From Chlorokybus atmophyticus (lineage: Eukaryota > Plantae > Mesostigma and Chlorokybus algae): a stretch of DNA of 64,000 bases. The notes under the pieces were generated by a model. That model was not told the DNA's origin, ran no database searches, and was given only the letters and a program-made list of their open reading frames with translations. The stretch is taken from contig RHPI01000446.1 in NCBI GenBank assembly GCA_009103225.1, forward strand, positions 87,038 to 151,037, read 5' to 3'. The translations under genes were made by a program, and so were the position numbers. How positions within the stretch are numbered: position 1 is the first letter of the stretch; the number at the start of each line of letters is the position of its first letter. Shown piece after piece: positions 1 through 64,000 of the stretch.

Positions 1-421
1 GGAACCCGAGCGGTCCCAGCTCAGCCAGCAGTTCATCCACATTGTCACGAGCAACAAGGTTCACCACCACATGGTTCTCGCCGAGGCCGTGCGGGTGTAT
101 TGCCGCATGAGACAACACGTCTTCTTCTGTTTCTTCCAAAGCCATGCGGCCAATGCGAGCGGCGTGGCGCTCGGCGACGAGGCGAAGGCCACCGCTGACC
201 ACAGGAGAAAAGCCACCTGGAGGGAGGGAACACTGAGAGAGTGGGGTGTGAGAGGTTGAGCTGGTCGGTCAAGTGGTCTACTTACTTTGTGAGTGTGGCG
301 CTTGTTGCATTGCGTGGGTGGAGGTCAGCAGCAGCATTGCTGGGAGGATGGAAAGCCAGTGCCATGCGCGGGCATGCATGGCGGCGCGGCCGCTGGAGTG
401 GGAGCTGCATGAGGTGGTCAT
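1..421 (-). CDS. Partial unidentified protein with N-terminal signal peptide/anchor (runs off the left edge)
   Basis: ATG 421; exon 1 MTTSCSS...AWHWLSILPAMLLLTSTHAMQQAPHSQ joined by a phase-1 GT-AG intron to an open exon SGFSPVVSGGLRLVAERHAARIGRMALEETEEDVLSHAAIHPHGLGENHVVVNLVARDNVDELLAELGPLGF. Family not recognised. Confidence 0.6.
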
Positions 422-1153
422 GGCGGCCAGCAGCAGGGGATGAGGGTGCAAGCACTACAAACAAGACATAAGTTTTAGTCGCAATTGACGCACATTGTCG
501 CGCTGCTGGTCACTGAGGAGAATGCGTACGCTGTATGTACAATGTGACATGCGTACAACGAGAACCAATTGGAAGAGCCACTTTCACAACACAGACGCAC
601 GAGCAAACGCACACGTACACACACCGCACAGCAGGAGGCCAAGACCGCCTGCGTATGTTGCACCCAACGCCGCCGCCGCCGCCGCTCACCCGAGTGGCTT
701 CTTTCACCCCCAACTCAGCACTGTGATGGACTAATGACTCACCACTGGAGGCAGGCTTCACAGCAAACAAGGACAGTGGAAGAGAGTTACATAGACACCA
801 GTCGCCCACAGCATATTATTACCCAGGTACAGGTGAACCCAGCATCATTCCTTGATTCAATCACGTGTGTTCAATTGCACCCCAACCGGGCCTTGGGCGA
901 TGCACACACGTCAGACACACAGGCGGCGCTCCCATGCACACGATGATGATGCATGCGAGCGCTTCTCCTCTCTCGTCTCTCCTCTCACATGCATCATCAA
1001 ACCGAGGAGAGAAGGTCACAGCAGCAACCAGAATAGCCCCCCTCCCACGTGAGGATATACCTGAGCCGTATACCTTTAACATATATATACCCGCCGACAC
1101 AATCTGGGACTTGGAGATTTGGCATTGTTGGGGGGTGCGCGTGACCCGTGTCC

Positions 1154-1229
1154 ATAAAGCGGCTGACTGTGACAGAAAAAGTACCTCAACACAACAAGTG
1201 GAGGTACTCTTCTGTCACAGCAGCTTTAT
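1154..1229. repeat. Imperfect inverted repeat / hairpin (76 nt)
   Basis: CTGTGACAGAA pairs with TTCTGTCACAG, AGTACCTC with GAGGTACT, and ATAAAGC with GCTTTAT; there are small bulges and a short loop. Confidence 0.8.
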
Positions 1230-1899
1230 CACAACTTTCTGCTTCCGACCGACGATGCCTCTTGCAGTTGAGGCCTCCTCAACACTTCGCATGCCTCTTC
1301 AACTCCAACGGACTCACTGCCTGTTGTTGTGAATGACGTCCTCAATGCTGGTTGGAGTTAACGTTTCAGTCATGGGGTGTGCAGGTCTGCTGGTGGTGTT
1401 ATCATTACATTGTCAATAGTCTGCACTCAGCACCACACCGCCTTACGGAGTCACCATGACATGCATGCTGGGCAGGCAAGGGTGCTTTCTGTGATAGGGG
1501 CTATTCTCTGATTACCCGCAGTGCGGGTCCCGCACCTTTTTGCCAACGGGGCTGATGCCTTTTCTGTCTGTCCAGCAGACATGTCGGTTGTTGGTAGTAG
1601 AACTGGGTATAATTGACAACATAGCATCCCTCCCTAGGCTGTATGGTACAGGCTAGCGAGGGGCGCTTTTTTCTAGGCTGCATCATACAGCCTGTATGCC
1701 TTTATTGAGCGTGCGGCCTGCCTATCAGGAGCTGCCTAAGCCTAGCCTACCATGAAACCAATGATGCCCACCATCGCTATTGCAGTAAGGGTATGGGCTG
1801 TTCCTTCATCAGTCAGCCATGCAATAGCGTCGTGTTAGCAGTTATAGACCGGTTTGCGCGTATGGGTGGATGGTGAAAATGGTGAGAGTGGCATGCTGA

Positions 1900-3300
1900 T
1901 CGCATGCATCATGTCTCACTCAATTCACAACGTGTCAGCTTGTGAGCAAATTAAAGCATCCACATGCAAACATATTTATATGCATGAAACGACAGCAAGG
2001 ATCTTATGATTCATAACCTAAGGTTATTATAGTAAGCATGCTTAAATGCTTGTTATTGTCATTCAAATAAAGCGAGAGATATTCTAGCATGTGCATGCCA
2101 TCATGCTATAATCTTCATGCTTGATAAGGACGAATGTTCGTTTTACATGCAATGACATCGGTTATGAGAAGTTTGAATGCAATGCTTAAGCATACATCTG
2201 GCAGTTTTTCAATACTCATGGCCAAAAGAAGATTGTCATATGTTTACCCTTGAAGCATTAATCCCTTAAACATTGCTTCCTTGTAAACATCACCCATGCT
2301 TGATTACAATCAATTGACCAACAAACGCTATTTATTACACGCTGACCTGCATAACATATGATAAAATGAGGTTATACGTAAGCAGACGTGTGAATGTTTG
2401 CTGTGTAATTGTAACACTGTGCAATTGCTGCATACGGTGATCGCAATGCAATATCGCCCGCAATAACATGGAACCAATGACGCAGTTTCAGTGTGATGTA
2501 TGTGACAAGATGTCACATGTATCACATTGCTTGAACATCATGCGATAAGTTGCTTATGATGTTTGCTAACTTGAATTCTTAGAAAGAACGTTGTGAAATG
2601 TTGATGCTCATTACCAATGAGTATATAAAGTATAAGTTGATGGATAAGCATTCATTTCATGTCGATGTGTTAAAGTTAACTCATAAGTAATAAGTATATA
2701 TGGTATAGATTAATGGATAAGCATTTATTCTTTATTAATGTGTTATGAGGACGGATATCGATATGTTGCAGCAAAGTTGGTTGTACTTGTGTTCTTGTAC
2801 GATGCACACATATGTAAGCTGCATTCAATTTACAACTTGCTATCGGTTTATGGCTGCAGAAAAAGAAGATGCATGAGGGATGCCATGGATGCCAGTGGAT
2901 AATCAAAGGATTTGTACGAACATCCAATTGACTTTATGTGCATATTAAAATTGGGACAAGCATGATTGGCGGAGTTGATTCATTCCTCTCTTTTAGTAAT
3001 CACGGCAGAGACCTGTGTACATGTCATGATGATTCCCTTAATTGTCAGCAAGTACAGAAGTTACAGACGGGTGTGTTGTATATAGTTTGCATGTGTAAAG
3101 CATGTTGTAATTGTGACAATCCCCACCCACTCTCAAACTCATCCCAATTGCACCTACATCCCCAAGCCTACGCGCGTGTACATAAATCTCTAAAACTATT
3201 GTGTACGCAATGCATGCAAGTGTGCACGCACATTAACACACATAAGTTGCTGAAGCTTCTTGTCTCCACCTCTGGTCAACCATCATGCTAGGATCCAATG
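1900..3300. other. AT-rich, intron-free degenerate island (possible decayed TE or foreign DNA)
   Basis: Visibly more AT-rich than the flanks, rich in TG/CA, and without long ORFs or splice-structured exons. Boundaries are approximate. Confidence 0.5.
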
Positions 3301-3685
3301 CATAAAGCGTGCGGTTTAGAGACCTATCTAATGCTCGTGCGCAGCACAAACAAATGCGCACACACTTAAATGCACATATGTTGCCCGATTTGTTGTTGTT
3401 TGTTGCCATTGCTATGCTACGGTATTCACGGAGCATACAAGGGTGGATGTTGTTGGGTTTAACATGTCACAACCGTCTTTGAAAAACACATACTGCACCA
3501 ACAGCTTCTGCTTATTCAACAACACTCTAGAATGACTACACACGCTAACCCATGCGATGAATATCGGGCAGCAACAAAGTATACACAATCTGCAACAATG
3601 AGCAATGGTACACACACATATGTATCTCACTACAATACTTGAGTACTCCAGTACATTTTCGTTTCCTTCTTTGTGAATCTCTCCC

Positions 3686-5107
3686 TCAGGCGGGTGAGAT
3701 GCGCAAACCCGTGAAGACCTCACCTTCGCCCAACACGTGCACGTCGACGCTCTCGGCTTGCAACTGCAACGGAGCTGCAATAACCACACACCGATGCGAT
3801 GTCAACCCGCCCAAACACACATGCACAAGCGAACACGCGCATGTGCGCGCACACAGCACGTGCTCGTGCGCACATGTATGCACATGCACACAGACACACA
3901 CGTGCGCACCCACCATAGTATAAGAACGGGAACGTGTGGTGCGAGTGCTTGTCCGGCTGCTCTTTCGTGATCTTCACGAAAGCCTCCCACGTCGCGTCCG
4001 CCGCCGGTCGTGGCATCAGAAACACGTAGTCCTGTCGTTGCGGTTGTTGTTGTTATCTCATGCACGTGCCACTGTGCCACCAACACACGACATGTGCAGC
4101 ACCTCGATGGTGGGAGGCATGCGCAGGCCGTCGTCGGGTGGGGGCGGGGCGGAAAGGGGCACGAAGCTGAGGAAGCCAGAGTGGACGCTCACCTTGCCGA
4201 TGTGATCGTACTGCGAGGGGAAGTGTGTGTGCATGTGCGCGCGCGTGCATGCGCAAGTGTATGCCAGTGCGTGTGTACATGTGCATCTGCACGTGTCTAT
4301 CGTCGGGATTGTTGTGCAGTGCAATTTCCATATTGATTCGCTTACGTCTGATAGCTTGTCTGAGCGCTCGCCCAAGTAGAGGTAGTCCTTGTCCTTGGAC
4401 AGCTGCAGGCCGTCACTCTGCGCGCAAGTGGGCACATGAACACGCGCACGCACACATGCACATGCACACCTGCGCAGACATCATTGCACACAAACACTCT
4501 CGCGCACACACACACACACGTGCATACCAACACTTGCGCACATGCATACAAGTTTGTGCATGCACGCATGCATGCACAAAGTTCCGCACACCCAAGCAAA
4601 GTTCACAATGCCTCGAAATTGAACGCCTACGTAACAAACAGAATGCGACAACCATGCACACATACACCAATAGTTGCACATGGTCACTCACCTCACGCAG
4701 CTGTTCAGCAAGCGGTTCCGGCATCATAAACGCCACAACAGTCCCAACTTTGCTCTCTCCTCCTCCTCCTGCTCCTCCTCCTCCCTTCTCTCCTCCCTCC
4801 CCTCTCCCCGTGGCCGCCCCGCGACGCTTGCCCTCCTCCACCAGCTTGCCGATGTCCAGCGCGAGGTGGGCGTCCACCAGAGCGACCTGGAGGAGGAGGA
4901 GGAGGGGCAGGGGGTTGTGGGTGTGGATGTGGGAGTGGGTGTGGTGGTGGTGGGGGGGGTTTTGCTTACCGGGTGGAGCCTGACGGGCTTGTCTGCTGCT
5001 GCGGCGGCAGCAGCGAAGGTCCTGCAGGTGGAGGAGTAGGGGGACAAGGTTGCGGTCGAGCGCATCAGCAAGCTGCCACCGCGGCGCAGGCACGCCGCCG
5101 CCGCCAT
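3686..5107 (-). CDS. Unidentified multi-exon protein with mitochondrial-like transit peptide
   Basis: ATG 5107 MAAAACLRRGGSLLMRSTATLSPYSSTCRTFAAA; in-phase exons VALVDAHLALDIGKLVEEG...AEQLRE, SDGLQLSKDKDYLYLGERSDKLSD, YDHIGKVSVHSGFLSF, DYVFLMPRP...HTFPFLYY, APLQLQAESVDVHVLGEG. The 3' end is uncertain and may extend to about 3233. Confidence 0.7.
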
Positions 5108-5810
5108 GATGCCCGCCTTCAACAACAACAGGTGCTGAAGCAGACGTCCCAGCTCGTTTGTTTCAGCCGCAGTCGTCGCTGCCGCAGCGTGGTGGCTGTT
5201 GCTGTTGGCGGCGGCGGCGGCGGCGGCGGCGGCGTTATTGCCAAGAGGAAACTCGCCCATTTGCTCTCCTCTTGTACTTTTTGCTGAAATACAGTTTAGT
5301 TGCGTGCGTGCGTGCGTGCGTGCCTGTGTGAGAGTGTTAGACAGGTGGTCAGCGTGATTGGTGGTTGTGCCTGCGCATGGCGGGTGGCGGTGAGGCGGAC
5401 AAGTACACGCCGCCTCACTGGTGAGCAAACCATGCGTTAGATCGCTTGTTGCTGACCTTTGACGTTACTCTGGATTGTTTTTGTTTTCTCGGTCAACCAT
5501 GCCATGCCGTGCTCACCCTTTGTGTGTTTGTGCGTCCGGTGTTTTTCTTTCTTCGGAGCTGCGGGGGAGGCTTAATTGTTTTTAGGCTTGATGGTTGAGT
5601 TTGTCACGTCGTGTTCTATATGCACACACACATAATCAAACAGACTGACTGATAATCAGACACACAGAGACCAACAATCAAGGACACACGCGCACGCAGC
5701 CCTCCTTTGTTGTATGACACATTGTCACCATCCTCATCGCCACCACCATTTCCATTGCAATTATCATCATTACCTCCACCACCACCACCACCACCACCAC
5801 CACCACAACC

Positions 5811-7445
5811 ATGTACTCGTGCAGGGCGTGCCCCCCTCGTTCGTCGGGCTCCGTGTTCCTCGACGCCCTCAAGTCCGGCACCCTCGTCGACTCCCACGCC
5901 ATCGACAACAACGCGCATGTGGTGCTCGGACGCAGCCCGCAGATAGCGGACATCGTCCTAGACCACGCATCCATCAGGCACGTGTAGTGATGATGTGGTA
6001 TACTGTGTGTGTGCTTGTGGTGATAACCTGTTTGATGGTGGGATTGATGTCAGTCGGCAGCACGCTGCGTTGGTACACAAGCGTGACGGCGGCGTGGCGC
6101 TCATCGACTTGAACTCCGCGCATGGGACGTTTGTCGACGGCACGCGCATCGAACCCGACACTGCTGTCGGTAAGAGTGCATACGCATTGCATGTGTGGGC
6201 TTGTGCAGCATGAGTTTCCTTCCTTTTGGTAATGCATACATGTTTGAGTCAATGAACTGTAGACCTCAACACAAAGTGCACGATCACGTTTGGCGCGTCC
6301 ACGCGAGAGTATCGTCTGCGGCGCGAAGAACCTATCCGCAAAAACACTTCTGGTAAGCCAACAGCACTATGATCCGTTGTGTTGGTTCCATATGTTCGCT
6401 GAGGGGGCTGTATAGCAAGTGTCATAGGCATTGCACCACACATCACATGTATCGGTTACATCGCACAGGCACAAGCACACATATGTGTACGCGCATGCCT
6501 GCACGCCTGCTTGTGCGTACCCCAGTATGCATACAGCACACGCACTTACAGATAGGAGGGCCAGAGACAGCGACAGGAAGCGCAGAGACCGCAGCGTGTC
6601 GCCTCCATCCCGCTCTCGCGACACAACAACAACAACAACAACAACAACCACAAGCGCACACGCACCGGCACAACCAGCTGCAAAGCCATCCACCAGCGGA
6701 TGGGACCAAACGGTCGCCCCCGCAGGCTAGTTGATTGATGATCTCAACGCAACACGGTACATACGTTGTTGGTGTTTTGTTATGGGAGTTTCATGTTTGA
6801 TGTGTGTCAGGTGGCCCGAGGTTGCCATTGAGTACAGAAGACAAGAAGAAGCTTTTGTGGGGTAGCAAAAAGCAGGCCGCGGCAGCGAGCACTGAGGTAC
6901 GCACTCAACAAGGTGTCATGTACGCGTGTGCACGCTTGCCTTTGTTCCTTACGAGACAATGAAGTGATGTGCGTCGTTCGTTTGTGCTGTAGCCTGCGGA
7001 CGAGGTGCCTGGAAACAGTCGGTGGGACTCGGTGCAGTTTGACGACCCCGAACGCAGCATGAAGTTCAAGAAACTCATGGTACATGCACACAGTATCAAG
7101 CAGGGTTGTTCATAACTGTGCCTATATAAGCACACGTGCATATGCATGTATGCACGCGTGCGTGTACGTGTCCGTGTTTTCCCGCATGCACCAACTCAGC
7201 ATGTACCAACTCTGTTGACCCATAGACCACTTCATAGACCTCACAATATGTCATGTTCACAGGGCATCAAGGCGTCATCATCATCGCACCCAACAGCTGC
7301 GGGCCCAAGCAGCAGCACTCTAAAGAAGGAGGCGGCCGCGCCGCTGAGGCCGGACAAGCAGCGGCAGGTGTCGCAGGAGCTCGAGGAGCAGTTCGTCTCG
7401 GGACTCAGGAGAAAAGATGGCAGGACGGTCGGCTTGGGTCGCTAG
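5811..7445 (+). CDS. FHA-domain protein with C-terminal SMAP (RSRC2-like) domain
   Basis: FHA motifs LGRSPQIADIVLDHASISRQHA, IDLNSAHGTFVDG and ITFGASTREY; RS-like linker DRKRRDRSVSPPSRSR; then KKKLLWGSKK, WDSVQFDDPERSMKFKKLMGIK and ELEEQFVSGL. All six exons splice in phase, two via GC donors (5978, 6726). The start codon is tentative. Confidence 0.85.
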
Positions 7446-7800
7446 CACGGAACAGAGAGAGAGAGAGAGAGGGAGGGGGAGAGTACCTTTGTACAGCGGA
7501 GTTGTGGCTTCCAGCGCTTTGCGCGACTGTAAACATTTAAGGCAACGGTGTTTATCATGCGAGATGTGTGATGTGTATGGGATGCTCCATCACACATGCG
7601 GTCACAAGGCATATGGACACGCGCATTCTGTTGCTGCATGCATGCCGTTATGACATAGCTTCGTGCCAGTATTGCGCAACAGTATGGCACATGCGTGTGT
7701 ACGTGGGTACAAAGGGGAACTCGCACATGCAAATCGGCGTGAACATGCAATACAATAACCACAACAACCACTCACCAACTTGGCCTCCGGGCAAAGGCAT

Positions 7801-8310
<510 letters not shown>

Positions 8311-9152
8311 AGCGGCAGTTGTCCATGCCTATCACACACGCTAAGCACACGCTAAGCACACACTAGGCACACATATAGCGATCAACATGCTATGTACCGA
8401 CTACCACTACCACTACTGCCCCCCCTGTCAGACAACTGGGTGTGCATACACATATGCACACCCAGTTTCGTGCACGCACAGCACCATGCAGACACATCTT
8501 TATCGCTGCACTGCACGTCTTGTACACGTGCACACTTACACACATAAACAGTTGCGTGCACCATGCACGCAATGCTATCCACCCCGCTCCCTCGCCTCAG
8601 ACACACTTAGATAGTGCACACATCATAGCCAAGCCCTTGCCCGTGTAATTGAAGTGCCCTGGTGCGCTGAGAATGCTGTTGCTGGTGTGCACTGTGTGCT
8701 CCCTGCTCTTAAATGTTCGGAAAGCCTATGCACGCAATATTATAACATACTGGGTTGGTTGCAGCAAACAGCAATCAGCCAGCAGCAGAGGGGAGGCGAC
8801 ACTGGCCTAAGGCCATCGTGCCCCACAACACTGTTAACCAACGACGCAGCCAACTTGTAAGCAAGCAACTTAGAGCCCCTGCTAAAGCAACAACAAGCAC
8901 ACAGTTGATGCTTGGGCAAATAACATAGCGCAGTCCATATTTGCCAGCCAAACCAACGCGCGGTGTCTATGGCACACTCATCCACTAGTGTGGTCCCAGT
9001 TAAAGCCGTCCCAGCACTTCATACCGTGATATATGCACTACCCCAACCCTAGCACAAACGCTCTCAGCTACGCATACCAGAACCAGGCACTAATAATGTT
9101 TCCTATCACCTAACATGCTGCTAAATCAGCATAATGATTGCAGCTGCATTGA

Positions 9153-12100
9153 TCACGGCTCGTAACTGAGCATGGGCCCAAGCCACTTCTCGCACTCTTG
9201 CACGGGCATGCCTTTGCGGGCAGCATAGTCGTGCACTTGATCGCTTGTGATCTTACCAACAGCGAAGTACTCGGAGCATTTGTTGGCAAAGTACAGCCCG
9301 CTGACGCTGGCCGCTGGAAGCATGGCGAGGCTCTCCGTCAACTCAATGCTTGTCTGATCCTGGATGGCCATCAGGTTCCACATCGTCGTCTTCTCGGTGT
9401 GGTCCGGCTGAGACGGGTAGCCCGGTGCCGGCCTGATACCCTGCATTCCAAGACAACAACTCGTTACACGCTTGCGGCCACGTGGGCACTCATGCGCATA
9501 CACGCATGCACATACACATCCACACCTCCAGGCCATTATGACAACATGCATGTGTGAACCCTGCTGTACTGACCTGATACTTGACTTTAAGTTTGTCTTC
9601 AGCACTCAGGTTCTCATCCTTTGCATAGCCCCAATACTCCTTTCGCACAATCTCATGCAGCACTTCAGCAAACGCTTCGGCCAGCCTGTCGGCAAGGGCC
9701 TCGGCCATGATGTAGCTGAAGTCGTCGTGGGTATCCTTGAACTTCTGGATCATCTCATCCAAACCGAAGCCTGCGCTCACGGCAAACATGCCAAGGTAGT
9801 CCTTCACTCCTGAGCCCACGGGTGCAACGAAGTCCGAGAGAGCAAGATAGGGTTGCTCTGTTTCTTTCTCGCCTTGCTCCCGAAGAGTGTAGAATGTCGT
9901 AAGCACCTGGCAAGGACACATCAGAATATTTATCCACAGTATTGGAGACATTCACAGTACTGTCTGTGGGCATTACAACCTCAACGTAGCCATAATAGCC
10001 AGTGCGGTTGGGGCATGTACCTCGCTGCGTGACTCGTCTGTGTAGATGATGATGTCATCGCCATCAGAGTTAGCAGGATAGAACCCTACGATACCCCGCA
10101 GCTGAAGAAGCTTCTTGTCTACTATGTCCTTCAGCATGGCATTGGCCTCTTCAAACAACCGCTTGGCCTCAGCGCCAACTGTCTCATCGTTGAAGATCTT
10201 TGGAAACCCGCGATTCGGGTAGCGCCCTCGCAGCTGCCAAACCTGCCAACAACATGCAAGTCGAGTCAGCCTTTGTAACAGCACCACTCACACGTTGGTA
10301 ACTAGCTCGCCATCACGCAGATAACAACTGCCACGTGCCTGAAAGAAGGGGTTCCAGTCGATATCTTCAAGAACCTGCTCCAGCGGGAAGTCCGTGAGAA
10401 CTTTGTTGCCTAGGAAAGAAGGCGTCACTGGCTTGTTTTCGGGAAGCGACCAGTCAACCTTTAGATGGTTAGCGCGTGCTTTGGCAATGGGCAGGTACTT
10501 CCTGTCTTCCAAGCTAGCATAGAACTCCTGCAGCATATCTTATCAGATACTATACTTAATCACTGCACCCACACGATTGCCCAATTGAACAGACACTGCC
10601 TCATGCAAGCTGTCACGGTGCTGCATATGCTCCACATGATTGCCCAGCAGGGTAGCCCATAACGCATTGACTACCTACCTCGCGCATCTCTGCATAGGTG
10701 TCCGCAATATCTGCATTGAACTCCTCCTTTTTGTTCGGGTCAAGCAGACTTTGAACAACAGTGACGCTGCGGGAGGCATCCAGCACATGCACCGCCGGGC
10801 CGCTGTACTGAGGTGCGATCTTCACCGCCGTGTGCATCTTGCTGGTTGTTGCACCGCCAATCAACAAGGGAATCTTCAAGCCCTGCTTCTCCATCTCGCG
10901 GGCGACGTGTACCATCTCATCAAGCGATGGCGTGATCAGACCGCTCAAGCCAATAACATCAGCCTTGTGCTCCTTGGCCGCAGCCAATATTTTGTCACAG
11001 GGTGTCATGACGCCCAGATCAATAACCTGTGAGCAAAAACTCACATCAGTGTCCGCATGTGTTTGCAGTAAACCAAGTGCTTTGTGCACTCATGTGTTTG
11101 AGCGAATGCACAATGCATTTAATATGCTCTTGTCACGCATTATCATGCAAAACACCCTCGTCCATGGCACAATAGGCACCTTGTAGTTGTTGCATCCAAG
11201 CACGACAGCCACGATGTTCTTGCCGATATCGTGAACGTCGCCCTTGACCGTGGCAATGACCATGACGCCCGCGTTGCTCTCTTTTTCCTCTGCCGCGTCT
11301 GGGTTCGCCAACCTTGCGAGGCGTTTCTCTTCCTCCATGAAGGGTATCAGGTGGGCGACTGCCCGCTTCATGACGCGAGCTGACTTGATAACCTGGGGCA
11401 AGAACATCTTGCCTGCCCCAAACAGGTCGCCAACGATGTTCATGCCATCCATGAGAGGGCCCTCAATGATATGCAACGGACGCACGTAGCGACCGCCAGC
11501 ACGGGCCTCCTCAGTGTCCCGCACAACGAACTCATCAATGCCCTTCACGAGCGCATGCTCAATGCGTTTCTCAACAGGCTCATCCCGCCACGACTTGACA
11601 GCTAAATTTTGCAAACACAAGGGGTTGATGGTACAGCCACTGGTAAGAAAGCTCCTCCATGACCACATGGACAGCATGCAGGTGGTCTAGCGGCAAACAA
11701 AGACTTACCAACTGCTGCTTGGCTTGCTGGCTTGTTCCTTGCGTCCAGCTGTGCAGCAAACTCCAGCATGCGCTCGGTGGCATCATCGCAGCGGTTCAAA
11801 AGAACGTCCTCGACATGCTCAAGGAGGTCTTTGGGGATTTTATGGTATTCATCTGCTTTGACCTGGGCTGTGTTGACAATGCCCATGTCCATGCCATGTA
11901 GGCATGCATGATACAGGAAAGCACTGTGGAAGGCCCGCCTCACAACATCATTCCCACGGAAAGAGAAGGCAATGTTTGAGACACCACCGCTGATCTTGGC
12001 TCCCGGGCACATGCGCTTGATCTCACGGACAGACCTGCCAAAGACACACAGTGGATGAGCTAGCTTCTCATACATAAGCTTTAGCGCGCTTGCGTATTAA

Positions 12101-15100
12101 ACTTTGAGCAAGTAAGAGAAATGCAGCAGAGAAACTACATGCGCTACCATGACGCCAGTCATGTCAAATTTGCACCCCACCTGATGAAATCAATGGCATA
12201 GTTTGCATGTTCTGCCATCCCAGTGCCAATGGTCAAGATGTTGGGGTCAAAGATGATGTCGTCGGGGACAAAGTCAATCTCCTCAACCAGCAGCTTGTAT
12301 GCCCGCTGGCAGATGCGCACCTTCTCCTCAAATGTGGCAGCTGCAAACAGGAAGCATTTGAACTCACCCATTAACATGCACACGAACACATCCAATGATC
12401 AAGTACCAGCAAACAAACTCACCTTGCCCCTGCTCGTCAAATGCCATAACCACAACGGCAGCGCCATGCCGCTTGACTATGGATGCCTGCTTGAGAAACT
12501 CGGCCTCACCGCCCTTCAGGGAGATAGAGTTCACAATGCATTTGCCCTGGCTGCATCTGAGCCCCGCCTCCACAACATGGAATTTTGAAGAATCAATCAT
12601 GAAAGGGACCTTGGAGGCCTCAGGCTCAGAGACCAACAGGTTCACAAACTTGGTCATGGCAGAGACGCCATCAATCAGCCCGTCATCCATGTTGATGTCA
12701 ATGACGTCAGCTCCAGCAGCAACCTATCGATGCATGAAACTCAGGTACTGCGCTAGTGCACAGGACTGACTGCATTGCATGAGCAATAAACGCAGTACAT
12801 ACCAATACATCCAGCAGTACCTGCTTGAGAGCGATGTCAAGGGCCTTATCCATTTTGCCATCAATGATGGCTTTCTTGAAGATCGACGAGCCTGCCACAT
12901 TGCAACGCTCGCCAATACACACAAAGGTGTCCCTGTACGTGCTGTAGTCTGTCCCAGGATTGTAAATCAGTGGCTCCAGCCCACTCAACCGCAGTCGGGG
13001 TTCTATGACTGGGAGTTTACGCGGAGGATACTGCGCCGCCAACTCTGCCATTGCCTTGATATGATCAGGGGTAGTGCCACAGCAACCACCCAAAGCATTC
13101 AGGATGCCAGCCTCAAAAAATGGGCGTATCTGCTCCGCCATCTCTGCTGGCTTTTCATCATAGCCGCCCATAGCATTGGGCAGGCCAGCATTGGGATAGC
13201 AGAAAACGTGCGTATCGGCAACCTCACTGAGTCTCTCCACATACTTCTGCATGTCCTTGGCTCCTAGTGCACAGTTGAGACCCACTGCCAAGGGCTTTGC
13301 ATGGTTGATGCTTATCCAGAAAGACTCGTTGGTTTGACCACTAAGCGTTCTCCCGCTCATGTCCACAATGGTGCCACTGCAAGAAAGGCAACACTCAGCC
13401 GCACACAATATCACCAGCTGAACCACATGTCAAGCACATACCTCACAAAAATTGGCAACTCAACGCTGTGGTCCTTGAAGAACAGATCAATAGCATACAA
13501 AGCTGCCTGCCATTACGCACGCGTTAAGTTGGAAAGACAATCAACACAACCATCAGCACACAGTGACCAAGCACTGACAGAAGCACTGTCCGTGAAACTA
13601 ATTTTGCAAAGCAACCCCTTTTGACCAAACTCAAATGCTCACAAGATGTATACCGCAGTAGCAGCACAGTGAATTGTTCATACCTTGGCGTTTAGCGTGT
13701 CAAAGATAGTTTCTACCAGCAGAAGATCAACACCTCCTGCCACCAGGCCTTCAATCTGCTCATAGTACGACGTGACAATCTCATCATAGGTGCACGCTCG
13801 GAAGGCTGGGTTTTCCACTGAAGGTGAAACGCTCAGCGTCCTGTTGGTGGGACCAATCGCGCCGGCCACAAACCGCGGCTTGTCAGGAGTCTGTCGCGTG
13901 AAGTCATCTACTGCTCGTCTTGCTACCTCTGCTGCTTTCTTGTTGATCAGCAAGACCTCCTCCCGAGCTTGCAGCTCGTAGTCAGCCTGTGATATGGATG
14001 TAGCATTGAACGTGTTGGTCTCGATGATGTCAGCGCCTGCAGCCAAGTACTCGCGGTGTATCGCTTCAATGATGTCCGGTCGTGTGATGACCAGCACATC
14101 ATTGTCGCCTTTGAGATCGTGCGTGTGCTTCGCGTAACGTTCGCCTCGGAAGTCGTCTTCCGTGAGCTTGTAACGCTGGATCATAGTGCCCATCGCTCCA
14201 TCAATGATCATCACCCTTTCTTTCATGATGCTGCGGATGAGATCAGATTTGTCTTGAACGTTGGGAGCATCTGCACAAAATCGTCTCAGCACTAATATGA
14301 CCATAACCAAGTACCCTTAGCACAATAGTAAGCCCTGCGAGTAGCGACCATGCAGCATGTGCTGCAGTAAACTGCTGGCATGTGACGCATGCTTCAATGT
14401 ATTACCTTTTCTGAGAGGTTGCGAGGGCGGTAAAGCCTTCCTTTTGTACTCTGGCACAGGTGCTGATTTGCACAACAAGTGTTAGCAATTTGCAACGCTA
14501 GTGAACCGCTGTGGCACTTGCTAACTGGTAGGTGCAACAGCACTTACGTAGCACGGCTGGCGGCGCCAACGGGTCCTCTCCAGGGGCGTATCTGCAGACT
14601 TTGGGGGGCATCTTGGGTGCGTTCTGCTTTGCCTCCTCCTCTTTCTTCTTCTCTGCTTGCTGGTTGATGTAATCCAGCATACGCTCTGTAGAGTCTGGCC
14701 GTCGGTTTAGCAGCACGTCCTCCACATGCTCGAGAAGGTCTTTGGAAATCTTATGGTAGTCGTCTGCTTTAACCTGTGCTGTGTTGACAATTCCCATGTC
14801 CATGCCATTAAGGCATGCGTGATACAGGAAAGCGCTGTGGAAGGCCCGCCTCACAACATCATTGCCGCGGAAAGAGAAGGCAATGTTTGAGACACCCCCA
14901 CTGATCTTGGCTCCAGGGCACACGCGCTTAATCTCGCGGACAGACCTGCCCAGCATCAAGAAAACAGATGAGCTTACAACAACCATAAGCATGTCGCGCT
15001 GGCATGGTCAGTGACAGGCAAGATTCCATTTGCATGCAGCAGAGCTACTGCATGCAAATACCATGCAGACAAACCATATCAACATGCTAATTGAATGCAT

Positions 15101-17470
15101 GAGTTCCCACCTGATAAAATCGATGGCATAATTGGCATGTTCTGCCATACCAGTGCCAATGGTCAGAATGTTGGGGTCAAATATGATGTCCTCCGGGTAG
15201 AAGTCAATCTTTTCAACCAGCAACTGGTATGCCCGCTGGCAGATGCGCACTTTCTCCTCAAATGTGGCAGCTGCAAACAGGAAGCACTTCAACTCACCCA
15301 TTAACACGCACAAGGACACACCCAATGATTAAATACTAGCAAACAAACTCACCTTGCCCCTGCTCGTCAAATGCCATAACGACAACAGCAGCACCGTGCC
15401 GTTTGACTATTGATGCCTGCTTGAGGAACTCTGCCTCACCGCCCTTCAAGGATATAGAATTTACAATGCATTTGCCCTGGCTGCATCTGAGCCCGGCCTC
15501 TACAACATGGAACTTTGAAGAGTCGATCATGAAAGGAACCTTGGAGGCATCAGGCTCAGAGACCAACAAGTTCACAAACTTGGTCATGGCAGCGACGCCA
15601 TCAATCAGCCCGTCATCCATGTTGATGTCAATGACGTCAGCTCCAGCAGCAACCTATCGGTGCATAAAACTCGGTTCTGAGCCAGTGCACAGGACTGCAT
15701 TGCATGAGCTACAAAAGTGAACGACACATCCAGCCGAACCTGCTTGAGTGCAATGTCAAGGGCCTTATCCATCTTGCCATCGATGATGGCTTTCTTAAAG
15801 ATTGTTGAGCCTGCCACATTGCAGCGCTCACCGATACACAAAAAGGTGTCCCTGTACTTGTTGTAGTCTGTCCCAGGATTGTAGATCAGTGGCTCCAGCC
15901 CACTCAACCGCAGTCGGGGTTCTATGACTGGCAGTTTGCGTGGAGGATACCGTGACGCCAACTCTGCCATTGCCTTGATATGATCAGGGGTAGTGCCACA
16001 GCAACCACCCAAAGCATTCAGGATGCCAGCTTCAAAAAACGGCTGTATTTGCTCCGCCATCTCTGCTGGCTTTTCATCGTAGCCGCCCATAGCATTGGGC
16101 AGGCCAGCATTGGGATAGCAAAAGACGTGCGTATCGGCAACCTCACTAAGTTTCTCCACATACTTTTGCATGTCTTTGGCTCCCAATGCACAATTGAGAC
16201 CTACTGCCAGGGGCTTGGCATGGTTAATGCTTATCCAGAAAGCCTCGTTGGTTTGGCCACTGAGTGTTCTCCCGCTCATGTCCACGATGGTACCACTGCA
16301 CAGAAGAAACAACACTCAACCGCATGTAACAGAACTAGCTGATACTGAATCGCAAGCACATACCTTACAAAAATTGGCAACTCAAAGCCATGGTCCTTAC
16401 AACATAAATCGATGGCATATAGCGCTGCCTGCCGATATGCACGGGTCAAGTAAGCGGATACTCCCATCAGCACACAGCGCCGACAGACATCTTGTATAAG
16501 TTAGCTTGCGCCCAGCGGGTTCCCCAGCTACAAGGAATTGTTTTCTACTGGTAGTTCACGGCGACAAACGGCATGAATACTGACAAGCAGGCACGTAGTT
16601 TGTCGATTGCTATGGTCAGCTAAAGTCGTCAATACAAGCAATCTCTGGCACGAGACAACAACGCTCGCACGAAGTTGCCACGAAGCAGCAGCACAGTGAC
16701 CTGTCATACCTTGGCGTTTAGCGTGTCAAAGATAGTTTCTACCAGCAGAAGATCGACACCTCCTGCCACCAGGCCTTCAATCTGCTCATAGTACGACGTA
16801 ACAATCTCATCATAGGTGCACGCTCGGAATGCTGGGTTTTCCACTGAAGGTGAAACGCTCAGCGTCCTGTTGGTGGGGCCAATCGCGCCAGCTACAAACC
16901 GAGGCTTATGTGGAGTCTGTCGTGTGAAGTCATCCACTGCTCGTCTTGCCACTTCTGCAGCTGCTTTGTTGATTAATAGCACCTCCTCGCGAGCTTGCAA
17001 CTCATAGTCTGCCTGCGAGATTGATGTGGCGTTGAAGGTATTGGTCTCGATGATGTCAGCACCTGCCGCCAAGTACTCGCGGTGTATCGCTTCAATGATG
17101 TCCGGTCGTGTGATGACTAGGACATCGTTGTCACCTTTGAGATCATGCGTATGATTCGCGTAGCGCTCGCCTCGAAAATCAGCTTCCGAGAGCTTGTAAC
17201 GCTGGATCATCGTTCCCATTGCTCCATCAATAATCATGACCCTTTCTTTCATAATGCTGCGGATGAGATCGGCCTTGTTCTGAGGCGGTCGCTCAGGCTT
17301 GGCCATAACCTCTGGAGAGATGGTGCTTGGCAGTGTAGCTGTGCTAGAGCTCTTTACTTCGTCAGCGGGGGGTAACACGGGCGTGTTTTGTGTGACATCA
17401 CAGCTTCTTGCTTTCTCAGGCAAAGCTGATTGTGCATCTTGCGTGCTAAACTCATGTTTGGGAGAGGAGG
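9153..17470 (-). CDS. METH: Cobalamin-dependent methionine synthase with tandemly duplicated Hcy-binding + pterin-binding module
   Basis: Two copies of [11 protein letters not shown]...GLNCALG...[11 protein letters not shown]...IGERCNVAG...[12 protein letters not shown]...[10 protein letters not shown]...[14 protein letters not shown] (about 17300-14600 and 14260-11740), then the cap domain ([20 protein letters not shown]), B12-binding [26 protein letters not shown] and LIGGATTS, and the AdoMet domain [17 protein letters not shown]. Stop TGA at 9153-9155. Confidence 0.96.
14406..14462 (-). other. 57-nt linker exon joining METH module 1 to module 2 in frame
   Basis: Donor GTAAGT at 14547 (phase 1), acceptor CAG at 14465-14463, exon encodes [19 protein letters not shown], donor GTAAT at 14405 (phase 1), acceptor TGCAG ending at 14271, giving [16 protein letters not shown]. 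Confidence 0.8.
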
Positions 17471-17998
17471 CTGCAGACACAGTCAGAGATGAGACGCGTT
17501 ATCATCATCGTTTACAACAGCAGCAGACTATCAGCCCCGGATGACACGAGGCTCAGTCAGCACCAAACTAAAGGGAGTCACGCATTCTACAAGAACAATT
17601 GGAGTCATTGTTTCTAACAGCCCAGACACCACTGCTTGCGTCAGAGTTTCAAGCTTTGGTATGTTCAAGCAGACCCAAAAAAAAGGACAGCGACATTGGC
17701 AGAAACGACAGTCAATGAAAGCGCATTCAAGATGATAGGTGTCTACGCAAGTGTGTGGTTGCAAACCAGCACGTGTCTACGAATGGTAGCAGCCCAACTA
17801 GACAGTCGTGAAAGGAACAATCTAGTGAACCGCCTGAGGAAATGCTGCTGAACAGTAACATTGCTTGCATACACATGACAGCTGACAATGCCCATCCAAG
17901 ATACAAGGTGACTCGCGCAAGTGCATGTTTGGAGCTTATGCCTGTGGTGACTCAGCACGGTAGCTGCAGATCTTGCCGGTTTTGAACAGTCAACCCAC

Positions 17999-18074
17999 AT
18001 GTAGTGCTGGTGTTGAAGGCTGGACTGGTCAACAGCTAAGTTGACCAGTCCAGCCTTCAACACCAGCACTACAT
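17999..18074. repeat. Perfect 35-bp inverted repeat with 6-nt loop
   Basis: ATGTAGTGCTGGTGTTGAAGGCTGGACTGGTCAAC (17999-18033), loop AGCTAA, exact reverse complement at 18040-18074. Confidence 0.97.
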
Positions 18075-18447
18075 CACAATCAACAGCACCGCCGACTGTA
18101 CATGAGGTGGGAAGAGATTAGGTCACAACGAATGTGGCATGCAGGTCCTGACGCGTCCGCAGCAATCAGAATGCATGCAAGTCTTGCTGCTCAAAGCTCC
18201 ACTCATGCAGCTATAAACCCGCGCACCCAAGGCCCCACTTCAACTGGGCATGCTCATTAGCGCAATGCAAACAGCACGGCTGAGCTAGCAGCATGCCCAC
18301 AACTACGCAATGCCATGCGGATTCACAGACGAGGCTACCAACCGCCGTTTCAGCTAAAACACAGCATGTTCGCAAGTAATGCTAAGCTGCTGCTGCTGCT
18401 ACTGCTTGTAAGCATGCTGCCTGACGACCAGACTTCCTGAAGATCAC

Positions 18448-18685
18448 CTGTGTCAAGTGCTAAAGCGGCGCGGTCCTGAGCAACAGTCCTCTGCTGCTGC
18501 TGCGGATCCCTGCCGAAGATCCAGAAGGCGGCGGCGGCGAGGCATGCCGCAGGCACAAGCAGGGGCAGCAGCAGCGTGACCAGCAGCAGGGCGGCGGAGG
18601 CGGCGGGGAACGCCGCCAGCACCGCCACTCCAGTCAATAGCGGGCGGTACCGGCAGAACCGCCATGCGCCCCCCACGCGGTCCAT
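18448..18685 (-). CDS. Hydrophobic exon, probable first coding exon of METH (alternatively a stand-alone small membrane protein ending at 18350)
   Basis: ATG 18685 MDRVGG...LLTGVAVLAAFPAASAALLLVTLLLPLLVPAACLAAAAFWIFG; the phase-1 donor ACAG|GTGATC at 18447 matches the phase-1 acceptor CTGAC...TGCAG at 17471. Confidence 0.55.
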
Positions 18686-18984
18686 CACCCCCTAACCCCC
18701 AAATTCCGACAACCTCGCCACCGCGGCCACCGCCGCCGCCGCCGACAACGACCTGGCCAGCGTCACTGCTTCAATGCCACCGTGACGCCGTCACGTAACT
18801 GGCCCAATCGCGTAGCGCGTGACGCACAGTAGAAAGTTGCTTCTTCGATTCCAGCATTTGTTTGTAAGTCTAAAGCTCAATTACAAATCTATGCGCGGCA
18901 AAAGTCAGTTCGCGGTTACAGGGGTTGACCCGCAGTTGACACCTGTTACGCAAGCGCAAAATGGTTAGGATTTAACCAAGCCTA

Positions 18985-19325
18985 CCGTACTGCCAGGAAT
19001 TCAGCCAATTTGCGTTTTCCGAGTTAGTCTCCGAGTTAGTTTTTCTTTCGACCTTTGCGCCGCAGGCGCTGCACATTATCGACGAGCGGTGATCCAACGG
19101 TCAATTATGCCTACCGTAGGCGTCAGTGACCGATGAACGGCTTGTAGAAGTCCGGTAGAGGCCCCGCCTACGAGGGGCCTTTACCGGCCTTCTACAAGCC
19201 GTCCATTGGTTTTAAGCTCTATCAACGCCGTCAACCATAGTGCCATCAACCGGTCTAGCCTTTTTTGACAGTTTTGATGACTTGCTGGAAATATTGTTTT
19301 GGTCGAATGATTCCTAGCGGTACGG
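18985..19325. mobile_element. MITE-like element (Tc1/mariner-superfamily-like: TA target duplication, CCGTA termini) with internal hairpin
   Basis: Left TA|CCGTACTGCCAGGAATTCA and right TGATTCCTAGCGGTACGG|TA form imperfect TIRs of about 19 bp. An internal 37-bp stem at 19129-19210 has two mismatches and two G-U pairs. No ORF. Confidence 0.6.
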
Positions 19326-19739
19326 TACTGATTGCATTTGTCGGTCAGGTGGTGATTTCTCCGTTGTAAGCCCAGTTAAGCACGTCGCTTACAAAGCTGT
19401 TATTTAACCTCGACGACATTTACGAATGCTGCCACGTGGCGTTCAGGTCATCTGGGGGGAAGCAGCGGCGGCGGCGGCGGCGGAGGCGGAGGAAGCGGAG
19501 GAGGCGGAGGCGGAGCTGGTGGCTTGGGTCGGAGGAGTTGGCAAGGTCGTTACCTGGAGCTGGGTGGCGAATGCTAGCTTAGCCCTGGGCTGGTGTGTGT
19601 GAGGGTGTGGCCTGGTCAACAACCGCCCAGGTGGTGGTGGAGGTGTTGTTTGAGCAGCTAGCTGATATGTTGTTAGTGCGGTAGCTGTTGGCACAGCACG
19701 CAGGGTTGTAGTGGGCTGGGTTAGAGCAGCGGCGGCAAC

Positions 19740-22257
19740 ATGCTGCAGAACGCCACCGCCTACCTGGTGGCAGCGGCGTTCGCCTTCTCCGCCTGTGCCG
19801 TCTCTCTCTACCATATCTATGGCCACCTTCGCAACTACACCGAGCCGGTGTACCAGCGATTCATCGTCCGCATCATCTTCATGGTCCCGGTCAGTGCACA
19901 CTGTATCACACTCTAGCTCAAATCTCTCTCCTAGCAAGCATGACTTGCATGCTTGTGTGTAAGCTGTGCACACAACATTGTGGGCTAGGGTTAGGGTGCT
20001 CAGACGGGGGACCCAAGGATCCACGACAGTGTTCACGACTCAAGCACATGTAGCTTCACTGACCCATCGTAATTAGTGTAGGTCGGTGTGTGGTTGTATT
20101 GTTGCAGTGTTTTTGCACCAGACTGACAAGTACCCGTGTATGAGTTTTTGACATCGTGCCCAACCCACATCTGATATGTAACAACTTGTCCTCGTGCAGG
20201 TGTACGCAATCTCTTCATGGTTTTCGCTTGTATTCCGACATGAAGCTATTTACTTTGACACCATCCGAGATGTGTAAGCAGCTGCATGGTTGCTTACTAT
20301 TGGTTGGCACACAACTACAATACTGATTCATCCAAGCTGCGTGTGAACTGGCTTTTTATCATTGCAGGTATGAAGCGTGGGTTATATACAACTTCTTGTC
20401 CCTCTGTTTGGCGTATTGCGGCGGGCCGGGAGCGGTTGTGGTGAGTCTCGAGGGGCAGGTGCTCAAGCCCAGCTGGTGGTGGGGCACATGCTGCTTGCCG
20501 CCGCTGCAGCTTGACGGGTACGCACACTTCAGTTGCATGTGCATCAACTTACTTGAGGGCAGCAGAGTCAACCTCAGTGGTTTGAGTTACTCTATTCGCT
20601 ACACCTGTGTATGATCACATTTCAGCAGATGCGTGTATGAAAGCTTGCTTGTCATGTTTTCTCCATGAAGGACTGCATGAGGTTTGTAGTAGCCATTGTT
20701 GCCAAGCCAAAGGCAGCTTATTGTGCAACTCGGATAAGTGCTGCTCAACACTACCTCTGTGACTTACCGTGACTTACTGGGTGTCTGCATCTTGTTGGTC
20801 GCATGCACATGTGTGCGTGTGTTTGATGTGTGTCGTGTGGCAGGCATTTTCTGCGGCACGTGAAGCAGGGTGCGCTGCTGTTTGTCTTCGTGAAGCCTGT
20901 GATGGCGGCGGCAGCGTTGATACTTCACTCGTGCGGGCTCTATGAGGAAGGAAATTTCGACCCCACGGAGGGGTACCTCTACATTTCCATTGTGTACAAT
21001 ATTACGTACACCATTGCCCTCTACAGCCTGCTGCTCTTCTACGCTGCGACGCGTGAGCTCCTTGCCCCCTTCAAACCTCTCGTAAAGTTCGTATGCATCA
21101 AAGCCGTCGTCTTTGCTACGTACTGGCAGGTATGCATACACATACAACCATCTTGAAGCTTCGCTATGCCTCTCATGGTCAGTGGTTATGTACATGTCCA
21201 ATCGTGCAGGTATAGGCCGTGCACTGGTTGCATTGTTCTAAAGCTGTGTCCGTGCTTGCAATCAACGCACAGCGAGTGTCATCTTGTTACTTGAAACTCT
21301 GGATTGTGCACAAGCTTACACGACGTAGTGCGCAGATGCTGCTCGGCATGCATGTTGTATGCTGCCTATGTCGTCTCCAGCTCAGTCTGTGCGAATGTGT
21401 GTGGTTGTGCGCAGGGGTTCTTGTTCGCGCTGCTGGTGAAGTTCGGTGTGCTCAAGGATGCGGGAGACAGCAAGCTGCTGCAGGACTTCACCCTTTGCAT
21501 TGAGATGCTGGTGGCGGCGTTCCTGCTGTGGCTCGCTTTCCCGTACACGGAGTATCGCGCCGCCACCGCTGTCAATGGCGAGGCCAAGCTGGGTGTCAGC
21601 ATCGGCCATGCCATCAGCTTCAAGGACGTCTTCGCAGACACAGTCCACCAGTTTGCCCCAACCTACCATGACTATGTCCTCTACTCCGATGGCGCCAAAC
21701 ATGACATGCAGGTGGGCATGTTGGGTCATGCTGCACTCATGCACAGGCGTGTATGCCCATCAACATTGCTCATGTGTACACGTGGACCATGTGGACTGGT
21801 CACTCAACGCCATGTTGTGTGGTCATATGCTGCGTTTGTCTGCAATTGACCATGATGCAGCAATGCTACGTGTCTGGACATTTCATGAACTTGTGCTTCT
21901 GTGTCTGACTCTGCATGTTGGTTGCAGAATCCGCGAGTGCCGCAGAATGCCCCGAAAGGCAAGCGTTACCGCACAAGGACGTTTGTGCCAACGGGCAAGG
22001 AGATGGGTATGGTGCACGCGAGCGGGGGGGCGGCAGCGTCATCGGCGGTGCATGCCTCGCCAGGGGGCAACCTGCCGCCAATAGACGACAGCTTAGAGTT
22101 GCTTGAGGCCGGGCAGTCCCGCTCGGAAGTGGCTCATCCCGCAGCGCATGTGGAGCCTCCCATCATCGACCCCTTTGGCATGCAGGACCTGAGGCCCGCT
22201 GCTGCGACTTCATCGGAAGACAAGGATATCCCTCTTCAGGAGATTGACTTGAAATAA
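19740..22257 (+). CDS. TMEM184/LAZ1-like organic solute transporter (OSTalpha family)
   Basis: HIYGHLRNYTEPVYQRFIVRIIFMVP, YEAWVIYNFLSLCLAY, KPLVKFVCIKAVVFATYWQ, LQDFTLCIEML, VHQFAPTYHDYVLY and PKGKRYRTRTFVPTG; stop TAA at 22255. Confidence 0.93.
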
Positions 22258-24122
22258 GGTGTTTGTTGATGTTGTTGTTGGCTGCGATTATGTATGTATG
22301 CAACGTTGATTGTGAGCTGTGTTGGGGGGGCGCTCTTACTCAACATCTCTGCAGATATCCGTGTGTTGCTTGCAGAGTGTTGGTAATGCGCAGCCAAATT
22401 GTTGCAATATAAAGGCTGCCCATGCTTGTACTTCATTCAAGCCTTGTGTTCATCTTGTACATACTTTTGCAGTATGGTATAGAACTGGTGGTTGGTTGCT
22501 GCACGCAGCTCTATATGTAAACGAGTGACGCTCGAGAAGTTGACCGGATTGGTTGCTGCTAGAATTGGTTGCTTATGGCTAAGTTGCAGGCCTTGTACTG
22601 GCTCTTTCTTGTAGTCGCAGAAACATACCGTTTACAGGCTGTTGTGTACCAAAAATGGTATGCTAGATTAGTCGCATGCAAGGTGTGCAATACAATAGCA
22701 GCACAACATGCAGCAGTGGGCACATACCATGCTTACACTCACCACCGGGCTGCCTACTCTACCCAATATGCTAAGCCCCTGCCCTGTTAGTCAGACGCAT
22801 GCATGGTGTCCAGCAATGTTTTTGGGTGCGTGCGGTCCAAGTCGCCGTGCACAAACTCCTTTATCAGGTGAACTGCGTACAGTCATTGCAACGACCATTG
22901 TCAACTCAGCGTCTATGCCTGCGCCAGACAGGACTGTAGCATTCGCAACTGCAGTGATTCAAATCGTACTGATTCCTGTTCACCTACAAACCTGGTTGCA
23001 CCATGACAGAAAGGGCACGGGGAGCAGGCTGACTGGCAACACAGCTTGCCCGTCGGAAGGACGAGGTCGCCCAACCCCACCAGCAGCACCTAGCTGCCAG
23101 CAGTAACGCAGCAGCACTGCACACTGCGTGACGCAGTGTGCGGGAGAATACCACACTGCGAGGTGACGTTGGAGCAAGGGGCAGGGCAGAGAGGCGGGGC
23201 AGAGGGGCCCTGCCAGATCAGGAGCGACAGGGTTGCAGCGTCTGCAATGGCGGAGGAGGAGGAGGCGGAGGGAGGAGACGCGAGGAAGGGGACAGGGCAG
23301 GAAGGAAGGAGAGAGAGGGAGGGAGGAGGAGGGACATATTCACACACTGCATGCTGCTACTGCTGCGCCGCTACAGCCAGTGACTACCTTTGTTGACGCT
23401 GCTACACGTGTGTTGTACAGGTAAACAATGCACGTATTTAATGAGATGGCTAACCGGGTGTTAGTTTTAGTGCAGGTAGTGAAGTTGGTATTGGTGGTTT
23501 GAGAGTGGTAGGTGTCAATACCCCGGTGGTCGACATGTTATCCAAAAACGGTGCGAGCTGCATGCTGCGCATGTTGCTGTGGATTGCATGTGTTGTGAGC
23601 AGTCCTGCTGCGCATGTTATATATATAGAGTAGTTGCGAGATGCAAAACCTGATAGAGTGCACTAGGTAGGCAGCCATGCTAGCATGACGTTGTACATTT
23701 TCTCGTATTTTAGTTGTGTCACTTTAAGATGCTTATCATGTCCATTACGGCATCAGAGGGGATGCATCCCTGCAAACAAAACCTGGTGCTCAGCAAGCTA
23801 GCAAGAAATGCATCAACCTGCACATCCATCCATGCCCAGCATGTGCTACATTAGCATTGGTCTCATCCTCTGTGTCATGCGCCAACTACAAATGTTTTGC
23901 TAGCCTGTACATGGAGTCTAGCCTTGTGCCTTAAGATGTGCGCCAATCTACAAGTGCTTGTCTTCTGCCGACCTCGAATGTCCAGCATTGACTTCAAAAC
24001 AGCCATATAGCCTGGCTGACAGGCTGTCCAGTAAAGTGCTTACATCTCCTGCCATTGCCTCTCGCGCGATTGGGATACTCGCTATGGTTTGAATGTATTG
24101 CAGCAAAAACCAGGGGGAATCA

Positions 24123-27100
24123 TCAAACTGCTGTAGTTGACATAAACTTGCGCCGGTTCTCCACTCGTCGCTTGTTCTTCTTCTTATCCTTGTTCTCAAT
24201 GCCTTCCTTCCCATGCGCCATGGCCATGAAGCGTGCCCAGAGCGGGGCCGCAATCGTTGCGCCGCTGCCGGGCAAAGGCCTGTTGTCGTCGTGTCCTACC
24301 CACACAACGCATGACAGGTAAGGCGTGTAGCCAGCAAACCACGCATCACGGAAATCGTCGCTCGTGCCAGTTTTGCCTGCGGCTGTGCGGGACGCTGCAT
24401 TGTCACGCCAGCTGGCCACCGCAGCTTTGCCAGTTCCCTGCAAGAGTGGTGATAGTAAGGCTGAAGTCACAGCTGCGGTTAGCTGTCACAAAAGACTAAA
24501 ACAACATACCCGCTTGACGGCTTCCTTCAGCATGCTGTGAAGAATCTTGCAAGGTTCAGTTCGCACTGCGGTGTAGAAGGATGGTCGGTGCTTATATATT
24601 GTGTTGCCATGCCTGTCCTGTAGTTGCAATCAGAGTGTAAGCAGTTGCACCCAAAGTCAGTCACTTGCGATCACACGCCCCACAATGCAAAGCCAAGTGA
24701 TGACGACTGCAACTGTACCTTGATGCTGGTAACAAAGTGGGGCTTGGTGTATACACCTCCAGAAGCTATGGTGTTGTATGCGCAAGCAATCTCCATGGGC
24801 GTCACTTCGCATGCACCGAGCGCCAGCGACAGCGTTTCAGGCAGCTCTGATGTAACACCAAGTCTTCTGGCCATGGCAATCACCTGCCAGAGACCAAACC
24901 ATAAGCATCATGCACATTCTAAGCGGGCTGCTACTGCAGCTGTTACTCCATTGAGACCTTCATGCGCGTACTTACATTCGAGGGCCGAACCATAGATGCC
25001 AGCTTCACAGTGGGGATGTTGAGCGAAAACACCAGGGAGTCCTTCAGCGAGACTCGGCCCCGAAACGTCTGAGAGAAGTTTTGTGGCATATACTGATCAA
25101 TTGTGTCAAAAACAACGGGTTCATCGTCCAATTCTGTGATGCGGAACACACAATGAGTCAGTTACAAGATGCAAGGCGCTCTTTTATGGCGACCGACGAA
25201 TGCCTTGCAAGACTTAAAACTCACCTGTATCAGGCGTAGCAATGCCTAATGCAAGGGCAGCAAGATACACGAACGGTTTGAACGCACTGCCCGGTGAGCG
25301 CTGTGCAAGCACTGCTCTGTTGTACGGGCTGGAACTGTAGTCCCTGCCCCCAACCTGCAATGTTCACAGCATGTTGCGTTAAGGTACAACTCACAACGAT
25401 AGGTGTGATAGCTTTATGTTGGTATCTAGAGCTGGTGTCAGCAACTACACACCATGACACGAACTGCCCCTGTTGCCGGTTCCAGGGCTACCAGTGCTGC
25501 CTCTCCAGCAAAATTAGATCTGCTTCTGTCCTCAGCCAACAAACCTTCTGCATATTCCTGCAGCAGAAGTGCACAACGTCAAGCCCGTCACTCAAAATCA
25601 CACGTTTTTCCACTTGTCTCACCTGCAGCGACAAATCTACTGTCGTTTGGATCTTCAAGCCCCCGCCTGAACGCACGGCATCATCTCCACATAGATGCTT
25701 AAGCTGAGACCCAAACAATGCTCTTGTGACTGTTGTGTTCAGCACAAAGCGGCACAGTGAGTCAACCAAGCTTACCTGATACAGAACTTCGCCAACAAAA
25801 AAGGGAGCTCGATAGGGCGCAGCTCCAGGTGGAGCCATGAGCACGGAGCCGTGAGCTCGTGCTCCGGGGTTCATGGCTAGATTTAGAGACTCTGGCAAGC
25901 CCTGAGGCCAAAATGCAACCCGATGTAAAACCTCTTTGAGCCAATCAACCAGCAGCATGCGCACAAAAGACAATGTGCTTACTGCAAGGTCCTCGTTGTC
26001 GGCTTCTTTTTCTGTTATGTACCCGGATTGCACCATGCTTTGCAGCACACCATGTCTGGCCTGTAGTGCACCCTGCTCCAACAGTACATGTCATACACAT
26101 ACACAAGTTGCGCGCTACACACTAGTCAGCTAAGAAACAATACACAGAACTATCTCAAGTCCAGTATACGCATGGGTGAGCAGTTGACAAACATCATTCC
26201 CATCTGCAAAACCATGTATGATTGTTTGCACGCAGGTGCATGCTTGCAAATGAACCTCAAAAACTTGCACAACTGACCTGCGGGTTTCTGAAAGGCGACA
26301 GCAGCTCTGGTGCGGGCAACAAGCCTGCAAGCATAGCTGATTCACCAAGAGTGAGCTGCGACGGCTTCTTCTTGAAGTACCCCGAGGCTGCTCCAGCTAT
26401 CCCCGTGATCCCGTGTCCCCAATACACATTATTCAGGTACATCTCCAGAATCTACATAAATGACTGCGCTAACAGATGTTCCAAGTGTGGTGACAGTCGT
26501 GACACAAAGCACAAGTTGCTTTGTGACTCATGCCAGTATCAGAAAGCATTGCGAGCATGCACAAGAGTGGATATATATACAAAGGTGTGACAGAATACTA
26601 CTGACCTGCGGCTTTTTCATACGCTGCTCTAGTCCAATGGCAAGGACGACCTCAACAAGCTTGCGAGATATTGTGCGATCATGACTCAACAGCATGTTCT
26701 TCACCAGCTGCTGAGTGACCGTCGAGCCTCCACCCTGCACTGCAACGCATTTGGCCCAACACCACAAGCAGGTTTTCTGACTCCGACGGATAAAACCCAA
26801 ATTTTACCTGGCGACCTGCGCTGATGACTGCTCGTGCCAAGCCTCTAATGTCAACACCTTTGTGCGACCAGAATCTCCTGTCCTCACTCGCAACAATTGC
26901 TTGCCAGATGCTGTCCGCACAATCTGTAATAGCAACCTGAAAAGCAGTTTCCAAGGTCATCGCACAAATGTTACATACGCAACACTTAGTTGTTGGGCAG
27001 CACCTCCACAGTGATGCACGCACTCACAGTCACAACACTTGCAACAAGTCGTGATAGTGCATACATATTGTGAGGTAATGGTGGCCACCACTTCGCCCTT

Positions 27101-28076
27101 GCAGTCATAAATGATGGTGGGTTCTGCGCCTGGTGGCTCAGGCGGCAGACCATTCGGCCTATCTCCCAGAAGCTCCTTCCATCTCTTCACCATGCCCGGT
27201 TTCACACTGCTGCTGAACTTCAGTGCGTCACGCACAGCCAGTGATGCAGCTGCTGCAAACCCAGCTAACGCATACGTCTTCGGGTCTAACAAAACCCTGC
27301 CACAGATGCATGCAGTGAGATATGCACTGTTCAATCCTCAAGTGGTAGTTATGTGAGCCACCCTGTATGCATAACTCATGCTGTGCACAGTCAACATTAC
27401 AGTGACATGCACATGTACATACCTTCTTAGCCTTGGTGCTGCTGCCTCCAAGACCGCGCGTGTTTGCGTGCGTCGTTGGCTACGGTGCGTAACAAGCACA
27501 GCCGATGACGAAGTGCAGCACTCAGAATGGGACAACAGCGAGCGTTCACGTCGCTCACCCACTTCAGAAAGCGCAACTGCTGCTTCCGACAAACTGATAG
27601 TACTAGTCTGGGCACTGATAAGACAGTCCGCACTGGGCAAAGAGCCTGTCAACCATGCCAAGCGCCCAGCCCCCTTTGATGTGGATGTTAATGCCATTGG
27701 CATGGCCGGCTAGCAGCAAGCTAATCAGCTGACCAGCTAGCTCCCTGTCTTATTGCCTGTTCTGTCCAGCTGCCATCTTGTCCTCTGGCCTCACCAGGTT
27801 CTCTTTGTTTCCATCAGCGGCACTGTTGCTCGGAGAGCGCTGCGCTTGTGAGGAGGAAGCCAGGCTCTCTATGACCTCGGAGAAGTTGGGGTCAAGGCTG
27901 CAGACGTAGTCCGCATGCACGATGGAGTTGCGTCTCAATCGTTGACTGACCTGCACTTGTGCATGCAAGAAGCGTCAGCAAGCATCTTAATCAAGTAACC
28001 ATGCTTGCATCCCCAACAACCAAACCACACTTGCCTGCAACACTCCACAAGGCTCCGCTTGCTGCCTGTCCGACAT
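24123..28076 (-). CDS. PBP: Bifunctional class A penicillin-binding protein (transglycosylase-transpeptidase), probably plastid-targeted
   Basis: GT51 motifs [25 protein letters not shown] and [10 protein letters not shown]; transpeptidase SxxK (PGSAFKP, 25277-25288), SxN (SLN, 25018-25026) and KTG (24366-24374). There are many introns. A hydrophobic segment and a long N-terminal extension precede the catalytic domains; the 5' exons are tentative. Confidence 0.93.
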
Positions 28077-28643
28077 GAGTCCACGAGACGAAGCGCTCAA
28101 CAGCAACAACAAGAAAAATAATCCATGCACATCCCACGACACGCCAGCTTCACCACCTCGCCCACGCCGCCAACGACAGCGCCAACACTACCGCCGCCGC
28201 CGCCGCAACTGCTTGCCGAAATCCCGCCCAAATCTAAATTTGATTCACTGCTTCAGTGGCTGAGTGAATCAGTGCGATCACACTTCCTTGCTGGCGCAAT
28301 GAACTAATCAGTGAGCTGATCAGTGAACTACTTTGCACACTCGCTGCTTGGCGCCAAACAGCAGCATTGGCGGTGTGGCCAGCGGCGGCGGCATTGCTGT
28401 GGGCGGCGGTAGGGGCGGCGGCTGGGAGATCTGTTGTCCGGTCGGTGACCGATGGTGAGAGGAGGCATGAGAAGTGCTTGATTGCTGGTCAGAGCGGCTG
28501 TTGTAGGAGGGGTCAGCTGTGCTGGGACCAGCAGCAGCTGCTGCTGCCGTTGGTTGCGGCAAGGGCGCCTCGTGGGTGGTTGCTTGCAACTTAGTGGGTG
28601 AAGCATGATGGTATGATGCTGTTTTGGGCATGCGGGGCTGTTC

Positions 28644-31600
28644 ATGTGGCCAGTTCAAGGCGGCGGCGGCAGCAGCAGCAGCCGGCGTCCTGGGCAGCAG
28701 GGCCGTCCAGCTGCTGCTTCTGCTGCGCATTCCGTCATCGCTGCGTCGCTGTCGCACCTCAGGATACTGCTGGTATGCACTGTCATGCTCGCTGGCCTGA
28801 TCTTGGGCTACTACATCCGCCTGCACGTTGAGCTCCGTGTCGGCGTCTCCTCTGCCTCTGGAGGAAGGGTCCCTGGGCACTTCTCCCCTGGTGACAGTGA
28901 TGACGACACCATCCCCTCAGACTCTTGGCTGCTCTCGGAACCAGATCATCGCAAGAAAGGAAGCAGGTAAATTTCAACAGTTGTGAGCGGCTGCCAGTAT
29001 GTGCGCAAGGATCCAAGCACAGCCGCTCATATGGATAGTATTTAGGCCACACAAGAACGCACGAGGACAACCTGGTTGTTGCATGCTGATTGTGGCAGGC
29101 TGAAGCATGCCACATGGTACACATTTCTTGCTTAAGCGAACGGTATTTGCCAATTATGCACAATCAATGGTCACAACGAGTTGTTGCGAAGCTAGGTCCA
29201 TTAAAGTCGTGCTTACTGTGTGGCTATGCCTGCCCTTGCAAAGCCGCACGCTGCATTTGTATATCAATGTAGCAATGCAGCAGAGTCACGTATGGCAAGT
29301 TTGTGCAGCTCATTACTCCACCAGCCGCTGCAATTCATCAGCTTATTGGCTGTCACAGTGTGCCTGTTGAGGACTGCTGATACCGCTGGCCGCTGATACC
29401 TTGTCTTGCAAAGGAGCAAAGCAGGTGATGGGACCGACATTCCAGCAAACGCAAGCAAGCAGTCAGGCCTGCGGCAGCTGCAATACACGAAATCGGGTTT
29501 GATAGTGCCACCGCATTTGGCTGACATCCTGGCAAGGAAAGAGGTGCTCCCATCTCGAAACAAGGAGCCTTCAGACATTGCGCAGCTGTCCTTGGAGCAG
29601 CGTGCAACATCACCGTCGATGTGCGGCAACTGGCAGGTTCTCATATTGCTCAACTGCAGCAGGCATAGGTCATCGTGAGATGTTACTTACAAGACGCTTT
29701 GTCACAGCACAAGTATGCCAGGTGGCATAAAAGGGCCATGGCAAGCTTGTCGAACCCAAAAGCTGCAGCAAAGACACGATTTGTGGTGTTTCGCTGCCGC
29801 CAGGTTGGTGAAGTGAACGAGCAATGCGGTGGCCTCGCGGACCGTTTCACAGGAATGGTATTTGGCATTTTGATAGCCAGTGCAGCTGCCAACACTGCTG
29901 CTTAGTCAACATCAGCTGACGTTTTATTTTGTTCATGCAGGTGTCTGCATTTCTTTTTGCGCTGCTGACTGACCGAGTGTTCCTGATAGACTGGCCAGGC
30001 TATGAAAACGCCTTCAACTCTCCCTATGCCAATCTTACATACGTACCTGAGATCCTTGGACAACCTTCGCGTGACAAGCTGTTGCCTGTCATGCCGTGGG
30101 TACGTGCGTGCACATCATGTTGTTGAACACCACAACACTTCACAACAAGCAAGGTTAGTTCAATCAACCTTTTGATTGCAGGTGCCATTGCATCCGCGCT
30201 GGGGTGTAAATGTGACGGGCCTGCTGAACGGGGATGTTGGCATGTACAACTGGCATGATTGCGAGGTTCGACGGCGTTTTGACAATTGCGGTGGAGCCTT
30301 TGCAGGGCATCTGGGTCATCTCAACAGCTACTTTCAGGAAAAGGTCAGCCTGATCTACATGGCGTGCGTGCAGATTGTGTCGACCGCTGCAGCGCAGTGC
30401 ACACCTTCCTCGCACAGATGCTTTCAAGCTGCTTGCCATCACGCTGGTCACATGCACAGTGATGGTTGTTTGTTGTTAGTTAGCAAGCATTCACACGCAC
30501 ACGGGTGGCAAGGTCGTTGAGGTGTCCTCGCACAAATTCTTCACCTGTTAGGTGGTGGTCATCAACTTCAACCGAGGCGTTGTAAGCATGGCTTTTCGAG
30601 AAACTGGACCTCAGATGCGGCTGCAAGCAATGGGACTGCATCCTGACACCGCCTTTGGTTGCCTGCTTCATTTCATCATGCGGTAAGCTCGATAGTCGTG
30701 TCATGGCTATCCATAACAGGCGGGACTGCCAAGGTAGCTAGCAATAACTCCTCCATCTGCCAACAGGCCAAGCAGTACCGTGCACAGCTTGTTTGCGCGC
30801 TACAGTCAGGTGCTGGATGACCCGACAGTGTTCAGTGTGGGCATTCACATTCGCACGGGGGACAGCTCCTTCCAGAAGAACGCCAATCTTACTGTCCTTG
30901 ACCATGACGAGTATGGCACGCAGTTTCAGGAGTACTTTGAGACCGCTCAGGTGGGCTCTGTGTATGTGTACAGAAGGCTTCAAGGCATAGAGCAACGTGT
31001 GTGCGTGTAAGCGCGTGTGCATATGCGTGTGTATCTTCCATGATACACACAGCACTTCACATACCCTATACACGGATGGGAATGAAATGGGTTTACGCTG
31101 GTCCTGTCCTGGTGTGCTGCGCTCATGGTTGTTATTGTGTCAGGTGCTTGCGGACTACCATGCGCAGCCTGGACAGCGGGTCGTATGGTATGTCATGAGC
31201 GACAACAAAGCACTGAAGGATGACGCACGCAGACGCTACACATCCAGGATGCTGACAACAGACATTGAAGCAGCGCACATTGACAGAGAGATTTGGGAGA
31301 AGGCTGCCAGGGAGGGGAAAAAGAAGGATCCCAATCGGTCCTTACAGGTGCAGTAACATACACAGCATGCGGGCTTCGCATTGTTGGTGTGTTGAGTGAC
31401 AGTCACACTGTCAAGTATGCGCAGCTGCCTGGTTAAGACTTGGCATGCACTGGTCTTGTGTTGTCGTGATCAGAATAGTCTTTTGATATGTGCTGATCAT
31501 TGACTTGCTGTTCATTGACTAATCATGGGTAAGCAGGAGTCGCTTGGGGAGTGGTGGCTGTTGAGCAAATGCAAGTACTTTGTGCTGAAGAGGACAAGCG

Positions 31601-31719
31601 GGTTCTCGCGCACCGCGTTGGCATACTCGCTGCGGCCAGAGGTTGCGGCCTATCCTGGCACAGGGCCGTTCTACTTCATGCGGACTATCGAGCTCGCCGA
31701 ACTAGGTGCCGGTTTGTAA
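28644..31719 (+). CDS. Type II membrane fucosyltransferase (GT37 xyloglucan-FUT-like; alpha-1,2/1,6 FucT superfamily)
   Basis: N-terminal TM LRILLVCTVMLAGLILGYYI; CGGLADRFTGM-VSAFLFALLTDRVFLIDW; VGIHIRTGD; WYVMSDN; EWWLLSKC...SGFSRTA. Confidence 0.85.
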
Positions 31720-32548
31720 ATATGTTTTGTTAGGTTGTTGGGTGCTTGCGTTGTCGGGTTGTGTTCTGTGACACTGTGCGCTGTTGCATACAAGTAGTGG
31801 TTACTTAGAGCCCGTTGCTACCTGTTTTTTTTGAACTGACACCGGTTGAGCTGTATAAACCACTCAGTAGTGGCATAGCTTGCAGCAGTTTGTACATGTA
31901 CACGGGTGTCTGCACAGACATGCATGTGTTCTTGTTTGTGGCCAGCGCACTGGTGTTCAGGTGCACTGCAAGGGTGATACATCGCATGTTGACGCACATA
32001 GGGTTTAGCAATGAAAGGACAAGCAGACGATAGCAGCAGCAATCAAGTAGGAAACCAGCAGCACAAAGCACATACAAATACATTACACACACGCACAAGT
32101 GAACGCAGACACACGTATCTCACGCCTCCACAATACATGCATTGCGTGACGCAATACACTGCGCGATCACTTGTAGACACACGCACGTGAAAGCACACAC
32201 ATGCAGCAATGCCACAGTGGCATCACATCGGTGAAGAAAACTCCAAGCATAGGTTAACAACGAGGAAGAATACATGCGCACACAATCAGTGTTAGCGTCA
32301 GCATTTATGGATACCAATAAGCATGTGTGGCTGAGTACCCAGCACACACTTTATCTTTTCCTTCTCATTACACTCTACACTCATGGCTACCAAACAGCTG
32401 TGCGTATGCAACGCATCTCACACTTCAATTGCAAAATCAACTACAAGGACACACCACACACGCGCATGCATGCACGCCACTGCATCAGACTCGACCACGC
32501 ACGAACATTCAACACTCCGCATCTCAACCGGCGGCAGCGGCGGCGGCG

Positions 32549-33614
32549 ATGGAGAGCGCTCACCCCGTCAAACAGGAAGACGTTGACCCCGCCCCTGCCC
32601 CTGCCCCGGCGGAGGAGGCGGTGGCAATGGAGGATGATCAGGTCAAGGAGGAGACAAATGAGGAGCCGTCATATGCCTCAGCGCCCGCCGCCTCCAAGCC
32701 GCAAAAGAGGAAGCGGAAGGGAAGGAGGAGAGGAGGCGGGGATGAAGAGGGGAGCGCAGGGGGGCGGGAGAGGTTCTTGCTTGAGCTGGAGTTTGTGCAG
32801 TCTTTGGCCAACCCAAACTACGTTCACTGTAAGCATTGAGAGAAAGCACATGATAACGCGCTACGAATACTACACTTGTCAATCTGTTGTTATCGTCTTG
32901 GACACAAATCCAGTGCAGTGTCTCCCTTTGGATTTAATGAGAATATAAGCAGTGACGTTAAAGTTTTCAAGGCTGTCTATTGTGCTGTGTGGTTGCTTGG
33001 GTTTCTGGTGCGCTGTTATTTTATTGGCAACAAGAGACTGAAGCAAACATTTTACCAGCAGTGTATGGAGTCTGTAACCACAACAACAGCAATAACAACG
33101 ACGCTAACTGCTATGTGTATGTGACTGCAGATTTGGCGCAGCACAGGTACTTTGACAACCCCACATTTGTCAAGTACCTCAAGTATCTGCGGTACTGGAA
33201 ACGCCCAGAGTACTCCAGATTCTTAGTGTAAGCTTTTACCATGCATGTGCATGGTCGTTATTTTACTCGCTCGCTACCATACCGCATTGCAGTGATGTCA
33301 AGGTTTTACTTGGCATGCTCAAATTAGAGAGGTAAACAACATGTGTGCGCAGCTTCCCCCACTCTTTGTACTTCCTGGACTTACTACAAACCGAAGCGTT
33401 CCGCACCGCAATGGCGTACCCACACAACAAGGTGATTGCTACGACACGCACAAGTCTTCTTTTTTATGTAACTTGACAGTGATACTTGTGTACCTTGCAG
33501 GAGTTTGTACACAAGCAGCAGTTTTATTTCTGGCAGCACTACCGAGCTAATCGCATGAAGGCGCTGCGACCGCCAGAAGAGCAGACAGCCGCCACAGCGA
33601 GCACTGTCCAATGA
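32549..33614 (+). CDS. MED31: Mediator subunit 31 (SOH1)
   Basis: RERFLLELEFVQSLANPNYVH-YLAQHRYFDNPTFVKYLKYLRYWKRPEYSRFL-FPHSLYFLDLLQTEAFR; four exons; stop at 33612-33614. Confidence 0.96.
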
Positions 33615-34551
33615 CGATGTTGTTGATGATGGAAATGGCATGTACTATAATGTGCACAACAAATATTCTTGCACAATAAAAGGCACATTGTCTTTTGAAG
33701 GTGCACTTGCTTCATGCTGTGTGTGAAGACAGCGCCGGTTGTGACTGAGGCTGATGCTGTACTGGCCGCAGCAGCCTTGTTGCAAGCTCATTAGCACATG
33801 GCACAGTTATGTAGTCTATGACTAGCACACAAGGGTGTGAACAATGCGTAATGCAATGCGCACACGCATGGACAGCACACAAGCTTAACGACTGTGAGGC
33901 ATTGAGTGCATGCTGCTATTGCTTGAAACTTCTGTACAACATACTGCCCATTCTTGCATGTGATGCGAAATCCCCTTTGCATCTCTTGTATACAAAAACA
34001 CAAGGACACATAATTGCACCACAGGGCTAACCAACCCTGGTTGGGTCTAGCTACTATTTCACTACTTAGACCACTACCACTACACCATCCCGTCAGTCAG
34101 TCATGCATCCATTGCAGCAATTGTCCGTGCCATCATATGGTTACGAGCGTGTGTACAGCATGCTGCATGCCCTGCACATGGACAGTGCGCGACAACACAA
34201 AGCCCTTGCAACCTCCATTCCATCTAGCAGAGCGCCGTGCACACTCATGGCGGGATAGTGCTTGTCTTGGTTATGCATGCCTTGGGTGTGTCTAACCTAC
34301 GGGTTGTGCCAACCGCGTGTGCGCGAATGCATGCCAGTGTGATACACCACTCCTGTTGTTTTTGCCTACACGGCCAAACGTTCCTGATTCATATGGACTA
34401 CCTGCACATGCATATTATGTACAGTCTTATACAGTCAAAGCTACACACTATACACGGCCCTGTAATAGAGTCACTAGCGGGAATGTACATACACACAACA
34501 CTGATATACACGGCTGATAAGCACGTACCCTTTCGTGCACCCATGCGCGCA

Positions 34552-37202
34552 TCACAGCCGGCAGAAGGTCAGGAGGATGCGCCTCCACGAAACGGTGACG
34601 ATCCTCACGATGATTGCTTCCATCAGCGGCATATCATGGTAAGGAGGAGGTGAAGGTGTCCATGATGAAGCTTCTGATGATGCTTGAGGGCGCCAGCCAA
34701 CGAGCCACGCGTCGCCGAGACAACCTGTCCTCAATAGAGCCGGCGAGCGCAGCGCAAATGGCGCGGAGAAGTACGCGCGGAACGTCGCGTGAAGCAGCCC
34801 GCGCAGGCTGTTGCGCTGCGGGAAACTCCTGCGTGTGAACAAGGAAGACCCAACATGCATGTTGTCACGACTTGTACACGAGCAGCAACTAGTACAGGTC
34901 ATGGCTTGGAACATGGTACACAGAGTTTGTTGTACCTGCGGCGAAGATGGCAGTACGTGTCCAGCACCAATAGGGAGTTACGTGCGATGAGGTTGATCAA
35001 GAGGGCGTTGCGAATCACTGAAGCGGCGCCTCGCAACCTGTGCAGCTGCTGCCACCGACGCATGCGGCGCTCACGCTTGGCCACCGTCCTTGCCTATGCG
35101 AGCACAAGCGCGAGCAAGTCAACACCAATTCTTCAACTTGCACATGAACACTACACCGAGAAAAACGAATTGGACTTTACAAGTTGCACGCAACATTGAA
35201 GCTCGTCATCACGTCAATGTGTTACCTGCATCAAGTAGCGGCCGTATGCAGCACGAACACACTGCCGCGGTGGCACTCCAATGAGCCTGCGCTTGCAACG
35301 ATCACGAGGTGAGGCGAGCAACACATGCACAGCACAGCGCAATATGACACCACGTGAAAGACTCACCTCGGTATCCACAACACGCGCAGGGAATATGTGG
35401 TGGCTGAGCCTTCAGGTGCTCTAGGCGGCCACCTCACCTGCGCAGCATTCTGTGACCAACAGTTGCAGGGGGTTTGCGCTTAGAGCCACTTGAAGCAAAT
35501 CGCAAGGGGGGATTCAGGAAACACCACTAAGTAGGCAAAACTGCTATGCCATGGAATTACATGCTCTTGGCAGGACATCCAAGCAGCAACACTCACAACA
35601 ACTTGGTTGTCCGGCTCCTCTGCAATGGAACAGATCAAGTCGTTCATCAACAACTGGCGCACCCACAGTGCAGGCGTGTCTGCAATCTCCCGACAGTCCT
35701 GCAAGCAGCAGTTGAACCAGATATGAAGTGTCGGTTTGCAGACTAATTGCTTACATCACAGGACAAAATAATGGTGTGTACTCACTTGGCCACATAGCCG
35801 CACAAGACTTGCCAAACAACGATGCATGTTGCGCTGTACCTTGGAGACTGCAGAGAATGCGGCGAGCTCTCGAGCATCCAGTTTGGCGAGAACTTTGAGC
35901 AAAACATCGGGAGGGAGATGTGGCAACGCGTTTGAGCTATGTTGTTGCAACAACGCGTACTCTTGACGGCTGACCAACACCTGATTGACAATCTCACTGC
36001 CACTCCAGCAGCCGCTATGATCAACTACCTGATGGAAGTTGAGCGCATGTCTAACGGAGTTTACATAAGGGACAACATGCGAGCTGCAAAGGGTAAGAAG
36101 GTGCTGTACCTGAATGGGCTGCTCCTCCGTGAACTGCGCTTCGTCAGCCACAACTACTGTGAATGTGTGGTCCTCTACACCTGGAGCAAAGCCAAGGAGG
36201 CACTTTTCTCCTGAGCTCACTGCATGTGGGGCCTGTGATACCAACATGATGTAAAGCATTTATACATACATGCAAGCAAACTCACACACGCATGTATGCA
36301 CGCACATGCATGCACATACGCAGCTGTCACAGTATGGCGTGCATGTAACCGTCCTGCAACACGACTCCTACCGCATAGCTTGGTGTAGATATCCTCCGTG
36401 TCTTGTTAACAACCTTGCGCAGAAACTGGCATGCCAGCTGCAGTAAACAGCTGCTGGCTCTAAACACATGCTTTGAAACCTGCGGAGCAAGCCTTGATCT
36501 GTGGTTTGTCATCAACGTCATATAACAACTTGTTGTGCGATCTGCAACGTGTTACAAGCCCACAAGTGGTTGACTGCGAGAAAAGCGTGCATAGCGCAAC
36601 AGCCAAGGTCAGTTATACGCGCAGATATACTATATGCCACAACCCTTGAAGAGGAATTGTGCAGAAGGACTCATTGCTGCATGGCCAAGTCACACATGTA
36701 AAGTAAAGATACTTACCGCCAACACGCAGCCACCAGTAAAGTATTGCTGGATCGCCCGCAGCCAAATCCTCCCAGCATGACTGATGACGGCACTGGCGGC
36801 TGCCTTGACACTCTAATTAAACCACACAACCACACAATTGAGGTCAGTCTCGATTGACAGAGCAACGAAAACGCCAGGCCAAGCAGAAAATTGTTCTACC
36901 AGTGGACCAGTATGATGCTGCAGTAGACTAAGCCAAGTCTGCTCCGAGTCGACCAGCGTCAGAAAGGGGACAACAGGAAGACGGAGAAACTCCCCAATGC
37001 GGGAAGAAACGAGCACTAAGGCCAGGCTGGCAAGCGGCCGGACCACAGACGGCGGAGCAATTGCGGGCGGCAGCCTCGAAGCAGCATTGCCCCAACTAGT
37101 CCTGCTCGCAGCAGCAGAGTCCCTCGCCCGGCGCACCACAGCCCTGCTGTGCCTGCGCCCTGTACTGAACCTCCCCTCGGCAGCCGCCCTCCTCGCCGAC
37201 AT
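34552..37202 (-). CDS. F-box protein
   Basis: F-box LPHLPPDVLLKVLAKLDARELAAFSAVSK-DCREIADTPALW near 35950-35650, with flanking exons. The 5' end and exon chain are uncertain. Confidence 0.6.
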
Positions 37203-37613
37203 GGCCCACGCCGCCCTCACCGTCCACGCCAGCAACAAGCAGGCAGGTTCACAACATAGTATATCTATCTGTCGGCGGACCTTAACCACCTTCACCGACA
37301 GTCACCGCAGCAGCAGCAACTTAAACTGTCGATGCATGACCAACTCCAGCATGCGCATACGCCGATGCTTGCAGTCCTGTGCGCTGATAGCTTTGACGTC
37401 AGCATGCCTGTTACTGCTGGCGTGGCTGTGCGGCTTGTCCACGTGGACGGCGGCGTCCGCGGCGGAGGTCTCGACATCAGACAGGCTATTGCTGGTTATA
37501 GGTGGTTGCGGATCGCACTCATTGTGGATGGGTCCTAGCTCGAAGCTAAGCGCGTGACGCAGGCGTCCATTGGCCAGGGGGCAAAGGTGGGCGTTTGGGT
37601 GAAAGGATCGCCC

Positions 37614-39318
37614 ATGTACAGGGTGTGGCCGAGTAGGCTGACAAGCAGGGCAGCACTATCCTGTGCTAGAAGCCGCCTGGTGAGTACAATGCTACATTAG
37701 TAGTGGTGGTTGTAGTCATGCTGGCATGTCATTGGCAGACAACGTCCTGACGTCCACCATCTTCTCGTCCTTCTCTGCCTCCTACAGATCCACAGCCTAA
37801 TTGTTGCTGAGCACAAGGGCGGGGTCACAGCGCAAGGCACTCTCTGTGCCGTCGCCGCTGCCTCCAGACTCGCTGCTGCTGCAGGCAGTGGCGACGATAG
37901 CAGCGTCTCTGTCCTGGTTGCTGGCGACAAGGACACCCGCAAGGTTGCTGAGAGCCTCAGCAGAGTTCAACATGTTAGCAAGGTAATAATATAAGGTATT
38001 AGATACACACATTGTGATCATGGTTGCTGTGGTTGTGGTTGCAATGCTTGGCTCACACTCCACATTAGGTGTTGGTAGCAGAGCACGAGAGGTATGCTCA
38101 CTCATTGGCAGAGCCGCTCTCATCGTTGGTATTATCCATTTGCAAAGCGGCATCATCATCCTCCACTCCGTTTACGCACGTGTTGGCTCCCTCATCGACT
38201 TTTGGCCGCAACATCCTTCCAAGGGCGGCCGCACTACTTGACGCTGCACAGGTGTCGGATGTCCTAGAGATCGTCGATGCCGACACATTCATTCGGTATG
38301 TTGGCTGTGTTGTTGCTGTTGACCTTGTTGGTTTTTGTCTTCAGCATGTGTGTCATTGCGGTGCAGGCCAATATATGCTGGCAATGCGCTATGCACGGTG
38401 CGGTACGCTCCTTCATCATCTGGACCGCGGCTTCTCACTATTCGCACAACGGCATTTCAACCTGCACAGCAGGACACCAACAGAGCACAGGCACCTATAG
38501 AAGAGGTGAACACACTGTGTAAAACTACGCGTCAATAGCATATACACACATACTTGCACGGATGTGGTTGAAGATGGGGCTGCTGGGTCAGGTGTCAAGG
38601 GACACTGAGACAGAGGACCTGCCGGCCACCGCGTGGGTAAAGGATGAGATGAGGGCGAGTGACAGACCGGAGCTGGGCTCTGCCAAGGTGGTTGTGTCTG
38701 GCGGCCGCGGGCTCAAGTCCAGTGAAGGGTTCACTATGCTTGAAGAGCTAGCTGACTGCCTCGGTGCTGCGCGTAAGTACTTCACACGTAACTGTTTGTA
38801 TCTGAGCTGTTTACTCCTGTCGTCCCTGTCATGAAGCTGTTGTGCACTGTAGTGGGCGCTTCAAGGGCCGCAGTGGATGCCGGCATGGTGCCCAACGATC
38901 TGCAGGTACACTTGCGTTTTGGCACTCAGAGTGCCATCACGCTTTGTCAGTCTGCATTTCTCTCACTACAACACACATGCACGCAGGTGGGCCAGACAGG
39001 CAAGGTGGTGGCACCGCAGCTGTACATTGCAGTGGGCATCAGCGGTGCGATCCAGCACCTTGCGGGGATGAAGGATTCCAAGGTCATCGTTGCCATCAAT
39101 AAGGTATGCGTGCGCGTAAGTGGGCGATTGCACGCTCCTGCATGCATGCATAATATGCAACAGGACCGGCTCAGCTGCTGACGTGCGTGGTATGCTTTTG
39201 TCAGGACCCTGAGGCACCCATCTTTCAACTTGCTGATTACGGTCTTGTTGGCGACCTTTTCAAGATAGTGCCGGAGATGACCGAGAAGCTGCGGAGTTTG
39301 AAGAGCAAGCAGCAGTAG
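37614..39318 (+). CDS. ETFA: Electron transfer flavoprotein alpha subunit, mitochondrial
   Basis: [118 protein letters not shown]. Confidence 0.97.
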
Positions 39319-39820
39319 CCTATGTATGCAATACTGGATTGACCAACACGTGAACTATTATTCTATCGTTGGACTTACGTGCGTCTGACAACATGGCTGG
39401 CACCACGTGCACTGCGAATATGCCATCCCGGGCAGGAACCTTGTGTTGCCTGGGGTGAGATGGAGACTACCATCAATGAGTCTAGTCATGCATCACAAAG
39501 GGTTGTGCGAAGCATTACATTGAGTGCTAAGCACTTGAAGTAAAGGCAGTGACGCAGTGCTCCCCAGCTGCACATAGGGGCCAGTGCAGGCCAACAATGG
39601 CACATGAATTGCAGGGCGAGCAATGCTGACATTGCTCACATTTGCAATCTTAGCTCTGTACAAGTTCTCATCTGAACTGTACTGGCTGTGAAGTTGTATG
39701 CAAGCAAAACTCTTGGTTACGCTAACGACTGCAAGCCTACGAATCTAGATCTAGCTGATAGTAAGTACAGTAACATGCCGCCCTAGTGCGATACTGGAGG
39801 TGCAAATAACCACCCAGCAC

Positions 39821-41064
39821 TTACTGTGCATGTGTAAAAACCGCGTTGGCGAGTGTGGCAAGACCAAAGTTTACACTCCACATAGCTATACATGATACGC
39901 CGCAGATGGCGACTGTCAAGCCTGTGGCTCCAATAACCTGCACAAAGTCCAGGTAACTTAATCGAACAAACACCAAGCGTTACATTGGATGCAAGCACAA
40001 ACCAGTACAAGGCATGCTGCTGGACATGCATGCGAAAATATCATTTCGCAATGAAGTACATTGTAAACCACTAGTGCCTGCACTCCGTATCCAATTATAC
40101 ACAGCACGAGCGTTCAACGCAGCTTTCATTGAGCACAACCATGCACAGCAACACAACGCCGACACAAGCGACAAGAAACATAAGTTAGAGAACCAGCACA
40201 GTGTCCGAAGGAAGCTTAGCTGCATTGCCAGCAAGCTGCTCTTGCATAACCCACACGTTGAAGGCGTGGTGCTCTAATGCGGTACTCGCATACAGGACTG
40301 TCGTTGTATAATTGTCTTGCAATTGTTGGACAATGCATTGCATGTTCGTGACCCATGCAGTGCCGATCAGTGACCCGGATATGCGATGTTACTTACTCGC
40401 ACAGCAGGTACACACATGCACAGACCAGCACAGGACAACAGGCACTCGGTTACAATACTGAGATGCGAGAAGTACTAAAAACTAACAAAACGCAATTGAA
40501 ATGGTAAGTGTGCAAAGAAGCCAAAACAGTGGTACTCGAGCAAGCAGCATTCAACCGCTTGTTGCATAGACACACAGCAGCAAGGGCTACCTGCGACACA
40601 GTGGGCCAAGTGACTTCTTTGGCCTCCGCAGCCACGCCAGCAAGGTAGCCGCCGCTGGCGGCGGGAGAGCCGGCACCCTGAGCGTCCCTCCTGGCGGCTC
40701 TCATCTGGGCGATCTGCTTGCCGAGGTCGTCCAGGGCGGCGTCGTCGGTGGCGGCGGACGACGAGGAGGAGGCCTGCGGCTCAGAGGAGGAGGAGGTGGA
40801 GGCAGCTTCCGCCTGCCTGGCCTGGTCCGATAGCACAGGGCCGGACGCAGCCGGCGTCTCCTTTTGCCTGCCAGGCTGCTGCTGGCCTGCCATGGCCACT
40901 ACCAATGGTCTGCAGCGGCTGTGCTGGGAGCTGCTCTGCCTCCGCCTCGGAACTGTAGGTGCCTTGCTGGAGGGCACCGCAGATATCTTCTGAGCAGACA
41001 CCACACCTGCCGGCAAAGCTCCCCGCAGTCCCATCACCGCCCCCGCCGCCGCCGTCGCCGCCAT
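39821..41064 (-). CDS. SECE1: Plastid preprotein translocase subunit SecE
   Basis: Transit-peptide-like N-terminus; YLAGVAAEAKEVTWPTVSQ (exon ends 40591) spliced to VIGATGLTVAICGVSCIAMWSVNFGLATLANAVFTHAQ* (39937-39821). Confidence 0.88.
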
Positions 41065-41293
41065 CTCCACCGCCGCTCTCAGCCAAGGCTCAGGCCAATT
41101 AGAGCTTAACCGTGTTATGTCTTTACTTCAAGATTGACGACCAGAAGTTGTTCGCGGTTCCTCAGCCATTATCTTTAGTTTTGCTGCTTGGCTGGACAAC
41201 CATTACGAGGTTACTCCTTACGAGGTTGGTAAGGTTTGCGGATCCTTGATGAAAGTTGTCAAGGTAGCGGCATGCTGGTTGGCAAGCTTGTCC

Positions 41294-44211
41294 ATGAGGG
41301 CGGCGGCGGCGGCGGCGGCGGGGGCGGTGCTGGTGGCCGAGGCGGGGGCGGGGGTGTGCCCGAGGCTGGCGGATGGAATGCGGGCGACAGTCCTTGGGCA
41401 GGCTGAAGCTGCCGGATCTTCCGGGAAGACCGTGGCCGAGGTAGAGGCGGAGCTGGCGGAGGAGGTGGACGAGGACCTGGAGAAGGCGGAGGAGGAGAAG
41501 GAGGACGAGGAGGACGACGGCAACTGCAGCAATGGCTTCTCTGTCGTCGCTCCTTCCGAGGCGGACCAAGAGCGAGACGTCGCCCACAGGGCAGGGCCCC
41601 GTGGTTACTCCCTTGGCGGCGGCGGCGGCCGGGCCATTCGGCCGTGTAGGGTTTAGAACAGTAGGAGGAGGAGGAGGGCAGCCTGGTACCCCGCCCAGGA
41701 ACGTGTCCAGATCCGTGTCATCCCCAATCAGGCCCATCGCGCAGCAGAAGGCAGCCCTCGCAGCCGCTGTCGCAGCTGGCAACACCAGGGCCTGGCTCAG
41801 AGTTGCCGCCGATGGCTCCGCCAAGGTTAGCTTGTATACAATTGTACTGCTGGTGTCTGTTTCCAATTCACAAAACAAGATGACAAGATGAACTGACAAA
41901 CAGATGTTCGTTAAAGCTTTACCAAGTGCCACTTGCACTTCATGCACACTGTCATGTTCATGAACTGTGAGCTCACCTGTATGCATGGTTACGTTGTATG
42001 GCTGCAAACAGCTTTCACGAGTTGGCTTGTGACATGACAGTATGCAAAGCTACATGTATTCTTGCATTAGTCTTGACATTGTGATTATCAGCAGTTGAGC
42101 AATCTAAAGCAATCTTGTGTCTTAAGCTTGCTGGACCCTTTCCTCAGCTGTGCATCTGCAGGTGTTGGAAGCAGGTAGGCAGGCTGTGATGGGGCGTACG
42201 GGCGTGGCTGCGCGCGACCTTCGCATGCTGGACCCTTTCCTCAACTACCCTTCCAACATCCTCGTGCGTGACCGTGCTCTTGTGCTTAACCTCGAGCATG
42301 TACGCGCCATTATCACATCCGAGGAGATGCTCCTCCTCGCGCACACGGACCCGCTTGTCTCCCCCGTCGCGAGCGACTTGCAAAGGAGGTATGTGTGTTG
42401 TTGGGTGTGGATTTTGTGTGCATGTTTGTTGACAACAGTGATGTGATAGGTTGGCAATTGAGAGGGTGACTTTAGAGAGCAAGCAGCAGTTCTCACCCGT
42501 TGCCCCCGTGCCCTTTGAGTTTCGATGCCTTGAAGTTGTGTTGGAGAGTGTCATCAGTCTGCTTGAGGTGAGCGCTGGCTCAAGGTGATGCAGATTTACT
42601 GCACACACACGCTCACGCACACATTCAGTATGGACATGAACATGTGCATGCACACACGCACGGGAAGCCATGGACGTTGTCAGCATGCGAGCAGCAGGAT
42701 GTATGCGTGTTGCATGTGTGCATCAATTATAATTGCTGAAGTATACTGTGCAATTGCAGAATAGGGCAGCTGAGCTCAAGAAGGAAACCTATCAAGCTAT
42801 GGAGGCGCTTACGGGGAAGGTCACAACAGCGAACCTCGAGCGTGTGCGAAAGGCCAAGAGCAAGATGACTCGCTTGACCACGCGAGTGCAAACGGTATGT
42901 CGTTGTGCAACACATTAACAAGGAAGCCCCACAGCGTGATGCGCTTCATTGTGCGGGATGAACAACGTCTTTGTGTCTCCTGATGGCTGTGAAATCTTTG
43001 TAGTGCAGCCCCATCTGGCAACATGCCAACAACTGTGCTTTTCAGCCTGTAAAGATGTCAAAATCATAATGCACCTCATTGTTTGGGTTTACTCGTGTAC
43101 AGTTTCTGTCAAGGGCATGCACATATACATGAGGAGGGTTCCCCACTGTTGATGTGTTAGCATGTTCGTGTGTGCTGGTGTGTACAAAGGTAAGGGAGGA
43201 GTTGGAGTCTATCCTCAACGATGACGAGGACATGGCGGCCATGTACCTCACGCGCAAGAAGTTTCTGACCGAGCAGGAGGCGCAGCATCTGGCGGAAGAG
43301 CTCGCACGCGAGGTCCGTGTGATGCGAATGTTGTTGTTTTCAGCTGCAGGACAATGCGTGACCTGTTTGGTTAGAAGTAGTGCAATCTGCTCACAAGCTT
43401 AACAATCAAAACCCTTTCAGGAAGAAGAATTGGAGGCGAAAAGGCGGTATTATGAGGAGAACCCCGATGAGTCACCGCGCTCCAGTGCTAGGTATGGTCA
43501 TATTGATAATGATTACCTATAGAGTGTCCTTGTAGAATGCAGTATCTGCATTGCTTTTTGATTGCACGTGCACACGAGTGTGTGTGCGCGTGTATGTATG
43601 CGCGCGTGTGTGTTGACATGGCTCATGTGTTGCAGCTCTTCAAGCAGCAGCAGCTCCAGCAGCCGCAGCGAGCAGCTGGATGTTGATGATCTGGAGCATC
43701 TGCTCGAAGTCTACTTTATGCAGGTGCTTGTGGCAATCATGCTGACTCTCCCTATTGGCAGTTGTGTCGTACAGACAGAGTACTCACTGCTGTGTCTGTG
43801 GTCGCAGATTGATGGCACGCACAACACGCTGCTAGCGCTCAAGGAGTACGTTGATGACACGGAGGACTTCATCAACATTCAACTTGACTCGCACCGCAAC
43901 CAGCTTATTCAACTGGAGGTCATCCTCACTGCTGGGTGAGTCACATAACCTCAATGCACACACATCAACTCACTGCCAGCTTGCGTGCATGGAGCGTGGT
44001 ATTAAAGTTGTATCGGATCAACAGGTCCTTTGCGATTGCCGTGCCTTATATTGTATTTGGCATATACGGCATGAACATCCCCGAGCCCAATGGTCTCTGG
44101 TCCAAGACGGATGCATTCTACCCCATTGTGTTCTGCACCATTGCTGTATCCTGCCTGTTCTTTGTTGCCTTCGTTGTATACTGTCGTTGGCGGCGGCTGA
44201 TGTGCTTCTAG
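41294..44211 (+). CDS. MRS2: CorA/MRS2-family magnesium transporter
   Basis: [76 protein letters not shown], and the GMN signature (GIYGMNIP) followed by a TM segment. Confidence 0.95.
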
Positions 44212-44732
44212 GGTTGATAGCTAGTGTCAAATGTAGTGTATATTGAATGGACGATGGATAAGTGGACAGACCTCCCTTGTTGAGGGTAAGTGGCAACGGC
44301 AGGACTGCAGGGTTATCGTAATTATTGCATTCTGGTTCACCCACCCCTGGTTGCATTTCATGTTCTTGAGATGTAGTGCTGCTATTGCAAGCTTCCTCAT
44401 TTGCAAGCTCCCTTGTGTTGAAGAAGGGGATGCCTCGATGTATTTAATTGCTGGGACTGGGGATTAGTAGCAATAAGCCTAACAACTCGAGAGATATATG
44501 ACTTTGCTATGTTCATTGTGTAGTCGTGCAGTCTCAGTAGTTGTTCCCGCTAGCAACGGTAGTAGCAAAACTGACCAGGTACGTATTACAATGCAGCCTG
44601 TTAGTCTTATGCACCCTGTTTTTCTTATGCACGCCAGATGAGGCCATTTGGCATAGCCTTCCAAGCAGCATGTGCAGTGCATCCGTGCAACAGCATGCAA
44701 CAGCCCACATGATTACTGCAAAGATCATGTTG

Positions 44733-47700
44733 TTAATTACGAGGTGAGGCAACACTTTTGGAGTCTCCCTGTGCTCCCAATGTAGGGTCCGTCATTGGTT
44801 GAGATGTTGTGTTCTCTCCAGCATTGGTTGTGTCTGTCGTCCACTGTAGACTAACCGATACCCACCTGCGTATGGGATTTGATTATAGAAATGCACCATA
44901 CGACCCAACACACTCGCCAACGCATGTGTGTACGCACCGCGAGCCCAACTTCTTCTCGGTTCCATCAGGATGAAGCATGGGTAGGCGGAAGCGGCCTTCT
45001 CGCAAGTTGTTTAGAGGCAGACCAAAATGGCCTTTTGTGTCGTTGCGATTGCCGTAGTCTTGGTCCTTAAGCGTCACCATAAGAACATCCAACTCAGGAG
45101 CCTGCACCATAACAAACACATTGAAGCAGAACCACCCACGCACTTCGACATCGATGCGTACGCAGCCAGGGGATGCACACAGCACAAAAACACACAGCCA
45201 CCCAACCTGCAAAGGGAATCTGAACTCTTGATCAAATGTGTATCTCGACGTGTTGAACGCTGTCTTCGTGTGACCCTTTGCTTGATCGCCGGGCCAACCA
45301 AGCACCTGTACATATACACGCGTGTGTGTATGCGTGTGCATACATACACATGCATACCCAGGCACATGCGCGCGTGCGCTCGCATGTGCACACGTGTGTA
45401 CAATGGTGCACTTAACAAGTGAGCGTCATCCACACCCTTCCCATACCTGCAACGTGACGTATAGATCGTCTCCCCGCAAGCACTCGAACTTGAGGGCGGC
45501 CGTGTGGGACTGCACCGTGAACACGCGCACGCACAACACTCTCTTGATGCCTTGCGGGGGCTCGTACGGCGACTGAAGCATCCACTGAGGCTTCTTCACG
45601 TACCCGCACTTGCCATTGTCATCAAACTGGAGAACACATGCAAAAGTTTTGGGACAACAAGTGACAACAGATCGTGCAGATGAGAGAACAGTGTGCTCAT
45701 GTGATCCGCATGTTGTATGCAATCTTCGCAAACAATGTCCTGTGCAGTAATTGCACGCATCACCTGCAAACATTTTTACACGCACGCGTTCACGCGCACA
45801 CGCACACGCACATACGCACACGCACACACACCGTACCCACCTTGGCCGTGTTGATCCAGACCTCCTTCCCGTTGTCCTGCCAGTTGAGCGCGACGACCTG
45901 CGCGCCCAGGGCCCAGGCCGCCGTCGGGTCGTAGTTGCCGGAAAGGACGCGGGTGCCCGCAGGGTAGACGCGCATCAGGTGGCGAGAGGAGTACTCAAGG
46001 ACCTAACACGCACAACATGGACATGTGCGTGAGTGAGTGAGTGCGTGCCCATGCGCCCATGCGCACACAGGTGCGTATGTGCATGTGTGTGTGTGTGTGT
46101 GTATGTGAGTGTGCTCGCGCGCGTGTATGTGTGCGTATGGGTGTGTTCATTCTCATGCACAGTACTTGTGCGTGCATGTTTGCGTGTGCATTCATACACA
46201 CATAGACGCACGCATACTGCGCATGTCGATGCGCAAGTGTACACACATAGACGCGCGCACACTTTCGCATCAACATGCGCTGTGCGTCCATGTGTGTATG
46301 TGTATGTGCACACACACACACGCACGCATACTTATGTATGTGCGTTTTTGCACGCGTATCTCTGTAACTCATTGAACAAAGCCTCTGAGACGAAACCTCA
46401 CCACGCACCTCCGTTGCTTGCGTCTGCAGCGTCTCCAGCTTCCCCTCATCGAAGCTATTACTCACGACATACTCGCTCGCCTTCGCCTGTTCAAACGACA
46501 CGAACTTGCTATTATCCACATAAACCAATCTCCTCAGCTCCTCCGCCATGGCGTCCGGCTTGTCGTGGTTGGGCTTGTCTCTGATTAATATCCTTCCCCT
46601 CAATGTCTCGGGAGACTCGAACGAACGGGCGCGGCCGAGAGGCTCGTACAACTTACCGGAGAGACAGCGGCGGAGGATGTCGACCATCACACGCTGTGGT
46701 GGGAGGTGATGAGGGTGAGTAGCAGTAGTGACATGAGTGTGGATGTGTGTGGAGTTGTTGCGGAGATCATGTAAGCTCAAGTGCAGGCGCACGTGCATAT
46801 GTGACTGCAGGTCTACACGAGTATGTGCGTGTGCAGATGCACGCGTGCATGTGCGCACGCGTGCTTGCGTATGTGCGGTGCACGGGTGCGTGTGCGCGTG
46901 CACAGTGTGTGTCTATGTGCGTCTATGCAGACTTGTGAACAAGACACACTCATGCCTGGTTGGGGGCGTCGCAGTGGTCTTCCATGGTGATGATGACAGG
47001 GTAGGGCGAGGCGTCGAACGCATGCTGGCCGACCGCCTTCACGCACTCCTGCGTGCAAGGGTGGGTTGGGTTACACGCATTGGGTGCATACCTACAGCAG
47101 TGTTGTGGACGTGTAAAATATTGCGTGAAATGACAGGGGGCAAGCATGTGCACGTGCGGGAACAATGGGAACAATGTGAATTCAGAAATGAAGTGCAATG
47201 CTCACACGCGCAGCAAACGCATGGACATATGCACACGCATGTGCAAGCAAGCATTCATATTTGCGACTACACGCATGTGCACGTGCATAGGCGCAAGTGC
47301 GCACGCGTAGGCACACTCACACACATGTACGAAAAAACAATCCCATGCACACTAGCGCGCGCACGCACACATACTCACGCGCGCACACTCGCAGACGCAC
47401 ACATGCTTGCCCGCACACCCACGCATGCACGCACGCACGCACTCCCACGTCCACGCGCACACCCACACACACGCACCTCAAAAGGCACGGCTTTGGTGAG
47501 TGTGTTTCCATGCTTGACCATCGGTCCCACTTCAGGACGGTCAGGATCCGCATTGTACACATCAAACTCCACCACTCGACACCCCATCCTCAGAGCTGCA
47601 TGCAAACACACACATGTGTTCACAACCAACCAACATGATGTTACATGTGTGCATGTGCGTTGCACTCACCAACCTTTGATGAACTCTGCTGTGCCGCACT

Positions 47701-48184
47701 CGGACGTGAGCTGGTTGCCGAGCAGGTAGCTGTTGTGGCTGGAGGAGATGAAGTAGTGGGACAGGGGAGCTGTCAGGTCTTGGTAAACACCCTCAATCTG
47801 GCACACATTACCACGTTGTTGATGATCGGTTAACAACAAGACCAACGGAGACATACAGCTGAATGTTTCAAACACCCTAATTGCGGGCAACAACGGCGCT
47901 TTTTAAGCTGAGACTGTTCAAGTACAGCCCAATGCAGTAGTCAGCAATGTTGCGAGCGAGGTGCCATCTGACGTCCCAAAAACAGGCGCATTGCGCACCA
48001 AACTTGATTCAAACCCTACTTCCAGCTGGCCATTGTGTGAAGAACATGTTGGGTGCATTGCACAACACCTCAAGCAAAGAGGTTTGGTGTTACATCTCAC
48101 CACAGGGGTGTAGGCTGCGGTGACGTCTGTGTATTTATCCGTCTTGGAGGTCCCCGCACCCCGCATCCACCTCAGCAGCCCCAT
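44733..48184 (-). CDS. PLC: Phosphoinositide-specific phospholipase C (X-Y-C2)
   Basis: X box [43 protein letters not shown]; Y box [38 protein letters not shown]; C2 domain ...[21 protein letters not shown]. Confidence 0.94.
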
Positions 48185-48471
48185 GGCTGGTGTCAATATT
48201 CAGGATGACGACCACCACGTCCACCACGACGACGACCTGCACCGCCCTACCGCCGCCGCTCAATGCAAAATCCTACGTGGCAATAAATCCACAGATCTCT
48301 CTGCTGAGAAGATTCAGACAGAGCGAGTGTTTAGTTCACAAGTGTGATTGACAACTGATTCACTGGTTTCTCAGTGTGTGTTGTTCACTGCTGTCTTGGA
48401 GTGTAGCTCACTCGAGTGAACTAATTTGGAAGTGAGTGAGTTAGTGAAGTGTAGTTCACCGGGTTGGAGCC

Positions 48472-49719
48472 ATGGTGGCGGCGGCGGCGGTGGTGGAGGC
48501 CCTGAGAGTGGCGGCGATATTGTGCCCCTTTCCTTTCTACTGGTGAGAGACACATACGCACAGGGAGAGAGAAGTACAGACGAAAAGGACTGTGACGCCT
48601 GGGCTCAGTTTGTCTGCTGCATGCTGGCACACGGGCTTTTGGCCACTGAACACCGCTTGGTTATACACTAACCTGAACTTGATAGATTACTTTTCAAGCC
48701 AAAAACAATTATCAAGCAAAAATACAGTGACAACCGCAGAAATCAGAGCGCAAGACATAACCTACGACAGAGTTTGTGCAAGTGCATAGAGCAAACCTTT
48801 CCCCCACCCCCATTCCCACCCCCACCCAAAACAAAAACTTACTGGCTCACTGTTATTGATTTGGATTAGTCAACGATGTGATCTCACGCGCAGGTATCTG
48901 TGGAACAATCCCGGAGACTTTGTGAGGTGGATTGGGCCGGGAGTCGACCCGTGCAGGCGAATGCAACAGGCAGGGAGAGAACGCAGCAAACACATGAGCA
49001 GAATGCAACATGCATGCATGTTGTGTGGTATCATGAATGACACGCACGCACGCACGCATCTTCTGTTGGCAGTATAAGAAAGACACCTATGCGCGCACGC
49101 ACACGCACACGCTCACACATGCTTCTTGTTTGATGGAAGAGACACGTACGCACGCACACACGCGCATGTGCACTAGCATACACCCGCACTCGCACGCACA
49201 CACATACACATGCGCACAAACAACTCACGTTGTGATACAGATTGCGACGGGGATGAAGTTGTTGCAGTTCGCCGCCTTCGCCTCCGTCGCCACCTTCCGC
49301 ATCCCCCCGCTGATATCCGTCCTCCTCATTGCCATGGGCCAGTACCTCAACTACAGGCAAGAAGCAAGCTGAATGAAGCAACCATTGGAGCAGTGGCACG
49401 CACATACACACGCACACACGCACGCACGGACGCACACACACAAAACACACTCCCCAGGGTCTACTTCCTCCTCGGTGAGCCCGGCGTCTACTACGGCGTC
49501 CGTTTCGGCCGGTCTATCCCCTGGCGCACCGAGTTTCCTTTCGGATTTGTTAGAGATCCGCAATATGTGGGTTCCGTCCTCACGCTGATCGGGGGACTCT
49601 GCTGGGTCCCATGGCCCTATGTGATGTTATGGTGTGGAGGGTACGCCTTCATGATGAGGGTGGAAAGCGTCGAGGACGAGTCCACACGAGTGAAGGGGGG
49701 AGGAGGGGGAAAAGGATAG
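48472..49719 (+). CDS. PLMT: Phosphatidyl-N-methylethanolamine N-methyltransferase (PEMT family)
   Basis: PFPFYWYLWNNP, GQYLNYRVYFLLGEPGVYYGVRFGRSIPWRTEFPFGFVRDPQYVGSVL; four exons. Confidence 0.93.
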
Positions 49720-50329
49720 GGTGTTGTTGTGTGTCTCCAATTGATCGATTCATGTGTTTAGTCCGGACTCACAGTAGTGAGACATATCTGCTCGCTTATT
49801 GAGTGGGGTTTGTAGTCCATGCCAGAGTACTCACGTGCGGGTTTGTGAAGCTATCTGCTGTATTGAATCTTGAAAGTTGAGGCTGAGAGTGCTATTGTAT
49901 TGCAGAAAGCATGCATGTGCTTGTTGACATACATATTACAGAATGTCGCACACTGCAAAGAAGCTTTACCAAATGAACATACAAGCCGGGGAGAGAAGAG
50001 TGTACTTATCACGCATAGTGCCCTATGCTACTGACTAATCACAATGCTGACCACTTATCCACATGACAGCTCTGCCCCATAACTTATGGCGCAATATATC
50101 CCGAACAGTGTCCTGCACTGCAGGTATCACCCCTTTCACAGTAATGTTGGGTGCGGTCACTGTTCCCACATGCGTGCACATCAACTACCACCCCTGGCCT
50201 AGAGATCGTGTGCGCAAGTGTGTGAGCGTGTCTGTGTGTGGGCGCTCGCACATGTGAGTATGTGTGTGTATCTCTGAGTGTGCGAGTTTGCGTGTCTGCG
50301 CGCTCGCGAAGGAGCGTGTCTGTGTCTCT

Positions 50330-53300
50330 CTACCACAATCCAAGAACCTTCCACCACGCGCCACCAGCAACACCCCAGATGGTGATATTGATGATGGAGA
50401 TGATAAACCCATACTTCCACCACGTGGCAAGGTCGTTGTATCCTGCTCCATAAAAGACGGGAGCCGACCCAATGCCATAGTGCGTGAGCCCACCGTTGAG
50501 CACCGACACGAATGCCATCACGAGGGCCGCAAAGATGGGAGGCGTGCCCAATGCAACCGCCACGGAGAGAAATGCCGTGAACATCGCACCGATGTGAGCC
50601 GCACCGCTAGCAAAGAAATAGTGGGTGTAGTAGTAGAGGAGAACCAGTATAAAGAAGGAGGTTTGCCATTGCAGACCCAACCCGCCAACAAGCTGCGCGT
50701 ACGTGCAACACACAGAGAGACTATTGTTAGCAACTGTGCGTGTGAGTTTGACAGAATGTGAGACTGAGCTGGAAAACGAGTTGATGTTGGCTATACCTTA
50801 ACGACATTGGATGAGAACCAGCTGATGATGCCGTAGGAGTTGAGGTAGCCTGCCATGGCGATGAGAGCAGCGAACCATGTGAGAGTGTCCCAGGCAACTC
50901 CCTCACCAAGGCATTCCTGTCGAGCAACGCGTTGTTCAGCAGCACGATTTGGTACACACGCACATGCACGCGCACGCCCTCACTCACACCCACACCGACA
51001 TATGCGTGCATGCGTACAGACACTTGCACGCAATTGCAAACAACCAACACAACCAACACCACTACCAACAACATTGCATACCTTCCATGTGACCACGCCA
51101 GAGATGAGCAACACAGACAGTCCCAGTATAGCCGCCGTGACTGCTCCAATCCCGAAGGACGTTCCGAATATCCAGAGTCCGACAGTGAGTAGCAGCGTGG
51201 CGGTCATGATCTTCTCCTCGGACGACATGGGCCCCTTCTTCGCGAGCTCCCTCTCCGCCATCTTCGGGGCGTCGGGAGACTCCTTAATCTCGGGAGGGTA
51301 CACCTTGTAGAGGAAGTACGGGATGACGAGGAGGGAGATCAGGCCGGGAACGGAGGCAGCGACTGCCCAGTCAGTCCAGCTGATCACCTGCACGCCCACA
51401 CGCACACAACAGCCGTCATTACTGTGTCAATAACATGCTTCACAATACACACACACGCGCAACACCCACTTACACATGCAAGCACATGCAAATACGCGCG
51501 CGCGCGTGCGCAAATGACAAAACTTTGCATACATGCTGGTCATGCCCACGCATGTGTTTGGTGGTTTTGCACTAGTTTGTCCCCTCACACAACCAGACTC
51601 AATCCCCTCCTGGTGTGTGGTAATAATCAACGCTTTACCTTGCCAGTGGCACCAGCAGCGAGGTTAACGGACAGGGGGTTAGCAGCCATGCCAGTGAGGA
51701 ACATGGTGGAGCTAACCACACTTGTCTGGAACGCCGTCAGCATCAGGTAAGCTCCCAGCTTCTTCTCCGTGCCGTCTCCAACCTGCAGACGACATTAGCA
51801 GTACCACCAACATCAGCATTAACAGCATCACCATAATCACAGCAACGCAATGATTAGTCTGGCTTTGTAACACAAGATACTACACATGAACAGACATATG
51901 CACACAAGATACTACACATGAACAGACATATGCACACAAATACACATACTCATGTATACACACGCATACACGCACCCTGCTGCCGCATGCTTCGCAGAGG
52001 GACTTGACTAGTGGCAGGAAGATGCCGCCAGCTCTGGCGGAGACGGACGGGATTGCCGGCGCCAGGAAAGCCTCACTGAAGACGATGCTGTAGCTGAGAC
52101 CGAGCGTGGTCTGCATTGAATTTGAAGTCAGGTGAGAATTAGGAGCAAAGCGGACGCGTGTGAGAGCGTGCATGAGTGCGAGATTGTATGCATGGGCAAT
52201 CATGGAAGTGAGTGAGTGAGTGAGTGAAACAATGAATGCATGGGCTTTTCAATTACAATTGAATGATCGAGTGAATCAACAAGTGATTGCAAGCACGCTT
52301 GACTGAGTAAGTGAATGACTGAGTGAATGGTTGTCTGATTAACTGAATATCTGGGTAAATCAGTGATGCGAAGCAAAGGGGAATGCGCAGCTGTTGCGAC
52401 ACCCAATGCATGACTGCAAGAATGGGAGCATTGCTGCAACCGTTTTGTTCTCCTTCTCACCTTCCCGAACCACTTGACAAACATGTACGCCACCCTTTCT
52501 CCCAATCCCGTATTCGAGAACCCTTTGGCAAAGAAGAACGCGAGCGCGATGAGCCACGGGATTTCATTTCCAAATGCACTGAACGCGGCGGCGAACGTGA
52601 GCGTCTTTGTCAACACGGCCGCGCCTAGACCGAGCAGAGCCACGGCGCCCAAGGGGAGAGGAGAAGTGATGATGCCCACGATGGTGGACATGAAGATGGC
52701 GAGGAGGTGCCAGGCTTTGGGACCGACGCCCTCAGGCCGGGGGATCAACCACCTGAAGGAGATGATGAGTATATGCAGTATGCACGCGCACCAGCACAAG
52801 TACAAGTACACCCACAAGTGCATAAGCACTACGTGTGTGTGCTGTGCTTGTGCACACAGAGTACGCACATAGACACACAAGCACCACACGCGCAATTGCA
52901 TATGTGTACTTGCACGCATGTGTGTGTGCATTTGCGTGTGCACGGACACACATACACATAAACACGCGCACACAAGCGGCAATTGCCAGGGCGCACACAG
53001 ACAGACCCATGCATGGCCTTACATGACGACACCGACAGCGATGGAGATGAGCAAGGGCTTGATTTTGGCTCCACGATAGGGTTTCGGGGGTTTGGGTTCG
53101 GGGGGCGGGGCAGTTTGGGGAGTGGTGGCGGGAGTGGAGGATGCCGACGCCTTCAAGGACCTCCTGGCCTTGCCAATGCTGGTGGTACGCAATGGCGACA
53201 CGTGACTGCTGCTGCCCCATGCCTCCGCCGCCGCCACAAGACTGTCGCCGGCAAAGCTACTCTTCTTGCCGGCAAGCGCCGCCGCCCTCAGGGAGGCAGC

Positions 53301-53426
53301 TTGCAGCTGCGGGCGGCGAGAAGACCACGCGTGCCGAGAATCTCCATGACACCTCGCAGGCACGCTCAATGAAGCCCCGGAGACCAGCGACCCCGCGGAC
53401 CCCACGGCCGCCGCCGCCGCCGCCAT
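50330..53426 (-). CDS. DiT1: Plastid 2-oxoglutarate/malate translocator (DASS family)
   Basis: Transit peptide; GAKIKPLLISIAVG, PKAWHLLAIF, APAIPSVSARAGGIFLPLVKSL, FLTGMAANPL, YPPEIKESPDAP, HYGIGSAPVFYGAGY, GGAWWKVLGLW*. Confidence 0.96.
51871..51934. repeat. Perfect 32-bp tandem duplication in a DiT1 intron
   Basis: CACAAGATACTACACATGAACAGACATATGCA occurs twice in direct succession. Confidence 0.9.
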
Positions 53427-53789
53427 TGCTGCCAAACACTTGCCGTGTTTCCGTTACGCGGCCTTACCAGAAAGTTTTTCGTAACGCAGAGTATTTCCCG
53501 CCTTCTCGGCGTGTTTCAGCCTCAAACACAGCCGTCAGCGGGTTGCGATTCAAGTACCTGTTGTATTCTATCCGTTGGCACTTACAACAGTCGAGCTGGC
53601 AGTGCCTGGCAATCTCGTCTCGCACAAGACGCACAAGCTGCACAAAGTGCTTGTGCGGGTTGCAGCTATGCAACCTACTTAGAACATTGTTGTGCACGCA
53701 CAAGACTTAATTCTTGTGCGGTAAGGCACAGAAAGGAAGCGTCATGCTTGGCCACGTTACTGGTGGCAGCGGCGGTATTGTTGGTGGCG

Positions 53790-55039
53790 ATGGCGGCGGT
53801 GCCAGGGCGCGTAGTAGCTGTGGTGAGTGCGTTGAGGCCTGCGGTGTTGTTGCCTGCGAGAGCGCCGGCCAGTGGGCCTGCTGTTCGTGCCCGGGCGGCT
53901 GCCAGGAGGGCTGTTAGGGTCAGGGTTAGAACTATGGGGGCGGCGACGTCGGCAGCAGGGGCGGCAGGAACGTCGTCATCGTCGTCGTCTTCGGCAGCTG
54001 TGTTGCCTATCAGAGCGGAAAATTACTTTGCAACGGATACGAGACCGATTGTCTTGTTTGACGGTAGGCCATCGCTGCACTCTCTTTGTGCTGAGTTAGA
54101 GAGAATCGAAGTGCATGCACGAGTTTATTGTTTGTCTGGCGCAGGTGTGTGCAATCTCTGCAATGGTGGGGTCAACTTCGTGCTGGATAACGATCCGGAA
54201 GGGTCAGTGGCAGTTTACAAGAAGTCCGCAGGTCTTGTATGTCCTGGCATGCACATGCGTGTCTGAAGTCATTCACGTGTGCATGCATACGATTTAGTCG
54301 CATGCACGTATGTTTCTTGAGTTCTGGTTGAGTGATATGTATGAGGTATGCAATGCTGTGCGCATACATGGTTGTGAATGCATACGAAGGGTGTCAGGAC
54401 ATCAGCTGAACTATAGTTTCAACATGAGCTTGCAAGGCTGTATCTTTTGTAGTCGTCTCAGTATGTACTTATGCATGTTCAACAGCAAGCTAAGGTTTGC
54501 GGCACTGCAAAGTGATGTCGGCCGCGCTCTGCTGCAGCGCTGCGGTCGCCACCCAGAAGACATATCCTCCATTGTGCTAGTCGAAGACAACAGGTCAGGA
54601 TCATGCACCCTCCGATGCAAATGTTGGGTTGAGCTACACGATCACTTGTATCACTTGTTGACACTGATTGTTGATGGTGATTTCACTTGTCCGTTATGCT
54701 TACTGGTTGTTGACTTGCTTTGCCAATCATTTGCAGATGTCACATCAAGTCTGAGGCTATCCTGCGTATAGCCTACCTTCTGAGACTACCTTTTCCACAA
54801 CTGGCGGCGGCTGCATTTCTTACGCCAGGGTAAGCACATGTTACTTGTGCTCCCTGCGTTTGGGATTGGTTGCAACTGGTTTCAAGCTTGTGTCACACAC
54901 TCTCATGCATCCTTGTGGCGACAGGTTTGTAAGGGATACCGTGTACGATACAGTTGCAACAAACAGATACAACCTCTTTGGCAAGTCAAACAGTTGCCGG
55001 TTTTCAGATGCGCGCTTTGAGGAGCGGTTTGTTGGCTAA
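53790..55039 (+). CDS. DCC-family thiol-disulfide oxidoreductase (DUF393), plastid-like transit peptide
   Basis: IVLFDGVCNLCNGGVNFVLDND (DxxCxxC), LRFAALQSDVG, KSEAILRIA, FVRDTVYDTVATNRYNLFGK. Confidence 0.93.
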
Positions 55040-55602
55040 CGCGACCAACCAGGAGCAGCCTGCATTGTAGGGTTGGAGTGTATTCATTATGTTGACTAGG
55101 TTTGTACAGGCAGGGATTGCAGCATAAATTTGTGGATATGTGATTAGCGAGGAACATTTTGTCAACTGCAGTAAGCGCACAGAAGCAAACTCACAGTTGG
55201 GTGCAGCCATTGTGCGCCGCGCATCCATCCAGTCACCTTAAACGGTGCTCAATTTGGCCATAAAGTGCATCTGCAATGCAGTATCCTCAGCACCGCACAG
55301 TATCTGACATGCCAGCATTGCTTTGGCTGGCCAAAAAAGGTCCTTGCTGTCTGTGATGTGCAGTATCTGCACAACACAGTCTATGCAGCATTGAGGTGCG
55401 TGTAGCTTGTTGTGTGTGATGCATGGTGTTGAAATGCCAGCTTACATCAGCCTTGCGCCTATCCTGTGTACATTTGAACTCGCACAATACAACTGACAAG
55501 CTGAGGCCAACCAGAGCAATATACTCATGCAGGTTGCAGTGGACAGAACGTCACTGTTCTGACCTCCTTGTGGCGATGCTTACTGATCCATGCACAAATT
55601 CG

Positions 55603-58241
55603 CTACGTGTTGTAGTCGTCCAAGCCAAGGTCACGTAATGCAGCAGATCCCACGTCCTTGCACTCAGCTGGATGGGCCCACTTGGCCCTTCTGATCAGTT
55701 GCTCAACACCAGTTTCCAGCAGAATCGGCCTGCGTGCAACACAGTTATGATACGCATGGGAACTGTATGATTGGACAGGACAGCACGCACCTGTGTGCTT
55801 CGCTCCGCACGACCAGGTTGCGTATCAACAGGCAGGCTTGTCGCAGTACCGCGGCTGACATTTCCTGCTGCTGCATGCACATGAAGACAACTGCAGCGCC
55901 GTCTGCTTCCATGACTGCTTGTGCACCTTCCGGGTTGCGCAGTGTGACTGCTGCCAGCATGGCAAACCCCTGAATACAGAGACAATACATCACAGGCAGT
56001 TCAAGTGATAGTTGATTGTGAGAAACAGCGATACATGCCTGTTCAAGGACTGCTGCGTCTCCTATGTGCCATTGCATGCACGCCAACGCCAACGGAATGC
56101 CGCCAAAGGTGGTGACAGCGCCTTTCACTGCATCACTGCCTGCCAACTGCAGAGAGTAATGCTCGCAAGACGTCAAGGCGAGATACCCGGAGAGCTTATG
56201 TCAATACTTGGCAAGAGCTATTACCTGTCGAAGCAGACCCAAGGCGTCCCTTGCCAGCAACGGTTCAGTCCTCGCCTTATCAGCTAGTAAGCCAAGCAAC
56301 TCTTCAACACCACCTGCTGAAGCAATCTCACGACAGATCTCATCCTGCAGTAAGACAAACAAAGTGAATGTCTGAGTGTTGAACAGCATTGTATTGTGAT
56401 GTGACAAGGTATGTAAACACAACTTGGTTGCGTACGTTTGCGGCAACTTTCCGCAGCGCATTGCAAATGGTGCTGATGCAGTCGGTTGAAAGCCCTTCCG
56501 AGCCTGCTCCGGTAGCTACTCGCAGCGCTGCAAGCAGCGACAATGCTGCGCCCTCCTTTGCCAGCTCCCGGGCATGCGCAAAAGCCTACTTACACTTGAA
56601 GTGAGAATTCAACCAGTTGCTCGCACCGATGTCAACGTGAGCCAAACAGTATAGGCATATTGTAACAAGTCAATGAGCAGCGGTTGGTTCTTGTACTCAA
56701 TGCACCTTTGATGCCATAGCATTCTGATCGTCGTCGCTGGTGATACCAACGATGGCGTCACAAATGCTGTGAATCAGCGGCTGAGCAGTTTCACAAGTCT
56801 TGTCTCGCTGCGTCCAAGTGTTTACAGCTGCAACAAGTGCCGGCGCCGCACCTCCATAAACAAAGTTGACTTTGTTGCCCTCGTGAGCCAGTGACAACGC
56901 CGCAATCGCGCCTGTTGTCAACACACACTAGTTGCAACCATTAAAGCCATTAAACGCGCACACGCGCAAGCACGCTTGTGTGTGCAAAGCTTTGCAGCTG
57001 CTTTCAACTTCTGCTGGGCACTGAGTCTGTTCTAGACATAGAGCACAACGCTTGCAGTGGGACACGTTACCTGCAGAGGCTGCGCGCACAGCAGGGCTGG
57101 CATGCTTCAAGCTCGTCACAACCCCTGCAGTGCCGCTGTCACGGGCACAAAATGCCTCCTTGTTGTCTGGATCGACTGCAAGTGCTCTGACTGCTGTCAG
57201 CGCCGACAGCAGCAAGTTTGCGTCCGTGCTGGGAGCTCTCGCGCAGATGTCAGCTGCAAACTGCAGAACAACAGTAACATCCAAGTGTGAAACACAACAG
57301 CGACAATGTAACGCATGTGTCAGTCGACACTGTCTGCAGCTCAGTGGCCTGCAGACACAATAAATAATATGTGATATGTGCATGGCAAAGCGCCATCATA
57401 CCTGCATGCAGCCAAGTGCTCCTGCGAGACGTGCTCCTTCAACATCCTGACTGACCAGAGCATCAGGTCATTGGCTGTCAGCGCGTTTGTGTGTACACGT
57501 CTATTCCCACACGTGAAACGCAATGCCAGGACGCACCAGGCCGCCGTCACTGTTTGGAGGCACTCTGCAAGCCCATCTGTGCTGGGCAGTGCCGAAGCTC
57601 GAGCCTGAAGAGCACGTGCAGCCACCACAGCAGGATGGTTATCTACTGCTTTGGCTCCGTCTATACTCTGAATAACACCTGTACGTGCAAGAAGGCGTTG
57701 AGTTGTCACAAACAATCATGTAAACGTCGAAGAGGTTGAGTTGAGCTACCTGTGAGGTCTGCACCCTGCAGGCGGAAGGTCTCTGCAGCCTCCGAAACAG
57801 CGGCTTCAGGATCCAGTCCAAACTCCTCTATATTCTCCTGCACTGCACAGCAAAACAACTGTTCATATGACGTTGTGTCCACTTCATAGAGCACGTGCAA
57901 GTCCAGACACTAGTTGAGACGTGCACTGCACCAAACAAGCTCCAACTTACTTTACACGCCCATAACACGCAGCAATCTATTCAAGCAGCGCATTGGGTTC
58001 TGTCAGAGCAATCAAACATGAAACACGGTAGTGGCAGCTTACTACACCAGGCAAGCTTATCACAGCATTATCAATGCCAACAGCTTGCTGCCAACGAAGC
58101 CGCTTCAATTACTCAACTGGCAAGCAAAGCGTCAACCGGCCAGCTGAGTTCAGGCAACAGAGCTTCGAACACGCATAGACACCAACCTGCAGCATCAAAC
58201 GCAGCTTGACTAACACGCAGCCGCCCTCCAGCCGCCGCCAT
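55603..58241 (-). CDS. ARMC6: Armadillo repeat-containing protein 6-like
   Basis: VSQAAFDAAVQENIEEFGLDPEAAVSEAAETFRLQGADL N-terminus; LRQACLLIRNLVVR; C-terminal CKDVGSAALRDLGLDDY*. Confidence 0.9.
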
Positions 58242-58441
58242 GCTGCCGCAGCTGGCTAACAACCTCTACACTGATCCACTGTGTCACCGGCTCGTTACCT
58301 CACTGATCCATCTGCTGCAAAACGGATCAGAGCTCACTAAGCACATTGATCGCCTGAACGCACTGGTTTGCCAAACACAGCGACCTGGAGTCCAGTGGAA
58401 CTTAGACGGTGGCGCAAACATACACGTGGCTGGCTGCGATG

Positions 58442-58542
58442 CGTCACGCGTTGTAGGCGTGTCAACAGTGCTGGCAGTAGGAAACTCCAGACCGTGACGC
58501 CGTTTGTTGACCTAGAGCGCGTGACGGGCGTGACTAGGGTTT
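58442..58542. promoter_or_regulatory. Clustered CGTGACG motifs plus telo-box in a bidirectional promoter
   Basis: CGTCACG at 58442, CGTGACG at 58493 and 58520, CGTGAC at 58529, TAGGGTTT at 58535, all between divergent genes. Confidence 0.4.
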
Positions 58543-59136
58543 TGGAGCTTAAGGAACGTTAGCACATAACGTTGTGGCGGCAGCCGTGCCGGCAGCGGCG
58601 GCGGCGGGGACGCCGGCGTTGGCGTCGGCGAGGAGCGGGGCGGTGTCGTCCGCTAGCCCAGGCAATGGGGCGCTTTGAACGACCTCTCAGCAAGGGCTTT
58701 TAAGGGCGCTGCCCAGGTGTGTCTTGAGCGGCAGCATGTGCTGCAAACCACATGAAGCGGGCCTGCGTGCGCATTGACATGTTTGGCGCAGAGAAATATA
58801 TCGTCGTTGTCTTGCTAGCAGCTTCAGATTTACTTGGCCTGCTGTCTAGTTGCCAATGGCCTTCAATGACTTAGGCTTATCTTGCAGTCCGCATGACAGT
58901 CTGCTGTACAGTCTGCTAGTTGGCCGGGTTCAGAGTTGGTCGGTGTCAATAATGTCAAGTAGAATGCAGCTCAATGGGCATTCTAGTATAAGTAAAAGTC
59001 ACGTCGCCTGTTGTCATTGGCTTTGTTGATGCTGCATGCGTCTGCTTGCAGCGCTGCCAATGCGAGATAGCTTTTAGGTTTTGCCAATGGGTGACTGGTA
59101 TTTACGCGTCATTTGTTGCTGGTTTTCCAGACCTCA

Positions 59137-62100
59137 ATGGCCTCGGCAGCCACGGCAACTATTCAGCCTCCCCCTCAGCAATCACAGGCACAACAGGCCC
59201 AAGCACAGACGCCGGCATTGGCACAAGTCCGTCAGCAGGTGCCGCAGTCTACACAGCAGGCGCCAACACAGCAGACGCCAGCTTCTTCGCAGCAACAGCA
59301 GCAACAACTACCTGTACAGCAGCAGCAGCAACCGCAGTGGGGGCAACAACAGACGCAAGTACAGCCGCAGTCTGTGTCGCAGTGGCCACAGCAGCGCAGT
59401 ACACAGCAGGCACCGCAGCAGTCGTCTTCAGCTGCACAGCAGTCAACTCAGCAGGCACGTCTGTCACAGCAGCAGTCACAACAGCCTTTGCGTACAGTTG
59501 TTCAACCCCGATCCGGGCCTCAGCAGCTGCGCCCTTCACAGCAGCAGCAGCAGCGGGTGCAGCCATCAAGGCAGCAGGTGGCAAATGTACAGCGACAGCA
59601 GCAGCAGGCATCACAACAGCAGCAGCAACAACAACAGCAGCGCCAACAACAACAGCAAAGAACTCAGCCACCCCGGCAGTTGCAGCCTTCTACTCAAACA
59701 AAGCGGCCTGCTCCACCAGCATCGCAGGCGCAGAGGCAACTGCCATCACCGCAGCAGGCGGCACAAAGGATCCAGCAAGTGCGCGCTGCGTCTCAACCAG
59801 CAGCGCAGTCCTCTCAGCAACACCAGCCAGGAAAACAACCTTTGCGGCCAAACCCACCCTTGCAGCAGGAACAACAAGGACAGCAACATGTAAGCAGCAA
59901 GCCAGCGCAGACAGCATCGCAGCAGCCACAGGGATCGCCGCAAGCGCAGCAGCAACCGGGTCAGACCCAGGGAGCTACCGCTCAACAAGCACAGCCCGCA
60001 ACCAGCTCAAATGGAACAGGCCAGCCTCAGAAAAAGATATCATGTGAAGACATACAGCTGGTACGTTTTGGATATGCAGCAACAGCAAGGCGATCAGCTT
60101 GTTTGCTGTGCACTCTTGGCACATGAGTTGGTAGCCTTGCGATGTGTTGTTTCGTTCAACTTACTGTTGCAGTATTCCTGGCAGGTGCAAAACCTTATAG
60201 AGCGATGCCTGCAGTTGTATATGAATCAGCGCGATGTAATTACTACCCTACAAGTCCAAGCCATGATTGAACCAGGGTTCACCCGCTTGAGTAAGAGCCA
60301 CTCTTGCTTTTGTGGTCGTTTGTAAAGATTGTCTCAGCAACACTGTGCACAAGCATTCCCCAATGCAGGTACAGCAGCATTGCTATGCTGACGATCCGTG
60401 TTGATTCTGGCAGTTTGGGGTAAACTCGAGGAGCAGAACCCAGACTTCTTCAAGGCTTACTACACACGCCTAAAGGTCAAAGAGCAAATCCAGCTGTTCA
60501 ACCAGTTGCTGGAACAGCATGCGCAGTCGGTGCGTAGTATGCAGCAAGGCTTCAATGGACATCCTATGCCTATGCCGGCGCAGGGGGTTCCTTACAGCCC
60601 TCATCAACCAAGTAAGCTAATGTCTTCACGGGGTGGTTGCATTGCAGCTGGATACAAGCAGCGCAGAATTGGGCAGGGTTGATACTCTGGTTGACGCAGT
60701 GGTGCCAGTCATGCACATGTACCCACACCAGCCGCAAACGCACCCGATGCAAGCGCAAGCGCTCCCTTCTCCAGCCGCAGCTCAGCAACAAACCGCAGCG
60801 CAACCATCCCAGCAACAGCAAAATACCCAGCAGGATTCAGCACGTCAAGGCGAACAGCAGCAGCAACAACAGGCAGCAAAGCCATTGCAGCCTCAACCAG
60901 CACCCGGTCATCCTGTTCCTATGATGCCATCTGATGGCGTCCCAGTATCCGGCATAATGGTGCCCATGCAGCACATGCTTCAGCATCCGATCGCCAAGTA
61001 TGTGTGCAGATGCGTTGATGCATGCTCACATTTTGGTTAGGCTATAAGCTCAGCTAAGCTTTGGTTTTGTGGTTTGCAGTGGTCACATGCCAGTGCATGT
61101 GGGCCCAATGGCTGTGCCGCAGCATGGTATCCCCTTGCACCAAGCATACATCGCTCCGCGACCCATCGCGCCTTCACAGTCTCGCCATAAGGTGCCGATC
61201 AGGGCGGCACGCAGCAGCTCTCACAAGTCCTCATCATCGATAAAAGCACAGTCAGGCATGCTGGCCAACAGACCCGTTGCAGCAGCCGCACCCGCAGCAG
61301 CGCCAGCACCTACGCCAGCCTCAACAACTGCAGCCGCGGCTTCGACCTTAGCATCTCCCTCGACCTCATCACAGGCTGACCATGTGTTCAGCAATTCCAG
61401 CACTCAGCCAACAGCCGGCAACTCTGCAGTCGAACATCAGGTTTGTATATGCTTACACTTGCAAGACCGAGTGACTAGAGTCCTTGGCTTTGTGCTTATC
61501 TGCCACAAGCTGCCATCATCATGACTTGCCGCACAGCTTGTCAGCATGACAAGCAGCTGACCAGCTTGGTTGCTATGCAGTCGCCTATGCAGTCGCCACC
61601 CGGGCAGTTACCGCTGCTATCGCCATGTGATTTGCATATTATGGATGACGATGCCACTCCCATGCAATCTGACCCCCCTGATGGGGCTATTCCCGACGGA
61701 GGTGGCCTCCTGAGCCATCTTCCACGCAACTTCAGCCTGTCAGACCTGTCGGCAGAGCTAACAGCGCAGATACAGCAAGATGGTAATGTCTGTCCACGTG
61801 TGGATGCAGCACTGCAGAGTCGTAGCTCACGTTGTGCATTGGTGAGTGTCCAACAAGGTTCAGTCATTGAGGACAGTGCTTGTGTTGGTGTGCACAGCGG
61901 AGAATTCATCATTGGGATTGTTTTTGACGGGGTCACCATCTGGATTTGAGGAGTTCCTGGCATCTCCTGAGCATCATCCGACACCGGATGAGATGGGTAA
62001 GTTGTAGCGACTGCAACAAGCAACACGTAGGTTGTGTAGATTGCCTCATAAAAACTGCAGAAGTGTACAATTGAAGTCTGTGCTGAACGCTGTGTGTACG

Positions 62101-62166
62101 CGTGCAGATACAGGGGATGTCCCCGAAGCTTTAGGTCTGGACTTTGACAGGCTAGGAAGTAGTTGA
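59137..62166 (+). CDS. Plant TIGR01589 (A_thal_3526) domain protein with long Q-rich N-terminus
   Basis: VQNLIERCLQLYMNQRDVITTLQVQAMIEPGFTRL-VWGKLEEQNPDFFKAYYTRLKVKEQIQLFNQLLEQH; C-terminal LPRNFSLSDL motif; about 300 Q/P/S-rich N-terminal residues. Confidence 0.88.
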
Positions 62167-64000
62167 CTATACAATTGTCTGTTGTATTGCCAATTGCGAT
62201 CACCTGCTGCAACAATCTGTTCTGATTGATTGATGCCGCTTATGACATAGAGAGCTAACACAGGCACGGCTAGCACACACATGTCACTCCATTAAATCTC
62301 CTTGCTCCATAGGTGCACTAACTATTGCTTGTTGAGTAATGCAGGGGTTTGTACATCATTTGTTCGGAAGTGATTATATAAGCCTTTCATGTCATGGGCC
62401 ACACACAACACTTCGTCTCACTTGATAAATCTCAGAATCTCTTGACATGAATACAATATATGAGCAAGTGTATTGTATGTTTAACATTTGCAATTGCGCG
62501 CTTCGACTACTAGTGCACACAATTTGCAATAGCACCACACCAATCAGCTCAATCTTCCTACAATTCGGATTATGTATTACTTCAATAGGATATGCACATG
62601 CCGCTTAAAACAATTATGTGGCACATGATACATCTGTTGCTTTAAGCGTGTATAAAATGATGCCTGTCATGTTAACAGGCAAGCACTTGTGCCTTAACGC
62701 ATTGCTGCCCCTCTATTGAACATTGTACTTGAAAGTGCTCATCGCAGCTTGCAACGCGAATTTTAACTTGCTTGCTACAAGGCCTACTTGGTTTTTGGGC
62801 TTTTAATCACAAACAGTATTTCAGGGGCACGATTGTACCCTGAAATGAGTGAACACCGCCCTCAATTGCGCTATGTCACGTAGGTTGTGGCATGAGATTG
62901 GAGGGTAATGGTCACCAACCCAGATGGTTAGGAAGTTTCCCATTGAATCTCCCGCTGCAATCTTATATTGAGCGCTTACATTCATAATCTACAAGAAGAC
63001 TTGCATTGAAGCACAATGTTTTTGTTGCTGCAAACACCAACTTAGCAATGCCTACAAGTATGGCGGGAGAAGGGAGGTGGAGCACCAATACTGCCTCTGC
63101 TAGCAGCGGCCCGTGTGGGGTGACAATATCCCAAGCATCTTGGCATGCCTCCTCAGTGTAGCACGGCTTGCTTTCAAAGTAAATTATGGCATCCGAAAAG
63201 CTCTTGGAGAATACAACATAACACCGCACAAAAACAGATTGCAAATATTGTGAAGGAAGTGAGATTGCGCACTACACACCGGCAGCGGGTGTCGATGCCG
63301 CCCAACGCCTCAGCGATACTGTGTACTGTATACCGTGACGCCCGCAGGTGTATTGCGGCACTCCCCATGGCAATTAGGGAACTTTCATGCCCAAAGGCCG
63401 AGGCTGCCTTCAAGGGTCCACCCCATGGCCAGACCGCAGCGCCCCGGACTGTACATGCGCAACAAGTTGTTGCTGAAAGCACGGAAGGAGGGGTGCTCGG
63501 GGCAAGAACTTAGCTAGTAAAAGTGGAGGTGTTAATTACATTGCGGCTGTGGCTCGGTGGCATGCATTATTCAAGTGAGGCCGCCAATCAGCGCCCCAAG
63601 CGCAAGGCCCTCTCCCGACTCCATCGCCGAGACAACGAGCTCTTTTAAAAGCGACATCGCGGCTGATAGCCTTTTTATTTTTAAACAAGACCCGCGGTTG
63701 GGAAAAGGTTCATAACTTGGCTCCTCAGGCTTTAATGAGCAGGATGAGTCGCCGGGCGGCATAGACACCACCTTGGACCCATCGCGGTGATGGGCCACCA
63801 CCGTGCAGACAAAGACGCAAGCGACATAAGCAACGGCGGCCGGCTCTCGCTTCAGCGGGAGCAACGCCTTACGCAATGCATTAATGCACAACTCAGGTCA
63901 GACGGCCCCGGCCAAATCCACACCATGCCCTGCTTCTCCATAGTAGGAATGGACTTTGCGCACCCCCTTGAAGACAAGCTCTTCATGCCCCCACTCTCCA

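Follow-up and report, generated by a model that had tools for sequence, protein, structure and literature searches.

Chlorokybus atmophyticus methionine synthase carries two Hcy-Fol modules on one cobalamin unit and belongs to a widespread class of algal enzymes

Chlorokybus atmophyticus has a single METH gene, which is transcribed and spliced into one mRNA with the domain order [leader-Hcy-Fol]-linker-[Hcy-Fol]-cap-B12-AdoMet. It occupies the minus strand at about 9153-17480 of the window, the 64,000-nucleotide stretch of contig RHPI01000446.1 that was analyzed. The doubled Hcy-folate (Hcy-Fol) half is real but already known, both as a public annotation and as the normal state in the lineage, and the enzyme is of a type that is widespread among eukaryotic algae yet little discussed.

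Pfam scans of the exon open reading frames and of the full-length public model (JGI Chlat1 1883, P0440) place PF02574 and PF00809 twice each and PF02607, PF02310, and PF02965 once each on the minus strand, the PF02965 match on P0440 having an E-value of 1.8e-115. The two complete modules of the original prediction are thus present, in agreement with the transcripts, as are its single cap, B12-binding, and AdoMet units: the motifs DVHDIG, SGL, GG (within LLIGGATTS), and RPAPGY each occur once in the model sequence. A 19-exon model starting at the ATG at 17306 has a 5946-nt coding sequence, open throughout, that encodes 1981 aa, in line with the roughly 2,000 aa originally estimated; P0440 has 2128 aa. 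The two models have the same architecture and no mismatches. They differ at a donor in module 2, where P0440 uses 12802 instead of 12820 and gains 6 aa, and in two splice choices in the AdoMet region; 10338..10243 is a GC-AG intron in the 1981-aa model, predicted by homology alone. The two DNA copies lie 2911-3026 nt apart, with exons 86-92% identical and the same exon lengths of 65, 556, 301, and 160 nt in both modules.

Table 1. Features of the Chlorokybus METH gene, in window coordinates.
Feature	Position	Strand	Basis and remarks
Upstream exon	18446..18685	-	In public gene model; ~80 aa, two hydrophobic stretches, MDRVGGAWRF...FWIFGRDPQQQQ...
Leader + module 1 (Hcy-1, pterin-1)	14548..17471	-	Pfam PF02574, PF00809; RNA joints; model
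Module 1 exons	17306(ATG)-16710, 16428-16364, 16295-15740, 15653-15353, 15270-15111, 14945-14548	-	Gene model
57-nt linker exon	14406..14462	-	Phase 1-1; both flanking joints in four RNA runs
Module 2 (Hcy-2, pterin-2)	11709..14270	-	Pfam; RNA joints
Module 2 exons	14270-13684, 13506-13442, 13376-12821, 12723-12423, 12340-12181, 12034-11709	-	Gene model
Cap (PF02607) + B12-binding (PF02310), once	10675..11601	-	Exons 11601-11180, 11026-10675; Pfam, model; DVHDIG, SGL, GG
AdoMet activation domain (PF02965), once	9153..10538	-	Pfam, model; RPAPGY
AdoMet domain exons	10538-10339, 10242-10021, 9906-9574, 9440-9153 (incl. stop)	-	Gene model

The upstream exon matches residues 1-80 of P0440 at 98.8% identity (tblastn), and every sampled word of it is present in RNA run X1; its join to ~17471 is a prediction of the public model. 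The open frame 5' of the ATG extends to about this same position, 17471.

The joints 14548|14462 and 14406|14270, with GT..AG ends, occur exactly in the RNA contigs of four out of four runs, confirming the predicted in-phase linker exon. Contigs X1 rec5 (616 nt) and X3 rec14 (826 nt) run in frame from pterin-1 through this exon into Hcy-2, and X2 rec10 (574 nt) runs from pterin-1 into the exon. Within module 1 the joints 15650|15737 and 14943|15109 are also found, and within module 2 13505|13683 and 13376|13442; the joint check covered the part of the gene at positions above 12950, and the exons at lower coordinates come from the model. Depth of the junction contig in X1 is 86, against 86-120 at neighboring exons. 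The contigs are partial, with none covering the whole protein end to end, and since assembly drops rare isoforms, a low-abundance transcript with one module, or translation beginning internally at the Met of SIMKERVM, may exist. Two oddities of the RNA alignment are artifacts of its partial range: an apparent joint going back 2900 reflects copy-1 contigs aligned on copy 2, and a loose end in X4 has the letters of the module-1 leader.

The last exon of module 1 ends as a Lys/Glu/Pro-rich linker of ~70 aa in all, to which the 57-nt exon contributes (P) plus 18 residues. A peptide across the linker includes ...APPAVLPPVPEYK.... In green algae the motif DPLAPxxxLPPVPEYK precedes each Hcy domain, and in the linker it is conserved in Chlorella, Volvox, Dunaliella, Bryopsis, and Botryococcus. 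It is present in the Chlorokybus linker, its C-terminal part (LPPVPEYK) being encoded by the 57-nt exon, while the leader copy is degenerate. An AlphaFold2 prediction of Fol1-linker-Hcy2 gives the motif a pLDDT of 72-77 between flanking stretches below 50; the pTM of 0.85 may owe its high value to a paralogous co-evolution signal, and the prediction is informative for linker order and disorder alone.

Conserved-column comparison upholds the expectation that both copies keep the Zn-ligand cysteines and the folate-site motifs. The cysteines of GLNC and GGCC (C256/C319/C320 in module 1, C964/C1027/C1028 in module 2) align with C247/C310/C311 of E. coli-like MetH. Each module departs at 3-4 of 146 comparable columns (147 are conserved at ≥97% in 94 canonical MetH proteins, with W654 outside the compared module fragments), and the changes are conservative or common to both modules. 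In the Fol region, all conserved columns are kept except L374A and S566A in both modules and A635I in module 1 only. The modules are 95.1% identical over 638 aa with no gaps, at a Ks of 0.49 and a Ka/Ks of 0.05, compared with the ~0.5 expected if one copy were unconstrained. Against X3, which is a diverged strain or species of Chlorokybus, there are 21 synonymous and 2 non-synonymous differences, of which 7 and 0, respectively, fall in the catalytic part of module 1. Both modules are evidently under strong purifying selection with all catalytic residues retained, although conversion of a passenger copy by an essential module can leave part of the same signature. Intron-by-intron identity between the modules is uninformative because the gap scoring gave ~75% even on shuffled sequence; introns 3 and 4 alone stand out from that baseline, at 85% and 89%.

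Modules group by species in all 26 taxa of the tree. Those of Chlorokybus form a clade with an SH-aLRT of 100% and group with Mesostigma, as expected. This species-wise clustering points to concerted evolution by gene conversion or unequal crossing-over between tandem repeats. Many independent recent duplications would be an unparsimonious account of 26 taxa with the same boundaries, and are also opposed by the older, position-wise clustering seen in P0280/P0281 and in the dinoflagellate KR family.

The original prediction knew of no described MetH with this architecture and listed Chlamydomonas METH as canonical; neither statement held. It had named a common and already described architecture as grounds for its own refutation, and a common one is what the database searches found. 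More than 100 database proteins have two to four modules, P0440 is public, and the doubled domain in Phaeodactylum METH was remarked on by Bromke et al. 2015 (PMC4523565). Colinear multi-module METH proteins from green algae, stramenopiles, and dinoflagellates comprise 99 with two modules (among them Mesostigma, Chlorella vulgaris, a diatom, and Symbiodinium), 18 with three (Chlamydomonas reinhardtii CHLRE_06g250902v5, Volvox carteri METH, Dunaliella), and one with four (Bryopsis). Aureococcus has three modules at one locus, and the only candidate single-module green-type protein is P0496. A search with the dinoflagellate protein P0017 returned its own KR family and single bacterial MetH only; the wider distribution emerged with a double-module profile and then with P0275 as query. 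Judged from these sequences, green algae usually carry two to four modules, and such numbers are also common among other algae. In the searched literature, the Phaeodactylum remark is the only description of the architecture that was found; a dinoflagellate metH paper and a land-plant B12 paper make no mention of it, and apart from one passing remark the question of how a single B12 domain could serve more than one module is seemingly undiscussed there.

The best explanation, and a reasonably probable one, is a single-chain METH whose two working modules share one cap-B12 unit. Each module would be a working catalytic station. The lone cap-B12 domain follows the last Fol barrel on its usual flexible tether and, in both modules, is predicted to find docking sites on the Fol barrel and the Hcy barrel, with the linker bringing module 1 within its reach and the DPLAPxxxLPPVPEYK segment itself probably docked. 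Isolated E. coli MetH(2-649) reportedly catalyzes both methyl transfers with exogenous cobalamin (work by Goulding, Postigo and Matthews in 1997), so an Hcy-Fol module need not adjoin the B12 domain covalently. A broader proposal, possible but tentative, is that multi-module METH is a B12-economy adaptation in which one swinging cobalamin serves two to four equivalent stations, a conserved docking motif (DPLAPxxxLPPVPEYK in green algae) sets the reach, and concerted evolution keeps the stations interchangeable. With more sites on which to dock, each bound cobalamin would be likelier to make a productive encounter, which would, speculatively, increase the turnover per molecule of scarce B12; if this is true, module copy number would tune turnover per B12 in vitamin-scavenging algae.

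The same E. coli fragment is consistent with another reading, in which the extra module is competent but served in trans, by the cobalamin of another METH, by free methylcobalamin, or by another methyl donor as in HMT/BHMT. The intact catalytic residues would fit this, and the dinoflagellate KR-[Hcy-Fol]x2 family, lacking any B12 or activation domain, indicates that module pairs can occur even where no B12 domain lies in cis. Nearly all MetH-type members found nevertheless have their modules fused upstream of the B12 unit, where the tether favors reaction in cis, and near-identical modules speak against a different substrate; service in trans seems unlikely. A non-catalytic role for the extra module, whether in buffering or channeling of folate polyglutamates and homocysteine, in allosteric regulation, or in scaffolding, is quite unlikely. 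The conserved linker motif is compatible with it, and an AMPK1_CBM-like domain in the leader and linker of Mesostigma, together with the hydrophobic N-termini of many green METH proteins, hints at localization or regulation. Binding alone, however, would not need all catalytic residues, Zn cysteines included, in every module, and there is no sub-functional divergence between modules that are 95% identical here and 98-100% in many species.

The extra module could also be a nearly neutral passenger of unequal crossing-over, with repeated conversion from the essential module as its sole safeguard against decay. Species-wise clustering and copy numbers from two to four imply frequent recombination between repeats, and Ks varies along the module from 0.12 to 1.09. 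Yet a Ks of 0.49 implies long conversion-free periods in Chlorokybus during which Ka/Ks stayed at 0.05, module 1 shows synonymous changes between strains, and the multi-module state is kept in three eukaryotic supergroups with P0496 as the one candidate exception of green type, which makes a passenger very doubtful. A duplication introduced by the assembly, or a pair of neighboring genes in which a truncated Hcy-Fol paralog precedes a normal METH, would accord with the Met just within module 2 and with an out-of-frame relic ATG at 14270, but is ruled out, at a negligible residual probability, by copy-specific RNA contigs from four runs, which tell the copies apart and connect them via the 57-nt exon, and by the recurrence of the architecture in independent genomes and transcriptomes.

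The textbook layout of one Hcy, Fol, B12, and AdoMet domain does not fit most green algae, Chlamydomonas and Volvox included, or many stramenopiles and dinoflagellates, and this seems nearly absent from the searched literature. Catalysis by MetH requires its one cobalamin domain to make large swings, so natural enzymes that offer two to four docking platforms per cobalamin suit studies of conformational sampling. Multi-module METH may also bear on the use of B12 by B12-limited phytoplankton. The Chlorokybus gene is helpful here, since at a Ks of 0.49 its two modules are far enough apart for selection on each to show.

By its sequence, Chlorokybus METH would be assigned to MetH (EC 2.1.1.13). 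It shares with the canonical enzymes (E. coli MetH, human MTR) the five Pfam domains, the Zn Cys3 set, DxHxxG/SxL/GG, and RxxxGY, and its modules are about 50-58% identical to single-module MetH proteins; it differs in the extra N-terminal-side Hcy-Fol module, the ~70-aa linker, and a longer leader. The dinoflagellate KR-[Hcy-Fol]x2 proteins (P0017, P0159 from Polarella glacialis, P0164, P0283) also have two tandem modules and fall inside the dinoflagellate MetH clade. They have an N-terminal KR domain (PF08659) and lack cap, B12, and activation domains, and identity between their modules is just 40-53%, with clustering that follows position and not species. Chlorokybus METH is not of this type, as PF02607, PF02310, and PF02965 are present and PF08659 was not found by Pfam.

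The Aureococcus anophagefferens locus (GCA_021029115.1, KAH8083471.1 and two neighboring models) resembles that of Chlorokybus in that Hcy-Fol modules in tandem, each with a repeated leader peptide ahead of it, precede one cap-B12-activation unit on the same strand. It differs in having three modules, ~49% identity, and another leader motif (VFDWEKNY...PQTEPPLPMTK); it is annotated as three genes, probably wrongly split. Chlorokybus METH agrees with the multi-module algal METH proteins, such as those of Mesostigma viride (Mv18138, two modules), a Tara green alga (P0275, two modules), and Phaeodactylum (Phatr2 23399), in the order [Hcy-Fol]n-cap-B12-AdoMet, the linker motif, and nearest-relative modules. 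Within this class, the Chlorokybus enzyme has two modules that rank with the more divergent pairs (95% aa identity, Ks 0.49), an intron-rich gene with a separate 57-nt linker exon, and no equivalent of the CBM-like insert of Mesostigma. Identity is 48-53% over ~1600-2000 aa to P0279, P0280, P0281, and the dinoflagellate P0276 and P0277, whereas green-algal members are colinear over the full length at 67-73% identity, with P0275 at 69% over 1998 aa.

The METH gene of Chlorokybus atmophyticus, which encodes cobalamin-dependent methionine synthase (MetH), produces a single transcript with two intact modules, one B12/activation unit, and a conserved linker. Each module pairs an Hcy barrel (PF02574) with a folate or pterin (Fol) barrel (PF00809). 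Exon-sized open frames run along the minus strand of the window from 9153 to ~17480, and the doubled Hcy-pterin half of the original prediction is borne out by a Pfam scan and by DNA comparison, in which the two stretches are direct repeats with exons 86-92% identical at a spacing of 2911-3026 nt. The cap/B12 and AdoMet units are single, as proposed, with one match each to PF02607, PF02310, and PF02965 and one occurrence each of DVHDIG, SGL, GG, and RPAPGY. A 19-exon model, built from RNA joints, the parallel module structure, and homology, is stop-free over 5946 nt and, counted from its ATG at 17306, encodes 1981 aa, in agreement with the predicted enzyme of ~2,000 aa. All of its 18 introns have GT-AG ends except one, an inferred GC-AG, and counterpart exons of the two modules share the same lengths and phases. 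At three introns, our predicted splice choices differ from those of P0440, the public Chlorokybus METH model.

Domain order of Chlorokybus METH and introns spliced differently in the public model P0440
Feature	Window positions	Strand	Description	Basis
METH domains	9153-~17480	minus	PF02574, PF00809, PF02574, PF00809, PF02607, PF02310, PF02965	Pfam scan
GC-AG intron	10338..10243	minus	own model gives consensus DWNPFFQVWQLRG; P0440 has 12-aa insertion there	predicted
Intron	12724-12820	minus	own donor 12820, parallel to RNA-supported module 1 donor; P0440 donor 12802 (+6 aa)	predicted
Intron	10539-10674	minus	B12-to-activation junction, 5 aa apart from P0440	predicted

An out-of-frame ATG opens the first exon of module 2 (14270) and aligns to the ATG GCC AAG start of module 1; it looks like a relic of an ancestral start codon, now merely sequence after a splice acceptor. 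Just downstream of the METH stop, window positions 8000-8600 are strongly skewed (GC skew -0.73, AT skew -0.55), and their translated frames appear repetitive and rich in His, Thr, and Cys.

Contigs assembled from four Chlorokybus RNA runs (X1-X4) were placed on 12950-15849, a range shorter than the repeat period that therefore contains no internal repeat. The minus-strand joints 14548|14462 and 14406|14270, with GT..AG ends, are present in all four runs and match the predicted junctions exactly. In X1 (616 nt) and in X3 (826 nt) a contig connects the final pterin exon of module 1, by way of the 57-nt exon, to the opening Hcy exon of module 2; a 574-nt contig (X2) joins module 1 to the 57-nt exon. 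The proposed in-phase link thus holds, as the reading frame, checked by hand, is unbroken across module 1, linker, and module 2. Depth over the joints is close to that of the flanking exons, and no RNA contig from the four runs covers the introns within 12950-15849. Since X3 and X4 are 1-5% different from the window, they represent other strains or species; their joints are the same.

Module 1 (aa 13-650) and module 2 (aa 721-1358) align gaplessly at 95.1% identity, with Ks 0.49, Ka 0.024, and Ka/Ks 0.05, against an expectation near 0.5 with one copy unconstrained. Both were compared with 94 canonical single-module MetH proteins at 147 columns at least 97% conserved, of which 146 are usable because W654 lies beyond the module fragments. 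Three of the 146 are altered in each module: L374A and S566A are common to both, and the private changes are conservative (A635I in module 1, A230S in module 2). The same alignment retains all three Zn cysteines in each module, as foreseen. The window differs from the diverged X3 transcripts by 21 synonymous and 2 non-synonymous changes; the catalytic part of module 1 accounts for 7 and 0, respectively. As judged from substitution patterns, each Chlorokybus module is shown to be under selection.

The single cap-B12 domain would serve both modules as catalytic stations, which is plausible because an isolated E. coli fragment, MetH(2-649), reportedly performs both methyl transfers when supplied with exogenous cobalamin. 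Full-length MetH structures are described as involving large domain rearrangements around the cobalamin cofactor (PMC10567725). More platforms per cobalamin could conceivably raise turnover per B12 molecule, which, if true, may matter to vitamin-scavenging algae. Alternatively, the extra module may act in trans or with free cobalamin, or may be non-catalytic, with a binding or regulatory role. The idea of a passenger copy that conversion preserves is weakened by the low Ka/Ks at this Ks and by strain differences in module 1 that are only synonymous.

When 71 modules from 26 taxa were placed in a maximum-likelihood tree, each module fell nearest to a module of the same protein in every taxon. 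The taxa follow accepted relationships, with Chlorokybus adjoining Mesostigma. Identity between modules of one protein ranges from 100% in a Tara Oceans protein and 95% in Chlorokybus to 69% in database proteins P0280 and P0281, whose modules group by position, and copy number across relatives varies from 2 to 4. Taken together, these observations mark concerted evolution, through gene conversion and unequal crossing-over, and on the same grounds dozens of independent duplications were rejected. Ks along the Chlorokybus modules is uneven (0.12-1.09), a pattern that fits old, patchy conversion.

The inter-module linker of green algae spans 76-98 aa rich in Pro, Ala, Lys, and Glu, and that of Mesostigma viride reaches 160 aa with a CBM-like insert. 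A conserved segment, DPLAPxxxLPPVPEYK, has a counterpart in Chlorokybus, where the 57-nt exon (14406..14462) encodes its PVPEYK end, so this exon is no recent patch but an ancient component of the repeat unit. The same motif or a partial copy begins the METH proteins of Chlorella, Micractinium, and Bryopsis, and a degenerate copy lies in the open frame upstream of the Chlorokybus ATG; the repeat unit therefore comprises a leader motif, Hcy, and Fol. In an AlphaFold2 model of Fol1-linker-Hcy2 that used a 45-sequence alignment, the motif scores pLDDT 72-77, with a stretch below 50 on either side, and lacks regular secondary structure, which suggests a docked extended segment between flexible tethers. 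The model's pTM of 0.85 is no proof of a Fol1:Hcy2 interface, as paralogous co-evolution signal could yield it. The first METH exon of the public model (18446-18685, minus strand) encodes two hydrophobic stretches and is complete in X1; its splice to ~17471 is predicted. Hydrophobic N-terminal segments also occur in METH of Volvox carteri, Chlamydomonas incerta, Nannochloris, Pedinophyceae, and C. eustigma, and membrane-anchored METH may be a lineage feature.

When the first Hcy-2 exon was used to query a library of 1.84 billion representatives, two proteins with duplicated domains came back: an Aureococcus 'methionine synthase' (925 aa, Hcy-Fol-Hcy) and a dinoflagellate protein (2076 aa, two modules). 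A double-module profile retrieved full-length two-module proteins with all five Pfam domains, including Symbiodinium natans 'mtr' and the Tara Oceans protein (2020 aa), colinear with the Chlorokybus model at 69% identity. The latter, as query, yielded the decisive list: Chlamydomonas eustigma, C. incerta, and C. reinhardtii (CHLRE_06g250902v5, 2453 aa); Volvox carteri 'vitamin B12 dependent methionine synthase' (2783 aa); Bryopsis (3361 aa); Chlorella sorokiniana, Chlorella vulgaris, Dunaliella, Botryococcus, Trebouxia, Ostreobium, Micractinium, Pedinophyceae, and Mesostigma; and the diatom Epithemia, the labyrinthulomycete Mucochytrium, the pelagophyte relative Chrysophaeum, and dinoflagellates. 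Among 124 proteins, 99 have two modules, 18 three, one four, and six one, five of these six being truncated multi-module fragments. The list also includes P0440 (jgi/Chlat1/1883/Chrsp145S02203, 2128 aa), which matches our model without a mismatch; it is 134 residues longer at the N-terminus, and three gaps in the alignment stem from different choices of splice site. With both modules present by Pfam scan, Chlorokybus METH is already public in this form. A second MetH and pterin domain was remarked in 2015 in Phaeodactylum, encoded by an in-frame, EST-covered 2280-nt 'intron' of the METH model (Bromke et al. 2015, PMC4523565). The claims that the architecture is new and that Chlamydomonas METH is canonical consequently fail: by sequence comparison, multi-module METH is the usual form in green algae, Chlamydomonas and Volvox among them, and is common elsewhere. 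The searchable literature apparently does not take up the reason for having 2-4 catalytic modules to each cobalamin domain in algal methionine synthases.

The Aureococcus anophagefferens locus (JAFCAG010000019.1, L001:5400-13900) contains three tandem Hcy-Fol modules, each preceded by a repeated leader (VFDWEKNY..PQTEPPLPMTK), and then one cap-B12-activation unit; annotated as three genes (925, 330, and 914 aa), it is probably one mis-split triple-module METH. A separate dinoflagellate family (P0017, P0159 of Polarella glacialis, P0156-P0168, and P0283; ~2000 aa) combines an N-terminal KR domain (PF08659) with two Hcy-Fol modules, 40-53% identical and grouped by position, but is without cap, B12, and activation domains; it is nested in the dinoflagellate MetH clade. 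Mesostigma viride METH (P0448) has an AMPK1_CBM-type, glycogen/starch-binding domain (PF16561) both in its N-terminal leader and in the linker between modules (aa ~814-879), and thus the repeat unit there includes a carbohydrate-binding module.
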